From Candidatus Latescibacterota bacterium (GTDB taxonomy: Bacteria > Latescibacterota > UBA2968 > GCA-2709665): a DNA stretch of 64,000 nt. The stretch spans positions 3,680,001 through 3,744,000 of the forward strand of contig OZ244937.1 of the NCBI GenBank assembly GCA_965222075.1, read 5' to 3'. The translations under genes were made by a program, and so were the position numbers. Below, one piece after another: positions 1 through 64,000 of this stretch. Each line of letters begins with the position of its first letter. The stretch's first letter is position 1. The notes beneath the pieces were generated by a model, which did not search any database, had not been told where the DNA came from, and worked only from the letters and a program-made list of their open reading frames with translations.

Positions 1-218
1 CCGCGGGCCTTGGGATAACGGCCCAGCAGGGCGGTGGACAGGGCACCTCCTCCACATCCGAGATCCAGGAAGTTCAGGATCTGCCTATTGCTGGCGGAAA
101 TCACACGCAGCATGATGTCCAGCTGTGTTTCGGCCTGAGGGATTGCCGCCCGGACGCCGGTCAGGTATTTGTTTGTGAGCTGGGAAGATTGCCAGGCACG
201 GTCTTTTCGCTGCGCCAT
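1..218 (-). CDS. Class I SAM-dependent methyltransferase (5' part; runs off window)
   Basis: Not in the ORF track. Manual translation from ATG at 218: MAQRKDRAWQSSQLTNKYLTGVRAAIPQAETQLDIMLRVISASNRQILNFLDLGCGGGALSTALLGRYPKAR. SAM motif I LDLGCGGG; RBS AAGGAG upstream. Confidence 0.85.
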   Translation of the reverse strand, partial: MAQRKDRAWQSSQLTNKYLTGVRAAIPQAETQLDIMLRVISASNRQILNFLDLGCGGGALSTALLGRYPKAR

Positions 219-246
219 CAAAACTCCTTGAAGTGTAGAGGCCAAT

Positions 247-284
247 AAAGAAAACCCGCCATCGAGTGGACTCAATGGCGGGTT
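247..284 (-). terminator. Intrinsic terminator (attenuator) upstream of the methyltransferase
   Basis: AACCCGCCAUUGAG-UCCA-CUCGAUGGCGGGUU followed by UUCUUU on the minus strand, about 30 nt before the ATG at 218. Confidence 0.8.
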
Positions 285-307
285 GCTGATGTTTTTCGTT
301 TGCGCTG

Positions 308-439
308 CTATACCATGATCCGCCACGGAGTCCCATTATTATTGACCGAATTAAGGTCTACTACAGGGCGTACGACGTCATTTACGCTGCCCCATAGCGT
401 TCGATTGAGATCCAGGGACCTGTGGCCGATGGTGTTCAT
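308..439 (-). CDS. Putative attenuator leader peptide (43 aa, Val/Asn-rich)
   Basis: MNTIGHRSLDLNRTLWGSVNDVVRPVVDLNSVNNNGTPWRIMV*; 7 Val and 7 Asn; AGGA upstream. Its 3' end carries a segment complementary to the terminator 5' arm. Confidence 0.6.
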   Translation of the reverse strand: MNTIGHRSLDLNRTLWGSVNDVVRPVVDLNSVNNNGTPWRIMV

Positions 440-481
440 GAAATTTGTCCTACTTGAAGTTTCGGCGATTGAATTCACGAA

Positions 482-510
482 AAGATAGATGGTTGCCCGT
501 GTGATGTCAA
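482..510 (-). promoter_or_regulatory. Sigma70-type promoter for the leader/methyltransferase transcript
   Basis: TTGACA (510-505), 17 bp spacer, TATCTT (487-482). Confidence 0.7.
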
Positions 511-525
511 GGTATTTTCAGGTTC

Positions 526-975
526 CTATCCGTCTGTTCTGCCGCCGCGGCCGGGTCTCCGGCCCCTTTGGAAGCGCTCACCGGCACGCAGTTTGTCCCG
601 CTGCTCCGGGGTCAGGAGCTGGTTGACCTTGAGGCGGTGGTCGACCCGGGTTTCCAGGATAAGGGAAAGGGCCTGGTTGACTTTGGCGATCCGGGTTTTG
701 ACTTCGGCAGGGTCGGGATTGTCCTGGCGCGTGATGGCATGGAGGTCCAGACGGGCGATTTTCAGGTCGGCCTCGAGGCGCGCCATGCGTTTGGCGTTGT
801 TGAGACGCAGGGACTTCAGTTTCTCCCGCTGTTCCGCCGTCAGGTCCAGCGCTTCCATCACGGCCTGCTGGCGGTGCGCCCTTCGGTCTTTTCGCCCACG
901 CCGCGCGTCCACATCGGCAACGGTCCAGACAACCGCTGCGACGGCGATCAGTGATATCAGACTTCGCGCTTTCAT
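526..975 (-). CDS. Spy/CpxP-family periplasmic chaperone (LTxxQ motif)
   Basis: Signal peptide; LDLTAEQ and LLTPEQ motifs; helical and basic. Confidence 0.8.
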   Translation of the reverse strand: MKARSLISLIAVAAVVWTVADVDARRGRKDRRAHRQQAVMEALDLTAEQREKLKSLRLNNAKRMARLEADLKIARLDLHAITRQDNPDPAEVKTRIAKVNQALSLILETRVDHRLKVNQLLTPEQRDKLRAGERFQRGRRPGRGGRTDG

Positions 976-1055
976 GGTGGTCTCCCCTTTCTGTTATTGA
1001 AGGTTGAATATTGCCAGAATTGACTATTGGAAAATCTTCAACACCTCTCCTGTGG

Positions 1056-1490
1056 TCATGGCGGCCGGCCCCTCGGTGAGGGGCCTCGCATCCAGTGGCG
1101 CGCGAACTGGGAGAATGTTTTGTCGTATTCCTTCTGCTGTTCGGACGTGAGGATCTCCCGGATTTTCGACCGCGTGGCGGTCAACAGGTCTTTCATCCCT
1201 TTTCTGATCTCTTTGCGCTGCGCCATCATCTGTTCACGGCTTTCGTCTAAGATCCGTTTGACTTTTCGCTCCTGCTCCGGGGTGAGGTCCAGGTGTCGGG
1301 TAAACCGATGGATCAGTCTTTCCTGAGAGCGGGGGCCTCTGAATGAGGGACGACGAGAGAAAAAGGCCTTCGGAGGACGCCCCCGGCCAAGCAGCACCCA
1401 GCGCTCGACGGTCGCTCCGCACACCGCGCCGAGCAGGAAAAGCCCCAGGATGAGCAGCACGGCTTTTGATCTGGAAGAGAGAGAGAGCAT
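1056..1490 (-). CDS. Spy/CpxP-like membrane-anchored periplasmic protein
   Basis: N-terminal TM helix; LDLTPEQ and ILTSEQ motifs. Confidence 0.7.
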   Translation of the reverse strand: MLSLSSRSKAVLLILGLFLLGAVCGATVERWVLLGRGRPPKAFFSRRPSFRGPRSQERLIHRFTRHLDLTPEQERKVKRILDESREQMMAQRKEIRKGMKDLLTATRSKIREILTSEQQKEYDKTFSQFARHWMRGPSPRGRPP

Positions 1491-1493
1491 GGG

Positions 1494-1964
1494 TTACCTC
1501 GGCTGCGATGACGGTTCGGCAACAGAACCGGTCAGGAGAAGGATGTCGTCGCGAGAGAGTTCGGTGTCGTTCAGAACCAGTTCTTCGGGGCCTTCCCACT
1601 GCGCCTTGAGGTAGTCCTCCAGTGTTACGGTGGGATCGTCGCCGTTGAGGCTGCCCATTACGGCCAGCAGCAGCACTGCGGCCGCGGCCAGGAAGGGGAC
1701 CAGCCGCACCCCGGCCCACTCGAAGTGCCCCCAGAAGAGGATGACCTTCTCAGCCCGGATACGCTCGGCAACCCCGTCCCAGAGGCCGGGCGAGGGGTCC
1801 TTGAACCTGCATTTGACCGCGTCCTGGATGCGCCTGAGGTAGGCCAGTTCCTCACCGCAGTCCGTGCAGAGGGCGAGGTGGGCCTCAATCTGGCGTACCT
1901 CACCTTCTGTAAGGTTGTCATCCAAATAGGGTAAGAGGCGTTCTTTGACGTGGGTCTCGTTCAT
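1494..1964 (-). CDS. Zinc-finger (zf-HC2) anti-sigma factor
   Basis: HLALCTDC (HxxxCxxC) plus one TM helix; ATG at 1964 overlaps the sigma stop codon (ATGA). Confidence 0.85.
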   Translation of the reverse strand: MNETHVKERLLPYLDDNLTEGEVRQIEAHLALCTDCGEELAYLRRIQDAVKCRFKDPSPGLWDGVAERIRAEKVILFWGHFEWAGVRLVPFLAAAAVLLLAVMGSLNGDDPTVTLEDYLKAQWEGPEELVLNDTELSRDDILLLTGSVAEPSSQPR

Positions 1965-2551
1965 GCCGGTTCCCCCCCAGTCCATTCGGTGTAGATCGGC
2001 CGCAGCAGGTCTCTCAGGTGCGCCCGTGCCCGCGAGAGCCGGGATTTGACCGTGCCGACGGAACAGTTCAGCGCATCGGCGATTTCGTCCTGCGACAGCC
2101 CTTCGATGTCTTTGAGCACGACCACCGCGCGGTGGTCGGGTGAGAGGCTATTGAGTACGGCCTGGATGCTTTCTTGCAGTTCAGTCCGTTCCAGGTCATT
2201 TTCGGGGTGCCGGGTTTCAAAGAGACGTTCGGGCGAGATCTTTCTGGATTCCACGAGGGCTTCCAGAGAGACACCATCGGGCCGGCGGCGTTCCTTCTGG
2301 GCTGCATTGAGACAGGTGTTTACAGCAATGCGATAGAGCCATGTGTAGAATCCGGATTCCGCCCGAAAGTCCGACAGGGCCTGATAGGCCCGAAAAAAGG
2401 CTTCCTGGGCCGCATCCCGGGCGGCCTCCCGGTCACCCAAGATGGAACAGGCCAGGGTGTAAATCCGTCCCTCGTAACGTTCCACCAGTTTCCGGAACGC
2501 CTGGAGATCCCCCTTCTGACACCGTCTGACCAGTTTCAGGTCTTCGTCCAT
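1961..2551 (-). CDS. ECF RNA polymerase sigma factor
   Basis: Region 2 (DAAQEAF, FYTWLYRIAVN) and region 4 (GLSQDEIA...GTVKSRLSRAR). Confidence 0.95.
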   Translation of the reverse strand: MDEDLKLVRRCQKGDLQAFRKLVERYEGRIYTLACSILGDREAARDAAQEAFFRAYQALSDFRAESGFYTWLYRIAVNTCLNAAQKERRRPDGVSLEALVESRKISPERLFETRHPENDLERTELQESIQAVLNSLSPDHRAVVVLKDIEGLSQDEIADALNCSVGTVKSRLSRARAHLRDLLRPIYTEWTGGEPA

Positions 2552-2680
2552 TCAGGCTCCCGGAGGTAATCGGTAGTCAGTCCTCAGTAAACCGAAAGCA
2601 ACCACGGATGGACTACGGATAAAGGGATCAAAAGATGAGGACTGAAGGCTGGCGGCCAGGTTTCGGTGTTTCTAATATCT

Positions 2681-2708
2681 TAGACAGCAGGTGGCTTGTA
2701 GACGTTCC
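2681..2708 (-). promoter_or_regulatory. Putative ECF-type autoregulatory promoter
   Basis: GGAAC-18 nt-GTCTA upstream of the ECF gene, directly after the ilvB terminator. Confidence 0.55.
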
Positions 2709-2717
2709 AACCGGATC

Positions 2718-2750
2718 AAAAAAAAAGGGTGTCGCTTGTAGGCGACACCC
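2718..2750 (-). terminator. Intrinsic terminator of ilvB
   Basis: GGGTGTCGC/GCGACACCC 9-bp stem plus 9 U on the minus strand. Confidence 0.9.
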
Positions 2751-2776
2751 GGTAGCGTCGGTTGTTTTGCGGGTTT

Positions 2777-4555
2777 CTATTCGGTGATGATGTCCGCAAA
2801 GGTCTTTCCGGAGGGGATCATGGGCAGCACGTGCTCCTGATAGGGCACGATGACGTCAAGGAGGTAAGGCCCCGGTGTTTGGATCATACGCTCCAGAGCA
2901 GCGGGCAGGTCCTTTTTATGTACCACCTGCTCGGCGGGGATGCGGAATCCGCCGGCGATTTTGACAAAGTCGGGATGAAAGCCTTTCCCTTCCGGATCTC
3001 CGATGAAGGTATGCCCCCTGTTGCTTTCGTACAATATATCTTCCCACTGGACCACCATGCCCAGGTGCTGGTTGTTCAGGATCATTGTCTTCACCGGAAT
3101 CTTTTCGGCGTAGAGGGTGGCCAGTTCCTGGACGTTCATGACAAAGCTGCCGTCCCCGTCGATGTCGATCACCAGGGCGTCGGGCCTGGCCATTTGCGCA
3201 CCCAGGGCCGCAGGCAGACCAAATCCCATTGCCCCAAGGCCGCCGGAGGTGAGCCAGTTGCGGGGTTCGTCAAAAAGGTAATACTGTGCCGCCCACATCT
3301 GGTGCTGGCCCACGCCTGTGGTGATGATGGCCTTTCCCTTTGTCAGTCTGTAGAGCAGGTCGATGGCATACTGCGGCAGGATTTCGTCTTTCAGGTCTTT
3401 GTATCTCATGGGGTGTTTTTTGCGCCAGGTGTCCAGTTCGGCGTGCCAGGCGCTGTAGTCGCCCGGTTCGACCAGGCCGTTGAGGTCTTCTAAGGCGTAC
3501 TTGACGTCGCTAACAACCGAGATATGGGCCTCTTTGTTTTTGTTGATTTCCGAGGGGTCAATGTCGATATGTACGATCTTTCCATGCTTGCAAAATTCTT
3601 CGAGCTTTCCGGTCACGCGGTCGTCGAACCGGACGCCCATGGCCAGCAGGAGGTCAGCGTGGTTGATGGCGTAGTTGGCATAAACGGTGCCGTGCATGCC
3701 CACCATCCGGAGCGAGAGGGGATCGTTTTCCGGGAAGACGCCCAATCCCATCAGGGTCTGCACCACCGGGATGTGGGTTTTCCTGACCAGTTCGCGGAGT
3801 TCATCAGCACCCCCAGAGGAGACGACGCCTCCTCCAACGTAGAGGACGGGGCGTTTGGACTCCCGAATGGCCTGCGCCACGACTTGAATCTCTTCCCGGC
3901 CGGCCCGCACGTGTGGGTTGTAGCTGCGGATCGCAACCTGGTCTGGATAGATGGGCACGGTGTAGCCCTGCTGGACGTCTTTGGGGACGTCGATCAGAAC
4001 CGGCCCGGGGCGTCCGGTATTTGCGATGTAGAAGGCCTCTTTGACGATTCTTGGGATGTTATCGATGTGATCCACCAGGAAGTTATGTTTTGTAATCTGG
4101 CGGGTGACCTCAATAATGGGTGTCTCCTGAAAGGCGTCTCCCCCCATGAGGTGGGTTGGGACCTGGCCCGTGATGGCGACAACAGGCACGGAGTCCATTT
4201 TGGCATCTGCCAGCCCGGTTACCAGGTTGGTAGCCCCTGGCCCTGAGGTGGCGATGCAGACGCCCACCTTGCCGGATGCCTTGGCATAGCCCTCTGCGGC
4301 GAAGATTTCGCCCTGTTCGTGCCGGCAGAGCACACACCGGATGTTGGACCGGGTGATCGCCTGGTGGATTTCCATGCTGGCCCCGCCCGGGTATCCGAAG
4401 ACCAGATCAACGCCTTGCCTCGCCAGGGCTTCCACCAGGATGTCGGCGCCTTTTACCGGTTCTGCAGACGGTTGGGGAGGGGCCTGGGACATCGCTACCC
4501 GCTCTGCGCGCCCGTTGTCTTTCAGGGCGTCTACGGCCTCTGGTTTGTTTGCCAT
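2777..4555 (-). CDS. ilvB: Acetolactate synthase, large (catalytic) subunit
   Basis: [22 protein letters not shown] motif GDGSFVMN...[19 protein letters not shown]. Confidence 0.95.
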
Positions 4556-4610
4556 CGGTTTTTCCTCCTCATGTCAAGTCTTTTCCTCTTTGTGCGGTAT
4601 TCCCACCTCC

Positions 4611-5375
4611 TTACCCCTTCTCCAACGCCCGAATTCGATCCCGGAGTTTGGCCGCTTTTTCAAACTCCTCTTTTTCAATGGCCTCTGTCAGCTCTTTTTG
4701 GAGCCGCTCCGACCGGCTGAGGGGTCGTTTTTTTGCGATTTCCGCTTCCAGCTCCTTGAGCGCCTGCTGGGATCGCTTTTTTTCCATGTCGAATTCCTCT
4801 GCGCCCACATCCTCTAAGTTCTCGATTTCCTCCAGCGCCTCGCGGATGATGTCCAGGGCCGAGTCGTAATTCTCGTTCTGGACGTTGATCATGACCCGGG
4901 CGACGGCGTGAATTCTGAGGATGTAGGGCCACCACCGTTCCAGGTTTACCCTGTCTTCTTCGTGTTCTGCATGCTGGTTGACAAACCGGAAGACGTCCAT
5001 GTTCCGTTCGGTATCCCGGATCACCCGGTTGTAATCCTGAATTTGGAGGAGAAAGACGTAGCGCTCGTAGAGCCTCCTGCTTTCATCGAAGATCTCTGCA
5101 CAGGCCTCCCGATTGAGCGTAAACCTGCTGTCGGTGTCCCGCTTGGCGGTATGCTTCTGGAGGACATCTTTATAAAAATCAAGGGCAAAGGTCCGGTCGT
5201 GGGGTCTTTCTCCGTCCGGCCTTCCGTCGAGTTCCATCTGGAGGATGCCCTGGAACGCCCCCTGGTCCACCCTGACCTGGATTTTTTCCGCTCCGTCGAA
5301 GTCGATGACCTTGCGGATGCTGTTTTGCGCGTCGTAGGGCCAGGTTTTTAAAATACGTCCGATGTCTTCCGGCAT
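4611..5375 (-). CDS. UvrB/UvrC-motif-containing protein
   Basis: C-terminal UVR motif LTEAIEKEEFEKAAKLRDRI; N-terminal GILQMELDGRPDG segment. Confidence 0.7.
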   Translation of the reverse strand: MPEDIGRILKTWPYDAQNSIRKVIDFDGAEKIQVRVDQGAFQGILQMELDGRPDGERPHDRTFALDFYKDVLQKHTAKRDTDSRFTLNREACAEIFDESRRLYERYVFLLQIQDYNRVIRDTERNMDVFRFVNQHAEHEEDRVNLERWWPYILRIHAVARVMINVQNENYDSALDIIREALEEIENLEDVGAEEFDMEKKRSQQALKELEAEIAKKRPLSRSERLQKELTEAIEKEEFEKAAKLRDRIRALEKG

Positions 5376-5582
5376 TTCGTTCTCCTGCGGCGCAGCACAT
5401 TCATCTCAGGTTTCAGGTTTCAACACCATTTAAATCTAATGCAGTCGGCCGAGAAAAGCAAGGGTAAACGGATTGGGGATTTTGGATTGAACCCTCTCAA
5501 ATCTCCAATCCGAAGCGGTCTACCTCACTATAAATAGACCTATCGACAGGAGGGGGAAAAGCTTAAGGCCGGAGATTTTGGG

Positions 5583-5611
5583 TTGACTTTTGGGAGAATG
5601 GGGTCTATTTT
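5583..5611 (+). promoter_or_regulatory. Sigma70-type promoter of the NCS2 permease
   Basis: TTGACT-17 bp-TATTTT. Confidence 0.55.
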
Positions 5612-5692
5612 GCCGCTGGGAGAACCGGACTTTAACGGGGACCGACAGGTGGGGATGACGGATTTTATTCTGTTTGCGGTGAAGAGGTTTTT

Positions 5693-7003
5693 ATGGAGAT
5701 GCTGGCGAGGTTTTTCCGGTTTGAGGCGCTGGGGACGGACTGGCGCACGGAGGTGATGGGGGGAACGACGACGTTTGTTACGATGGCCTATATCGTGGCG
5801 GTAAATCCGGGGATTCTGGCCAAGGCGCTGGGACGGGAGCTGTTTCCGGAACTGCTGTTTGCCACCTGCGTATCGGCGGTGGTAGCCACGTTGATTATGG
5901 GGATTGCGGCGAATTACCCCTTTGCACTGGCGCCGGGGATGGGGCTGAATGCCTTTTTCGTCACGGTCGTTCTGGAAATGGGGGTGCGGTGGGACCTGGC
6001 CCTGGGGGTGGTGCTGGCGTCCGGGATTCTGTTTACGCTGCTGGCGCTGATGCGGGTGCGGGAGGCGATTATCAACGCGGTGCCCGAGGCGCTCAAGCAT
6101 GCCACCGCAGCGGGCATCGGGCTGTTTATTGCGTTTATCGGGTTGAAGTACGCCGGGGTGGTAGCTGCCGACCCGGTTACGCTGGTGGGCCTGGGCGAGT
6201 TGCGGACCGGGCCGGTGGGGCTGGCGCTTCTGGGGGTGGCGGGCATTGGGGTGCTGATGGTTCGGGGGGTGAAGGGGGCGATTCTGCTGGGGGTGATCGG
6301 AGTGTCAGCACTGGGGATGATTTTGGGAATAACGCCGCCGCCGGAGGGGATGTTCAGCCTGCCGGCCTGGCCGAAACATCTGTTTGGGGCGGCGGTGGTG
6401 AATCTGCCTGTGGCGTTCGACGTGGGGTTGATCGGGGTGGTGTTTGCGTTTCTTTTCGTGGATCTGTTCGATACGATGGGCACGCTGGTGGGGGTGTCCC
6501 AGCGGGCGGGGTTCTTAGATACGGCAGGGCACCTGCCCCGGGCGAATCGGGCGCTACTGGCCGATTCGTTGGGCACCGTGGTGGGGGCGATTTTCGGGAC
6601 GTCGCCGGTGACGACCTATATCGAGAGCGCGTCGGGGGTTTCGGAGGGGGCGCGGTCGGGGTTTGCCAGCGTGGTGACCGGGCTGTTCTTCTTGGCAGCG
6701 CTTTTTCTGACACCGATCGTGAAGGCGATTCCCGACTTTGCGACGGCGCCCGCGCTGATTGTGGTAGGGGTGATGATGATGGCGTCGGTGGCGCGGATAA
6801 AGTGGGAAGATATTTCAGACGCGCTGCCGGCGTTTTTAACGGTGGTTGCGATTCCGCTGACGTTCAACATTGCCAACGGGGTGGCGGTCGGGTTTGTGGC
6901 GTATCCGATTGTGAAGCGACTGGGGGGGAAGGGAGGAGACGTGCACCCGCTGGTGGATCTGCTGGCGGTGATTTTTATCGCCCGATATCTGTTTATGGAT
7001 TGA
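5693..7003 (+). CDS. NCS2/AzgA-family nucleobase (purine) permease
   Basis: TTFVTMAYI, APGMGLNAFF, DLFDTMGT, TTYIESASG; many TM helices. Confidence 0.92.
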   Translation: MEMLARFFRFEALGTDWRTEVMGGTTTFVTMAYIVAVNPGILAKALGRELFPELLFATCVSAVVATLIMGIAANYPFALAPGMGLNAFFVTVVLEMGVRWDLALGVVLASGILFTLLALMRVREAIINAVPEALKHATAAGIGLFIAFIGLKYAGVVAADPVTLVGLGELRTGPVGLALLGVAGIGVLMVRGVKGAILLGVIGVSALGMILGITPPPEGMFSLPAWPKHLFGAAVVNLPVAFDVGLIGVVFAFLFVDLFDTMGTLVGVSQRAGFLDTAGHLPRANRALLADSLGTVVGAIFGTSPVTTYIESASGVSEGARSGFASVVTGLFFLAALFLTPIVKAIPDFATAPALIVVGVMMMASVARIKWEDISDALPAFLTVVAIPLTFNIANGVAVGFVAYPIVKRLGGKGGDVHPLVDLLAVIFIARYLFMD

Positions 7004-7169
7004 ACCCCCCGCCCACCCCCGTTATTGAGGATGGAAGATGAGAGATCCTGTACAAAAAATGTAAAGGCTTGCTCGCATCCCGTCAAGTTATAGATTGCAG
7101 GTAGACGAAAAGGAAAAAGTAAAAAACACCACCGGAACAGACGGCGTCTGAAGAAGAAAGGCAGGGGCC

Positions 7170-9212
7170 ATGCGGATCGGGATCGATATTGGAGGGACGT
7201 TTACGGATGTTGCGGCGGTTTGGGGAAACGGGCAGGTGGACGTTTACAAGCTGCCTTCCACGCCGGACGACTACGGGCGGGCGGTTGTGGAGGGGGTGCG
7301 CCGGATTATCGATGCGACGGGGGTGGACGGAGCGGAGGTGGCGGAGGTGATTCACGGCACGACGGTGGCGGCCAATGCGATTTTGAGCGGTACGGGCGCC
7401 CGTACCGGGCTGATTACGACCCGTGGGTTTCGGGACGTGCTGGAGATCGGGCGGCTGCGGATGCCCAGGCTTTACGACCTTTCCTGGGAGAAGCCTCCGC
7501 CGCTGGTGCCCAGGCGGCTGAGGCTGGAGGTGACCGAACGGATTGCGGCGGACGGGAGGGTGCAGACGCCCTTGGACGAGGCGGAAGTCCAGGCTGCTGT
7601 GGACTACCTGAAGGCCGAGGGGGTGGCGTCGGTTGCCGTGTGTCTGCTCAATGCCTATGTGAATCCGGTTCACGAAGCGCAGATTGGCGAGGCGCTCCGG
7701 GGCGCGGGGGACTGGACGGTGAGTTTGTCTTTTGAGGTGCTGCCCGAGATCCGGGAGTACGAGCGGACCTCTACAGCCGTGGTCAACGCCTATGTGCTGC
7801 CGGTGGTGCAGAGCTATTTGCGCGGGCTTCGGGACCACCTTTGCGAGTTGGGGGTAGACGCGCCGCTGCGGATGATGCAGTCCGCAGGCGGGGTTACGGA
7901 TGCGCAGACAGCGGCCGAACGGCCGGTGCAGATTATCGAATCGGGGCCGGCGGCGGGTGTGGTTGCTGCTGCTGCGCTGGGGCGGCGCATCGGATGCCCG
8001 GACCTGATTGCGTTCGATATGGGGGGCACGACGGCCAAGGCCGCGCTGGTTGAGGGGGGGCAAATCCCCCGTGCGACGGACTACGAGGTGGGCGGGGGGA
8101 TTTCGCTGTCGGGGCGTTTGATGGGCGGGGGAGGCTACCCCATCCGGGTGCCGTGTGTGGACTTGGCGGAGATCGGAGCAGGTGGGGGCAGCCTTCTGTG
8201 CGTGGATGCGGGGTGGGCGCTGAGGGTGGGCCCCAAGAGCGCAGGCGTCGATCCGGGGCCGGTGTGTTACACTCGGGGCGGAACCCAGCCTACGCTGACG
8301 GACGCCAACCTGCTGCTGGGATATCTGAACCCCGACGGGCTGGCCGGAGGAACGATTCCCTTAGATCTGGAGGCGGCGCGGCGGTGTGTTACCGATGCGG
8401 TTGCCCGGCCGATGGGCCTTTCGGTTGAGGAGGCTGCGCTGGGGGCGCACCGGATTGCCGGGGCGCTGATGGTGCGGGCAGTACGGGCGGTTTCGGCCGA
8501 GCGGGGGAGGGACCCCCGGCAGTACCACCTGCTCGCGTTTGGGGGCAGCGGGCCGCTTCACGCGGCGGGGATGGCGCGAAGTTTAGAGATTCCCCGGATA
8601 CTGGTTCCGGCCGCGCCGGGCCTGTTCTGCGCGACCGGGCTTCTGGCCGCCGGGCTGCAGTACGATCTGGTTCGCACCTGCCTGAAGCGGATCGATACGC
8701 TCGGCGCAGCCGATTTTGAGACCGCCTTCGCAGAGATGGGGGAGGAGGCCGGCCGGATGCTGTCGGGGGCCAGGCTGGAGCGCAGCGCCGATTTGCGATA
8801 TGTGGGCCAGTCCTACGAACTGGGCATTCCGGTTCACGAGGGGGCAACGGAGGCCGACCTGCCGACGGAGCTGAAGGCCGCGTTTGAGACAGAGCACGAA
8901 CGGACCTACGGGCACCGGGCGGAAAGCGACCCGGTTGAAGTGGTGGCGCTTCGCCTGCGCGCGAGCCTCCCCGCGCCGGACCTGCCGCTGCCGCAGGCGG
9001 TTGCATCTGGAGATAAGGGCCGTACCCGGTCCGCCTATTTTGGGGCCTCCCACGGCTGGATCGACACGCCCGTTCTGGGGCGGGGGGATCTTCTCTCCGA
9101 GCCTGCGGAGGGACCTCTTATTGTTGAGGATTACGATTCGACCACGCTGGTTCCGCCCGACGCAACAGGATGTCTGGACGCGTGGGGGAATATTGTGATG
9201 GAGATGGCGTAG
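7170..9212 (+). CDS. Hydantoinase/oxoprolinase subunit A (HyuA-like)
   Basis: DIGGTFTD, HGTTVAANA, ESGPAAG, DMGGTT, GAGGGS, AFGGSGPLH. Confidence 0.9.
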   Translation: MRIGIDIGGTFTDVAAVWGNGQVDVYKLPSTPDDYGRAVVEGVRRIIDATGVDGAEVAEVIHGTTVAANAILSGTGARTGLITTRGFRDVLEIGRLRMPRLYDLSWEKPPPLVPRRLRLEVTERIAADGRVQTPLDEAEVQAAVDYLKAEGVASVAVCLLNAYVNPVHEAQIGEALRGAGDWTVSLSFEVLPEIREYERTSTAVVNAYVLPVVQSYLRGLRDHLCELGVDAPLRMMQSAGGVTDAQTAAERPVQIIESGPAAGVVAAAALGRRIGCPDLIAFDMGGTTAKAALVEGGQIPRATDYEVGGGISLSGRLMGGGGYPIRVPCVDLAEIGAGGGSLLCVDAGWALRVGPKSAGVDPGPVCYTRGGTQPTLTDANLLLGYLNPDGLAGGTIPLDLEAARRCVTDAVARPMGLSVEEAALGAHRIAGALMVRAVRAVSAERGRDPRQYHLLAFGGSGPLHAAGMARSLEIPRILVPAAPGLFCATGLLAAGLQYDLVRTCLKRIDTLGAADFETAFAEMGEEAGRMLSGARLERSADLRYVGQSYELGIPVHEGATEADLPTELKAAFETEHERTYGHRAESDPVEVVALRLRASLPAPDLPLPQAVASGDKGRTRSAYFGASHGWIDTPVLGRGDLLSEPAEGPLIVEDYDSTTLVPPDATGCLDAWGNIVMEMA

Positions 9213-9236
9213 CCTTTAAAAAAGTGGGTTGGATTC

Positions 9237-10400
9237 CTACGCGGCTCCCCAAACGGCTTCCACGACCGCCTCAGCGGCCTCTTTCAGTTCCCGGGCGACA
9301 CGGAACTTGAGACCCGAACCTTCCAGAATGCGGACGCCTTCTTCGGCATTGGTGCCCTGCAGGCGGACGACGACGGGGATGTTCACGGTGATTCCCTGCA
9401 AAGCCTGTACGACGCCTTCGGCCACCAGGTCGCACCGGACAATGCCGCCGAAGATGTTGATGAGCACGGCCTTCACATCGTCGTCGGACATGAGGATGCG
9501 GAAGGCGTTCTGAACCCGTTCCACGTTGGTGCCGCCGCCGACATCAAGGAAGTTGGCCGGCGAGCAACCGGCGTATTTGACGATGTCCATCGTGGCCATG
9601 GCCAGGCCCGCGCCGTTGACCATGCAGCCGACTTCGCCGTCGAGCTTGATGTAGTTGAGGCCGTATTTGGAGGCTTCCACTTCTAAGGGATCTTCCTCGT
9701 CGGTATCCCGGAGTTGGAGGATGTCCCTGTGGCGTAAGAGGGCATTGTCGTCGAAGTTCATTTTGGCGTCAAGGGCCACGAGGTCGCCCTGTTTGGTGAC
9801 AACTAAGGGATTGATTTCGGCCAAAGAGCAGTCGGTGGCCACGTAGGCCTTATGGAGGGCTGTGATGAGCTGTACCCCCTGTTTGAGCCCGTCGCCCTCC
9901 AGACCGAGGCCAAAGGCGAGGCGGCGGGCCTGGAAGGGCTGGAGACCGGCTCCCGGATCAACGGCTTCCTTCAGGATTTTTTCAGGGGTTTTTGCGGCGA
10001 CCTCTTCGATGTCCATGCCGCCCGCCTGGGAGGCCATGACAACAAGCCTGGACTGGGCCCGGTCGAGGACGATGCCCAGGTAGAGTTCCCGGTCGATGTC
10101 GGTGGCCTCTTCGATCCAGACCTGTTTGACCTTCTGCCCCCCGGGGCCGGTCTGGTGGGTGATGAGATCCATGCCGATGATGTTACTCGAGTGCCGATAG
10201 GCCTCTTCGGGGTGCTTGGCGAGTTTCACCCCACCGCCTTTTCCCCGGCCTCCGGCGTGGATCTGGGCTTTGACGACGACGGCGCCGAGGTCCTGTGCGA
10301 TCTGTTTGGCCTCTTCCGCCGTCCTGGCCAGACCGCCGTGGGGCACGGGGACGCCGTGGGATTTGAGGACTGCCTTGGCCTGGTATTCGTGGACTTTCAT
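9237..10400 (-). CDS. sucC: Succinyl-CoA synthetase beta subunit
   Basis: MKVHEYQAK, KAQIHAGGRGKGGG, NGAGLAMATMD, NIFGGIVRCD. Confidence 0.97.
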   Translation of the reverse strand: MKVHEYQAKAVLKSHGVPVPHGGLARTAEEAKQIAQDLGAVVVKAQIHAGGRGKGGGVKLAKHPEEAYRHSSNIIGMDLITHQTGPGGQKVKQVWIEEATDIDRELYLGIVLDRAQSRLVVMASQAGGMDIEEVAAKTPEKILKEAVDPGAGLQPFQARRLAFGLGLEGDGLKQGVQLITALHKAYVATDCSLAEINPLVVTKQGDLVALDAKMNFDDNALLRHRDILQLRDTDEEDPLEVEASKYGLNYIKLDGEVGCMVNGAGLAMATMDIVKYAGCSPANFLDVGGGTNVERVQNAFRILMSDDDVKAVLINIFGGIVRCDLVAEGVVQALQGITVNIPVVVRLQGTNAEEGVRILEGSGLKFRVARELKEAAEAVVEAVWGAA

Positions 10401-10472
10401 GGGGGTCTCCTTGCAGATCGTGTCTTGCTCCCCTTTTCATACAAGCGGGAGAAGGGGCCGGTGGATGAGGGC

Positions 10473-12032
10473 CTATACCCTCAAATCTTCTCCTGTCATC
10501 TCCTCCGGTTTTGGGATGCCCATCATCCCAAGCAGGGTTGGGGCGACATCGCAAAGGGCGCCGCTCCGGAGGCTGCCGTTGAATGCGGGGTCGACAATGA
10601 CAAAGGGCACCGGGTTTGTCGTGTGGGCGGTGTGGGGGGTGCCCGTATCGTAGTGGACCATCTGTTCGGCGTTGCCGTGGTCGGCGGTGACGATGGCGGC
10701 GCCTCCGACTTCCTCGATTGCGTTCAGGACTTCTCCCAGGCAGCGGTCCACGGTGCCAACGGCTTCGATGGCGGCTTTCAGGATGCCGGTGTGGCCGACC
10801 ATGTCGGGGTTGGCGAAGTTACAGATGGCCGTGTCGAATTTTTGGGCGAGGATGGCCTCGACGAATTTTTGGGCGACTTGAGGGGCGCTCATTTCGGGTT
10901 TCTGGTCGTAGGTATCTACCTCCCTGGGCGAGGCTATCAGGATTCGTTCTTCGCCCTGGAAGGGGGTCTCCTGCTGTGCGTTGAAGAAGAAGCTGACGTG
11001 GGCGTATTTTTCGGTTTCGGCGATCCGGAGTTGGCGTTTTCCCGCACTGCTGAGGACTTCCCCGAAGATGTTGGGCATGTCCTGGGCCAGGGCTTCGGGC
11101 GGATAGGCGATGCCGTCTACGGGCAGCCCCTTTTCATAGCGGGTCAGACAGGTGTAGTGGACGTTGGGGGGGACCCTGCGTTTGAAGCCGTCGAAGTCGT
11201 CCAGGACAAAGGCGCGCGTGATCTGCCTGGAGCGGTCTCCCCGGAAGTTGAAAAAGAGGAAGGAATCGCCGTGCCGGACGGTTGTCAGGGGTTTTCCCCC
11301 GCCGTTGACCAGGACGATCGGTTTGACGAATTCGTCTGTTTCTCCACGCGCATAGGCGTTTTCAACGGCTTGCAACGGGTGCTGTTCGGGCGTGCCCTCT
11401 CCGAGGGTAAAGCAGTCGTAGACAATCCGGATGCGATCCCAGCGTGTATCCCGATCCATCGCATAGTAGCGCCCACAGATGGTGGCGACTTGGCCCACAC
11501 CCGCCTGTTGGATCATGTCCAGGAGGTCGCGCATATGCGCAGACCCGCTCTTGGGCGGGGTGTCGCGCCCGTCCAGCAGGGCGTGCACGTTGACCTGCGT
11601 GGGTTGCAGCCCCCGGGCCGCGGCCATGCTGAGCAGCCCCGCATAGTGGCTCGGCCAGGCGTGCACGCCGCCGTCGGAGACCAGGCCCACCAGGTGCAGA
11701 CCCCGATCCGTTCCGACGAGACGATCCATCGCCGCGATCAGGGCTCCGTTTTTCAGGAGGCTGCCGTCGTTGACCCAACCGTCTATCTGGGTCATAGCCT
11801 GCATGACCACCCGGCCCGCACCCAGGTTAAGGTGGCCGACCTCCGAGTTTCCCATCAGGCCTTCAGGCAGTCCCACACGGCGTCCGGAGGTGATCAGCGT
11901 GGTGTGGGGGCATGCAGACCAGATCCGGTCCATGGTAGGGGTTTGGGCCAGGGCGACGGCATTGTGATCACCCCTGGGGTTGAGACCCCAGCCGTCGAGG
12001 ACGATCAGGGCGACAAATCGGTTCTTGCCCAT
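10473..12032 (-). CDS. gpmI: 2,3-bisphosphoglycerate-independent phosphoglycerate mutase
   Basis: LDGWG, MGNSEVGH, DGRDT, GRYYAMDRD, ETEKYAHV, NPDMVGHTG, TADHGN. Confidence 0.97.
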   Translation of the reverse strand: MGKNRFVALIVLDGWGLNPRGDHNAVALAQTPTMDRIWSACPHTTLITSGRRVGLPEGLMGNSEVGHLNLGAGRVVMQAMTQIDGWVNDGSLLKNGALIAAMDRLVGTDRGLHLVGLVSDGGVHAWPSHYAGLLSMAAARGLQPTQVNVHALLDGRDTPPKSGSAHMRDLLDMIQQAGVGQVATICGRYYAMDRDTRWDRIRIVYDCFTLGEGTPEQHPLQAVENAYARGETDEFVKPIVLVNGGGKPLTTVRHGDSFLFFNFRGDRSRQITRAFVLDDFDGFKRRVPPNVHYTCLTRYEKGLPVDGIAYPPEALAQDMPNIFGEVLSSAGKRQLRIAETEKYAHVSFFFNAQQETPFQGEERILIASPREVDTYDQKPEMSAPQVAQKFVEAILAQKFDTAICNFANPDMVGHTGILKAAIEAVGTVDRCLGEVLNAIEEVGGAAIVTADHGNAEQMVHYDTGTPHTAHTTNPVPFVIVDPAFNGSLRSGALCDVAPTLLGMMGIPKPEEMTGEDLRV

Positions 12033-12202
12033 TCGGTTTTATTGCCCTTAAGCATTTAAGGATGTGTTGAGGGGGTGAAAAATACGCTTTTAGAGGCCGA
12101 AAGGCAAGATGAATCAGGAGCAGGAGAGGCAGGATTGAAACGCCTTTATTCCAGGTGAATCGTCCGGGGTGGGTGGGGGTTGCGGTCCACTCAAATTCCG
12201 AC

Positions 12203-12231
12203 TTGGCAATTGTACATGAATGTGATATTTT
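12203..12231 (+). promoter_or_regulatory. Sigma70-type promoter of acnA
   Basis: TTGGCA-17 bp-TATTTT with extended -10 TG. Confidence 0.5.
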
Positions 12232-12291
12232 ATATTCGATCGGTGAAACGTGAATCAATCTGTTTGACTTTAAACCAGAGGATACGGATTC

Positions 12292-15018
12292 ATGGATGAG
12301 GTTCAAGATCCTTTTGGGACACGTGAGCCATTGTCGACGGCCGGGGGGAATGTGATCGTCTACCGGCTGGATAAGCTTGAGGCCGCAGGCGTGGGAACGG
12401 TTTCCCGGCTTCCGTTCAGCGTGAAGGTGCTCTTAGAGGCGGCGCTGCGGAATGTGGACGGGTATCAGGTGCAGGAGGAGGATGTGGCGGGGATGGCAGG
12501 GTGGAACGCGGCCGCTCCGGCGCAGGTGGAGATGCCGTTCAAGCCAGCCCGGGTGGTGCTGCAGGATTTTACGGGCGTGCCTTCGCTGGTGGACCTGGCC
12601 GCGCTTCGGTCCGCTATGGCCCGCATGGGGGGCGATCCCAAACGGATTGAGCCGCTGATTCCAGCGGACTTAGTGATCGACCACTCGGTGCAGGTGGACC
12701 GGTTTGCGCATATCGATGCGCTGCGGATTAACGCCGAGATTGAATTTGAGCGGAATCGGGAGCGGTACGAGTTTCTCCGGTGGGGGGCCAACGCGTTTGA
12801 GCAGTTTCGGGTGGTGCCGCCAGCGACAGGCATCGTGCACCAGGTGAATTTGGAGTATCTGGCCAAGGGGGTGTTTGCACATGAGGAAAACGGCGGGCGT
12901 GTGGCCTTTCCGGACAGCTTGGTGGGGACGGATTCTCACACGACGATGATTAACGGGCTGGGCGTTCTGGGATGGGGTGTGGGAGGGATCGAGGCGGAGG
13001 CAGTGATGTTGGGGCAACCGATTTACATGCTTACGCCCGAGGTGATCGGTTTTGAACTTTTCGGGAGCCTGCCGGAGGGCGCAACGGCAACGGACTTAGC
13101 GCTGACGGTGACGCAGATGCTGCGGGAAAAGGGCGTGGTGGGCAAGTTCGTGGAGTTTTACGGGGCCGGGCTGGCGAGCATTGGGCTGGCAGACCGGGCC
13201 ACGATTGCCAATATGTCGCCGGAATACGGGGCGACCATGGGGTTCTTCCCGGTGGACGAGGAGACGCTCCGGTATATGGAGCGGACCGGGCGGTCGGCCG
13301 AGGCAGTTGACCTGGTGGAGCGATACACCAAGGCGCAGGGGCTGTTCCGGACCGACGAGACGCCGCCGCCAGAGTTTACGGATACGCTTGAACTGCATCT
13401 GGATACGGTGGAGCCGAGCTTAGCCGGTCCCAAGCGGCCGCAGGACCGGGTGCCGCTGGTGCGGATGAAAGATGCGTTTGAGGCGAGTTTGACCGCGCCG
13501 GTGGAGGATCGGGGCTACGGGCTTTCTGAGGAGGCGACGGGGCGGACTGTGACGGTTGCGGCCAACGGCAGGGCCGATATCGGGCACGGGGCGGTGGTGA
13601 TTGCGGCGATTACGAGCTGCACGAATACGAGCAATCCGTCGGTGATGGTTGGCGCCGGCCTGCTGGCCAAGCAGGCGACCGAACGGGGGCTGAAGGTGCC
13701 CGATTATGTCAAGACGAGTCTGGCGCCCGGTTCACGGGTGGTGACAGAGTACCTGAACCAGGCCGACCTGACGAAATACTTAGAGCAGCTTGGTTTCCAC
13801 ACGGTGGGGTACGGCTGTACAACCTGCATTGGCAACAGCGGGCCGCTGCCCGAGCCAGTGGTTGAGGCGATTACCCAGGGCGATCTGGTGGTTGCCTCCG
13901 TATTGAGCGGCAACCGGAACTTTGAGGGGCGGATTAACCCGCATACGAAGGCCAATTACTTGGCTTCCCCGCCTCTGGTGGTGGCGTATGCACTGGCCGG
14001 GACCGTGGATATCGACCTGGCCAGCGAGCCAATCGGGGAAGACAGGGATGGGAAGTCGGTTTATCTGAGGGAGATCTGGCCCAGCCAGAAGGAGGTCGCC
14101 GATACGATTGCCGAGTCGCTGAAACCGAAGATGTTCAAGGCACAGTACAACAATGTGTTTGACGGAAATAAGACGTGGAACGCGATTACCGGGCAATCGG
14201 ACGACCTCTTCGGGTGGGACGAGGCGAGCACCTACATCCAGGAGCTGCCCTTCTTCATCAACCTCTCGCTGGAGCCGGAGCCGGTTCAGGATATTTCGGG
14301 GGCGCTGGCACTGGCGGTGTTGGGCGATTCGGTGACGACGGACCACATCTCGCCGGCGGGCAGCATTGCGGTAGACAGTCCGGCGGGGAAGTACCTGATT
14401 GAGCGTGGGGTCGAACCCAGGGATTTCAATTCGTACGGGTCGAGGCGGGGCAACCACGAGGTCATGATGCGGGGGACCTTCGCCAATATCCGCATCCGGA
14501 ACCTGTTGGCCCCGGGCACCGAGGGGGGCGTGACGGTTCACCTGCCCAGCAACGAGCAGATGAGCATTTACGATGCAGCGATGCGCTACAGAGAGGAGGG
14601 CACGCCCCTGGTCGTTCTGGCCGGGAAGGAGTACGGTACCGGGTCCTCACGCGACTGGGCCGCCAAGGGGCCGGCGCTTCAGGGGGTGCGTGCGGTGATC
14701 GTCGAGAGCTTCGAGCGCATCCACCGGAGCAACCTGGTGGGGATGGGCGTGCTGCCGCTGCAGTTCAAGGAAGGGGACGGGGTGGAGTCGCTCGGTTTGA
14801 CCGGGCGGGAGGTTTACCAGATCGGCGGGATCAGCGGGGATCTGAAGCCGCTGCAGGACGTGGTGGTGACAGCGACGGGTGAAGACGGCAACGCGGTGAA
14901 GTTTGCGGCAACGGTGCGGATCGATACGCCTGTGGAGATCGATTACTACCGCAACGGAGGGATTCTGCAAACCGTATTGCGGAATTTTCTGAAAGAATCA
15001 GGGGGCAGGGGCCAGTAA
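12292..15018 (+). CDS. acnA: Aconitate hydratase A
   Basis: [55 protein letters not shown]. Confidence 0.97.
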
Positions 15019-15051
15019 AAACAACCATCGATGAACACCGGTGAAATCATC

Positions 15052-15076
15052 GTAGGGGCGACCGGCCGGTCGCCCC
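15052..15076 (+). repeat. GTAG-class REP-like palindrome between convergent genes
   Basis: GTAGGGGCGACCGGCCGGTCGCCCC; related partial copies at 16475-16494 and 43818-43836. Confidence 0.65.
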
Positions 15077-15077
15077 G

Positions 15078-16460
15078 TTATTTTTTTGCGAAAGATTTCG
15101 CGTCAATGCTGTATTTTTTCAATTTCTGATGGAAATTCTGCCAGGCGATGCCGGCGATTTTGGAGGCGTGGGTGATGTTTCCACCGGTTTTTGTAAGAAC
15201 CTCTTTGACGTAGCCCTGCTCGAAGGTCTCCCGGGCCTCCTGTAAGGAGAGGTGGGCGTAGCTTTCTCTGCCCGCGAGCGCCGACACGGTTTCCTGCTGT
15301 AAGTTTGCAGGCAGGTCGGAGATCTCGATCAAATCGGCCGTAGAGAGGGCGACGGCCCGTTCGATGACGTTTTCCAGTTCGCGCACGTTCCCCGGCCAGT
15401 CGTGTCGGATGAGGCGGGCGATGACTTCCTCCGAGATCTGCATCCGATCTCTTTCTCTCGCATATTTCTGGAGGAAATGCTTGACCAGGAGGGAGATGTC
15501 ATCCCTCCGCTCCCGCAGGGACGGCAGGGGGATCTCGATGACGTCCAGCCGGTAGTAGAGATCCTCCCGAAATCGGCCCTCTTTCACCCCGTGGGCCAGG
15601 TTGCGGTTGGTGGCTGCGATCAGCCGCACATCGGTCTTTTGGGAGGTGGTGGAGCCCACGGGGATGAACTCCTTCTCCTGCAGCACCCGCAGCAACCGGA
15701 CCTGCGCGGCTAAGCTCATTTCCCCCACTTCGTCTAAGAAGAGCGTGCCCCCGTTGGCGGCTTCGAAGATACCGATTTTTTGGGAGACAGCGCCGGTAAA
15801 GGCACCCTTTTCGTGTCCAAACAGTTCGCTTTCTAAGAGTTCCTCGGGGATGGCTGCGCAGTGGAGGGCGTAGAACCGCTGTTCTGAACGGGGGCCGTTG
15901 TAGTGGAGGGCGCGTGCGACGAGTTCCTTACCCGTTCCGGTTCCTCCGGTGATGAGGACCGTGCTCTCCGTAGCTGTAATGCGCTCCATCAGCGCGTAGA
16001 CGTCCTGCATGGCGGGGCTGTTGCCTATGAGGCCTTCAAACCGGTACTTATCCCTGAGCTGCGATTTGAGCAGCCGGTTCTCTTCCGACAGCGTGCGGCT
16101 TTCGATTGCCTTCTGGATGCGCAGGTCCACCGCTTCGGGGGTGGACGGCTTTTCCAAGTAGTCGTGGGCGCCCAGACGACCGGCCTCGACGGCGCTTTTG
16201 AGGCTGCCGTGGGCGGTGAGCATGATCACGACCTGGTCGGGGCGAAGCTGCTTTAAATGCCGGAGGGTTTCCATGCCGTCCATTTCGGGCATCCGGATGT
16301 CCAGCAGGACCACATCGAACCGCACCTCTTCACATTTTTTTATGGCTTCCCGACCGCCGGGCGCGATGGATACGTCGTAATCTTTCAGTTCCAGGCCGAT
16401 CTTGAAGCTCTCCAGCAGGTTGAGTTCGTCATCCACGATTAATACGCGCAATTTGGACAT
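15078..16460 (-). CDS. Sigma54-dependent NtrC-family response regulator
   Basis: Receiver domain (LIVDDE, LDIRMP), AAA+ domain (GGTGTGKE, GAFTGA, LFLDEV, WPGNVREL), Fis-type HTH. Confidence 0.95.
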   Translation of the reverse strand: MSKLRVLIVDDELNLLESFKIGLELKDYDVSIAPGGREAIKKCEEVRFDVVLLDIRMPEMDGMETLRHLKQLRPDQVVIMLTAHGSLKSAVEAGRLGAHDYLEKPSTPEAVDLRIQKAIESRTLSEENRLLKSQLRDKYRFEGLIGNSPAMQDVYALMERITATESTVLITGGTGTGKELVARALHYNGPRSEQRFYALHCAAIPEELLESELFGHEKGAFTGAVSQKIGIFEAANGGTLFLDEVGEMSLAAQVRLLRVLQEKEFIPVGSTTSQKTDVRLIAATNRNLAHGVKEGRFREDLYYRLDVIEIPLPSLRERRDDISLLVKHFLQKYARERDRMQISEEVIARLIRHDWPGNVRELENVIERAVALSTADLIEISDLPANLQQETVSALAGRESYAHLSLQEARETFEQGYVKEVLTKTGGNITHASKIAGIAWQNFHQKLKKYSIDAKSFAKK

Positions 16461-16617
16461 GGTATACCCTCGAACGATTGCGGATTGCCCCTACATCCGG
16501 TCCACCTGTCTTTTTTTTCGGTAGAGCAGTACGACATTGGCCAGAAATCCGATGCCCATGAGGGTGTCTAAGACGCTTCGGCGGGTGGGACCGGCTTCCA
16601 ATGACATAGGAGGATCT

Positions 16618-16662
16618 ATTTCGGATTTCGGATTGAAGCGCTTTTATTCCGAAATCCGAAAT
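16618..16662. repeat. Inverted pair of heptamer tandem repeats (ATTTCGG/CCGAAAT)
   Basis: ATTTCGGATTTCGGA...TCCGAAATCCGAAAT, a 15-bp perfect inverted repeat; relatives near 5470, 20087, 50455, 51072 and 53547. Confidence 0.7.
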
Positions 16663-16731
16663 CAAAAAGACCGGATGCCTACAGCCCCCGGTCTCCCTGC
16701 TTCGACATGTGATATCTGATTTTGGAAGGAA

Positions 16732-17655
16732 TTATATCTCCAACTTTTCCACGCTGTCCCGGACGGCTTTTGCAGAGAACCGAAAAGCTGCGGATTCCTC
16801 GGGTGTGAGACCAATTTCAACGATCTCTTCCACACCCCCAGCGCCGAGTTTGACCGGGACGCCCATAAAGAGATTGTGGATGCCGTACTGCCCGGTCAGA
16901 TAGGCGGCACAGGGCAGAATTCGCTTCTTGTTGCGCAGGATAGCCGCTACCATTTCCGCAATCGCCGAGGCGGGGGCATAGTAGGCGCTGCCTGTTTTGA
17001 GGTGGCCGACGATCTCTGCACCCCCATCCCGTGTGCGCTGTACTAACCGGGCGATGGTTGGCTCGTCTAAGAGTTCGGGCAGCGGAATGCCTGCCACACA
17101 GGAATAGCGGGGCAAGAGCACCATGGAATCGCCGTGACCGCCCAGGACAAAAGCGGTGACATCTTCTACCGAGACGTCCAGTTCGCTGGCGATAAAATAG
17201 CGGAAGCGGGCGGAGTCGAGGATGCCGGCCATACCCATCACCCGCGAGGGGGGAAACCCTGTGGTTTTAAACGCCACATAGGCCATCGCATCGAGGGGGT
17301 TGGTCACAACAATGACAACGGCGCCCGGCGCGACCCCCTTTACATTTTCGCTTACCAAGCGGACGATTTCCGCATTGGTACAGAGGAGGTCATCCCGGTT
17401 CATCCCGGGTGTTCGGGCGACGCCGGCGGTGATGACGACCAGGTCGCACCCCGCCAGGGCATCCGGATCGCTGGTCCCCACAATGCGGGTGTCGAACCGT
17501 TCCACGGGGGCCGATTGGGCCAGGTCGAGGCCCTTGCCCTGCGGAGTGCCCTCTTCTATGTCGAGCAGCACCACCTCCTGCCCCAGTTCCTGCTCTGCAA
17601 TGTGCTGGGCACAGGTAGCCCCTACGTTCCCGGCACCGACTACTCCAATCTTCAC
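16732..17655 (-). CDS. mdh: Malate dehydrogenase (LDH-like)
   Basis: [45 protein letters not shown]. Confidence 0.93.
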
Positions 17656-17661
17656 GCCGCC

Positions 17662-17922
17662 CTATCCTGCTTGCGTTTGGATGCTGACCTTTTTTCGGCG
17701 CTTGTCGAGACGTTCGAAGGTGACGATTCCATCGACCAATGCGAAGAGTGAGTCGTCCCTTGCGCGCTTGACATTGTGGCCGGGATGGATACGGGTACCC
17801 CGCTGCCGGATGAGGATACTTCCGGCGGTTACAAACTGGCCGCCGAAGGTCTTCACACCCAGGCGTTGCCCCTGGCTGTCACGGCCGTTTCGGGAGCTTC
17901 CGACCCCTTTTTTATGCGCCAT
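17662..17922 (-). CDS. rpmA: 50S ribosomal protein L27
   Basis: [16 protein letters not shown]; true start at 17922. Confidence 0.97.
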
Positions 17923-18265
17923 TTTCGGCCTCCTTTTGTGCTTCGGAGAGGGCGCCGACCGAAATCCCATCGATTTGGAGTTCGGTGAAGGGTTGCCGGT
18001 GGCCCCTTTTCCGCCGGTAGCCCTTGCGGCGTTTCATCTTAAAAACGACGACTTTCTTATCCTTCCCGTGTCCCAGCACACTGGCTTCTACGGCCGCGCC
18101 GTCTACCTGGGGCGTGCCAATCCGGGTCTCTTCACCTTGAGAGACCATCAGCACCCGATCCAGCGTTATTTTTTCACCGGCTTCGGCCTTCAAGCGGGAT
18201 ACACGGATGCGGTCTCCCTCCTGAACCTTGACCTGGCTACCCGCGATGTCTACGACTGCGTACAT
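17912..18265 (-). CDS. rplU: 50S ribosomal protein L21
   Basis: MYAVV...[17 protein letters not shown]; RBS GGAGG. Confidence 0.97.
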
Positions 18266-18335
18266 AAAAGAAAACCTCCACTACAGGGTACCTTCGTTTC
18301 AAGACGGCAAAGAGTACCCAAATTAGGGATTTTTG

Positions 18336-19889
18336 TCAAGTTTTAAATTCGCCGGTGATATCTACATTCCGTTTGCGGGAATAGATCCGGTAGACATCGA
18401 TCGGGAGGTCTGGATCCATCTCCACGTTCAGCCAGACCCTTGTGGACCTGCGAACCCGCTTCAGGCGCTCTTTCCGGCTTTCCAGCATATATTCACCCAC
18501 CGTGGGGTTGACCCGCACCGTGAGCCGGCGTTCCGAGGACGCTGCCCAGGAGCGTTTGAGCCACCGCTCGATTCGGGCCAAGGTGGTTTCCCGGCTGGCC
18601 ATACGTCCCGTTCCCTTGCAGGTGGGGCAGGACTCACTGAAGGTAAAGAGCAGGCTGGGGCGTACCCGCTGGCGGGTCATCTCCATCAGCCCGAACTCGC
18701 TGATCTCCGAGGTTCGGGGCCTGGAGCGGTCTCGCCGGATGGCCTGGCGGAACTCCTCTTCCACCTTTTTTCGGTTTTGGGGGAGCATCATGTCGATAAA
18801 GTCGATCACGATGATGCCCCCGATGTCCCTCAAACGGAGCTGCCGGGCAATCTCTCTTGCCGCTTCCAGGTTGATTTTAAGGACCGTCTCTTCCTGGTTC
18901 GTGCGTCCTACGTAGCGCCCGCTGTTCACGTCAATCGCCACCAGGGCCTCGGTGTGGTCCAGCACCAGGTAGCTGCCCCCCTTGAGCCAGACTTTTCGGT
19001 CGGAACATTTTTCGATTTCGTCCTCGATGCCGAAGGCGTCGAAGATGGGGGCTTTATCTTTGTAGTATTCCACCTGATCGCGCAGGTGCGGAGATGTGGT
19101 TTTGAGGTAGTTGAGGATCTGCTTGTACTCCCGTTTGGAGTCCACGACCAGCCGGTCCACGTCGTTGGTAAAGAGGTCCCGGATGAGGCTGGTGGTCATG
19201 CCCATCTCTTTGTGGATCAGGAATGGCGCGTCTGTTTTTTGGACCTGCTTCTGGATTTGCGACCAGGTTCCCAACAACCGCTTCAGGTCCCGACCGAGTT
19301 CCCGATCGCCTTTTCCCGAGGCCTCGGTGCGGACGATGATTCCGTACCCGTCGGGTTTGAGATCCCGGGTGATGTCTTTCAGCCTGCGTTTTTCGGCCCA
19401 GTTGGTGATCTTCCGGGAGACGCCTATTTTTTCCCCATTGGGCACCAATACCATGAAACGCCCTGCCAGGGAGGGGACGGCGGTTACGCGGGGGCCCTTG
19501 GTGCCGATCGGCTCTTTTTTGACCTGTACCAGGATATCCTGCCCTTTTTGGACCAGTTCTTCAATGGGAACAATGGTCCTGCCCCTGGGATTGGTTCGGA
19601 TGTCCACCTCTTCCAGGGTTTCTTCGTCTAAGTCCACCATCGATCCGGGCGATCCGGGCATGTCCGAGATGTGGAGAAAGGCGCTCTTGTCGTGTCCGAT
19701 ATCGACAAATGCGGCCTGCATACCCGGAAGGACCGCAGCGGTTGTGCCTTTGTAAACATTGCCCACCATCCGCTCATTTTCGGCGAACTCTGCCAGGATT
19801 TCGACGAGTTTCCCTTCCTCCAGAATCGCAATTCTGGACTCATGAGAGCCAACATTGATAATCATTTCGGTCTTCACACGTGCCTCCAC
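18336..19889 (-). CDS. Rne/Rng-family ribonuclease
   Basis: S1 domain (PGMQAAFVDIG), KEPIGTKGP, IDVNSG, RQLRLRDIGGIIVIDFIDM, CPTCKGTG. Confidence 0.95.
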   Translation of the reverse strand: MEARVKTEMIINVGSHESRIAILEEGKLVEILAEFAENERMVGNVYKGTTAAVLPGMQAAFVDIGHDKSAFLHISDMPGSPGSMVDLDEETLEEVDIRTNPRGRTIVPIEELVQKGQDILVQVKKEPIGTKGPRVTAVPSLAGRFMVLVPNGEKIGVSRKITNWAEKRRLKDITRDLKPDGYGIIVRTEASGKGDRELGRDLKRLLGTWSQIQKQVQKTDAPFLIHKEMGMTTSLIRDLFTNDVDRLVVDSKREYKQILNYLKTTSPHLRDQVEYYKDKAPIFDAFGIEDEIEKCSDRKVWLKGGSYLVLDHTEALVAIDVNSGRYVGRTNQEETVLKINLEAAREIARQLRLRDIGGIIVIDFIDMMLPQNRKKVEEEFRQAIRRDRSRPRTSEISEFGLMEMTRQRVRPSLLFTFSESCPTCKGTGRMASRETTLARIERWLKRSWAASSERRLTVRVNPTVGEYMLESRKERLKRVRRSTRVWLNVEMDPDLPIDVYRIYSRKRNVDITGEFKT

Positions 19890-19905
19890 CCACCTTCACG
19901 GAAAT

Positions 19906-19974
19906 CGCGTCCGGAGGGGGTTGACGGCGCAGACTGCGTGGCTCTCCGGACCGCGTTATTACCACGTAGTCTGC
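19906..19974 (-). promoter_or_regulatory. Structured 5' leader (predicted H-type pseudoknot) of rne/rng
   Basis: Stem 1 GCAGACUACGUGG/CCACGCAGUCUGC (12/13 bp); its loop CGCGGUCCGGAG pairs with downstream CUCCGGACGCG (11 bp). Confidence 0.55.
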
Positions 19975-20023
19975 AAGACGATTGGGATCATGATAACTGT
20001 ATGAGATAGTTATAAGTTATATA

Positions 20024-20052
20024 AAAATAATAAAATGTCCACGTATAGACAA
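20024..20052 (-). promoter_or_regulatory. Sigma70-type promoter of the rne operon
   Basis: TTGTCT-17 bp-TATTTT in an AT-rich tract; palindrome ATAACT-N9-AGTTAT just downstream (19993-20013). Confidence 0.5.
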
Positions 20053-20147
20053 GGGAAAAGTGCGCGTCAGGGGCCGGTGGGGGCACTTGCGGATTGCGGA
20101 ATGAAGGCTTTTGAATCCGAAACCCGCAATGGGTTGGGAGAACCACC

Positions 20148-20885
20148 TTATGTTGCGACCACGCGTCTTGGGAAGATGGTGATTTCTTCGACGACCGCGC
20201 GGTTGGGCAGCTGGGCCACCATGAGGGCTGCGGCGGCAACGTCTTCGGCGTGCAGGGCGGCTGCGCGCTGTTGCGGAGAAACAGGGACCGGCCGGACGTC
20301 CAGGATGGGGGTATCCACCTCTCCGGGGTAGATGCAGCAGGCCCGGATGCCCGTCTCACGGAGTTCGGCGTTGATGGACTGGGTCAGGGAGGCCATTCCG
20401 AACTTGGAGGCGCTGTAGGCGGCGCCTCCGACCACGCCCGCCCGTTTCCCAGCCATAGAAGAGATGTTGATGACGACCCCACCCCCCTGCTCTTCCATCT
20501 GGGGGAGGACTGCCCGGAAGGCGTTGAAGGCCCCGGTGAGGTTGACCTGGATCACCCGGTCCCAGTCACCATCGGAGATATCCTTCAGGCCGCGTTTGGC
20601 GGTGTTGACGCCGGCGTTGTTGACCAGGATGTCGATTCGGCCGAACCGTTCTACGGTCCGGTCGGTTAGAGCCCGGACCGAGGGGCGGTCGGTTACGTCG
20701 GCGGGCAAGGCAAGGGGGTCAGATCCGATCCGGCGGATGCGGGCGGCGGTCTCTTCGAGGGCTTCCGCCCGCCGCCCGGCCAGGGCGATGTCTATGCCGG
20801 CCTGTGCAAATACAACGGCGATGGCCTGCCCAATACCGCTGCCCGCGCCGGTGACGATGGCCGTTCTTGTTTCTGGGGCTTTCAT
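20148..20885 (-). CDS. Short-chain dehydrogenase/reductase
   Basis: TGAGSGIG, NNAG, S...YSASK catalytic motif. Confidence 0.92.
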   Translation of the reverse strand: MKAPETRTAIVTGAGSGIGQAIAVVFAQAGIDIALAGRRAEALEETAARIRRIGSDPLALPADVTDRPSVRALTDRTVERFGRIDILVNNAGVNTAKRGLKDISDGDWDRVIQVNLTGAFNAFRAVLPQMEEQGGGVVINISSMAGKRAGVVGGAAYSASKFGMASLTQSINAELRETGIRACCIYPGEVDTPILDVRPVPVSPQQRAAALHAEDVAAAALMVAQLPNRAVVEEITIFPRRVVAT

Positions 20886-21241
20886 GATTTATCGACCTCC
20901 TGGACTGGAAAATTTACAAAAACGCCACGGAATGAAGGCGAGTAATTCGAGCCTGACACGGAAGGGAAGGGTGATGCTGGAATCGCAGCGTGGGGAATTT
21001 CGATGATCAGAACAAACTCGAATGTAAAAAATCTTCAGGAGGGCGTCAAGAGGGAAAGGGGGTAGGGATGCAGGCGTGCGACGTGTGGACCGGGTTCAAA
21101 GGAACGTGACATCCTGTTTCAGATTGTGTATATTTATGTCTGATCGAGATATAGACCTTATGGTTTTCAAACCCTGTCCTCCGCGTCTCCGCGGTGGTTA
21201 CTACCCTGTTTTGTTCCACTGGAAGGTGAGGGTTGTGCGGT

Positions 21242-22468
21242 ATGGATATGATTGAGATGGACGAGGCGACCCGGATCGTCCTGGCGCACACAGAGCCTGT
21301 GGATGTGGTTGCGCTGGATCTGATGGACGCGCTGGGCCGGACGCTGGCCGAAGACGTGCGGTCCGATATCGACATGCCGCCCTTTGACAAGGCGATGATG
21401 GACGGGTACGCGGTGGTCGGGGCCGATGTGCGGAACGCTTCCAGAGAGCGTCCTGCGACCTTAGAGGTGGTAGAGGAGATTCCGGCCGGGACCGTGCCCC
21501 GGGTGCTGATTTCGGCGGGGAAGGCGGCCCGGATTATGACGGGCGCGCCGATTCCGGAGGGGGCGGATACGGTGGTGATGGTGGAGGATACGGTGGACGA
21601 GGCGGGCGGGACGCAGGTGAAGGTCCTGGATGTCACGGAGACGGGGGAGCATATTGCGCTGCTGGGGGAAGACGTGCGGCGCGATCAGGTTGTGCTTGAG
21701 GCGGGCGCGTTGATCCGGCCGGCGGAGATCGGCATTCTTGCGGCGGTAGGCACGGTGCGGCCGGTGGTCTACCGGCAGCCGGTGGTGGGGGTGGTGGCCA
21801 CGGGGAGTGAGATTGTGGAGCCGGAAAAAGCGCCGGCGCCCGGGCAGATCCGGAACAGCAACGGGTACTCGATGGGGGCGCAGGTTGTGCGGGCGGGGGC
21901 CTGGGCGCGGTATCTGGGGATTGTGGAAGATGACGAGGCGGAGTTGAAACGGGTGATCGGGCAGGGGCTGGAGGAATGCGATATTCTGATGCTGTCGGGG
22001 GGCGTTTCCGCAGGGGTGTACGACCTGGTCCAGAAAACGATGCGAGAGATGGGAGTCGAGGTGTTTTTCGACCGGATACGGATGAAGCCGGGCAAGCCGC
22101 TGACGTTTGGGGCCAAAGGGAAAAAGCTGGTTTTCGGGCTGCCGGGCAATCCGGTGTCTTCGGTGGTGGGGCTGGAACTGCTGGTTAGGCCGGCGGTTCG
22201 CAAGATGCAGCAGATGGGCGACCCGCACCGCCCGGTGGTAAAGGGACGGCTCGTGGACGGCTTCCGCCAGACACCGGGGCGCAAGCAGTTTGTTCCGGCC
22301 TGGAGCGAGCAGCGCGACGGCCTCTGGCAGAGCCGCTGGGTGGGCCACCACGGGTCGGCGGATCTGTTTTCGCTTTCCCAGGCGAACAGCCTGTTTGTGG
22401 TGGAGGCGGAGGTGGAGGCGCTGGAGGCGGGGGCGGAAGTTGAGATTGTTCTTTTGACGGAATGGTAA
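21242..22468 (+). CDS. moeA: Molybdopterin molybdenumtransferase
   Basis: PPFDKAMMDGYA, IMTGAPIP, SGGVSAG, MKPGKP, GLPGNP. Confidence 0.95.
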   Translation: MDMIEMDEATRIVLAHTEPVDVVALDLMDALGRTLAEDVRSDIDMPPFDKAMMDGYAVVGADVRNASRERPATLEVVEEIPAGTVPRVLISAGKAARIMTGAPIPEGADTVVMVEDTVDEAGGTQVKVLDVTETGEHIALLGEDVRRDQVVLEAGALIRPAEIGILAAVGTVRPVVYRQPVVGVVATGSEIVEPEKAPAPGQIRNSNGYSMGAQVVRAGAWARYLGIVEDDEAELKRVIGQGLEECDILMLSGGVSAGVYDLVQKTMREMGVEVFFDRIRMKPGKPLTFGAKGKKLVFGLPGNPVSSVVGLELLVRPAVRKMQQMGDPHRPVVKGRLVDGFRQTPGRKQFVPAWSEQRDGLWQSRWVGHHGSADLFSLSQANSLFVVEAEVEALEAGAEVEIVLLTEW

Positions 22469-22488
22469 GAGATAGGGTTTGACGATCT

Positions 22489-22947
22489 ATGTCAAAATTG
22501 ACCCATGTTGCCGAGGATGGGGCGGTTCGGATGGTGGATGTGACGGAGAAGGGGGTGACGGATCGGGAGGCGGTTGCGGGCGGGGAGATTTTGATGGACG
22601 CCCGGACCGTGCAGCTGGTCAGCCGGGGCGGCCTTCCTAAGGGAAATGTGCTGGAGACGGCGCGGATTGCCGGGATTATGGCGGCCAAGCGCACGGCCGA
22701 GTGGATTCCCCTGTGCCATCCGCTCTCGATTACAGGGATTGACCTCAGGTTTGAGGTGGGGCGGAAGCGAATTGAAGCGACGGCCCGGGTGCGGGTACCG
22801 GGCCGGACCGGAGTTGAGATGGAGGCGCTGACGGCTGTAAGCGCGGCCCTGCTTACGGTTTACGATATGTGCAAGGCTGTGGACAAAAGCATGGTCATTG
22901 GCAACATCCGACTTTTGAAAAAGCGGGGCGGCCGCAGCGATAGCTGA
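22489..22947 (+). CDS. moaC: Cyclic pyranopterin monophosphate synthase
   Basis: LTH...MVDV, AAKRT, IPLCHP, TGVEMEAL, YDMCKAVD. Confidence 0.95.
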   Translation: MSKLTHVAEDGAVRMVDVTEKGVTDREAVAGGEILMDARTVQLVSRGGLPKGNVLETARIAGIMAAKRTAEWIPLCHPLSITGIDLRFEVGRKRIEATARVRVPGRTGVEMEALTAVSAALLTVYDMCKAVDKSMVIGNIRLLKKRGGRSDS

Positions 22948-23030
22948 AAAGGGTGGCGCGCCTGACAGAGAAGGCGGAGTTAAAAGGCGCTTCAGGCGCG
23001 AAAGGAGTCTTAGGGCGTCTGACAAAGCGC

Positions 23031-23059
23031 TTGACAAAGGGCGGGTTGTTCCTTAAGTT
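23031..23059 (+). promoter_or_regulatory. Sigma70-type promoter of tRNA-Lys
   Basis: TTGACA-17 bp-TAAGTT, 35 nt before the tRNA. Confidence 0.7.
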
Positions 23060-23094
23060 TTTCTCCCGTTTAAGGATTCCTGGCGTTTTCTGAT

Positions 23095-23167
<73 letters not shown>

Positions 23168-23249
23168 CTATATAGCTCTATAAAAAACCGGACCAGTTCC
23201 AGGGTGCCTGGCCCGATATCCTCCCCAACGATACGCCCCTCCCAAGAAG

Positions 23250-25478
23250 ATGGACCACGAACGACACCTTAGCCTATTCGGAGCCACTGCGCTCGGGGTC
23301 GGTGCGATCGTGGGCGGCGGCATCCTTGCACTGGCCGGCATCGCCTTTGCGACGACCGGGCCGAGTGCAATTGTTGCCTTCGGCCTGAACGGCGCCATCG
23401 CGTTCATCACTGCCGCGAGTTTTGCCCAACAGGTCCGACGCTTCCCCGAGTCGGGCGGGCTGTACATCTACGCCAAAAAAGTGCTTTCGATCGAGGTCGC
23501 CTTCCTGATGGGGTGGGTCGTGTGGTTTGCCTCGATCCTGGCGGGCGTCCTGTATGCGCTGGGCTTCGCGGCCTTCGCGCTCGAGGGTCTCGGCCGTGCT
23601 CTCCAGATCCTGGGAAGGTCCGCCGATTGGGTGCAGGGATCCGCTCTGGCGCTCGGAATGGCTGTGGCGGCGACGGCTCTCTACACGACCGGGCTCATGC
23701 GAACTCCCGGGGGCCGAGGCAATGCGGCGACGATCGGAAAGGTGATCGTGTTCGCGATCCTGTTGGGAGGGGGCGCATGGGCATGGGCAGGCGACTCGCC
23801 CCTCGTGCTCCTGGACCGCCTTCGTCCCTTCCTTTCCGCCGGTCCCATAGGCCTGATCCAGGCCATGGGCTACACGTTCATCGCCCTCCAGGGCTTCGAT
23901 CTGATAGCTTCGGTGGCTGGCGAGGTTCGTGATCCAACCCGGACCGTGCCACGTGCCATGTATCTGTCCCTTGGCCTGGCGCTTGTGATCTACCTGCCGC
24001 TCCTCTTTCTACTGGCCACCGTCGGCGCCCCCGAGACGGGCGGGATCGGTCCCGCGGCCGCATCAAATCCCGAGGGCCTCGTGGCTGAGGCTGCGGAGCG
24101 GTTTCTTGGAGCCAGCGGCTATTGGCTGGTCATAGGCGCGGGAGTGCTCAGCATGCTGTCGGCGCTGCGCGCGAATCTGCTTGCAGCCTCGCGGGTTGCC
24201 TTCGCGATGGCCCGGGACCGCACCCTGCCTGGTAGACTTGGGCGGATTCGCACTCCCTCCGGGACACCCGCCGCCGCGGTCGCCGTCACCGGGGCGCTGC
24301 TGGCAGCGATCTCCCTGGCGGTTGGTAATGTCGCCGTTGCCGGGGCCGCTTCCAGCCTCATCTTTCTCATCAGCTTCGCAATGGTTCACTGGACGTCGAT
24401 CCTGGCCGCACGTCGGTCCGGTCAGCTCCGGTCTTCCTGGATCCCTCTCGTCGGGGCGGCACTTTGCCTGAGCATGGCCGTCTTTCAGGCTCTCGTGGTG
24501 CCCTCCGCGGGAAGTGTCGTCCTTTATCTTCTGGTTGTTGGCGCGGCCCTTTATCTGACCCTGTTCGCTTCGGGCGCGCGGCTCGCCGACGTCAGGGCGG
24601 AAGCACGGGACCCGGATCTCGCGCGTTTGCGCGGCCGGAGCCCTTTGGTCCTGGTTCCGATTGCCAACCCGGCCAGCGCGGCCAGCCTCGTCGATGTCGC
24701 GGGTACACTGCGGACGCCCGGCACCGGCCGCGTCCTGCTGCTTTCCATCGTCCGTCCCACGGACGAGAAGCTCAATGTAGACCATCCCGCACTCCGAGAC
24801 GCAGAGGCGGTGCTGGCGGAGTCTCTGCAACACAGCCTCAGGAGCTCACTGGTCGCGGAAACGCTCTTTACGATCGCCCCGGACATATGGGCGGAGATCT
24901 CCAGAGTTGCCGGGCTCCACAACTGCGAGACGGTGCTGCTGGGACTTCCGAACCTGACGGGACCCGGGATCGGAGCAAAGTTGGAGGTTTTGATCGCGGG
25001 ACTGGAGGCCGATGTGGTCGTTCTGCGAGCCCCTCGCAGGTGGCGAATGGATAGCGCACGCCGCGTGCTGGTTCCGGTGGCCGGGCATGCTCATCACAGC
25101 CGGTTGCGAGCTCGGTTGATCGCAAGCCTCTCTCGATCCGGGCAGCGATCTTTGACCTTCCTCGGGATTGTTCGCGGAGGCGCGCCTCCCGAAAAGCGGA
25201 TGCGTTTCGAGCGCGATCTCAGGGTGCTCGTCGCTGATGAGGCGATGGGCGAGTGTGAGGTCGTGATCGACGAGGCCAGCCGACCCATTGACGGAATCAT
25301 CCGCCACGCGGCAGATGCGGATCTGATCATCCTGGGTATGCATCGACCCGATCGCGCCGCACGGGCGCTCGGTGGGCTACTCCTTGATCTATCTCAACAG
25401 ACGAACGTTCCCATTGTGGTCATCGGGGGGCGCTCGCGCCGGGGATCTGGCCTCGGGCCGTGGAGGCTGACCGGGTGA
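23250..25478 (+). CDS. APC-family amino acid permease fused to universal-stress-like domains
   Basis: GAIVGGGI, FPESGGLY, GFDLIASVAGE, SRVAFAMARD; C-terminal VLVPIANP and VLVPVAG USP-like domains. Confidence 0.85.
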   Translation: MDHERHLSLFGATALGVGAIVGGGILALAGIAFATTGPSAIVAFGLNGAIAFITAASFAQQVRRFPESGGLYIYAKKVLSIEVAFLMGWVVWFASILAGVLYALGFAAFALEGLGRALQILGRSADWVQGSALALGMAVAATALYTTGLMRTPGGRGNAATIGKVIVFAILLGGGAWAWAGDSPLVLLDRLRPFLSAGPIGLIQAMGYTFIALQGFDLIASVAGEVRDPTRTVPRAMYLSLGLALVIYLPLLFLLATVGAPETGGIGPAAASNPEGLVAEAAERFLGASGYWLVIGAGVLSMLSALRANLLAASRVAFAMARDRTLPGRLGRIRTPSGTPAAAVAVTGALLAAISLAVGNVAVAGAASSLIFLISFAMVHWTSILAARRSGQLRSSWIPLVGAALCLSMAVFQALVVPSAGSVVLYLLVVGAALYLTLFASGARLADVRAEARDPDLARLRGRSPLVLVPIANPASAASLVDVAGTLRTPGTGRVLLLSIVRPTDEKLNVDHPALRDAEAVLAESLQHSLRSSLVAETLFTIAPDIWAEISRVAGLHNCETVLLGLPNLTGPGIGAKLEVLIAGLEADVVVLRAPRRWRMDSARRVLVPVAGHAHHSRLRARLIASLSRSGQRSLTFLGIVRGGAPPEKRMRFERDLRVLVADEAMGECEVVIDEASRPIDGIIRHAADADLIILGMHRPDRAARALGGLLLDLSQQTNVPIVVIGGRSRRGSGLGPWRLTG

Positions 25479-25616
25479 TCGGTTTACCTGCGCGACCGGG
25501 CCCCGAGCGGATTCTCCAGTATGTAAAACGAAATCCGGCGCTCCCCCGAGAGCTACCGATAGGGCTATCCACAGCCCCCGGGGATTGCCCCCTCGGGGGC
25601 TTGTCGTATCCGGACA

Positions 25617-25708
25617 AAGCCATCCGACTCCCTCTCGCCGACTTCCAGACCGGCATCAACCTCGTCGCCGCCGGAGACCGTTCGATCAAAGTCACGCTCA
25701 CGCCATAG
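25617..25708 (+). pseudogene. C-terminal relic of a Zn-dependent (MDR) dehydrogenase
   Basis: KAIRLPLADFQTGINLVAAGDRSIKVTLTP* resembles the MDR C-terminus; no N-terminal part upstream. Confidence 0.45.
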
Positions 25709-25721
25709 AAAGGACAGCGGC

Positions 25722-27794
25722 ATGGCCTATCGCCAAAAAATCACCATCAACCACACCAGCGTCTCCAACCGGGACCTGACCGACTTCCCCCTCCTCATCG
25801 CCCTGGAGGACGCCGCGCTGAGGGCGGCGTCTCAGGGCGGCCACGTCGTCCGAGAGGACGACATCTACTTTGTCGCTTCGGATGGCGCCCGCCTGGACCA
25901 CGAAATCAAGCGCTATGACCCTTCCACCGGATGCCTGAAAGCCTGGGTCAGAATACCGACCCTCTCGCATACTGCCGACACCGAAATCTACCTCTGTTAC
26001 GGCCAGGAGAACGCCGCGTCTCAAAGCCCCGGAGCGGTCTGGGACGCGCACAACAAACTGGTCCGTCACCCGAACACAGCGCCGGGAGGTCACGAGGCCG
26101 TTCCCCACAGCGATGACCTGAACATCGCCGGCGCCATCACGGTCGAAGCCTGGTTCCACAGCGACGAATCCAAATCCGACGCCTTTCAGACCCTCGTCTC
26201 CAAGTGGTCCCTCCGGTCCACCATGGACGCCTTCGAGTCCTGCGATGCCGGAAACACGGACGGTTTGAACACCAGGGGATACTTCGGCGCCGTCTGCGAC
26301 GGGCGCTACGTCTACTTCTCCCCCCAGTTCAACGGCGACGAACGTCACGGAGAGGCCCTGAGGTACGACACCCACGGAGACTTCAACAAAAGCGAAAGCT
26401 GGGAGGCCTACAGCGCTGGAAACACCTCCGGATTGAAGACAAAAGGGTATTACGGCGTCGTTCACGCCGGGCGCTATATCTACTACATCCCCCGCAGCGA
26501 CGGGGAAACCCTCCACAGCAGGATGCTGCGCTACGACACCCGGGGCGACTTCAAAGACCCGGAGCGTTGGTCCGCGTTCGACATCGGCAACCCCGTCTCC
26601 TATCAAAGCGCCGTCTACGACGGGCGCTACATCTACCTGGTCCCGGGCTCTGAAGAGGAGGGAGGGGAAAGCGGCAAAGCCGCAAGATACGACACGCAGG
26701 GAGAATTCACAACCCCCTCAAACTACCTCACTTACGACGCCGCAAACACCGCCGGCCTGGACTGTGGAAGCTATGACGGCGCCTGTTTTGACGGACGCTA
26801 CGTCTACTATGCCCCCCTCAACGACAGGGGCATTGTCCTCAGGCACGACACCGGGGGCGACTTCACCGCCCCGGAAAGCTGGACCGCCATAGACGTCAGC
26901 GCACGCGGAATGCACATGTGTGTCGGCGCCATCTTCGACGGGCGCTACATCTACTATGTCCCCTATGCCCACAGCATAGCCCTCAGATACGACACCCATA
27001 AGGACTTCGAAGACCCGGGCAGCTGGGAGGCCTACAACGCCGGAAACACCGCCGGCCTGAACACAAAGGGCTACGACGGCGCCGCCTTCGACGGGCGCTA
27101 CATCTACTACATCCCATTCTACGAAGGAAGCGAACCCAAGAGTGGGTTCCACTGCCGCGTGCTGCGCTACGACACCCAAAAAGCCTTCCAGCACCCCTCG
27201 GCCTGGGATGCGGCCGATGGGGGAGCGTTTACCGATCCCCCCAATCCGGGCGGCTTCAACGGCGGCGCCTTCGACGGGCGCTACGTCTACTTTGCCCCCT
27301 GGCGCGAAGACCCCGACGAAACCGACACCCGCGACTACACGCCCCACGGCAAAGTGCTCCGCTACGACACGGCGGATCCGGACGCCTCCTTCATCCTCAA
27401 ATACGCCGAATGCGGCCACAACGGCGGCCTCTGCGCCTCCCTGCCGGGCCCAACCTTCTCGGTCAACACCGCCGGCGGGATCTTAAACGTCCGGGCGAAC
27501 CAGACCCTCGATCCGGGCTGGCACCACCTTGCAGGCGTCTACGACGGCGCCCGTCTTACCCTCTATGTGGACGGCAGTTCCGTCAACCAGGCGGAGGGCA
27601 CGGGCTCCGTCCAGACCGGTAAGGCCGACATCGCCATCGGCTGCACTTCGGGCGGAGGCGCCCAATTCAAAGGCAGCATCTCCCACGTCCGGATCTCGGA
27701 CACGGCCAGGGACGCAGACTGGATCCAGACCACTGCCCAGAACCTGAAGAACCCACTCGGATTCGTCCGCGTGGGCCCGGAAGAACAGACATAA
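25722..27794 (+). CDS. DUF2341/LamG protein with an inserted 7-repeat (F)DGRY beta-propeller
   Basis: N-terminal LTDFPLLI...AWVRIP...IYLCYG (DUF2341); ITVEAW and WHHLAGVYDG...LYVDG (LamG halves); seven xGRY[IV]Y...R[YH]DT repeats. Confidence 0.7.
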   Translation: MAYRQKITINHTSVSNRDLTDFPLLIALEDAALRAASQGGHVVREDDIYFVASDGARLDHEIKRYDPSTGCLKAWVRIPTLSHTADTEIYLCYGQENAASQSPGAVWDAHNKLVRHPNTAPGGHEAVPHSDDLNIAGAITVEAWFHSDESKSDAFQTLVSKWSLRSTMDAFESCDAGNTDGLNTRGYFGAVCDGRYVYFSPQFNGDERHGEALRYDTHGDFNKSESWEAYSAGNTSGLKTKGYYGVVHAGRYIYYIPRSDGETLHSRMLRYDTRGDFKDPERWSAFDIGNPVSYQSAVYDGRYIYLVPGSEEEGGESGKAARYDTQGEFTTPSNYLTYDAANTAGLDCGSYDGACFDGRYVYYAPLNDRGIVLRHDTGGDFTAPESWTAIDVSARGMHMCVGAIFDGRYIYYVPYAHSIALRYDTHKDFEDPGSWEAYNAGNTAGLNTKGYDGAAFDGRYIYYIPFYEGSEPKSGFHCRVLRYDTQKAFQHPSAWDAADGGAFTDPPNPGGFNGGAFDGRYVYFAPWREDPDETDTRDYTPHGKVLRYDTADPDASFILKYAECGHNGGLCASLPGPTFSVNTAGGILNVRANQTLDPGWHHLAGVYDGARLTLYVDGSSVNQAEGTGSVQTGKADIAIGCTSGGGAQFKGSISHVRISDTARDADWIQTTAQNLKNPLGFVRVGPEEQT

Positions 27795-27870
27795 GTGCGG
27801 AGTGGCAACGCGTGAGATGACTCGGTAGACTGTCCGGCCTCAACGGTAGAGGTATGGGAGCCACGAACCG

Positions 27871-28692
27871 ATGAAGATCAGTCTTATTATCCCCTGTTAC
27901 AACGAGGAAGCATCGATCCAGCCTTTGATCACACAGGTGAGGGAGGCGCTGCGTGCGTTTGAATACGAGGTCGTGCTGGTGGACGATGGCAGCACCGACC
28001 TCACGGCAGAGCGCATCTGCGCCCATGCAGCAGAGCATCCGCACATTCGCCCGGTCTACTTGTGTCGAAACTATGGCCAAACAGCAGCCATGAGTGCGGG
28101 GTTTGACGCGGCCACGGGCGACATTCTTGTACCAATGGATGCCGACCTGCAGCACGACCCTGGCGATATTCCCATCCTGTTGGCGAAATTGGAAGAAGGC
28201 TACGAAGTGGTCAGTGGTTGGCGGAAAGACCGCCACGACCACTGGTCCCGCGTATGGCCATCACGCATTGCGAACGCGCTGGTAAGCTGGATGTCCGGCG
28301 TTCGTTTACACGACTACGGCTGCACGCTTAAGGCCTACCGCCGGGAAGTCCTGGAGTCTGTGCGGCTATACGGCGAAATGCATCGCTTCATTCCGATTTA
28401 TGCACACTGGAATGGCGCCCGGATCACGGAAGTGGAGGTTCACCATCACCCTCGAGCGTATGGCAAATCGAAGTACGGGTTCGGTCGCATTCCAAAGGTC
28501 CTGCTCGACCTGATCGTCATCAAACTGCTGGGCAGTTATTCGACCAAGCCAATCCATCTGTTCGGCCAACTCGGTGGGCTGCTGATGCTGTTGGGCAGTA
28601 TCTGCATTATGGCAACGGCCTATTTCCGGTTCTTTAAACAGATCTACGTTAAGGATCAGCCGTTGTTCCTGGTTGGAATATTTATGTGGTAA
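27871..28692 (+). pseudogene. GT2 (ArnC/DPM-like) glycosyltransferase, C-terminally truncated
   Basis: IIPCYNE, VDDGSTD, RNYGQTAA, MDADLQHDP, YGEMHRFIP; stops within the second TM segment. Confidence 0.75.
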
Positions 28693-29173
28693 CGCCCAAC
28701 TTTACGAATACTTTCGAACCTATTTGATGGACGAGGTGATGGTTAAGGTGGACCGTGCGTCGATGGCCGTTTCACTGGAAGCGCGTTCGCCTTTCTTGGA
28801 TTACCGCGTCATTGAACTGGCGTTTTCACTGCCTTATGCGTGGAAGTTTCACAGGGGCAGAAGCAAGCGCATCCTAAAAGACATCATGAGGGGCCGTTTG
28901 CCCGATGCCGTCATTGATCGTAAAAAGAAGGGCTTTGGCATGCCGATCGCCCGGTGGCTTCGAGTCGATTTGCTCGATTGGACACGCGAACTGTTGCGGT
29001 ATTTGGAAACGATCGGCATTTTAACCTCAGAGGCGCTGGCGCTGCACAACCGGCATCTGTCCGGCAGAGAAGATTTGCGCAAACCGCTTTGGAATCTGGT
29101 TGCATTGGCCCACTTCCTGCAGTCTGTTCAGTCAACCTCGAACCGGACCTCCCACGCCCCATCCAAATGTTAA
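28688..29173 (+). pseudogene. C-terminal fragment of an AsnB-like asparagine synthase/amidotransferase
   Basis: [38 protein letters not shown]; N-terminal Ntn domain absent. Confidence 0.8.
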
Positions 29174-29209
29174 AGCCCCACTAAATCTATTTCTAAAGGG
29201 CCGACGCTC

Positions 29210-30691
29210 ATGGCCGAAGCGCCTGAACACCCCAACCTCGTCTTCATCCTTCCCGACCGGCAGCGGCGCGACACCCTGGCCTGCTATGGCAACGACTGGA
29301 TCCAGGTGCCGCACCTGAACGGGCTTGCGGAGGAGAGCTTCATCTTCGACCACTGCTATGTGACCCAGGCGGTCTGCTGCCCCTCCCGGTCCTCGATCAT
29401 GTGCGGGTTGTATCCGATCGACGCCGGCATGCCGGTCAACCGCCACATCCTGCCGACCGGGGTGCGCACGATCGCCGAGATGCTCTCCGGCGATTACCAC
29501 ACCGGCTACATCGGCAAGTGGCATCTCGGCGACGAGATCCTCGCCCAGCACGGCTTCAACGAGTGGATCGCCTCCTGCGACCAATGGTGGGCGGAGTACA
29601 CCACCAAGGCGCTTTGCAGCCAGTTTTCCCCCTACCACCACTGGCTCGTCGAGAACGGCTTCGAGCCGGACGCGGGGCACCCTGGAGGGAAGACGTTCTC
29701 CGCGGGCTTCAGGGCCAACCTGCCGATCGAGTACCAGATGGCCACCTATCTCGGCGAGCAGGCGGCCGGGTTCATTGAGCGCAACATGCAGCGGCCGTTC
29801 GTCCTCTACGTCAGCTCGGTCGAGCCGCATCCGCCCTTCACAGGGCCCCACAACTCCCTCTACGACCCCGACACGCTCCCGGTCGACGAGACCTTCCGCA
29901 CCTACCCGGAGGGGCACTCGCTGTTCAACCGGATCCGTGCCGAGTTCTGGATGCAGGCGGTACACGACGGCGGCTTCGACCTGACAACCGAGATGGGCTG
30001 GCGGCGAATGCGCGCCAACTACTACGGCTGCGTGTCGATCGTTGACGGGATGGTGGGGCGCATTCTGGGCGCCCTCGACGATGCGGGACTCCGCGACAAC
30101 ACGGTCGTCGTGTTCACCAGCGACCACGGCGAAATGGTCGGCACCCACGCCCAGGTGGAGATGCGCACGCCCTACGAAGCGTCGTCCCGGGTGCCGCTGC
30201 TGGTGCGGGTGCCGTGGCTGACCGGGAGCCAGCGGCGCGTGGGCGGCAACTTCAGCCAGATTGACTTCGTGCCCACCCTGCTCGACCTGCTCAACCAGCC
30301 CGTGCCCGGACACCTGCCGGGTGAGAGTCGCACGGATGTGCTGCGAGGGCGGGCCAACCTGAGCGACAACGACGTCGTCATCCAGCACAACGGGGTCGGA
30401 GACCGTGACCTGACGTCGGCCGCGAGTTCGCACACAATGGCGCCCGAGCGGGTACGCCAGTTGAACTGGCTGAAGACGGTACCCTGGCGCAGCGTAGTCA
30501 CCTCGGACCGCTGGAAGCTGACCCTGTGCGCCGCCGATCAGGGCGAGCTGTTCGACCTGAACACCGACCCGGCCGAGACGACAAATCTGTTCGACCGGCC
30601 CGGGCAACGCGACCGCGTGCGCTGGATGGCGGCGCGGCTGCGGCTGTGGCAGGAGACGGTTGGCGACACGGCACCGCTGCCGGGGGTGTAG
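29210..30691 (+). CDS. Sulfatase (Cys-type formylglycine)
   Basis: PNLVFILPD, CCPSR (CxPxR), GKWHLG, PHPP, FTSDHG, ELFDL..DP.E. Confidence 0.92.
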   Translation: MAEAPEHPNLVFILPDRQRRDTLACYGNDWIQVPHLNGLAEESFIFDHCYVTQAVCCPSRSSIMCGLYPIDAGMPVNRHILPTGVRTIAEMLSGDYHTGYIGKWHLGDEILAQHGFNEWIASCDQWWAEYTTKALCSQFSPYHHWLVENGFEPDAGHPGGKTFSAGFRANLPIEYQMATYLGEQAAGFIERNMQRPFVLYVSSVEPHPPFTGPHNSLYDPDTLPVDETFRTYPEGHSLFNRIRAEFWMQAVHDGGFDLTTEMGWRRMRANYYGCVSIVDGMVGRILGALDDAGLRDNTVVVFTSDHGEMVGTHAQVEMRTPYEASSRVPLLVRVPWLTGSQRRVGGNFSQIDFVPTLLDLLNQPVPGHLPGESRTDVLRGRANLSDNDVVIQHNGVGDRDLTSAASSHTMAPERVRQLNWLKTVPWRSVVTSDRWKLTLCAADQGELFDLNTDPAETTNLFDRPGQRDRVRWMAARLRLWQETVGDTAPLPGV

Positions 30692-30724
30692 GGGCGTCTG
30701 GTCCACCCGCTTCCCCTCCCGGTA

Positions 30725-31801
30725 TCAACGGTGGTACTTCGGCTGCCGCGGTGCCCTGTCCCGCTGCAATCGGTGCCTACTTCCTTCCAGCGGCAACCCC
30801 ACCCGCGCCCCCCCACGCAGGTGCGACTCCACAAAGGCAAAAATCAATTCGGTATTGGTCCGGGCCAGCCTCACCCCCCCACGCGGCGGCTCGCCCGTAT
30901 CCAGCGCGTGTACCAGATCTTCGATCAGCCGCACCGTCGAACTGGCGGGATCGAACGGTGGAAACTCCCCAGGCGCCAGCACGCGCCGGCCGCGATGGTC
31001 CCGCCCTCCCGGCTCGCGCACCTGCCATTCCGCCCCGTTGCCCAGCGCAGTCACCACGCCGTGTTCGCCCACGGCTTCCACTTCCAGCCCCCGCCCCGAA
31101 TTGAGCGCGTATGCTGTCACCCCGTTTTCGAACTGCAAAATACCGTGTCCCACCGGATCCTCGCACAACCGCTCACCCTCAATCATTTCGTCCCCGTTGG
31201 GAAGATGCGCCTGCACCCACGAAACCGGGCAGTCGCTGTTGAGCCTCAGCAACAGATCAAAGCTGTGGCTGGCCCCGTTGAAAAGCGCGCTGGTCTGGTG
31301 GATAATCAGCGTTTTCAACCGGCCGATCCGGCCGCCGTCGATTACGTCCACCATCGCGTCGTATCCCGTATCCCAGCGCCGGTTCGTTCCCATATTGAAG
31401 AAAACGCCGTTGCGCTCCACCGCCTCCACCATGGCGTCGGCCTCCTCCATAGAGGAAGCCATGGCCTTTTCTCCGTAGATCGCCTTAACCCCGTGCTCGG
31501 CCGCGTAGATGACGATCTCCGCTCGATGCTCCGGCTGGGTGGCCACACTGACAATATCGGGCTGCTCTTTGTCGATCATCTCCTTGTAGTCCATATACTG
31601 CTTTTCTTTGGGCACACCGTAGCGGAGGCCCACCTGCGCCATCACATCCACCCGCAAGTCCGAACACGCCACCATTTCCGTGCGCTCGCACGCTTCGTAG
31701 CCCGCCGCGTGCGAGTACGGCCCCCTCTCTTCCGGCGCCTCGTTGTCGATAAAGGCGCCCATCCGGCTGCAGCCGACCAGTGCGGCCTTGTAGATTTTCA
31801 T
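30725..31801 (-). CDS. Gfo/Idh/MocA-family oxidoreductase
   Basis: Start MKIYKAALVGCSRMG at 31801; DIVSVAT, GEKAMA. Confidence 0.85.
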   Translation of the reverse strand: MKIYKAALVGCSRMGAFIDNEAPEERGPYSHAAGYEACERTEMVACSDLRVDVMAQVGLRYGVPKEKQYMDYKEMIDKEQPDIVSVATQPEHRAEIVIYAAEHGVKAIYGEKAMASSMEEADAMVEAVERNGVFFNMGTNRRWDTGYDAMVDVIDGGRIGRLKTLIIHQTSALFNGASHSFDLLLRLNSDCPVSWVQAHLPNGDEMIEGERLCEDPVGHGILQFENGVTAYALNSGRGLEVEAVGEHGVVTALGNGAEWQVREPGGRDHRGRRVLAPGEFPPFDPASSTVRLIEDLVHALDTGEPPRGGVRLARTNTELIFAFVESHLRGGARVGLPLEGSRHRLQRDRAPRQPKYHR

Positions 31802-31868
31802 ACGTTTCTCCTCTGAAAGGGTGCTGCGAGTAGAAAAAGAACAGACTCCTGAAACGATGGGACGCACG

Positions 31869-32951
31869 CTACACGTGAAAAATGTATAGATTTCGTTCTG
31901 CCAGTGGCAGATCGACCCAGGCACCACCCTGTCGATGGCTCTCCGCCACCGCAATACAGGCTTCCGTAATATGGTGGGCCACATCCACATGCCCAAGCGT
32001 CGGTCGTCCGGTCTCGTACGCATCCACCAGATCTTCCAAACAGGACACAACATGGCTTTTGGCCGCCACGGGCGCCATGGGGGTTTCGTCCCAGCCCTGC
32101 CGCTTTCCCACCATCTGACCGGCCTTGCGCAACAGAATGCCGTCGCCATTGTTCATGGAGCGAATACACCCTTCCGTTCCCAGCACTTCAAACTCCCACG
32201 CTGCCGCCGGCACCGACCAGGCCTCAACCCCGTTCTCAAACCGGAGTTGATAAATCGCCCGCGGATCGTAAGCCAGGTGGTCATTCTGAATCTGCGTATG
32301 CCGGGGTATCAGTTCCCCGCGCACCGCTTCGATTTTGGAATCGCCCAGCAAAAACGAAATCGTATCAATCGAATGAATGTGCCCGTGCATCAAGCTTGAA
32401 GGCGCATAATGCACCGCCGCACGGGGTTGTCCGACCTCGCCGGCTGCAATCGCCTCCCGCACCGCGCGATAGTGCACATCAAACCGCCGAAGCACTCCGG
32501 TGTTGAACACCGTCCCATTGGCCTTCACCGCCTGCAGAATCTCGTCGGCCCGTGCCACCGAACTGGCCATTGCCTTTTCCACATACAGCATCGGCACCCC
32601 CGCATTGGCCAGGCTCACCGCCAGATCCGCATGCGAATCCCCCCGAAAAGACGCATCCGGCGCCTCCTGCGCCGGCTTGAACAGGCCAGACGCCGTGGTG
32701 CAAATTGCCACCAGATCGGGCTGTTCTTGTTTCACCATCTCCATATAATCTTCGTACACGGCCTCCACGCCCCACCGCGCCTGAAAAGCCTCCCGCTTAT
32801 CGCCCTGCAAATCCGCCCCGGCCACCAGGTCCAGTTGATCCATCGCCTCGCAACACGCCGCAATCGAATACGGCTTTGTGGCGTGCCCTTCATCGTCAAT
32901 CGTACTGCCCATCCGTCCCAGACCGATAATGCCCACACGATAGGTTTTCAC
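31869..32951 (-). CDS. Gfo/Idh/MocA-family oxidoreductase
   Basis: GTG start at 32951 with AAGGAGG RBS, overlapping the upstream stop; GIIGLGRMG, VEKAMA. Confidence 0.85.
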   Translation of the reverse strand: MKTYRVGIIGLGRMGSTIDDEGHATKPYSIAACCEAMDQLDLVAGADLQGDKREAFQARWGVEAVYEDYMEMVKQEQPDLVAICTTASGLFKPAQEAPDASFRGDSHADLAVSLANAGVPMLYVEKAMASSVARADEILQAVKANGTVFNTGVLRRFDVHYRAVREAIAAGEVGQPRAAVHYAPSSLMHGHIHSIDTISFLLGDSKIEAVRGELIPRHTQIQNDHLAYDPRAIYQLRFENGVEAWSVPAAAWEFEVLGTEGCIRSMNNGDGILLRKAGQMVGKRQGWDETPMAPVAAKSHVVSCLEDLVDAYETGRPTLGHVDVAHHITEACIAVAESHRQGGAWVDLPLAERNLYIFHV

Positions 32952-34024
32952 TGTCCCTCCTTTATCCAAGCAATTGTAGGGATGTCCTGGATTCCAAGGG
33001 CGTCCGCCGCGCCCAGGATGGTCTGCCAGATGTCGTCCTGGATGGGGACGCCTTCCCGCTGCCGGGCGTTCCGCGTCCTCACTTCCGGATCGCCGGGGAC
33101 CAGCACTTCCTCGAAACCGGGCGCGGGCGACACGGCCCGGGTGCGCTGCACCATCTCGTCCGCCCGGCGTGCATACTCGGAGAAGGGCTGGAACAGGTCG
33201 GCCTTGAAAGCGACCATGCAGACGCCCTGGTATCGCATAATCGGTCCTGCGCGATTGGGATCGGCAAATGCGTCCGTGCGGTTGAAGATGCGCCCCAAAA
33301 ACTCCACGGCCATCATCAGCGCATACCCCTTGTGTCCACCAAAGGGGACCTGCCCACCTCCCTCGTAGAAATCGTTGGGGTCCGTGCTGGGGTTGCCCTC
33401 CCTGTCCACGATGCAGCCCGGCGGCAGCGCTTCGCTGCGGCGCTGGGCATTGATGACTTTGACGCCTGACATGGCCGTGGTCGCAAAATCAAAACCCATC
33501 GAGGGGCCGTCGCCTCCCGGGAATCCCATGGCAATCGGATTGGTATGCAAGACTCGCTCACAGCCCCCATAGGGCACGGCCACCGGCTCTTCCTCGCCAA
33601 AGCCTCCCGCCCAAACGATGGAGATCAACCCCCCGGCTGCGGCCATTTCCGTATAGTGGCCCAGCCTGCCGATGTGGTGCGACTGCACCAGACCCACGAT
33701 GGCTATCTCGTGGGATCTGGCCTTTTCAATCGCCGTCTCCATCGCAAAACGTGCAGCGACCTGTCCGAAAGTCCAGTTGCCGGTGATCTGCGCGCTGTTC
33801 AGGCCTTCCTGAATGAACGCCGGCCGGGCCCTGGGCAGGATGTAGCCCTTCTGGATGTCGTCTACATATCTTGCCACGTGCCATACGCCGTGTGTGTCAA
33901 CGCCGCTGAGGTTGGCCAGGACCAGGTGCTCGGCGAGGGTGTGCGCGTTGTCTTCGTCGGCGCCGGCTGCCAAAAAGATCCGGATGACAAGCTCGCGCAG
34001 GTCATCGGCAGGTATGACTACCAT
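32948..34024 (-). CDS. Ldh_2-family (type 2 malate/lactate/DpkA-like) oxidoreductase
   Basis: GVDTHG, HHIGRLG, TNPIA, FDFATT, GGHKGYAL, VPGDPE; start at 34024. Confidence 0.9.
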   Translation of the reverse strand: MVVIPADDLRELVIRIFLAAGADEDNAHTLAEHLVLANLSGVDTHGVWHVARYVDDIQKGYILPRARPAFIQEGLNSAQITGNWTFGQVAARFAMETAIEKARSHEIAIVGLVQSHHIGRLGHYTEMAAAGGLISIVWAGGFGEEEPVAVPYGGCERVLHTNPIAMGFPGGDGPSMGFDFATTAMSGVKVINAQRRSEALPPGCIVDREGNPSTDPNDFYEGGGQVPFGGHKGYALMMAVEFLGRIFNRTDAFADPNRAGPIMRYQGVCMVAFKADLFQPFSEYARRADEMVQRTRAVSPAPGFEEVLVPGDPEVRTRNARQREGVPIQDDIWQTILGAADALGIQDIPTIAWIKEGQ

Positions 34025-34126
34025 AACGAACTCCCTCCTGCCTGTGCCGTGCCCGTCACGGCAGACAGGTCGGAAAATCACCGGCAACCACCGATGAACA
34101 TCGGTGAATACTGATGAAAAAGCTTC

Positions 34127-35221
34127 TTAGAAAATCAGCACGCCCCGGGCGTTTTTACCCGCTGCCAGGTCGTCGAACGCCTGCTGGACTTCGTCGATGG
34201 GGTAGGTTCTGGTGATGAGTTCGTCCAGTTTCAACTGCCCGGTGCGGTAGAGGTCGAGCAGCCGGGGCATGTCGACCCGCTGGCGCGTGGAGCCGTAGTA
34301 GGAGCCCAGGAGTTTCTTCTCATCACGCACGATCAACGGGGCCGGGAGGGCGACTTCGGTATTGGGCCGGGCCATGCCGATAATGGTCACGGTGCCGCCC
34401 CGGCGGGCGCTGTCGTAGGCCTGGCGCATGACTTCCGGATTGCCGATGGCTTCGAAGGTGTAGTCCGCACCGCGGCCGCCGGTGAGCTCCTGGATGGCCG
34501 TGACCGGGTCTGCGTCGCTGGCGTTGACCGTGTGGGTGGCCCCGAAGCGCTGGGCAAACGCCAGCTTGAGGGGGTTGGTGTCCACCGCGATGATCGTGTT
34601 GGCCCCGGCTGTTGCCGCGCCCTGGATGACGTTGAGGCCTACTCCGCCGGCGCCGAAGACCGCCGCGGAGGCACCCGGCTGCACCTTTGCAGTGTTGACC
34701 GCGGCACCGACTCCGGTCATCACGCCGCAGCCGACTAAGGCGGCTTTGTCTAAAGGGATGTCGGGATCGATGCGCACAAGGCTGGTCTCGTGTACGACGG
34801 CATATTCGCTCATCGTCCCGATGCCGGTCATCTGATTGAGCGGCACGCCGCCCCGGCGGATGGGACGGTGGCCGTTGGGCAGGGTTCCCTCACGCGTCAG
34901 GGCGGTGGTCTCGCAGAGATTCGGTTGCCCGATGGTGCAGTAGTAACACCGACCGCACTGGGGGATGTAGGTAAGCACGACATGGTCGCCGGGTTTTACG
35001 GCCGTGACGTGGTCGCCGACCGCTTCGACGATGCCGGCCCCTTCGTGCCCCAGTACTATGGGAAGTTCCAGGGGAATGGTGCCGTCGATCACCGAGTAGT
35101 CGCTGTGACAGACCCCGCTTGCGACCATTTTGAGGTGTACTTCGTCTTCTTGTAGCGCATCTAATTCTACTTCTTCTACCACCACTGACTGGTTCACGGC
35201 GTTTAAGACCACGGCTTTCAT
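34127..35221 (-). CDS. Zn-dependent alcohol dehydrogenase (class III-like)
   Basis: GVCHSD, GHEGAG, CGRCYYC...C structural Zn site, GAGGVG. Confidence 0.92.
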   Translation of the reverse strand: MKAVVLNAVNQSVVVEEVELDALQEDEVHLKMVASGVCHSDYSVIDGTIPLELPIVLGHEGAGIVEAVGDHVTAVKPGDHVVLTYIPQCGRCYYCTIGQPNLCETTALTREGTLPNGHRPIRRGGVPLNQMTGIGTMSEYAVVHETSLVRIDPDIPLDKAALVGCGVMTGVGAAVNTAKVQPGASAAVFGAGGVGLNVIQGAATAGANTIIAVDTNPLKLAFAQRFGATHTVNASDADPVTAIQELTGGRGADYTFEAIGNPEVMRQAYDSARRGGTVTIIGMARPNTEVALPAPLIVRDEKKLLGSYYGSTRQRVDMPRLLDLYRTGQLKLDELITRTYPIDEVQQAFDDLAAGKNARGVLIF

Positions 35222-35257
35222 AGCTGTTTCCTCCTCCCGATATCTGCTGATTCGGGC

Positions 35258-36097
35258 TTATTCCTGTCGTTGTGTTATTTTTTTTAACTCGTTCAGGATC
35301 TCTTTTTCGGTCGTCCATTCAAGGCCGTCGACCGATTTTGAGTTTGAGCCTGTTATTCCGTCCACCGAACCCAGGCTGAGGATATGGTCCAGGTAGGGGT
35401 CCACATCTGAGAAGTCCGGCAGGAGAGAGGTGTTTGAAAGGATTGTCAGGTAGGCCATTAATCCATAAGCTCCCCAGTTGGAGGTTGTGGCGATAATCGT
35501 GTGTTTTGTGTCGATGATGCAGGGGGAGATGTCCAGTTTTTCAGCGATGGTGCGCCGGAGGTTTCCCATGCCGATTTCATTTCCACCGTCTCCGATTCCG
35601 ATGGTGAGGGTGGTGTTACGCGTTAAGATGAAGAACTCGTCTAAGGGGGCTGTAAAGTCGGAGATGTCTGTGTTTTTTACGTTGCAGTATTTGAGGTCGG
35701 CATTTCTCCCACACCTTTCGACGGCGATCAGACAGACGGGGTTGTACCGGTTGAGGACTTCAAGATAAGGATCTGTCCCCTCCAGGGGCATATAGAGGGT
35801 TTCGGTTTCCGGTTTGTATGAAAAGAAATCCCTGCAGAACGGGTCGGTTACGATGAGGGGACGGAACGCCAGTTTTTGCAGGGCGTTTGCCAGGAAGTAG
35901 GCGCCGACCGGGCCGTCCGTTTCGGCGACTCCGTTCGCGTAGAACCCGGTGATGATGAAGACGACGCCCCTGCTGCAGGCGAACAGGCTCTTTGCGGCAT
36001 CATAGCAGAAGGCCAGGCTCAGAGATTGTCTTAAGATGGGCAGGCCCCTTCTGTGATGCTTTAAAATCACGTCTTCGATTTTGATCGGATGGGGCAT
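35258..36097 (-). CDS. DUF4392 / D-glutamate cyclase-like domain protein
   Basis: ITGF...ETDGPVGA, AVERCGR, IGIGDGGNEIGMG, SNWGAY. Confidence 0.85.
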   Translation of the reverse strand: MPHPIKIEDVILKHHRRGLPILRQSLSLAFCYDAAKSLFACSRGVVFIITGFYANGVAETDGPVGAYFLANALQKLAFRPLIVTDPFCRDFFSYKPETETLYMPLEGTDPYLEVLNRYNPVCLIAVERCGRNADLKYCNVKNTDISDFTAPLDEFFILTRNTTLTIGIGDGGNEIGMGNLRRTIAEKLDISPCIIDTKHTIIATTSNWGAYGLMAYLTILSNTSLLPDFSDVDPYLDHILSLGSVDGITGSNSKSVDGLEWTTEKEILNELKKITQRQE

Positions 36098-36100
36098 CGT

Positions 36101-36910
36101 TTAGAGCGCTTCCCCAACGTCGGGGGCGTCTGCAACGAACATGTGGCCCGGCGCATGGGTGATGGCGATTTCGGGCTTGGCATGCAGGATGACGGCCTGG
36201 GGGGTGACGCCACAGGCCCAGAAGACAGGGGTCTCATTCTCATAGACGGTGACCGGGTCTCCATAGTCGGGGGCGTCCAGGTTCTGGATGCCCAGGTGCG
36301 CAGGATTGCCTATGTGGAGGGGGGCACCGTGCGATTTTGGGTACCGGCTTGTGATCTGTACGGCCCGGATGGCGTGGAAGGGGGATAGGGGACGCATGGA
36401 GACCACGACGGGGCCTGAGAAGCATCCGACCGGGGAACAGGAGAGGCTGGTGCGGTACATGGGGACGTTTTTGCCCTCTTCGATGTGCCGCACCGGGAGG
36501 CCGGACTGAAGCATGGCGCTTTCAAAGGTGAAGGAACAGCCGATAAGAAATGCCACGGAATCGGACCGCCAGTAGGGACGGATGTCGCCGGTTTCTTCCA
36601 CAAGTTCCCCGTTTTTGAAGATGCGGTAGAGGGGGAGGTCTGTGCGGATGTCTGCGCCGGGGGCGATCAGCCGGGGTTCCGGGTCTCCGGCTTCGGTAAT
36701 GTCCAAAAGGGGACAGGGTTTTGGGTTACGGTGACAGAAGACCAGAAAATCAAAAGCCAGGGACCTGGGCAGTACGACCAGGTTGGCCTGGACGTGTGCC
36801 AGGCCCGCGGTTGGGCCGGTGAGTTCTCCGCTGCGGCAGCGCTCCCGGACCTGGACGGGCGTCAGGTCCGCTGCGGATTCTGGATGGGTGTTATTCGATT
36901 TTTCGCTCAT
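36101..36910 (-). CDS. DUF1445 putative hydro-lyase / D-glutamate cyclase (YcsI-like)
   Basis: VQANLV, FCHRNPKPCP, DIRTDLP, GCSFTFE, VSMRP, HGAP, FWACGVTPQ, THAPGHMF. Confidence 0.92.
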   Translation of the reverse strand: MSEKSNNTHPESAADLTPVQVRERCRSGELTGPTAGLAHVQANLVVLPRSLAFDFLVFCHRNPKPCPLLDITEAGDPEPRLIAPGADIRTDLPLYRIFKNGELVEETGDIRPYWRSDSVAFLIGCSFTFESAMLQSGLPVRHIEEGKNVPMYRTSLSCSPVGCFSGPVVVSMRPLSPFHAIRAVQITSRYPKSHGAPLHIGNPAHLGIQNLDAPDYGDPVTVYENETPVFWACGVTPQAVILHAKPEIAITHAPGHMFVADAPDVGEAL

Positions 36911-36958
36911 GGTGTATCACCTCATAAAACAAATTGAAGATTGAAAAATCTTCGCTCT

Positions 36959-39900
36959 TCAGTGCTGCCTGCCGTATCCACCGCCGCCGGGGGTGTTCAG
37001 GATCAGGCGGTCACCCGGGGCGACTTCGCAGCCGTCTACGGGGCCGAGGGTTTGTTTTTCACCCGAGGCGCGGTGGACAACCTGGGTTCCCGGCTTTCCC
37101 GGGTCTGCGCCGTGCAGGCCGTAGGGGCCTTCCTTCCGGTGCTGGGTGAGCACGGAGAGGGCCATTTCCTTCAGGAAGGTCAGTTCGCGCACGATGCCGT
37201 CTCCGCCGGCGTGGGCGCCCGCGCCGCCCGATCCTTTTCGCACGGCAAAGCGATCTATGCGGACGGGATAGCGGTGCTCTACGATTTCGGGGTCGGTGAT
37301 GCGGGTATTGGTCATGTGGCTGTGCACTGCGTCTGCGCCGGCAAAAGTGGGGCCGGCGCCGCAGCCGCCCCCTACGGTTTCGTAGTATCCGAACCCGGTC
37401 GTGCCGAAGAGGACGTTGTTCATGGTCCCCTGGCTGCATGCAACCAGTTCCAGGGCCTTCAGCAGGGTGTCTACCAGGCGCTGGCTGGTTTCCACGTTGC
37501 CTCCGACGACGGCCGGGGCGCGGGCGGGATCTTCCGGGAAGGGGGGGTTGAGGATGCCCGGGGGGATGTGCAGGGCGATCGGTTCCATGAAGCCTTCGTT
37601 GAGGGGCAGGGGGGCGTCTACCAGCAGGCGCAGCACGTAGATTACGGCGCTGCGGACAATGGCTGGGGTGGCGTTCAGATTGCCGGGGTGGACGCCGGCC
37701 GAGCCGGAGAAGTCGATGCTTGCGGAATCGCCTGTGATGTCGATGCGCACCTGCAGGGGCGACCCGTCGTCCAAGCGCTCCTGCGCACCGTAGCAGCCGT
37801 CCGGCAAGCGGGAGAGGGCGCTGCGCAGCCCCCGGTCGGCCTGGTTTTTGAGTGCGGCCATGTAGTAGAGGAGGGTTTTGGCGCCGTATTCGCAGGCGAG
37901 GTCCTGCAGGGCGTTGAGGCCCCGGTGGTTGGCGGCCAGGGCCGCGCGCAGATCGGCCAGGTTGTCGTCGACCGTCCGGGAGGGGAAGGGGGCGTTCTGG
38001 AGCATGTCGCGGACGGCGGTCCAGTCGGCGCGTCCGTCCCGGACGATGTACGAAGGCGGAATGACCACGCCTTCCTGGGCCAGGTTGGTAGCCGCAGGGG
38101 GCATCGATCCGGGCCGCATGCCGCCGACTTCGGCGTGGTGGGCGCGGCTGGCCACATAGCCGACGCATGGATCGCCGCCGGCATACACAGGCGTTATTAA
38201 GGTGATGTCCGGCAGGTGGGAGCCACCGAAGTCGGGGTGGTTGGTGATGACGGTATCTCCCGGCTTGAGGGAGAGATGCTCGCGCACTCGGCGCACGCAG
38301 AGGCCCAGCGCCCCCAGGTGCACCGGGATGTGGGGGGCATTGACGACGAGTTCGCCGTTGGCGTCCAGGAGGGCGCAGGAGAAGTCCAGCCGTTCCTTGA
38401 CGTTGGTGGAAAGGGCGGTGCGCTGGAGCATGGTGCCCATTTCCCGGGCGATGTTGCTCAGGTTGTGGGTGAACAGTTCCAGACGGACGGCTTCGGGACG
38501 GGCTTCCCGACCGCGGGTAGTCCGGGGCTGCCTGCGGTGGAGTACGAGGGTGGCGTGGCGGTCCACCCCCACCCCCCAGCCGGCGTCTACGAATACGGCG
38601 CTGTGCCGTTCGAAGATCAATGCCGGGCCCTGAAGCTGTGCGCCGGGCTTGAGGTCGGGCCGGTTGTGGACTGCGACCTCTGTCCACTTTCCCTGTACCC
38701 AGGTCTTTGTGTTTCCGCTGGGCAGGGCCTCATGGGCGGGTTGGGAGGTCTGTTCCCGCTCGGCGCCGGAGGCCCGCGAGGAGGCGATTACCCGGATGGA
38801 CTCCAGTTCGACCGGGCGGCCTTCCGGCTGGTGTCCGTAGAGGGTTTTGTAGGCAGCGGCGAAGGCGTCCGAGAGAGACGTCCCCGCTTCGTATTCCACG
38901 GTCAAGGGCGTGTCCTGGCCGATGAACCGCAGGTTGAGCAGCTGCCGGCGCACGACGACCTCCGCTTCGGGCACGCCTTCGGCAGCCACCTCCTGCACGG
39001 CTTTCCGGCCCAGGGCGTCGAGCCAGGCGGGGACATGGGCTTCGACCTCTTCAAGGAGGGCGAGCACCTGGCGTTCGACAAAGCGCTCGATTACCGCATG
39101 CCCGATGCCCAGGGCGCTGAGAAGGCTGGCGTCTGCGGGGACCAGCACGGTGTCGATGCCCAGCCGCAGGGCCACCCCGCAGGCGTGCTGAGCGCCCGCG
39201 CCGCCAAAGGCCACCAGCGCATAGGCTGCCGGGTCGTATCCCCGCTGGAGGGAGACACGCCGGATGGCGGCGGCCATACGTTCGTTGGCGATGTCTAAGA
39301 AGCCTTCGATCAGGGCTTCCGGGGCGGCCTCTTCTGCGGTTTCCTCGGCAAGCCGACGGCGCAGGGCGTCGAGCTGTTCCCGCGCACGCTCGGGGCGGAT
39401 CGGGATTTCGAAGCGCTCGGCATGGAGCCTGCCCAGGAGCAGGTTGACATCGGTCAGGGTCAGCGGCCCTCCAGCGCCATAGCAGGCCGGGCCGGGCCGG
39501 GCCCCTGCGCTCTGCGGGCCTACCTGGAGCCGGCCTTCGGCAAAGCGGCAGATCGAGCCCCCCCCTGCGGCGACGGTCTCGATGGCCAGGGCCGGGGCGA
39601 CTAAGTGGGCGTCGCCGACGTCGTGTTCAAAGACGTATTCGAAGTCCCCGTCGTAACGGGCCACATCTGTGCTGGTTCCGCCCATGTCGAACCCGATGAG
39701 CCGCTCGAAGCCGGCCCGCCGGCCGACCAGGGCCGCGCCGGCCACGCCGCCGGCCGGGCCGCTGAGGAGGCTGTCTTTGGCCTGGAAGGATTGGGTTTGA
39801 AGCAGGCCGCCGGTGCTGGTCATCACGTGCAGGGTGCCGCCGCGAATGGCGCCCTGCACCCTGCTCAGATAGTCTTTGATCACCGGCCCCAGGTAGGCGT

Positions 39901-40732
39901 CCACCACGGTGGTCTCCGCCCGGGGCAGGAGTTTGATGAAGGGGGCCAGGTCGGCCGAAGCGGAGACGTGTTCAAAGCCGCAGTCTTGCAGGAAGCGGAC
40001 GAGTTCCCGCTCGTGGGCGGGATTCCGGTGGCTGTGCATCAGCGCCACGGCAGCCGCGCGAACGCCCCGCTCCAGAAGGTGGCGCACCTGCGGCAGGAGA
40101 GGTTCGCAGTGGAGTTTCCGGAGCACGGTCCCATCGGCCGCCAGCCGTTCCTCGACTTCGACCACGGCCTCGTAGAGGGGGTCGGGTTTGACGACGTGCA
40201 GGGCAAAGAGTTCCGGCCGCTGCTGGGTGCCGATGCGCAGCAGGTCGCCAAAGCCCCGGCTGATGAAGAGGGCCACCGGCACCCCCCGGCGTTCGAGCAG
40301 GGCGTTGGTCCCCCGGGTTGTGGCCAGGCGCATGGCGATGTCGGGGAGCGGGGCTCCGGCCGGGGTGGCCGTGACGATCCGGGCGGCCAGGACGGGGGCC
40401 TCTTCCGGGGAGCAGACCTCAAAGACCATTCCCGGAGCCGCCCTCAGGGGTCCGTCCACTTCGACCAGCCCTTCCGCCGGCTCGAAGCGTATGACCGTTC
40501 GGGGCGGGTGTTCTGTATCCAGGAGGCGGAACTCGAAGCCGGTGATGAAGCCAGGCGGCGCAGACCACTGCTCGTGGACACTCAGGCGTTTCTCGTCGAT
40601 GGGCTCCCGGACCAGGCCCCTGAGGGCGCTGCTGCTGAGCACCTTGGCCTGGTGGGGCCGACCTTCCGGGTCGCGCGCTAAGCAATCGGTAAAGGTGCCA
40701 CCCGTATCGATCCAGATCTGCCAGTCTGGCAT
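36959..40732 (-). CDS. Fused hydantoinase A/B-type ATP-dependent 5-oxoprolinase (OplA/OPLAH-like)
   Basis: DTGGTFTD, SGPAGG, DMGGTSTD, SAGARPGPACYG, NVKERLDFSCA, HIPVHLG, GNVETSQR, SQGTMNN, HSHMTNT, TPGGGGYG. Confidence 0.92.
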   Translation of the reverse strand: MPDWQIWIDTGGTFTDCLARDPEGRPHQAKVLSSSALRGLVREPIDEKRLSVHEQWSAPPGFITGFEFRLLDTEHPPRTVIRFEPAEGLVEVDGPLRAAPGMVFEVCSPEEAPVLAARIVTATPAGAPLPDIAMRLATTRGTNALLERRGVPVALFISRGFGDLLRIGTQQRPELFALHVVKPDPLYEAVVEVEERLAADGTVLRKLHCEPLLPQVRHLLERGVRAAAVALMHSHRNPAHERELVRFLQDCGFEHVSASADLAPFIKLLPRAETTVVDAYLGPVIKDYLSRVQGAIRGGTLHVMTSTGGLLQTQSFQAKDSLLSGPAGGVAGAALVGRRAGFERLIGFDMGGTSTDVARYDGDFEYVFEHDVGDAHLVAPALAIETVAAGGGSICRFAEGRLQVGPQSAGARPGPACYGAGGPLTLTDVNLLLGRLHAERFEIPIRPERAREQLDALRRRLAEETAEEAAPEALIEGFLDIANERMAAAIRRVSLQRGYDPAAYALVAFGGAGAQHACGVALRLGIDTVLVPADASLLSALGIGHAVIERFVERQVLALLEEVEAHVPAWLDALGRKAVQEVAAEGVPEAEVVVRRQLLNLRFIGQDTPLTVEYEAGTSLSDAFAAAYKTLYGHQPEGRPVELESIRVIASSRASGAEREQTSQPAHEALPSGNTKTWVQGKWTEVAVHNRPDLKPGAQLQGPALIFERHSAVFVDAGWGVGVDRHATLVLHRRQPRTTRGREARPEAVRLELFTHNLSNIAREMGTMLQRTALSTNVKERLDFSCALLDANGELVVNAPHIPVHLGALGLCVRRVREHLSLKPGDTVITNHPDFGGSHLPDITLITPVYAGGDPCVGYVASRAHHAEVGGMRPGSMPPAATNLAQEGVVIPPSYIVRDGRADWTAVRDMLQNAPFPSRTVDDNLADLRAALAANHRGLNALQDLACEYGAKTLLYYMAALKNQADRGLRSALSRLPDGCYGAQERLDDGSPLQVRIDITGDSASIDFSGSAGVHPGNLNATPAIVRSAVIYVLRLLVDAPLPLNEGFMEPIALHIPPGILNPPFPEDPARAPAVVGGNVETSQRLVDTLLKALELVACSQGTMNNVLFGTTGFGYYETVGGGCGAGPTFAGADAVHSHMTNTRITDPEIVEHRYPVRIDRFAVRKGSGGAGAHAGGDGIVRELTFLKEMALSVLTQHRKEGPYGLHGADPGKPGTQVVHRASGEKQTLGPVDGCEVAPGDRLILNTPGGGGYGRQH

Positions 40733-40762
40733 TGCTCCTCCTCTTAACCCTCCGGGATGGCC

Positions 40763-42418
40763 CTACCGCCATTCATCGATCGACACACTCTTCCCGTAAT
40801 TGCACCCCATAATCCGCCAGTAGCCGTTTGTCTCGCCGCCCACGACGACGACGTGAATTGAGTCGATGGGGAAGATGGGGATTGACTCGTTTTCTGCGGC
40901 CTTCAGCATGGTGGCGTAGGGTTCAACCCCGTTTAAAGCCCTCGGATAGACGTAGTTCTCGATGAGCTGATAATCCCAGTAGACCCCCGCATGCATCGTG
41001 GCGTTCTCATGCACCCATTGGATCAGCTTTTCTTTCGTGTCGAACCCGCCCCGGTCTATGAACTGCCGGGCGGTAATGGGGTCCAGGATGAAGGTGGGCG
41101 GATTGTGCGGGTTGAGGCCCCGCAGCATGTTCGTCACGTGTTCACGCCAGTGCGTTTCCCGCAGGCCGAGGTTGAAGGCGGTGGAGCGACAGCCGCCGAA
41201 TACGCTCACGACGCTGTCTTCCGGTTTAAAGCCGTGCTGGACGTGGAACGGCTCCCAGGGGCTGCGTTCTTCGTTTTCGGCATAGGTGACGCTGTTATAG
41301 GCGTAGTTGTTGCCCTGGGAGCCGAGATAGGTGATTTCCGGGACCGAGCCGCCCTGGAGGTTCTGAGAGAGCAGGCCGTAGGCGCGGCCGATGGTGGCAT
41401 TCGCATGGTTGTAAGGACCCAGAGCGCCGATGCCGCAGTTCATGCCGATTTCGTGGCGAACCGGACCGTTGACGACGGCCATGGCGGCGGCCGAGCTGGT
41501 GGTGCTGGCGCGGGCGGTGGCCTGTGTGGCTGCAAGGGCGAGGATGACCGGGAAGTAGTCCGGTTTTGCGCCGGCCATGACGGCGTTAACAGCGACCTTT
41601 TCAACGGTGTATTCCCAGGCCTCGCGCGTGGAGGTGGGACGCATGCGCCCGACGACCTCGTCGGGACTGCGGCCGGTGCCGGCGAGCATGGCACCAACGC
41701 GTGCTTCAGTGGGCAGGACGATGGGGAGCTTGTCGGTCCAGTTATTGTTCAGGAAGAACTGGTGAAGGTTTTCTTCAGAGTCGGGCTCGATAAGTCGGGG
41801 AGTGGACCGATCGAATACAATCTGTTTGGTTTCCTTATCGGTCAGCGGTTTGTTCAGGGCGTCGATGACTTCCTGCATGAACGGCCGGCCGGTGACGGCG
41901 TCGGGACCGTCGATGTAGGCCCGGAGTTCGGCGGGTGACTTGCCCATGACGGGCTGGGGGACGAAGACGAACCGCTGGAGGGGCATTCCCCTCTGGTGAG
42001 CGGCCGCCCTGGCCAGAGGCTCGAAGACGTCGGTCTGCACGGATGCGGTGGGCACTCCGTACTCGGTTTCCAGGATGATGCATTGATCGGCGACCGCCGG
42101 CGCGCACGTGCTTCAGTGGCCCACCGCAACGACCGCCGCGCCTCCCCTGGCTTTGATTTCGTCGTAGAGTTCCGGGTCCCGTTCGGTGTAGACGCCCGAT
42201 TTCCTGCGCAGCTCAATGTTTACTTCGGACATGTGCTCGGCAAACCAGTCCTGCATCTGCTGCATCAGGATGTCCCCGTCGTCGAAGCGGCAGTCGACCA
42301 AATAGACCGGTCTGTCGGCCAGGCCGCCCGAACGCGGAGCCATGCCGAGCTGTTCGATTGCGGGGGGATATCCCATCGGGTTCATGACGGTAATTTTCTC
42401 GCCTCCGGTTTTGCCCAC
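40763..42418 (-). CDS. UGSC-like selenoprotein (551 aa; in-frame UGA at 42113-42115 read as Sec)
   Basis: GTG start with AGGAGG RBS; ...VAVGH-UGA-STCAPAVADQCIILETEYGVPTASV continues in frame into ORF 40763-42055; UxxC motif; SECIS-like hairpin 3' of the UGA. Confidence 0.8.
42078..42112 (-). promoter_or_regulatory. Putative bacterial SECIS element
   Basis: After UGA: AGCAC-GUGC-GCGC-CGGC(GGUC)GCCG-AUCAAU-GCAU. The apical loop starts with G, 17 nt after the UGA. Confidence 0.6.
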
Positions 42419-42544
42419 GTGGAACCTCCTCGTTATAAGTCTCCGGGAAATGGATCGTCTGTATGGCCGAACACGGGTTTGAAGCGTTGGAAAGAATCGG
42501 GAAGGCCGTAGAGATGGTGCGGGGGGCGGTCGATTACGTCGGCT

Positions 42545-43651
42545 TTAACGGACGACCGCCGCAGAGACCGCGTTGGAGACGCGCTTGAGTAAACGGCCAT
42601 TCTCGACCATCTGGTTGGTAAGGATAACGCAGAGCAGGCGCCGCTCGGGGTCGGCCCAGGCCACCGTGCCGGTGGCGCCGACGTGGCCGAAGGTGGCAGG
42701 GGAGACCAGGTCGCCGAAATAGTTCCACACCGGAGAGACCGCCAGGGCCCAGCCCAGCCCCCAGGGGGCGTTCAGACTACCGTTCCGGTCCGTGGTCATT
42801 GCCGCCACGCCGGCCGGGCTGAAGATGTATTTTCCGGTGTATTCTCCGCCGTTGAGCATGGTCTGCAGGAGGATTGCCAGGTCCAAAGCCGTGCTGTGCA
42901 TCCCGCCCCAGGGATGGCCCATGTCCCGCCAGTAGGGGCTGTTTGGGCCGAAGCGTTGAAGGTCTTTGGACTCGGAGGTGGAGGTGCCGCACCAGGCCGT
43001 GTCGGAGATGTCGAAGTTCCCCAACCCCAGCGCGCTGTTTTCCATTCCGAGAGGGTCGAAGATTTCTTCCTTTTCGAAATCGCGCAGGCGCTTTCCGGTG
43101 ACGCGCTCGACGATTTCCGCCGCCAGCAAGATGCCTTTGCTTTGATAGCCGAAACCGGCGCCGGGCGAATAGAGCAGGGGGGTCTGCTGGGCGCCGCGGA
43201 CGAATTCGCTCAATGGGACGTGGGCGCGGCGGAGCGCGGTGTTCTGAGGTAGCATGTCGGGCAGGCCGGAGGTGTGGGAGAGCAGGTGCCCGACGCGCAC
43301 GTTGCGGCGTTCGCCGCCCCGGAAGTCGGGCAGGTACATGGAGACCGGATCGTCGAGGCAGACCTGTCCCCTCTCGACAAGGAGCATCAGGGCGCAGGCG
43401 GTGACCGGTTTTGTGATTGAGGCGAGGAGGAAGATGGTGTCCGGTTTTACAGGGGGCGAACCCTGATCGGGCAACAGACGCCCATAACCTGTTGAGAGGA
43501 CAACCGTATTGTTGCGGGCTACCAGGATGGTCGCTGCGGTGATGCGCCGGTCCTGGATTTCGGATTCGAGGATGGCTGCGGCCCGTTCGAGCGCTTCCGA
43601 CGACATGCCGGCGTCTGAAGGGATGCCTGTTTGTAATTCCGGTGTGGACAT
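42545..43651 (-). CDS. Serine hydrolase (beta-lactamase class C-like family)
   Basis: ASITK (SxxK), LLSHTSG, PGAGFGY, FGHVGATG; start uncertain (43651-43741). Confidence 0.88.
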   Translation of the reverse strand: MSTPELQTGIPSDAGMSSEALERAAAILESEIQDRRITAATILVARNNTVVLSTGYGRLLPDQGSPPVKPDTIFLLASITKPVTACALMLLVERGQVCLDDPVSMYLPDFRGGERRNVRVGHLLSHTSGLPDMLPQNTALRRAHVPLSEFVRGAQQTPLLYSPGAGFGYQSKGILLAAEIVERVTGKRLRDFEKEEIFDPLGMENSALGLGNFDISDTAWCGTSTSESKDLQRFGPNSPYWRDMGHPWGGMHSTALDLAILLQTMLNGGEYTGKYIFSPAGVAAMTTDRNGSLNAPWGLGWALAVSPVWNYFGDLVSPATFGHVGATGTVAWADPERRLLCVILTNQMVENGRLLKRVSNAVSAAVVR

Positions 43652-43769
43652 GGGAGGTGTTCTCATTGGGGGCCTGGCGTCTGTTTTAGAGGTTCGGCCG
43701 GGTTGGCAATGGAAAGTAGAGGATTGCGGGGCGTTTGTCAATACCTCATCGTTTATTCGATGCGACGTA

Positions 43770-43806
43770 AGAAGGCGGAAGCAGCGCAGGGCTGCTTCCG
43801 CCTTCT
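43770..43806. terminator. Strong hairpin downstream of dnaK
   Basis: AGAAGGCGGAAGCAGC-GCAGG-GCTGCTTCCGCCTTCT, a 16-bp perfect stem; U-tract weak. Confidence 0.6.
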
Positions 43807-43833
43807 CGGGATAAGACAGGGCATGTCGTGCCC

Positions 43834-45750
<1,917 letters not shown>

Positions 45751-45864
45751 TGCTGTTCTCCTCTCCTTTGAACTCCTTTTGGTGGTTCATGTAAGATTTT
45801 TACGCTGAGAATGCTCCGGATATGGGTGACCCAAGGCTGTGGCACCCGTCACAAATTGGCCCGG

Positions 45865-46986
45865 TTATTCCTTCCTGCCTGCGCCGGATGCTCGGCAGGC
45901 AGGTGCCAAGGCTGTGGATAAGAGCCTCGTCCGGATGGTGTTGCTGACTTGCTGAGGCCTCCAGTTCTTGAGGGTCTCATACTCCAGAATCTCCACGCCT
46001 TTCCGGTCGGCGGGCACCCATCGGACGATATCGCTGGAGGGAAAAATGCCCGTTACCGGAAGCCCCATGGCCACTGCGAGGTGAAAGAGGTCGGTATTAC
46101 AGGCAATCAGCTGGTGACACGCCTCCAGGAGGGCCACGATCTTGGGCAGGTCGTCGGTCTGACAAAGGAGGACCTTCTGTCCCAGGGTCGCTTTGATTCG
46201 ATTGGCCGCTTTTCTTTCGGTGTAATCAAAAAAGACCAGCGTCCGGGTATTGGCGAGGGCTGTGGCCACTTCTGCGATGCTTTGGAGTTGTTTGACCGTC
46301 GGGCGATTGCCCGTACAGGTGCTAACGTCAAGGCCCACAAACCGCTCGCCGGGTTTCCTGCTGCCGAGGTAGCGTTCCCGGATCTTTTTGGCTCCCGCTT
46401 TGGAGACAGACCAGGACACCCTGTCTTTGACCTGGGGTATGCCGAGCGTGCGGAGGAGAAGCGCGAGGCGTTCAAGTTCATAACATGTCTCCGGGCGCGG
46501 CACAATCCGGAGGTTGATGAAGGGAAAATCGTCTCGCTGGAACCCGATCCGGAGGTGTGCGCCGCTTTTGTAGCAGATGTAAGCGGGGCAGAAACTCTCT
46601 TCGGTGCTGAAGAAGAAGGCGATATCGAACGCTTGTTCCTGAAGGCGCCGCACGAGACCGCGGAGTTTGCCTCCCAGGGGGAGGAGAAAGTCTTCGTAGA
46701 CCATCACCTCGTCTACAAAAGGGATTTCCCGGGCGATATATGCTTTGTGCGCATGGACCAAAAGGGTGATTCTGGCCTCGGCATAGCGGTGTCGAATGGC
46801 CCGGAACTGAGATGCACCCAGGAAAAGGCCGCCGGCGCGGCCGTCGGGGACAATCAGGATCTTCCGGGGGGATTTCAAGGCGTCGGAGACGGAAAATGCC
46901 GGCTGGGCCTTTGGGGCTTTAGAGAGGCAGAATGCGAGGGGGGTGATCAACCACCGGCGCAGCCAGCCGTTGACCTGGGACTTCAT
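45865..46986 (-). CDS. Glycosyltransferase family 9 (heptosyltransferase-like)
   Basis: KILIV...GGLFL, IPFVDEV, LRIGF, CNTDLFHLAVAMG.P..GIF; divergent. Confidence 0.7.
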   Translation of the reverse strand: MKSQVNGWLRRWLITPLAFCLSKAPKAQPAFSVSDALKSPRKILIVPDGRAGGLFLGASQFRAIRHRYAEARITLLVHAHKAYIAREIPFVDEVMVYEDFLLPLGGKLRGLVRRLQEQAFDIAFFFSTEESFCPAYICYKSGAHLRIGFQRDDFPFINLRIVPRPETCYELERLALLLRTLGIPQVKDRVSWSVSKAGAKKIRERYLGSRKPGERFVGLDVSTCTGNRPTVKQLQSIAEVATALANTRTLVFFDYTERKAANRIKATLGQKVLLCQTDDLPKIVALLEACHQLIACNTDLFHLAVAMGLPVTGIFPSSDIVRWVPADRKGVEILEYETLKNWRPQQVSNTIRTRLLSTALAPACRASGAGRKE

Positions 46987-47141
46987 GGAGGCACTACTCC
47001 TTCCAAAGCTTCGACTCGATCTGTACCCCTTTGGACACCTTTTTGTAGAATTTCTTATTGTATCAACGCCATGTGTGACTTCAGGATCAGTGGTCGGCAG
47101 TCAGCAAAACAAGCCATGCAGCGATCTTGCCTTGGGGCGGA

Positions 47142-47201
47142 CCTGTCTGCCGTGCCGGCACAGGCAGGCCTGCCTGCAGCGCACTACGCTGCGCAGGCAG
47201 G
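47142..47201. repeat. Two tandem CCTG[C/T]CTG...CAGGCAGG palindromic elements
   Basis: 47142-47168 and 47169-47201; third copy at 45874-45903 inside the GT9 3' end. Confidence 0.7.
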
Positions 47202-47460
47202 TGTGCGGGGGCTGATAGCCCCCTTTGTGTCTTCGTGCCTTTGTGTGAGGTCAAATTACTCGCTGTCTTCTTTTGAAGTCACACATCACGTATTGTATCA
47301 ATACGGTGAACACGCTACGACGGCCCGGATTTTCTTGTCCGCAAGATATTCAGTTTGGAAAAATAATAAACCAAATGTTACTTTATTTTCAAGAGGTTGT
47401 CAACTGGAATTTCGGGTGGCAAAGATTCACCCTCGGTAGAGAGGGGCCTAAAGTTTTCAC

Positions 47461-47489
47461 TTGCTATTTTGTTCAGTGTGCGGTATACT
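47461..47489 (+). promoter_or_regulatory. Sigma70-type promoter
   Basis: TTGCTA-17 bp-TATACT, 60 nt upstream of ATG 47549. Confidence 0.6.
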
Positions 47490-47548
47490 TACAATCTGAG
47501 AATTTTAAGTTGCTGTAAAACTTGGCCCCTGCTGCCAGGAGAAGCGTT

Positions 47549-47941
47549 ATGGCCAAATCCAACGGAAGGCGTGGCAACTTATACGAACAGGTGTTGGATC
47601 ATACCCGGCGCGAGATTGACGAGGCCTCGTCGAAAATTGACGAGTTGCGCCAGACGCTGCGCCTGTTGGAATCACGTGTGGAGGCGGCTAAATCGGTTTA
47701 TGCAGCCGTGGCTACGCGTCTGAACTTAGAGGATGAGCTGGAAGAGGAGACAGAACTTCAGGAGGCCCCCTATCCTGAGGAGCCGGAGCCCCCGGAAGAA
47801 GCCGAAGCGGAGAACACGCCAGAGGCCTCCAAACCGGCGGCGTCGGAGTCTGAAGGTGTGTTTCCGGGGCTTTCTGAGGAGGAGAGGCGGCTGATTAAGG
47901 AACACTTGCGGCGCCGGGCAGAGGCCGAGCAGGAGGGGTAG
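47549..47941 (+). CDS. Hypothetical protein (coiled coil plus Glu/Pro-rich linker)
   Basis: AGGAG RBS; heptad-like N-terminal half, acidic tail. Confidence 0.7.
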   Translation: MAKSNGRRGNLYEQVLDHTRREIDEASSKIDELRQTLRLLESRVEAAKSVYAAVATRLNLEDELEEETELQEAPYPEEPEPPEEAEAENTPEASKPAASESEGVFPGLSEEERRLIKEHLRRRAEAEQEG

Positions 47942-48075
47942 GCTGCGAGGAAATGTCTCTTCTGTGAGCCGAAAAAATGGTCACGCAAGGAAGAACAGGG
48001 AATGATGGCGTAGAACCGATTCCCTGTTCTTTGTATTTTGGCGGATGCAGGTTGCGGAATTGGGTGTGAGGTTTT

Positions 48076-49554
48076 ATGGGCATTTGTGCGAGGGAAGCAT
48101 CGGTTGAGGAGATGGGTCCGAAAGAGCGGAGCATCTATATCGACCAATTGACCCCCAGGGGGGGGCTTTATACGGATGTACAGCGGGCGGTGCATCCGAA
48201 GTCGAACAGTACATGGCGCGTGTCTCCAGAGCCGTTTTGGATGCCGCCCCATATTGTGTGGCAGTACGAGGCCCTGGGGAGGCACCTTTACCGCTTTTAC
48301 AAGGCGGCCAACCTGCTCTACTCTCAGAGTGTCCGGGGTATCCAGCCGGGGTGGGTGGCGGCCTATCTGGACCGGGGAAAGCCGGAGGAAGTGATTGGCT
48401 ACGGACGGATGAACCGGTTCAAGCAGCACCTGCCGCACGTCGTCCGACCCGACGTTATTCCTACGGTGGAGGGCATGGTGGCCACGGAACTCGATTCGGT
48501 TCCGGGGGGCATCGGGTTTACGGCCAGTCTGGGACAGCGTTATGCCCGGCTGGGGTATGAGATTGTGGGAGGGGCAGATGGGATGGCCTCCGGGTTTATG
48601 CACATGATCCGGTCGGTTGGGGGAGTGGAGGACTCCGTTTTGGGGGTGGTGATTTCGGAGGAATCAGCGAGCTGGCGGCCGGAGATGGCCTGGCTGGGCG
48701 AGGTCCTGAACGGGCTGGGGCTGGAGACCTATGTGGTGCGCCCGGAAGAGATCCTTTTCAGCGAGGCGGGGCTTTTTGTGGAGGGGGCGCGGGGACGGCG
48801 GCAGATCGATGTGCTTTACCGATTTTTTGAGCTGTTCGACCTGAAGAATATCCCCAAGATCGACCTGATTCTGTATGCGATCCGCAAGGATCTGGTGAAG
48901 GTGACGCCCCCATTGAAGGGGTACTTAGAAGAGAAGATGCTGATGGGGCTGTTTCACCATCCGCTGCTCAAACGATTCTGGCACAGCGAATTAGGGGAAG
49001 ATGCGTTCGACTTCCTGATGCAGGTCTTTCCCAAGACCTGGATTCTGGACCCGCACCCGCTGCCGCCTTACGGCGTGATTCCGGGGCTGGAGATTGACGG
49101 GCAGGCGTTCACAGACTGGCAGGCGCTGGGCCGGCTGGGGCAGAAGCAGCGGCAGTTTGTGGTCAAACCGTCGGGGTTTTCGGAGCAGGCCTGGGGGAGC
49201 CGGGGGGTGTCGGTGGGCCACGATATGTCTGAGGAAGACTGGGGGGGGGTGATCGCGTCGGCGCTGGAGGCCTTTCCGACGACCCCACACATCCTCCAGG
49301 AATTTCACACCAGTTCCAGGTTTTCCGTGGACTACTACAACTTCGACTCGGACCAGATGGCGCGGTTCAGAGGACGCGTGCGGTTTTGCCCTTACTATTT
49401 TGTGGTGGATGACGAACCGGTGCTGTCGGGCATCCAGGCGACGGTCTGTCCGCCCGACAAGAAGGTGCTGCACGGAATGGTGGACGCGGTGGTGGTCCCT
49501 TGCGGGATCGCGGAGGGGCACGGAACCCCCCCATCCCCGCCGCAGGAGAGATAG
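48076..49554 (+). CDS. Uncharacterised ATP-grasp-like ligase (glutathionylspermidine-synthetase-like motifs)
   Basis: VVRPD...TELDSVPGG, YRFFELFD, EEK, VVKPSGF...GSRGV, ILQEF. Confidence 0.55.
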   Translation: MGICAREASVEEMGPKERSIYIDQLTPRGGLYTDVQRAVHPKSNSTWRVSPEPFWMPPHIVWQYEALGRHLYRFYKAANLLYSQSVRGIQPGWVAAYLDRGKPEEVIGYGRMNRFKQHLPHVVRPDVIPTVEGMVATELDSVPGGIGFTASLGQRYARLGYEIVGGADGMASGFMHMIRSVGGVEDSVLGVVISEESASWRPEMAWLGEVLNGLGLETYVVRPEEILFSEAGLFVEGARGRRQIDVLYRFFELFDLKNIPKIDLILYAIRKDLVKVTPPLKGYLEEKMLMGLFHHPLLKRFWHSELGEDAFDFLMQVFPKTWILDPHPLPPYGVIPGLEIDGQAFTDWQALGRLGQKQRQFVVKPSGFSEQAWGSRGVSVGHDMSEEDWGGVIASALEAFPTTPHILQEFHTSSRFSVDYYNFDSDQMARFRGRVRFCPYYFVVDDEPVLSGIQATVCPPDKKVLHGMVDAVVVPCGIAEGHGTPPSPPQER

Positions 49555-49597
49555 AAGGACGACGTGGGGGCCAATGACGCAAGGAAGGAATTGAGGT

Positions 49598-50452
49598 ATG
49601 GTGACGGTTGCCGAGAAGGTGGGTGAAAAACTGGGGAGGTTGAATGCGATTCTGGAAGGGATGGGGAGTGTGGTTGTGGCTTTTTCGGGGGGGGTGGACA
49701 GTACGTTTTTGGCAGCGGCTGCATACCGGGTGCTGGGGAATGGGGCCCTGGCGGTGACGGCGGTGTCTGCAAGCTACGCGGAGGGGGAACTGGAGAATGC
49801 CCAGGTCCTGGCAGGGCAGATCGGCATCCGGCACGAGCTTGTCTACACCCAGGAGCTGGAAGACCCCAACTACGTGCAGAATGCGCCCGATCGGTGTTTC
49901 TATTGCAAGACGGCCCTGGCGGACAAGTTAGATGAGGTGCTCCAGCGCTACGGGGATCGGTACCGTTTCCTGGTTTACGGGGCGATCGCAGACGATGTGG
50001 GCGATTTCCGGCCGGGGATGGCGGCTGCAAAGGAACGGGGCATCCGGGCGCCGATGGTTGAGGTAGGGATGGCCAAGGCGGATGTGCGGGCACTGTCGAG
50101 GCGGTGGGGGCTGCCCACATGGGATCGGCCCGCATCGGCCTGTCTGTCGTCTCGGATTCCCTATGGGACGCCGGTAACGGTGGAGGCGCTCTCGATGGTG
50201 GACCGGGCCGAGGCCTTTCTCAAGGACCTGGGGTTCCGTCTGGTACGGGTACGACATCACGAAGAGATGGCCCGGATTGAGGTGCCCCCGGAGGAGATGG
50301 TCCGCTTTTTTGAGCATGGGATTCACCAGAAAGTGGCGCAGCGGTTGAAGGAGGTCGGATACAAGTATGTGACACTGGATCTGCAGGGCTACCGGAGTGG
50401 GAGTTTGAACGAGGCGCTCCGGGAGCCGCTGCTTGGGATTGGGAAGAGGTGA
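49598..50452 (+). CDS. larE: LarE-family ATP-dependent sulfur transferase
   Basis: PP-loop AFSGGVDS, DRCFYCK, RPG, SACLSSRIPYG, RVRHH, GYRSGSLN. Confidence 0.88.
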   Translation: MVTVAEKVGEKLGRLNAILEGMGSVVVAFSGGVDSTFLAAAAYRVLGNGALAVTAVSASYAEGELENAQVLAGQIGIRHELVYTQELEDPNYVQNAPDRCFYCKTALADKLDEVLQRYGDRYRFLVYGAIADDVGDFRPGMAAAKERGIRAPMVEVGMAKADVRALSRRWGLPTWDRPASACLSSRIPYGTPVTVEALSMVDRAEAFLKDLGFRLVRVRHHEEMARIEVPPEEMVRFFEHGIHQKVAQRLKEVGYKYVTLDLQGYRSGSLNEALREPLLGIGKR

Positions 50453-50504
50453 GATATTGCGGAATCCGCAATTGGGGCGGCCTTAGGGTGCACAGGAGGT
50501 CGAG

Positions 50505-51059
50505 ATGGCTTTGCTTGAGATTAAGAAGCTCGGGTGTCCGATTTTGCGGAAGCGGGCGCTGCCCATAGAGGGGATTGCGGAAGAAGCGCACCGTCTGATA
50601 GACGATATGTTCGACACGATGTACGCAGCGGAGGGGGTCGGGCTGGCCGCGCCCCAGGTGGGGGTCGGCCAACGGCTGGTCGTGCTGGACGTGGGGCCTC
50701 GGGATGCTTCGGCCGAACCCATGGCGTTGATCAATCCGGAGGTGCTCTGGTCTGCGGGGGAGGTGGGGGGGGAAGAGGGGTGCCTCAGCCTGCCGGAGGT
50801 CGTGGGCGAGGTGAAGCGGGCGGCGCATGTGCGGGTGGGGGCGCTGGACCGGGAAGGCACCCCCTTTGAAGTAGAGATGAGCGGGATTGGTGCCCGGGCG
50901 GTTCAACACGAAATTGATCACTTGGACGGGATCCTGGTGATCGACCGCTTCAGCACGATCAAACGGAACCTGCTGCGGGGACAACTCCGGCGGTTGAAGC
51001 GGCAGGGGAGACGTCAGGCACCGGGGCTGGTCGCCGATGAGGCTGTGAATACGCAGTGA
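50505..51059 (+). CDS. def: Peptide deformylase
   Basis: GVGLAAPQ, EGCLS, QHEIDHLDG. Confidence 0.96.
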   Translation: MALLEIKKLGCPILRKRALPIEGIAEEAHRLIDDMFDTMYAAEGVGLAAPQVGVGQRLVVLDVGPRDASAEPMALINPEVLWSAGEVGGEEGCLSLPEVVGEVKRAAHVRVGALDREGTPFEVEMSGIGARAVQHEIDHLDGILVIDRFSTIKRNLLRGQLRRLKRQGRRQAPGLVADEAVNTQ

Positions 51060-51128
51060 ACAAGTATTAACATTTCGGATGTCGGAATAAAGGGTTGAAA
51101 CTCGCATTCCGCAATCCGCATTTTGAAT

Positions 51129-52016
51129 ATGGACGCACGTATCGATCTTCACCTGCATTCGACCTGTTCGGATGGGACCTTTTCACCCGAAGAGGTGGTC
51201 CGTCAGGCCGCAGAGGCGGGGCTTGCGGTGATCAGTCTCACCGATCACGACTCTACGGAGGGGGTGTCTCCCGCCCAGGCGGCTGGGGAGGAAGTGGGGG
51301 TGGAGGTGGTGCCGGGGGTGGAGTTGAGCGCACAGGCGAAAGAGAAGGATCTCCATATTCTGGGCTATTTTGTGGACTGCACCCACCCAGATCTGGTGGA
51401 CTGTCTTGGGTTGTACCGAGATGAGCGAAAGCGGCGGGCGAAACGGATGGTGAAGAAGCTGAACAAGATGGGGATTCGGGTGCGGTTCGAGCAGGTGCTG
51501 GCCAAGGCGGGGGGTGGGGCGGTGGGGCGGCCCCACTTAGCCGATGTGATGGTGGAGGAGGGGGTCGTATTTTCTACCAACGAGGCGTTTCAAAAGTACC
51601 TGGGATATTCCCGGCCCGCCTATGAACCCAAGCATTCCCTCTCCCCTTTCGAGGCCATCGGGGTGATCCATGCAGCGGGAGGGCTGGCTTGCTTAGCCCA
51701 TCCCGGGCTGTACGCCAGGGACGATTTGATTGCCGGGCTGGTCTCTGATCGGCTGGACGGAATTGAGGTGTTGCATACCAAACACGGCCCCGCCGAGGTT
51801 GCCCGGTATACGGAAATTGCGGATCGCTACGGCCTGCTGCAAACGGGGGGGTCGGACTGTCACGGCGACAGCCGGGGGGACCCGGTGATCGGGACTGTGG
51901 AGGTCCCACGGGTATTTGTGGAGGCTTTGCGGGAGACGCATCGGGAACGGCGAAACGAGGGGTCAGGGGTCCGTCCCTGCGGCCCCTCATCTCGACAATC
52001 CGGACCCGGGGTTTGA
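51129..52016 (+). CDS. PHP-domain phosphoesterase (TrpH/YciV-like)
   Basis: DLHLHSTCSDG, TDHD, GVELS, HILGY, GRPH, AHP, GGSDCH. Confidence 0.9.
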   Translation: MDARIDLHLHSTCSDGTFSPEEVVRQAAEAGLAVISLTDHDSTEGVSPAQAAGEEVGVEVVPGVELSAQAKEKDLHILGYFVDCTHPDLVDCLGLYRDERKRRAKRMVKKLNKMGIRVRFEQVLAKAGGGAVGRPHLADVMVEEGVVFSTNEAFQKYLGYSRPAYEPKHSLSPFEAIGVIHAAGGLACLAHPGLYARDDLIAGLVSDRLDGIEVLHTKHGPAEVARYTEIADRYGLLQTGGSDCHGDSRGDPVIGTVEVPRVFVEALRETHRERRNEGSGVRPCGPSSRQSGPGV

Positions 52017-52107
52017 CGCTTGAGCTCGGTTCAAAATAGAATCAGATTTTACGAGCCTCCGGCCCCCGCCTTTTACTTTCTGGCCTGAGGGAATCTGTCG
52101 TCTTGAT

Positions 52108-52142
52108 CGTCGAGTGTGGTGTGGGTGCTCGGCGTTTTTTTT
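52108..52142 (+). terminator. Intrinsic terminator-like hairpin 12 nt before the pncB start
   Basis: CGUCGAGUG/UGCUCGGCG stem (with G-U pairs) plus U8. Confidence 0.55.
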
Positions 52143-52154
52143 CGGGTGCAGGAT

Positions 52155-53156
52155 ATGAGCGATTCAGAATGTGGGGCCGCTGGAAAGACGATTCCGCCCT
52201 TTTTTCAGGAAGACCGGGTGGATCTCTATTTTCTGAATACCCGGCAGGTGCTGGCGGCCGAGGGACTCGACCCGACCGTGACGGTGGAGGTATTTCCCAA
52301 CCGAAGCGGGCTGCTTTGTGGTATTGCAGAAGTGCTGGACCACCTGGATCAGGTGTCAGGGTTGGAGGTGTGGGCATTGCCGGAGGGGGCAAATATGTCG
52401 CGCAAGGAGGCGGTGCTCCGGCTCCGGGCGCCCTACAGCAGGTTTGGGATCTATGAGACGGCCCTGTTGGGCACGCTGGCCCACGGCAGCGGTTGGGCGA
52501 CGGCTGCACAGGCGTGTGTGGAAGCCGCCGCCGGGAGTGCGGTGATCAGTTTTGGGGGGCGGCATGTCCATCCGGCGGTTTCGGACCGGATGGAGTACGC
52601 GGCCCTGGTGGGGGGATGCGCCAGGTGCGCGACACCGGCGGGCGCGGCGCTTTACGGGCAGGAGGCGACCGGGACGATGCCCCATGCGATGATATTGATT
52701 TTTGGGGATACGGTAGCCGGGGTGCAGGCGTTTGACCGGCATATGCCCGAATCGGTGCGGCGGGTGGTTCTGGTGGATACCTTTAAGGATGAGGCAGAAG
52801 AGAGCCTTCGGGTTGCTGAGGCTCTGGGGGAGCGGCTCTGGGGGGTGCGGCTGGATACGCCTTCGGAGCGGGGGGGGGTAACCCCCGGACTGGTGCATGA
52901 GGTGCGGGCGCGCCTGGACCAGGCCGGGTATCCTGGTGTGAAGATTTTTGTCAGCGGAGGGCTGGGTCCCGACCGGATCCAGGCGTTTGTAGCGTCGGGG
53001 TGTCCGGTGGATGGGTTTGGGGTGGGGAGTGCGATCAGCGGAGCGCCCCCGATCGATTTTACGGCGGATATCAAGGAGATCGAGGGCCGGGCCGTGGCCA
53101 AGCGGGGGCGGATGCCGGGCATGACGCAGAATCCGAGATTGGAGAAGGTGAGGTAA
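52155..53156 (+). CDS. pncB: Nicotinate phosphoribosyltransferase (short QPRTase-like type)
   Basis: DLYF, SFGGRHVHP, GTMPHA, LVDTF, GVRLDTP, IFVSGG, GFGVG, AKRG. Confidence 0.85.
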   Translation: MSDSECGAAGKTIPPFFQEDRVDLYFLNTRQVLAAEGLDPTVTVEVFPNRSGLLCGIAEVLDHLDQVSGLEVWALPEGANMSRKEAVLRLRAPYSRFGIYETALLGTLAHGSGWATAAQACVEAAAGSAVISFGGRHVHPAVSDRMEYAALVGGCARCATPAGAALYGQEATGTMPHAMILIFGDTVAGVQAFDRHMPESVRRVVLVDTFKDEAEESLRVAEALGERLWGVRLDTPSERGGVTPGLVHEVRARLDQAGYPGVKIFVSGGLGPDRIQAFVASGCPVDGFGVGSAISGAPPIDFTADIKEIEGRAVAKRGRMPGMTQNPRLEKVR

Positions 53157-53280
53157 CCGTTGAAACGATCGACATTTGGCCTTTTGGTAGACCGGACGCC
53201 GTGCTTCGGGTACATCCGGTGCAGGGCCCTGACGCCTGGTGCCCCTGAGATCGCGGTTGTGGTGGACCGTGGTGGGGAGG

Positions 53281-53538
53281 ATGGTGAAAAAGATGAAGGT
53301 TAAGGTGCTGTTTTTTGCGTCGTGCCAGGATATTGTGGGGAAGCGAGAGGTGGAGGTGGAGGTGCCGGAGGGGGCAACGGTGGCGGACCTGGTGGCCGAG
53401 GTTGCTGTTGCGCATCCCCGATTTTGGCAGATCGAAAGAAGCCTGATGGTGTCGGTCAACCAGGGGTACGTGGAGCGGGGTGATGGATTGAACGAGGGGG
53501 ACGAGGTGGCGTTTATTCCGCCGGTAAGCGGAGGGTAG
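53281..53538 (+). CDS. moaD: Molybdopterin synthase sulfur carrier
   Basis: KVLFFA...DEVAFIPPVSGG, C-terminal GG. Confidence 0.9.
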   Translation: MVKKMKVKVLFFASCQDIVGKREVEVEVPEGATVADLVAEVAVAHPRFWQIERSLMVSVNQGYVERGDGLNEGDEVAFIPPVSGG

Positions 53539-53615
53539 GGGAGGCGATTGCGGACTTTGAACTGTGGAATAAAGGGGGTTCAATCCGAAATCCGAAATTC
53601 ATAGAGGGGAAGCTT

Positions 53616-54068
53616 ATGGACGGGGATATTTACCGGATTGTGGAGGAGCCGATTGCGCCCGATGCGCTGCACGAGGTTGTTCTGAGGGATTTGAATGGGG
53701 CGATTGCTTCGTTTGCGGGAGTGGTCCGGGACAACACTCTGGGTCGGCAGACGCAGTACCTGGTATATGACGCCTACAGGGAGATGGCAGAGGGGAAGAT
53801 GCGGGAGATCGGGGTGGAGGTAAAGGGGCGGTGGGAGGTGGATAAGGTGGCGATGCTGCACCGGGTCGGACGGTTGGAGATCGGAGAGATCAGCGTGTTG
53901 ATCGCGGTGTCGGCGCCGCATCGGGAGGCGGCGTTGGAAGCCTGTCGATATGCGATCGACCGACTGAAGAAGACGGTGCCGATCTGGAAGAAAGAGGTCT
54001 GGACGGACGGAGAGGCGTGGATTGAGGGAGATACGTCGGCACCTCGGCAGGCGACACGGGAGGCATAG
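53616..54068 (+). CDS. moaE: Molybdopterin synthase catalytic subunit
   Basis: GAIASFAGVVR, HRVGRL, SAPHR, LKKTVPIWKKE. Confidence 0.93.
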   Translation: MDGDIYRIVEEPIAPDALHEVVLRDLNGAIASFAGVVRDNTLGRQTQYLVYDAYREMAEGKMREIGVEVKGRWEVDKVAMLHRVGRLEIGEISVLIAVSAPHREAALEACRYAIDRLKKTVPIWKKEVWTDGEAWIEGDTSAPRQATREA

Positions 54069-54077
54069 GGTAAAGCC

Positions 54078-54977
54078 GTGATGGAATTGGGCGGCTGGGT
54101 GCTGCTGCGGTTCTGCGCCTCCTGGCGGGGTTTGTGGGCCGGTCGCGGCCTCCGGGGGATTTCTGTGAACCGCTGCTTTGGTATATTCCGGTTGGGGCTG
54201 TTTGCCTTTGGGGGGGGCGTTTTTGTTTTTTCCTGTGAAACGCTGCCCGAAGTTGCGGATACCTCACTTTCCGGAGAGATTCCGGTTTATACTTACAAAA
54301 CTGTGAATACGTATCCCCATGATCCGGAGGCTTTCACACAGGGGTTGGTTTTTGAAGACGGCGTTTTATATGAGGGGACGGGGCGTCTCGGGCGTTCTAC
54401 GCTGCGTAAGGTGGTGTTGGAGACCGGGGAGATTCTACAACACTACGAGGTGCCCGCCCAGTATTTCGGTGAAGGTATCACCATTTTTGGCAACCGGATT
54501 ATTCAGTTGACCTGGCAATCGAAAATCGGGTTTGTGTACGATAAGGAGAGCTTCGAACGCCTCCGATCGTTCACCTATCCAACAGAGGGCTGGGGCATTA
54601 CGCACGATGGGAATCGGTTGATCATGAGTGACGGCACATCAACGCTGTACTTTTGGGATCCTGAAACCTTTCAGGAAGTCGGCCGGATCGAGGTCCGGGG
54701 CGAGGCCGGGCCCGTGACCCGACTCAACGAACTGGAGTATATTGGAGGGGAAGTTTATGCCAATGTCTGGCAGACGGATCGCATCGTCAGGATTGACCCC
54801 CGGACCGGTCGGGTCGCCGGATGGATTGATCTGGCCGGGCTTTTAGGTCCGGAAGACCGGGACCGGCAGGTTGGCGTGCTCAACGGTATTGCATACGAAA
54901 GAAAAAAAAAGCGGTTGTTTGTGACCGGAAAATTGTGGCCCAGGCTTTTTGAGATCGAACTGGTTTCTCAGCATTAG
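54078..54977 (+). CDS. Glutaminyl-peptide cyclotransferase (bacterial/plant type)
   Basis: YPHDPEAFTQGL, YEGTG, FGEGIT, QLTW, EGWG, SDG, LNELE, ANVW, VLNGIA, TGKLW; start uncertain. Confidence 0.92.
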   Translation: MMELGGWVLLRFCASWRGLWAGRGLRGISVNRCFGIFRLGLFAFGGGVFVFSCETLPEVADTSLSGEIPVYTYKTVNTYPHDPEAFTQGLVFEDGVLYEGTGRLGRSTLRKVVLETGEILQHYEVPAQYFGEGITIFGNRIIQLTWQSKIGFVYDKESFERLRSFTYPTEGWGITHDGNRLIMSDGTSTLYFWDPETFQEVGRIEVRGEAGPVTRLNELEYIGGEVYANVWQTDRIVRIDPRTGRVAGWIDLAGLLGPEDRDRQVGVLNGIAYERKKKRLFVTGKLWPRLFEIELVSQH

Positions 54978-54989
54978 AGGAGACGGACC

Positions 54990-55307
54990 TTGTCGAAGAA
55001 GCGCACCGGAGGCGAGGGGTGGACACTTGTGTCCGCCCAGGTAGCAGACCTGTCCGGAGAGGTCGTTTCCCTGCCTCCCCAAGAGCAACGGGCGCGGATT
55101 TCTCTTGAGAAACGGCGGAAGGGCAAGGTGGTTACCCTGGTGGGTAACCTGGTGCTTTCGGAGCCGGATCTGAGGGATCTGGGAAAGTCTCTCAAGGTGA
55201 TGTGCGGCACCGGGGGAACCGTGCGTGACCGCAGGGTTGAACTTCAAGGGGACCGGCGCGGCCAGGTGAGGGCGTGGCTTGTGGAGCATGGGTGGGGAGT
55301 GAGGTAG
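54990..55307 (+). CDS. Translation initiation factor SUI1/YciH homologue
   Basis: RKGKVVT, LKVMCGTGGT, ELQGD. Confidence 0.85.
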   Translation: MSKKRTGGEGWTLVSAQVADLSGEVVSLPPQEQRARISLEKRRKGKVVTLVGNLVLSEPDLRDLGKSLKVMCGTGGTVRDRRVELQGDRRGQVRAWLVEHGWGVR

Positions 55308-55325
55308 GCGGGTGCGGTCGGGAGG

Positions 55326-55779
55326 TTAGGCTTTCCAGGCTTCGAGTTCCTGCTCGTGCAGGCAGAGTTTGCCGTTTAAGCGCAGGCCGCCGTGGGAGAT
55401 GTTGATGCTGTAGGTGACACAGTCGGCCGCTTCGACCCAGTGGGGGGTAAGCAGGGCGTTCCAGAGGACATCGCCGGGTTTCATTTCGTAAGAGAGGGTG
55501 TCGGCCCGGGTGATTCCCGGGGGGCGTTTCATTTTGTCGCCGGGGAGCATGCGTTCCTCTTTGAATTCGGGGGTAAGCGCCGTGCCCCTGCACGTCCGGG
55601 CGGTTGTAGGTGTCTGGCTCGTCGCGGGCGATGGTGACGAGTTCAAAGCCCACGTCCGGGACTTCCAGAGCCAACCTGTAGGCCTGGATGAGGTCTGAAA
55701 AGGCGACCCACTGCGGCAGGATGGGGTCGCCTTTTGATTTGGGCATGAGCGATTCTTCTCTGGCCAGGGTCTGGGTCAT
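55326..55779 (-). pseudogene. Frameshifted/chimeric fragment ending in a cupin/JmjC-like C-terminus
   Basis: Two protein-like frames meet at a C5 run (55569-55573); the distal part has EMKPGDVLWNALLTPHWVEA. Confidence 0.45.
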
Positions 55780-55888
55780 GTCGAACGCGTTCCGGAGTTG
55801 ACGGGGTCTTTGGATTCAATTACATTACACGCTGCTGGATCAAAAGATAAAGATAAGATATAGACAAACCTTGGGAAAGGAAAACGTT

Positions 55889-57562
55889 ATGGCGTTGAAC
55901 AAGTACAGTTCCCGGATTACGCAGGTGAAATCTCAGGGGGCGTCCCAGGCGATGCTGTACGGGACAGGGCTGACCCGGGAGGATATGGCCAAGCCCCAGG
56001 TGGGGATTGCCAGTATGTGGTTTGAGGGCAATACGTGCAATATGCACCTGCTGGATCTGGCCGAGCGGGTGAAGGAGGGGGTGCGCGCTGCGGGGCTGGT
56101 GGGGATGCGGTTCAATACAATTGGGGTGAGCGACGGGATTTCGATGGGAACAGAGGGGATGAGCTACTCCCTGCAGTCGCGGGATCTGATTGCGGATTCG
56201 ATCGAGACGGTGATGGGGGCGCAGTGGTACGACGCTAATATTTCGATTCCGGGATGCGATAAGAATATGCCGGGGTGTATTCTGGCGATGGGCCGGCTGA
56301 ACCGTCCTGCATTGATGATTTACGGGGGGACGATCAAGCCCGGGTTTTACGAGGGACAGAAGCTGGACATTGTTTCGGCGTTCCAGAGCTATGGCGAGTA
56401 CATTGGAGGGACGCTGGACGAGGAGGGACGGCAGTGCGTGGTTCAACATGCCTGCCCCGGCGCGGGGGCCTGTGGGGGGATGTATACGGCCAATACGATG
56501 GCCTCGGCGATCGAGGCGATGGGGATGTCGCTGCCCTACAGTTCGTCGACGCCGGCGGTTGACCCCCGGAAGTTAGAGGAGTGTTTTGAGGCGGGCGCCG
56601 CGATTCGCAATTTGCTGGAGATGGATCTGAAGCCCCGGGATATTATGACGCGAGAGGCGTTTGAGAATGCGATGGTAGTTGTCATGGCCCTGGGCGGATC
56701 GACGAATGCGGTGCTGCACCTGATCGCGATTGCGAAGTCGGTGGGCGTGGCGCTGACGATCGACGATTTTATGGGGGTGAGCAACCGGGTGCCATACTTG
56801 GCCGACTTGAAACCGAGCGGGCAGTATGTGATGGAGGACCTGCACAAGGTGGGGGGCACGGCGGCGGTGATGAAGTACCTGCTGGAGAACGGGTTTTTGA
56901 ACGGGGACTGTGTGACGGTAACGGGGAAGACGGTTGCGGAGAACCTGGCGGACGTGCCCGGACTTGCGGCGGAACAGGACGTGATTTATTCACTCGATCG
57001 GCCGATTAAGGCAACGGGCCACATCGAGATTTTGAAGGGGAACTTAGCGCCGGAGGGGGCCGTGGGGAAGATTACGGGCAAGCAGGGGATGCGGTTTGTG
57101 GGGCCGGCCAGGGTGTTCGATTCGGAGGAGGAGGCGCTGGAGGCGCTGGAGCGGAAGGAGATCGCGGACAGGGACGTGATTGTGATTCGGTACGAGGGCC
57201 CCAGGGGCGGGCCGGGGATGCCGGAGATGCTGACGATTACGGCAGCGACGGCGGGCGCGGGGCTGGTGCAGACGGTGGCGCTGATCACAGACGGGCGGTT
57301 CTCCGGCGGGTCCCACGGGTTTCTGGTGGGGCATATCACGCCGGAGGCGCAGGAAGGGGGGCCGATCGCCCTGCTCCGGGATGGAGACGTGATTACGATC
57401 GATGCGGAGACGAACGCGCTGTCGGTGGATCTGAGCGACGAGGAACTGGAAAGCCGGCGGGCAGGGTGGACACCGCCGCCGTATAAGGTGACGCAGGGGA
57501 CGCTGTACAAATATATCAAGACGGTGAAATCGGCTTCGGAGGGGTGTGTGACGGATGCATGA
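55889..57562 (+). CDS. ilvD: Dihydroxy-acid dehydratase
   Basis: [46 protein letters not shown]. Confidence 0.96.
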
Positions 57563-57602
57563 GGCGCACAAGACAAGGGTCAGCGGCTCCCACTTTCTTG
57601 CC

Positions 57603-58400
57603 TTACGGGGATCGGTTTCTCGGTCCCCTTTTTTTTGGGCTGGAGATTGGGTGTACTGAAAGGGGTTCTTTCTGTTGCCATTTTTTAAGTTCGATTTTTC
57701 CGTTTTCAAGAACGGCGTAGACGTCTGCGGAGATCCAGTCGCCCAGGACGACCAGGGCGCCGCCGTTCAGCATTTTCAGGAGGGAGCGGTGGTAGTGGCC
57801 GCAAAGGACGATGTCGACCCCTTCGGCGATCTTTGCCTTTGCAGCGGAGAGGCAGATGTCTCGGCTGGAGACGGAACGGCTGAGGGTGAAGTATGCAGAG
57901 ATGCGGGAGACGACGCAGGCGAGGAGGGCGCCAACGTCGGGGTGAAGCAGCCGGAAGAGCGCGATGCAGACTTTGTTTTTGAGGACCGCCCGGCTGATTC
58001 GGAACTTCCAGTCGGTCTGGAATTCGTCGCCGTGGGCGATGTAGAGGACCAGGCCCTGATGGGTGACGGTGATGGGTCCGCCGGGGAGTTTGAGGCCGAC
58101 CTGTTCGGCGAGGTAGGGCCCAAGCCAGATGTCGTGGTTGCCGGGGAGGCAGACGACGCGCACCCCGGCCTGTACGAGCGCGTAGAGTTCAAAGAGGACA
58201 CGCGCGCCCAGAGTGGGGACCACGGTGCGGTACTCGAACCAGAATTCGAAGAGGTCTCCGACGATGTAGAGGACTTCCGCATCGTCCCGGATGGCGCGGA
58301 GAAAGGCAGTGAGCGCCCCTTCCTGCTCAGACCCCGACCGGGGGGCGTCCCGGACGCCGAGGTGGACATCGCCGATGAAGTAGATTCGTTTTCGGGACAC
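57603..58400 (-). CDS. UDP-2,3-diacylglucosamine diphosphatase-like metallophosphoesterase (LpxH-like)
   Basis: GDVHLG, VGDLFEFW, GNHD, AHGD, GHYH, LGDW. Confidence 0.8.
   Translation of the reverse strand: MSRKRIYFIGDVHLGVRDAPRSGSEQEGALTAFLRAIRDDAEVLYIVGDLFEFWFEYRTVVPTLGARVLFELYALVQAGVRVVCLPGNHDIWLGPYLAEQVGLKLPGGPITVTHQGLVLYIAHGDEFQTDWKFRISRAVLKNKVCIALFRLLHPDVGALLACVVSRISAYFTLSRSVSSRDICLSAAKAKIAEGVDIVLCGHYHRSLLKMLNGGALVVLGDWISADVYAVLENGKIELKKWQQKEPLSVHPISSPKKRGPRNRSP
57607..57636 (+). terminator. Intrinsic terminator of ilvD
   Basis: GGGGATCG/CGGTCCCC stem plus T8. Confidence 0.7.
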
Positions 58401-58423
58401 GTCATGTTGATCGGGTTAGGGGA

Positions 58424-60586
58424 TTATGGATTTGCCCGCAGCCATTTTCTTACAGCAGCGGCCTGCGGATGATTTGGGTTCAATTCGAGGACCTTTCTGA
58501 AAAGTGTCTTTGTTTTCTCGGTCTGGCCCAGTCTGCGATACGCAGTTCCCATATTCACGTAGGCGTGGACATCGTCGGGTTTGATGGCAAGAACCTTCTG
58601 GTAATACTGGATGGCTTTTTTATACTGTCCCAGCTTGTTGTATGCACTGCCCGTATTCAAATAGGCATCCACAAAGTGGGGGTCCAGAGCGCTGGCCCTC
58701 CGGAAGTAGTGAACGGCTTTTTCAACCTGTTCTGAATTGTAGTATATAACACCCATATTGTAATAGGCCCTGGCGTGATCGGGTTTCAGGTCGATGGCCT
58801 TCTGGTAGTAGTGTAGGGCTGTTTCGTCCTGGTCCAAACGGTAATAGGTATTGCCCATATTGTAATAAACATCGGCAAAGTCCGGATACAGGTCAATGGC
58901 CTTCCGGTAGTAGTGTAGGGCTGTTTCTTGCTGGCCCAGATCGCTATACGCATTGCCCATGTTGGAATAGGCCTCGGCGTGGTCGGGTTTCAGGTCAATG
59001 GCCTTCTGGTAGTAGTGTAGGGCTGTTTCGACCTGTCCTGATTTGTGATACATCATTCCAACGGAACTCCAGTGTCGCGGGTTTTTCGGGTTTGCCGCAA
59101 GGGCCTGCCTGTATGCGTTGTCCGCCCGCCCGGTTTGGTTTTGCACCCGGTAGTAGCTGCCGAGGGTTTCCCAGCCGTAGGATCTGGCATGGGCTGAGAG
59201 ATGGGTCCGCTCCAGGAGGTCGGCAAAACGGGCTTCGGCGGAGGCTTCCCTCGCATTCAGCCCGATCCACAGCAGGCTGTGCAGGGCTGCTGCTGTGCAG
59301 ACGAGGAGGCCTGTACGGATGAGGTGAGACCGGTTTTTCGTTTGACCGATCAGGGCCAGGGCCGCCCAGAGGGTGAGCGGCAGCCCCGGATAGGCAAAGG
59401 CATCCCAGTCGCGGAACGCGCCGATCTCCGGATTGGCAACCAGGGTGAAGAGCACGGGAAAGAGGGCCGCAGTGAAGAGAAAAGTGCGAGCCGGATCGTG
59501 GGTTGATCCGCCTCTTTGGAGCAGACACAGCACGATGAGGGCCGAGGGGGCAACAAGGAGATAGTGGTTGAAGAGGTCCAGCAGGTGGGCAGGTGAGAAG
59601 ATGCGGTAGTGGTACATCCCATCCGGTTGTGCCAGGAAGGGCAGGAGGTGCGTGCCCTTTGTGGTTTTTAAATAGGTCAAGGGATGGAAGCCGATGAGGG
59701 TGAAAATCAGCAGGACCAGGAGGGGGGCCGCAGCGAGCGAGGCGATGGCCTTGACCGTGGGCGATCCGGGAGGTTGAGGATCGCGGCTGGCGCTGACGTG
59801 CAGGATGGCCAGGACGATCAGGGAGGGCGCAAAGGCCACCAGGGTGAGGTGGAGCGAGACGAGGATGCCCAGCAGGAGGGCGGGCAGATAGAGGGGGCGC
59901 TGTCGTCTGAGGACCTGGACACCGGCGGTGAGGTAGAGGAGGACCGCAGGCAGGAGGATAGCGTAGGTTTCCACGTATCCGAAGAAGAGCTGGACGAAGC
60001 CCGGGGTGAGCAGGAAGCCCAGGATGAGGGTGCGCTCCGGGGGGGTGCGTCCAAGGGTGCGCGCAGCGGGCAGGGTAAGCAGGAGGTAGAGGCCTCCGGA
60101 GAGATAGCTGTAGATACGATAGGTAGACTCAGTGGTGTTCCAGATGGAACTCCCGAGCCGGTGAAATATTCCGATTCCCCAGTAGGTAAACGGGGCGTTG
60201 ACGCCTTTCCAGGTGTCCTGGGAGAGGAACAGGGGGAGGTCGCGCAGGAGGAGATAGCCGTCTCCCAGGAGGTGGACGGCCGACCGAAGGCCGAGGAAGG
60301 CGAGGCCACCTGCGACGAGGAGCAGGAGTGCAAAGCGATAAAACGATCCGGAGGATTCCCAGGGGTTGATGGCCGGGGGAAACTTTGTAAGCCCGTTGAC
60401 CACGCCCTGCTGAACCGCAGGGATCAAGAGCAGGACGCTTAAGATGACGAAAAGGCCCTGCACCCACATCGGGTAGAAGGCCAGCAGGTCCCCACCCCAT
60501 ACACAGAAGGGGCGCCAGTAGGCCGGCAGGAGGTGCAGGGCGAGGAAGGCGGCGACGACGATTTGGGATTTCGGATTTACACTCAA
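58424..60586 (-). CDS. Polytopic membrane protein with C-terminal TPR array
   Basis: Many TM helices followed by about seven 34-aa TPRs (AYYNMG, ALHYYQKAIDLKPD). Confidence 0.85.
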   Translation of the reverse strand: MSVNPKSQIVVAAFLALHLLPAYWRPFCVWGGDLLAFYPMWVQGLFVILSVLLLIPAVQQGVVNGLTKFPPAINPWESSGSFYRFALLLLVAGGLAFLGLRSAVHLLGDGYLLLRDLPLFLSQDTWKGVNAPFTYWGIGIFHRLGSSIWNTTESTYRIYSYLSGGLYLLLTLPAARTLGRTPPERTLILGFLLTPGFVQLFFGYVETYAILLPAVLLYLTAGVQVLRRQRPLYLPALLLGILVSLHLTLVAFAPSLIVLAILHVSASRDPQPPGSPTVKAIASLAAAPLLVLLIFTLIGFHPLTYLKTTKGTHLLPFLAQPDGMYHYRIFSPAHLLDLFNHYLLVAPSALIVLCLLQRGGSTHDPARTFLFTAALFPVLFTLVANPEIGAFRDWDAFAYPGLPLTLWAALALIGQTKNRSHLIRTGLLVCTAAALHSLLWIGLNAREASAEARFADLLERTHLSAHARSYGWETLGSYYRVQNQTGRADNAYRQALAANPKNPRHWSSVGMMYHKSGQVETALHYYQKAIDLKPDHAEAYSNMGNAYSDLGQQETALHYYRKAIDLYPDFADVYYNMGNTYYRLDQDETALHYYQKAIDLKPDHARAYYNMGVIYYNSEQVEKAVHYFRRASALDPHFVDAYLNTGSAYNKLGQYKKAIQYYQKVLAIKPDDVHAYVNMGTAYRRLGQTEKTKTLFRKVLELNPNHPQAAAVRKWLRANP

Positions 60587-60614
60587 GGGTCAGGTTCCGG
60601 ATTCGGGGTAGCGG

Positions 60615-63600
60615 TCATTTTGTTTCCAGTTCGAGCTGGAGTTCATCCCAGAAGCGGGAGGGGAGCATGTCCCGGCCGGGGCGGTGGCGGACGCAGGTGA
60701 GGGTGAGCCGGTCCATGGCGCGGGTGATGCCGACATAGAGGAGCCGACGCTGTTCTTCCAGTTCCTTTCGACCGCCGCTTTTGACGGCCCGGGCATTGGG
60801 CAGAATGCGGTCTTCGAGGCCGCAGATGTAGACCTCCCGGAATTCGAGGCCTTTGGCGGCGTGGAGGGTGAGGAGGGTGACGGCGTCGCGTGATGGGGCG
60901 TCATCACCGGGGTGGTAGAGGTCGGCAAAGTCGAGGAAGTTCCGGATGGCTTCCCTCAGAGAGGAGGCACCGGCGCTGGATGCAGCAGCCTGGTCGCGAA
61001 AGCGCTGCACCCCGTCGGGGGCGTGCGCGGCCAGGGCCTCGGGCCGGGGCGCATCCTGCAGCCACATGCGGGTCTGAGCCCTGAGCCGGTCGGCGTCGAG
61101 GCGGGGAAAGCGCCGCGCGAGTTCTCGGATGAGGGTGTTGGCCGGTCCGAGGAGGCGCTGGGCGCCGAGTTTGAAGTGGACGTTGTCTTCGGGTGCGAAG
61201 CGGTTCTCCCGGGTATACGCCTCCTGAAAGAGCATGCCAAGGGCGACCCGGTCGAGAAGGCGTTCGTGGGCCATACGCCGGTACCGGGACGTGCGCTCCT
61301 GCTTGAGGCTTTCGAAGGCGCGGTGGAGGTAGCGGGCGTCGTCTAAGGCGCGGTGGCGATGCCCGTCCATTTTGATGCCGTAGCGCTCACAGAGGGCGTC
61401 GATGTTGTGGCGCACCTGAGGGGAGTAGCTGCGGGCCATGGGGAGGGTGTCGAGGGTGGGGTTGGGCAGGCGGGGACAGCCGGAACGGCGGACCTGGCGG
61501 TTGAGAACCTGGAAATCGAAGGCATAGCCGTTGTGCGCGATGAGGACATCAGCACCGACGAAGGCCTGGAATTCGGGATAGATTTCCCCAAAGCGGGGCG
61601 CACCGGCGACCTTTGCGGCAGAGATGCCGTGGATGTGCTGCGCCCCCGGAGCGATCCGCCCGCTGGGGCGGACCAGGGTGTGGAAGCGGTCGACCTCCCG
61701 GCCCCCGCGCACCCGCACAGCGCCGATTTCGACGATCTCGGCCCCGTCTACGTCGAGATCCGTGGTTTCGATGTCGAAGGCGGTGTAGTCGGGCAGGTGG
61801 TCGCCCAGGCCCGCACAGGTGAGGGCCTGGCAGAGTTTGAGAGCGGCGAGGGGAGGTCCGATTTCGGCCTGCCGGACGATGCCCCCAACATGGACGAAAG
61901 ACCCGGATGAGGCGGGCGGTTCCGGATCAAAGAAGAGGACGAGGGCGTCCGACTTGAGGACAAGCCGGCTTCCGGGGGGGGCCTCGCAGACGGTCAGCCT
62001 TGAACGCGCGAGGGCGCCCTGGAGGATTTGGGTGAGGATGTGGCGGAGGATTTCGTCGCGACAGGCGACATAGATCCGTCCGCCGTTTTTGTAGAGGGGG
62101 AGAAGGCTGTCTACGGCATCGGCAAATCCGGGCAGGTTGAGGGGGTCCTCAATCCTGTCCAGGTGGTTCTTGAGCGAGGGCAGGGCCGAGGTGTTGAGCT
62201 GGTCGAGGATGTCGTCAACAAGGTCGGGCAGGGAGACGCCGGCCCGCTTCTGCGCGGCATTGGCGACCACGCCGGCGAGCCCGAGGGCGCGTTCGACTTC
62301 GAGGCCTTCACCCTCGGAGGCCTCTTTGGGATATTGAAAGGCGGCCTGTTTGAAGCTGCCCAGGTTGTCCCGCTTCTGCAGCGCCCGAACCGCGGGGTAG
62401 AGGGCCGGGTCGGCCGCGTCGAGTTCCCGGCGGAGGAAGTGTTCGAGGCTGGCGTCGTCACCGCCGTCCAGGGCGTAGCGGAGGACGGAAAGGGCGCGGT
62501 GGAGGATGGGCTGGTCAAAGAGGCCCCGCGTTTGCGCCATCTGGCAGGGGATGCCGTCGTCCATGAAGATTTTTTCGAGTTCGGCGCCCAGGGCGTGCTG
62601 GGGATAAAGAACGGCGATCTGGCGGTAGGCGAGGGCGGGGGTTTCGGCGATGCGGCGAGCGATGTCGGCCACGATGAACCGGCCTTCGTCCCAAAAGGTG
62701 TCGAAGGCGACGCCGCGCACGAGGGCGCCCTGTTTCCGGGCGTGGAGATCCCGTTCGTAGAGGATCTCGTTGTTGGCGATGAGGTCGCGGGCGAGGCGGA
62801 CGATCTCTTCGGAGGAGCGGTAATTTTCTTCCAGTACGATCGGGTTGGCACAGCCGATGAAGTCCTCCCTGAAGCGCCGGATATTTCCCGGATCGGCGTT
62901 TCGCCAGCCGTAGATGGACTGTTCGTCGTCGGCCACGATGAAGAGGCTGCGGTGGGAGCGGGCGAGCATGCGCACGATCTCATACTGTTCGCGGTCGGTG
63001 TCCTGGAATTCGTCCACCAGGATATGCCGGAAGCGATCCCGGTAGGCCTTCAGGATGTCATCGCGGCGCCCCAAGAGGTCATGCGCGATGCTGATGAGGT
63101 CGTCGAAGTCGACCAGGCGGTTGCTGCGCAGTTCGGCTTCGTAGGCCTGGAGGAGCCTGCGGTCTCCCGAGGAGAGGGGACGGTCGGGGTCGTAGCGGCA
63201 CTGCCGCTTGAGGCGAGACAGGTTGTGGAGGACGTTGGTAAGGTTGGTTTCTTCCGGGTTCAGGCCCGGCACGGCGCGGTAGAGGAGGGTGCGCTGGAGG
63301 TCGGCGGCGGCGACGCTGAAGTGGGGGGAGAGGCCGGCGGTTTCGCAGTGTTCGCGCAGGACGCCCATGCAGAAGCGGTGGAAGGTGCCGGCCGTGATTT
63401 CGGTGGCGCGGTTCTCACCCAGGGAACGGCGGAGCCGGGCGGCCATTTCTCCGGCGGCCTTGTTGGTGAAGGTGAGGGCGAGGATGTGCTGCGGGGCCAC
63501 GTCGAGGTCGTCGACAAGGTGGCGAATCCGTTCGGTGAGCACGCGGGTCTTCCCGGTGCCGGGCCCGGCCAGGATGAGGAGGGGGCCAACCCGCGCGGTA

Positions 63601-63668
63601 ACGGCCTCCTTCTGGGCCGGGTTGAGGGCAAGGGTGTCGGGGACGGTGTGGCGGAGGTCTGGGGTCAT
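60615..63668 (-). CDS. UvrD/PcrA-family helicase with inserted DEDDh 3'-5' exonuclease
   Basis: LNPAQ, AGPGTGKT, TFTNKAA, VDEFQD, ENYRS; then FDIETT/AHNGYAFD/HRALDDA; then TLHAAKGLEF, RRLLYVGITRA; start uncertain. Confidence 0.9.
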   Translation of the reverse strand: MTPDLRHTVPDTLALNPAQKEAVTARVGPLLILAGPGTGKTRVLTERIRHLVDDLDVAPQHILALTFTNKAAGEMAARLRRSLGENRATEITAGTFHRFCMGVLREHCETAGLSPHFSVAAADLQRTLLYRAVPGLNPEETNLTNVLHNLSRLKRQCRYDPDRPLSSGDRRLLQAYEAELRSNRLVDFDDLISIAHDLLGRRDDILKAYRDRFRHILVDEFQDTDREQYEIVRMLARSHRSLFIVADDEQSIYGWRNADPGNIRRFREDFIGCANPIVLEENYRSSEEIVRLARDLIANNEILYERDLHARKQGALVRGVAFDTFWDEGRFIVADIARRIAETPALAYRQIAVLYPQHALGAELEKIFMDDGIPCQMAQTRGLFDQPILHRALSVLRYALDGGDDASLEHFLRRELDAADPALYPAVRALQKRDNLGSFKQAAFQYPKEASEGEGLEVERALGLAGVVANAAQKRAGVSLPDLVDDILDQLNTSALPSLKNHLDRIEDPLNLPGFADAVDSLLPLYKNGGRIYVACRDEILRHILTQILQGALARSRLTVCEAPPGSRLVLKSDALVLFFDPEPPASSGSFVHVGGIVRQAEIGPPLAALKLCQALTCAGLGDHLPDYTAFDIETTDLDVDGAEIVEIGAVRVRGGREVDRFHTLVRPSGRIAPGAQHIHGISAAKVAGAPRFGEIYPEFQAFVGADVLIAHNGYAFDFQVLNRQVRRSGCPRLPNPTLDTLPMARSYSPQVRHNIDALCERYGIKMDGHRHRALDDARYLHRAFESLKQERTSRYRRMAHERLLDRVALGMLFQEAYTRENRFAPEDNVHFKLGAQRLLGPANTLIRELARRFPRLDADRLRAQTRMWLQDAPRPEALAAHAPDGVQRFRDQAAASSAGASSLREAIRNFLDFADLYHPGDDAPSRDAVTLLTLHAAKGLEFREVYICGLEDRILPNARAVKSGGRKELEEQRRLLYVGITRAMDRLTLTCVRHRPGRDMLPSRFWDELQLELETK

Positions 63669-63792
63669 GGGGGTATTCAATTTTGAAAAATCGAAATCAC
63701 GTCTCCCGTCCTCCACGCCCGCGGGCGTAACAGGGGAATGTCTCAAAGAAGCGCTGCAAGTCCGCGGAGCGGGTCCGGGAGACCGGGCAAAA

Positions 63793-63808
63793 CTGTATAA
63801 TAATACAA
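63793..63808. promoter_or_regulatory. Palindromic operator resembling an SOS box
   Basis: CTGTATAATAATACAA (core TGTAT-N4-ATACA) upstream of the helicase. Confidence 0.4.
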
Positions 63809-64000
63809 TTCCAATCAGGGCGCTCGTTTTTTACCGGGACATCGGCGTTCGCCCGGCACACCACTGTTTGAAAATGGTTTGATATATACACTTCCTTTAT
63901 TATGTTGGACAGCCAGGACCACACGCCAGGCGTTCACACAAAGATCCATTTCAAGGGTGTACGAAGATGGTGGCACGACCCTCGGAAAGACCCCACCAGA

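Follow-up and report, generated by a model that had tools for sequence, protein, structure and literature searches.

Almost all documented cases of ribosome-mediated attenuation of the classical type come from Proteobacteria; for a few Gram-positive groups there are predicted cases, and very few aminoacyl-tRNA synthetase genes are known to be controlled in this way. In E. coli, the pheST attenuator with its pheM leader peptide precedes aminoacyl-tRNA synthetase genes, the leader peptide of ilvBN (ivbL) is rich in Val, and the thr leader is read for two amino acids, Thr plus Ile. TnaC represents another type, in which arrest of a nascent peptide responds to a small molecule. A published source (PMC1262725) cites E. 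coli pheST as a known case of attenuation, predicts classical attenuators for Streptomyces trpS2 and leuS, and names T-box riboswitches as the RNA elements that usually control aaRS genes in Firmicutes. A full-text literature search found no leader-peptide case for a Val or Asn/Asp synthetase.

The window analysed here is a stretch of 64,000 nucleotides from a Candidatus Latescibacterota genome (G000). Comparison of sequences indicates that an element near its left end is, with good probability, a classical ribosome-mediated attenuator of a re-codable family, whose ancestral targets would be valS2 and aspS2 and which would now gate a methyltransferase gene. Classical attenuation itself is known; the Latescibacterota member is new. 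As in pheST, synthetase genes are preceded by a short ORF in which cognate codons abound, by an antiterminator and by an intrinsic terminator. Here, however, the synthetase genes encode an accessory ValRS and a non-discriminating AspRS, two codon types are mixed in the leader, a second attenuator lies inside the operon of the relatives, and the element belongs to an uncultured phylum and lacks sequence similarity to pheST. The Streptomyces examples in that source are likewise comparative-genomics predictions for synthetase genes outside Proteobacteria, trpS2 being a second copy, although they concern Trp and Leu rather than Val and Asn/Asp.

Val-rich and two-amino-acid leaders have counterparts in ilvBN and thr, and a paralogue of the window element precedes ilvB in the sister genome G001. 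Yet the control codons of the window element stand scattered, singly or in pairs, and not in long runs, the element does not control ilvB, and it has no demonstrated or expected homology with the leaders of enterobacteria. With T-boxes, as outlined in that source, the element would share readthrough of a terminator before a synthetase gene in response to uncharged tRNA, on a similar terminator/antiterminator platform; sensing would proceed through a translated ORF, whereas a T-box binds the tRNA directly. A T-box or another known leader family was rejected, since Rfam gave nothing relevant in window 1–3000 (no T-box match at E-values up to 10) and no T-box match at six valS2 loci at E-values up to 1.

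Anatomy of the leader element

All features lie on the minus strand. The promoter (510-482) consists of a −35 TTGACA (510-505), a 17-nt spacer and a −10 TATCTT (487-482), with 10/12 consensus matches. Such a match occurs at chance level (1 found vs 0.7 ± 0.8 in shuffles). Across an eight-genome alignment (A1), neither the −35 core nor the T-A...T of the −10 varies, and the diverged copy in G004 has the matching layout TTGACT-17-TATCTT. Transcription would start near 475. The leader peptide uORF (439-308) extends from an ATG at 439-437 to a TAG at 310-308 and comprises 43 codons, including 7 Val (5 GUA), 7 Asn (6 AAU) and 3 Asp. An AGGA at 448..451, 8 nt 5′ of the start codon, is only a hint of a Shine-Dalgarno sequence, and it is weaker or missing in the relatives in A1. 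An in-frame GTG at 478 lies upstream of the uORF; its counterpart is out of frame in G018 (hand count in A1), and a scripted scan showed an upstream in-frame start solely in G002, G020 and G021.

Segment 1 (415..441) takes in the uORF start codon and is the 5′ strand of a predicted anti-antiterminator (1:2) helix in the RNAalifold consensus and the MFE fold. The central hairpin (362..396; −9.6 to −15.6 kcal/mol in eight copies) spans codons 15-26, where GUA codons for Val are conserved and GUACGCCCUGUA is invariant, and may act as a pause site or a spacer. Segment 2 (320..333), the 5′ strand of the antiterminator, lies within codons 36-40 and ends 10 nt before the uORF stop codon. Segment 3 (268..281), the terminator 5′ arm plus loop, is the partner common to segments 2 and 4. 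In the antiterminator, 333-320 pairs with 281-268 at 13/14 positions (12 Watson-Crick and one G-U pair, with one C-U mismatch). The intrinsic terminator (284-253, U tract to 244) begins 23 nt past the uORF stop and has a 14-bp stem, a 4-nt loop and a hairpin energy of −24.8 kcal/mol. From the end of its stem it is 35 nt to the ATG (218-216) of a class I SAM methyltransferase gene (1..229; RBS AAGGAG at 229-224), which encodes 246 aa and runs past the window's left end. An earlier, sequence-only reading had described the promoter, the 43-codon uORF with its peptide, the 13/14 pairing, which can be read directly from the sequence, and the terminator with its U tract, and its minus-strand coordinates are all correct.

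The number of terminator-like sites is at chance (4 vs 3.2 ± 1.8), although 284-253 exceeds the others in length by a wide margin. Folding of the 241-nt leader is better than that of 200/200 shuffles (z = −3.4), and the uORF is among only three ORFs with at least 6 Val and at least 4 Asn in a genome-wide set of 4911 ATG-ORFs of 38-48 codons. As a partner for the terminator 5′ arm, segment 2 is the best or nearly the best among ~570–3250 control windows per locus; in G000, 4 of 1070 control windows equal it, and these appear to overlap segment 2 itself. For the 'B' units of family f3 and a second terminator in G106, the antiterminator was no better than control windows, where the fixed window used for this control may miss the right strand.

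Conservation, covariation and the predicted switch

BLASTN recovered the whole element from 7 of 60 relatives, and an eighth (G004) carries a diverged copy. A scan of genome contigs returned just the seven relatives that BLASTN had given, and a degenerate terminator pattern gave 0 matches in metagenome contigs. The frame, start and stop of the uORF are preserved across all copies. Frame 0 is open in 8/8 close copies, with 1–6 stops in each of the +1 and +2 frames and a single indel, of 6 nt; the uORF of G004 is open too, with a GTG start. Variable columns by codon position number 24, 23 and 18 of 43. Because there is no third-position excess, the uORF appears to be maintained as an ORF and not as a protein. 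GUACGCCCUGUA is invariant even at synonymous sites in nine genomes, apart from one U-to-G change in G021.

Among the eight close copies the antiterminator does not covary, since these are too similar. In an alignment of 35 modules, assembled in the present analysis, the covariation score of the antiterminator is 0.298 vs 0.209 ± 0.014 in shuffles (0/500 reach 0.298), and sliding the partners gives no more than 0.175. Double changes occur at 9/16 of its pairs, and pair 54:109 is GC in 22 modules, AU in 11, GU in 2 and unpaired in none. The terminator scores 0.428 vs 0.234 in shuffles (0/500 reach it), with 90.5% of cells paired and double changes at 8/12 pairs. The columns of segment 3 covary with both partners, i.e., the terminator 5′ arm with its 3′ arm (segment 4) and with the upstream antiterminator strand (segment 2), which is a three-way covariation. 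In G004 alone, one antiterminator pair has changed from U-A to C-G, and the terminator carries double changes at two pairs. The sequence-only reading had held that it would fall if the uORF and the pairing were unconserved in relatives; the open frame in 8/8 copies and the covarying pairing show the opposite, and the helix covariation that it proposed to look for is present over the 35 modules.

The switch was modelled on a transcript cut before segment 4, with a ribosome footprint. When pairs across the ribosome were disallowed and the A site was placed no later than codon 32-34, the antiterminator was predicted in 8/8 copies (P ~0.7–1.0); with such pairs allowed, it was predicted in 5/8. An A site anywhere from codon 33-35 to the stop blocked it in 8/8 copies. 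The two helices have comparable energies (2:3, −18.6 to −25.9 kcal/mol; 3:4, −21.4 to −26.9 kcal/mol), and in equilibrium folding of the full leader with ribosome footprints the terminator always wins, which means that the switch has to be kinetic. MFE and consensus folds contain the 1:2 helix, with a double change at one pair, and this helix may take part in the switch; in the cut transcript without a ribosome, the antiterminator (2:3) is preferred over it in 5/8 copies. The spacing from segment 2 to the stop is similar throughout alignment A5, as a matter of geometry only. With the stop ~10 nt past segment 2, a ribosome finishing the peptide would mask segment 2.

In the proposed mechanism, transcription would begin from the promoter at 510-482, and a ribosome would translate the 43-codon leader behind the advancing RNA polymerase. 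When charged tRNA is ample, the ribosome would reach the stop at 310-308 and cover the 3′ half of segment 2; segment 3 would then pair with segment 4, the terminator at 284-253 would form, and transcription would stop before the first gene. Scarcity of Val-tRNA would stall the ribosome at codons 19, 22, 23, 26 and 27 (mostly rare GUA), and scarcity of Asn-tRNA at codons 20, 30, 33 and 34, all upstream of segment 2. Under either shortage, segment 2 would pair with the newly made segment 3, no terminator would form, and the polymerase would read through.

Leader codons and the genes behind them

In the close copies, Val accounts for 6-7 of 41-43 residues, about twice the genome value of 7.8% (per-peptide binomial p 0.04–0.11, with non-independent copies), and the 4-7 Asn per leader represent a 4-6 fold enrichment over the genome value of 2.8%. 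GUA makes up 3-5 of the leader Val codons, compared with 9.9% of Val codons genome-wide, and one tRNA-Val(UAC) gene matches it. In G004, Asn was counted as 6 in the 43-codon GTG-start ORF by hand and as 7 in a 53-codon ATG-start ORF by script. The control codons are scattered, without a run as in textbook leaders. A leader alignment, which the sequence-only reading had called for, shows conservation of individual Val (GUA) and Asn codons at set positions, with Asn at codons 30 and 33 preserved in 7/9 copies by hand reading of the peptides. The AAU-AAU-AAU run that the same reading had considered as control codons is not conserved: its equivalents in the eight close copies are NNN, NNP, NSH, NNH, NNQ and DSQ. 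It also stands so near segment 2 that this segment would be masked by a ribosome on the last codon of the run.

A module model finds homologous leaders across the class, with matches in 113 of 132 genomes, many of them terminator-only, and the codon bias of these leaders tracks the gene behind. Leader ORFs were chosen heuristically as the nearest ATG giving at least 20-25 codons, so that the compositions are approximate. Leaders of valS2 alone (family f3; 9 units in 5 genomes) contain 2-9 Val and 0-2 Asn in 29-35 aa. Where aspS2 occurs without valS2, 14/14 loci of genus g6 have a leader of 27-32 aa with NNNDDNN and no Val, followed by a terminator 24-31 nt beyond the stop. The aspS2 leaders of G007, G058 and G003 are Asn-rich, and G054 has no leader within 900 nt of aspS2. 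Twenty-three further model matches precede ilvB (8; leaders Val/Leu-rich), asd (5; Lys- or Thr-rich), bacterial-type aspS (4; Asn/Asp-rich), lysS (1; Lys-rich), an ABC ATPase (1) and unnamed genes (4). Leader A of G074, with just 2 Val, and leader B of G073, with 3 Val, fit poorly. In aspS2 leaders, the codons of a C-terminal Ala-Gly-Pro change synonymously while the residues stay, which suggests selection on the peptide. The leaders of this class would have been re-coded to the amino acid relevant to the gene behind. Together with the conserved ORF and the three-way covariation, the tracking of the gene by the codon bias supports the trp/ilv/thr-type layout assigned to the window element by the sequence-only reading.

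Eight other genomes of the same family have the order leader, methyltransferase or its remnant, valS2, second leader and aspS2. A second ValRS gene, valS2 (NF009687, 955 bits; 31-33% identical to the housekeeping ValRS), follows the leader in G021, G018, G016, G019, G020 and G002, split into two frames in the last two, and within family f1 (22 genomes) it is confined to leader-bearing genomes. The aspS2 gene (NF003483, 428 bits), whose product is a non-discriminating AspRS that makes Asp-tRNA(Asn), follows in G021, G020, G016, G004 and G001, in all five directly preceded by its own Asn/Asp leader; in G019 its C-terminal part is left (residues 250-439). G001 has no intact valS2, and a remnant of that gene is left there. 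Ancestrally, leader 1 would have controlled valS2, and aspS2 would have been controlled through the second, Asn/Asp-coded attenuator. Both Val and Asn are probably sensed by the window leader; in relatives, the operon behind the element encodes both the second ValRS and the non-discriminating AspRS. Both classes of codon are kept, and the either/or framing of Val or Asn sensing in the sequence-only reading probably does not hold.

The methyltransferase gene does stand behind the terminator, as had been noted, and is the sole intact gene there in G000. To judge from the gene orders compared, it is not the ancestral target of the attenuator, because it is an internally deleted remnant in six relatives and in family f2 lies upstream of the aspS2 leader, outside the control of that leader; synthetase genes are the targets in relatives. 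Its NCBIfam matches (BioC, CpaM, PrmC, UbiE and CmoA) lie far below the cut-offs, at 37-52 vs 180-216 bits. Its homologues carry mixed source labels (UbiE, tRNA cmo5U34 methyltransferase and generic), and it has no evident connection to Val or Asn. Two points on the neighbourhood had also been raised. The suggested link to ilvB, 2.5 kb upstream, fails, as ilvB is a separate unit with its own terminator at 2750-2727. Genes to the left of the window were to be inspected for ilv/leu versus asn/gat; they are neither. What lies there are scraps of a decayed aspS2 and, beyond them, a STAS/RsbW-type cluster that is unrelated.

Competing readings and biological meaning

The reading that survives best beside the proposed one, of real weight even if we consider it less probable than not, is that the switch in G000 is mechanically intact and has lost its adaptive role, so that Val/Asn gating of the methyltransferase is an accident of gene loss. 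G000 has no valS2, and two scraps of aspS2 (residues 272-315 and 411-439) remain behind the methyltransferase; G001 likewise has no valS2. The remnant state of the methyltransferase in six relatives and its place in family f2 point the same way, as does the loss from G000 of the homologous leader that G001 retains before ilvB. On the other side, G000 has promoter, ORF, both helices and U tract in intact form, at 86% identity to G001, the methyltransferase gene, 35 nt past the terminator, retains a good RBS, and the loss of the synthetase genes may be recent.

The leader is also covered by RNA-library contigs, at 100% identity in 4/4 sponge metatranscriptome runs of one study. These are contigs and could include DNA. 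Since one of them (271-668) bridges from the upstream gene into the leader, transcripts could also arise from elsewhere than the predicted promoter. For the methyltransferase body (window 1-190) the four runs gave no contig, and the contigs are uninformative on termination. Run X13 and two other runs contained next to none of the searched sequence words.

A more elaborate version of the attenuator reading, which we put forward tentatively and rather doubt, is a two-tier, two-signal switch built from a duplicating, re-codable cassette. Leader 1, with its Val and Asn codons, would act as an OR gate and open the valS2-aspS2 operon when either tRNA is short, and leader 2 would then pass the polymerase into aspS2 only under Asn/Asp shortage. 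The cassette would have been re-coded for at least five specificities (Val, Val/Leu, Asn/Asp, Lys/Thr and Lys), and the ...RRAGP end of the aspS2 leaders, conserved at the peptide level, may hold the ribosome on the antiterminator strand much as an arrest peptide does.

It is unlikely, next, that the window leader senses a single amino acid, either as a Val sensor, paralogous to the ilvB leader, with inherited Asn codons, or the reverse. The ilvB leader of G001 does share the ...SVVQAVRPVEDLVGV... core, with Val or other residues where the window leader has Asn; the own Asn/Asp leader before aspS2 means that Asn control at leader 1 is not strictly needed; and the AAU run is unconserved. However, the Asn enrichment is found in all eight close copies and Asn at codons 30 and 33 in 7/9, compared with 0-2 Asn in the f3 valS2 leaders. 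A consensus scan flagged no promoter-like site before the second leader, although it also missed the promoter of the first leader in G021.

Very improbable is the idea that the 43-aa product is itself functional, as a small protein or with a dual-function small RNA, and the alternative pairing incidental: an ORF with start and stop conserved in nine genomes, its own promoter-like site and strong terminator, and a methyltransferase that could have a separate promoter would suit it, but it was rejected on the substitution pattern, and the conserved residues fall on RNA pairing strands, homologous units stand before at least five gene types with the peptide composition shifting with the gene, the three-way covariation speaks against it, and just 35 nt separate the terminator from the next gene start. 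Another sensor on the same platform, i.e., a ligand- or tRNA-binding RNA or a nascent-peptide arrest to a small molecule, has equally slight probability: the invariance of GUACGCCCUGUA, the unusually good folding of the leader and the Ala-Gly-Pro retained in aspS2 leaders would agree with it, but no Rfam family, T-box included, was matched at the window locus or upstream of valS2 at six other loci, and a binding RNA would not explain an ORF in every member or a bias that tracks the downstream gene.

The attenuator reading, which we regard as quite probable, has consequences for annotation: the short ORF and hairpins at 244-510 would be a regulatory leader rather than a gene, and one should not assume that the methyltransferase that follows is an amino-acid-related enzyme. 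More broadly, it points to homologous attenuators that form an entire family in a phylum which is uncultured and largely associated with sponges and corals; in this family, the re-coding of the leader between target genes would be a built-in natural experiment on the mechanism. Through the family, Asn/Asp, and with it the indirect Asp-tRNA(Asn) route, would join the amino acids that leader peptides read, and if the two-tier version were true, these would be the first Asn/Asp-sensing leader peptides, as far as the literature searched goes. Finally, the attenuation would be tied to second-copy ValRS and AspRS genes, which hints at symbionts that raise their charging capacity on demand.

Leader anatomy and genome neighbourhood

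The window is taken from one single 5.36-Mb contig (positions 3,680,001–3,744,000), and all feature coordinates of the sequence-only reading were confirmed on its minus strand. The promoter consists of TTGACA (510–505), a 17-nt spacer and TATCTT (487–482), with 10 of 12 matches, and is followed by a 43-codon uORF running from ATG (439–437) to TAG (310–308). Segment 2, GGACUCCGUGGCGG (333–320), faces segment 3, CCGCCAUUGAGUCC (281–268), which forms the 5′ arm and loop of the terminator. The claimed 13 of 14 pairs are present as 12 Watson–Crick pairs and one G-U pair, with one C-U mismatch. The terminator scan placed a 14-bp stem with a 4-nt loop at 284–253, followed by a U tract. Behind it, a methyltransferase gene starts at 218 on the same strand with a good RBS (229–224) and extends past the window end.

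Promoter-like and terminator-like matches occur at chance number (1 vs 0.7 expected and 4 vs 3.2 expected, respectively); unlike either match singly, the ensemble of leader parts is remarkable. Indeed, the leader fold beats 200 of 200 shuffles (z = −3.4), 3 of the 4911 genomic ATG-ORFs of 38–48 codons contain at least six Val plus at least four Asn, and the segment 2 strand ranks first, or nearly so, among the windows of the locus for pairing with the terminator 5′ arm. An Rfam scan of the leader region gave no family match.

On the same strand, ilvB, which ends in its own terminator, lies upstream, and a conserved envelope-stress-type cluster (526–2551, minus) of an ECF sigma factor, a zf-HC2 anti-sigma factor and two LTXXQ/Spy-like periplasmic proteins directly precedes the leader. 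The first gene behind the leader is a SAM methyltransferase, as had been proposed (class I, 246 aa); it is followed by a 675-nt gap and a STAS / Na-H exchanger / response-regulator-SpoIIE / RsbW-like cluster. No valine- or asparagine-related gene was found downstream of the leader in this genome. Contigs identical to the leader (291–459, 206–516, 271–668 and 190–402) are present in four metatranscriptome runs of a single sponge study; two of them cross the terminator and one connects the last LTXXQ gene with the leader. Such contigs show no ends, strand or level, and may reflect DNA carry-over.

In the sister genome (G001), ilvB has a complete homologous Val-rich leader (L039 7880–8260, minus), with a TTGACA-17-TATTAT promoter, a 41-codon ORF and a terminator. 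In the window (4556–4625, minus), the −35 region (CTTGACATGAGGA) is kept and the ilvB start codon follows directly; about 290 nt holding the ilvB leader appear to be deleted, and ilvB would have lost its attenuator here.

Leader copies and the lost synthetase operon

A BLASTN search of 60 relatives located the leader in seven (71–86% identity), and another relative, G004, carries an eighth, diverged copy; deposits of the near relatives are Candidatus Latescibacterota MAGs, one of them labelled Gemmatimonadota. The uORF proved to be conserved, with start, stop and frame kept in all copies (41–43 codons, one 6-nt indel) and the remaining two frames closed. Of the 43 codons, 24 vary at the first position, 23 at the second and 18 at the third, a pattern that, as read from these alignments, is that of a translated, not protein-selected sequence.

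In relatives, the terminator is followed by the methyltransferase or its remnant, valS2 and aspS2, in that order. The methyltransferase is intact in G001 and is an internally deleted remnant in six genomes of genus g2. The valS2 product is a valine-tRNA ligase of 814 aa (PRK13208 type), no more than 31–33% identical to the housekeeping ValRS that is encoded in each of these genomes as well, and aspS2 encodes a 439-aa non-discriminating aspartate-tRNA(Asn) ligase. valS2 is restricted to leader-bearing genomes (family f1, 22 genomes). Both genes are intact in G021. In G020 and G002 (L036, L038), whose assemblies are complete or near-complete, valS2 is split over two frames that overlap, reflecting either decay as in G001 and the window's genome or long-read indel error; no aspS2 was found at the leader locus of G018 or G002. 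G001 has kept aspS2 and reduced valS2 to scrap, and in the window's genome two aspS2 scraps inside the 675-nt gap are the sole synthetase traces. This gene order indicates that the leader originally stood at the front of an operon encoding a Val-charging enzyme together with the indirect-pathway enzyme that loads tRNA-Asn. On the same comparison the methyltransferase is a passenger, and the element in the window itself is probably an orphan. In G004 (L066 about 6900–8100), a 326-aa transposase-like ORF separates the leader from valS2 by about 1.3 kb.

In two families the methyltransferase (window 1–218; L002 11478–12218) keeps synteny with aspS2. In f1 it lies behind the Val/Asn-rich leader (leader 1); in f2, where its identity is 51%, it precedes the aspS2 leader. 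The source label 'tRNA (cmo5U34)-methyltransferase' attached to some homologues is a lead only, with NCBIfam scores far below cut-offs. The cmo5U34 modification occurs in tRNA-Val(UAC), which reads GUA.

Between valS2 and aspS2 of G021 lies a short Asn/Asp-rich ORF whose peptide ends ...PIQRRAGPNGS, with a terminator of its own behind it (leader 2); this unit is also present in G020, G016, G004 and G001. Leader 1 is promoter-proximal to both genes, and aspS2 has this separate Asn/Asp gate. Leader 1 would be a first gate that opens on shortage of Val or Asn, and leader 2 a second that opens solely on Asn/Asp shortage, each enzyme thereby getting the right signal; this two-gate logic may explain the joint Val and Asn coding of leader 1. 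That leader 1 is instead a Val sensor with inherited Asn codons, or the reverse, we consider unlikely; such a history would fit the leader before ilvB in G001, a close paralogue with Val or other residues at the Asn sites of leader 1.

Mutually exclusive helices and the proposed switch

Covariation of the two helices was assessed at two depths. Among the eight close copies, both are conserved and invariant, whereas they covary across the 35 modules of the A5 alignment. These remain of 42 script-found modules after removal of one f3 copy, two judged false and four from g6 that were near-identical; the G019 copy was missed by the script. The G004 copy has a U-A to C-G antiterminator change and two terminator double changes in the same shared-strand columns. 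For the antiterminator, 75% of cells are paired, with double changes at 9 of 16 pairs and a covariation score of 0.298 against 0.209 ± 0.014 for shuffled alignments (reached in 0 of 500) and at most 0.175 with slid partners; the shuffle control inflates significance for related sequences, a weakness from which the slid control is free. For the terminator, the values are 90.5%, 8 of 12 pairs and 0.428 against 0.234 (0 of 500). Columns 109–113, on the shared strand, covary with both partner strands, the signature of a mutually exclusive helix pair.

Helix energies are similar, ranging from −18.6 to −25.9 kcal/mol for the antiterminator (2:3), −21.4 to −26.9 for the terminator (3:4) and −16 to −26 for helix 1:2. 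At equilibrium the terminator always wins, and the decision must therefore fall before segment 4, its 3′ arm, is made. Transcripts were accordingly modelled cut ahead of segment 4, with a ribosome footprint of 30 nt. With ribosome-spanning pairs barred, all eight copies form the antiterminator as long as the A site has not passed codon 32–34, and it is blocked from codon 33–35 through the stop; when these pairs are permitted, five of the eight form it. The end of segment 2 lies 10 nt from the stop codon, a spacing that is comparable family-wide.

Control codons had been sought in Val pairs or an AAU-AAU-AAU run. GUA Val codons 19, 23 and 26 and Asn codons 30 and 33 are conserved and fall in the permissive zone; the AAU run, which reaches the edge of that zone, is specific to the window's genome and drops out as a conserved control site. 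GUA is the rarest Val codon (9.9%) and matches the genome's single tRNA-Val(UAC) gene. On a transcript starting at the putative promoter, a ribosome stalled at these codons and coupled to the polymerase would leave segment 2 free for segment 3, and helix 1:2, predicted by folding and not clearly favoured energetically, may act as an anti-antiterminator.

A wider family of probable attenuators with matched codons

Orthologues of valS2 in family f3 (53–56% identity) have one or two tandem leader–terminator units upstream and no aspS2 within 1.4 kb; their peptides of 29–35 residues contain 2–9 Val and 0–2 Asn, with GUA GUA GUA in one. Eighteen loci with aspS2 and no valS2 were examined. All 14 from genus g6 have a leader of 27–32 aa with the run NNNDDNN and no Val, and a terminator 24–31 nt past the stop and about 35 nt ahead of aspS2. 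In G007 and G058, aspS2 is preceded by a tandem pair of Asn-rich leaders; G003 has at least one (the covariance model gives two matches), and none was found within 900 nt in G054.

The covariance model built from A5 matched 113 of the 132 genomes of the class, many matches being terminator-only; in the window's genome, the present leader is the one full-length member. A further 23 full-length matches were sorted by downstream gene: ilvB (eight; Val- and Leu-rich peptides), asd (five; Lys- or Thr-rich, with five Lys in each and Thr among the top four residues in four), bacterial-type aspS (four; Asn/Asp runs), lysS (one; Lys-rich), an ABC ATPase (one) and genes without a family (four). Leader ORFs were picked by a simple rule, making single residue counts approximate; the match of codon bias to downstream gene is not subtle.

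Tandem attenuators are common in the family (L067 1040–1515, L070 1010–1515, L093, L094, L151), with two units in series before valS2 (f3), aspS2 (G007, G058) and ilvB (G056); a deletion in G106 has left unit A fused to unit B's terminator. The Asn/Asp-type aspS2 leaders end in (I/Q)RRAGP plus 1–4 residues (A5 columns 52–66; L037 9630–9737, L078 2833–2942, L093 2838–2946), the Ala codon varying among GCA/GCC/GCG/GCU and the Gly codon among GGA/GGC/GGG/GGU. This synonymous variation points to selection on the peptide, beyond the RNA strand alone. The motif resembles the SecM arrest sequence, and might keep the ribosome in place over the antiterminator strand.

The mechanism of the element is most likely classical attenuation. 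Among synthetase genes, pheST of gamma-proteobacteria is named as the known case, and attenuators have been predicted for trpS2 and leuS in Streptomyces (PMC1262725). The full-text literature searched, which mostly excludes subscription journals, yielded no attenuator of valS or aspS, none with Asn codons and no work on Latescibacterota. Of greater interest is the family as a whole: a re-codable cassette that would sense Asn/Asp, serve accessory synthetases and be arranged in tandem and nested gates.
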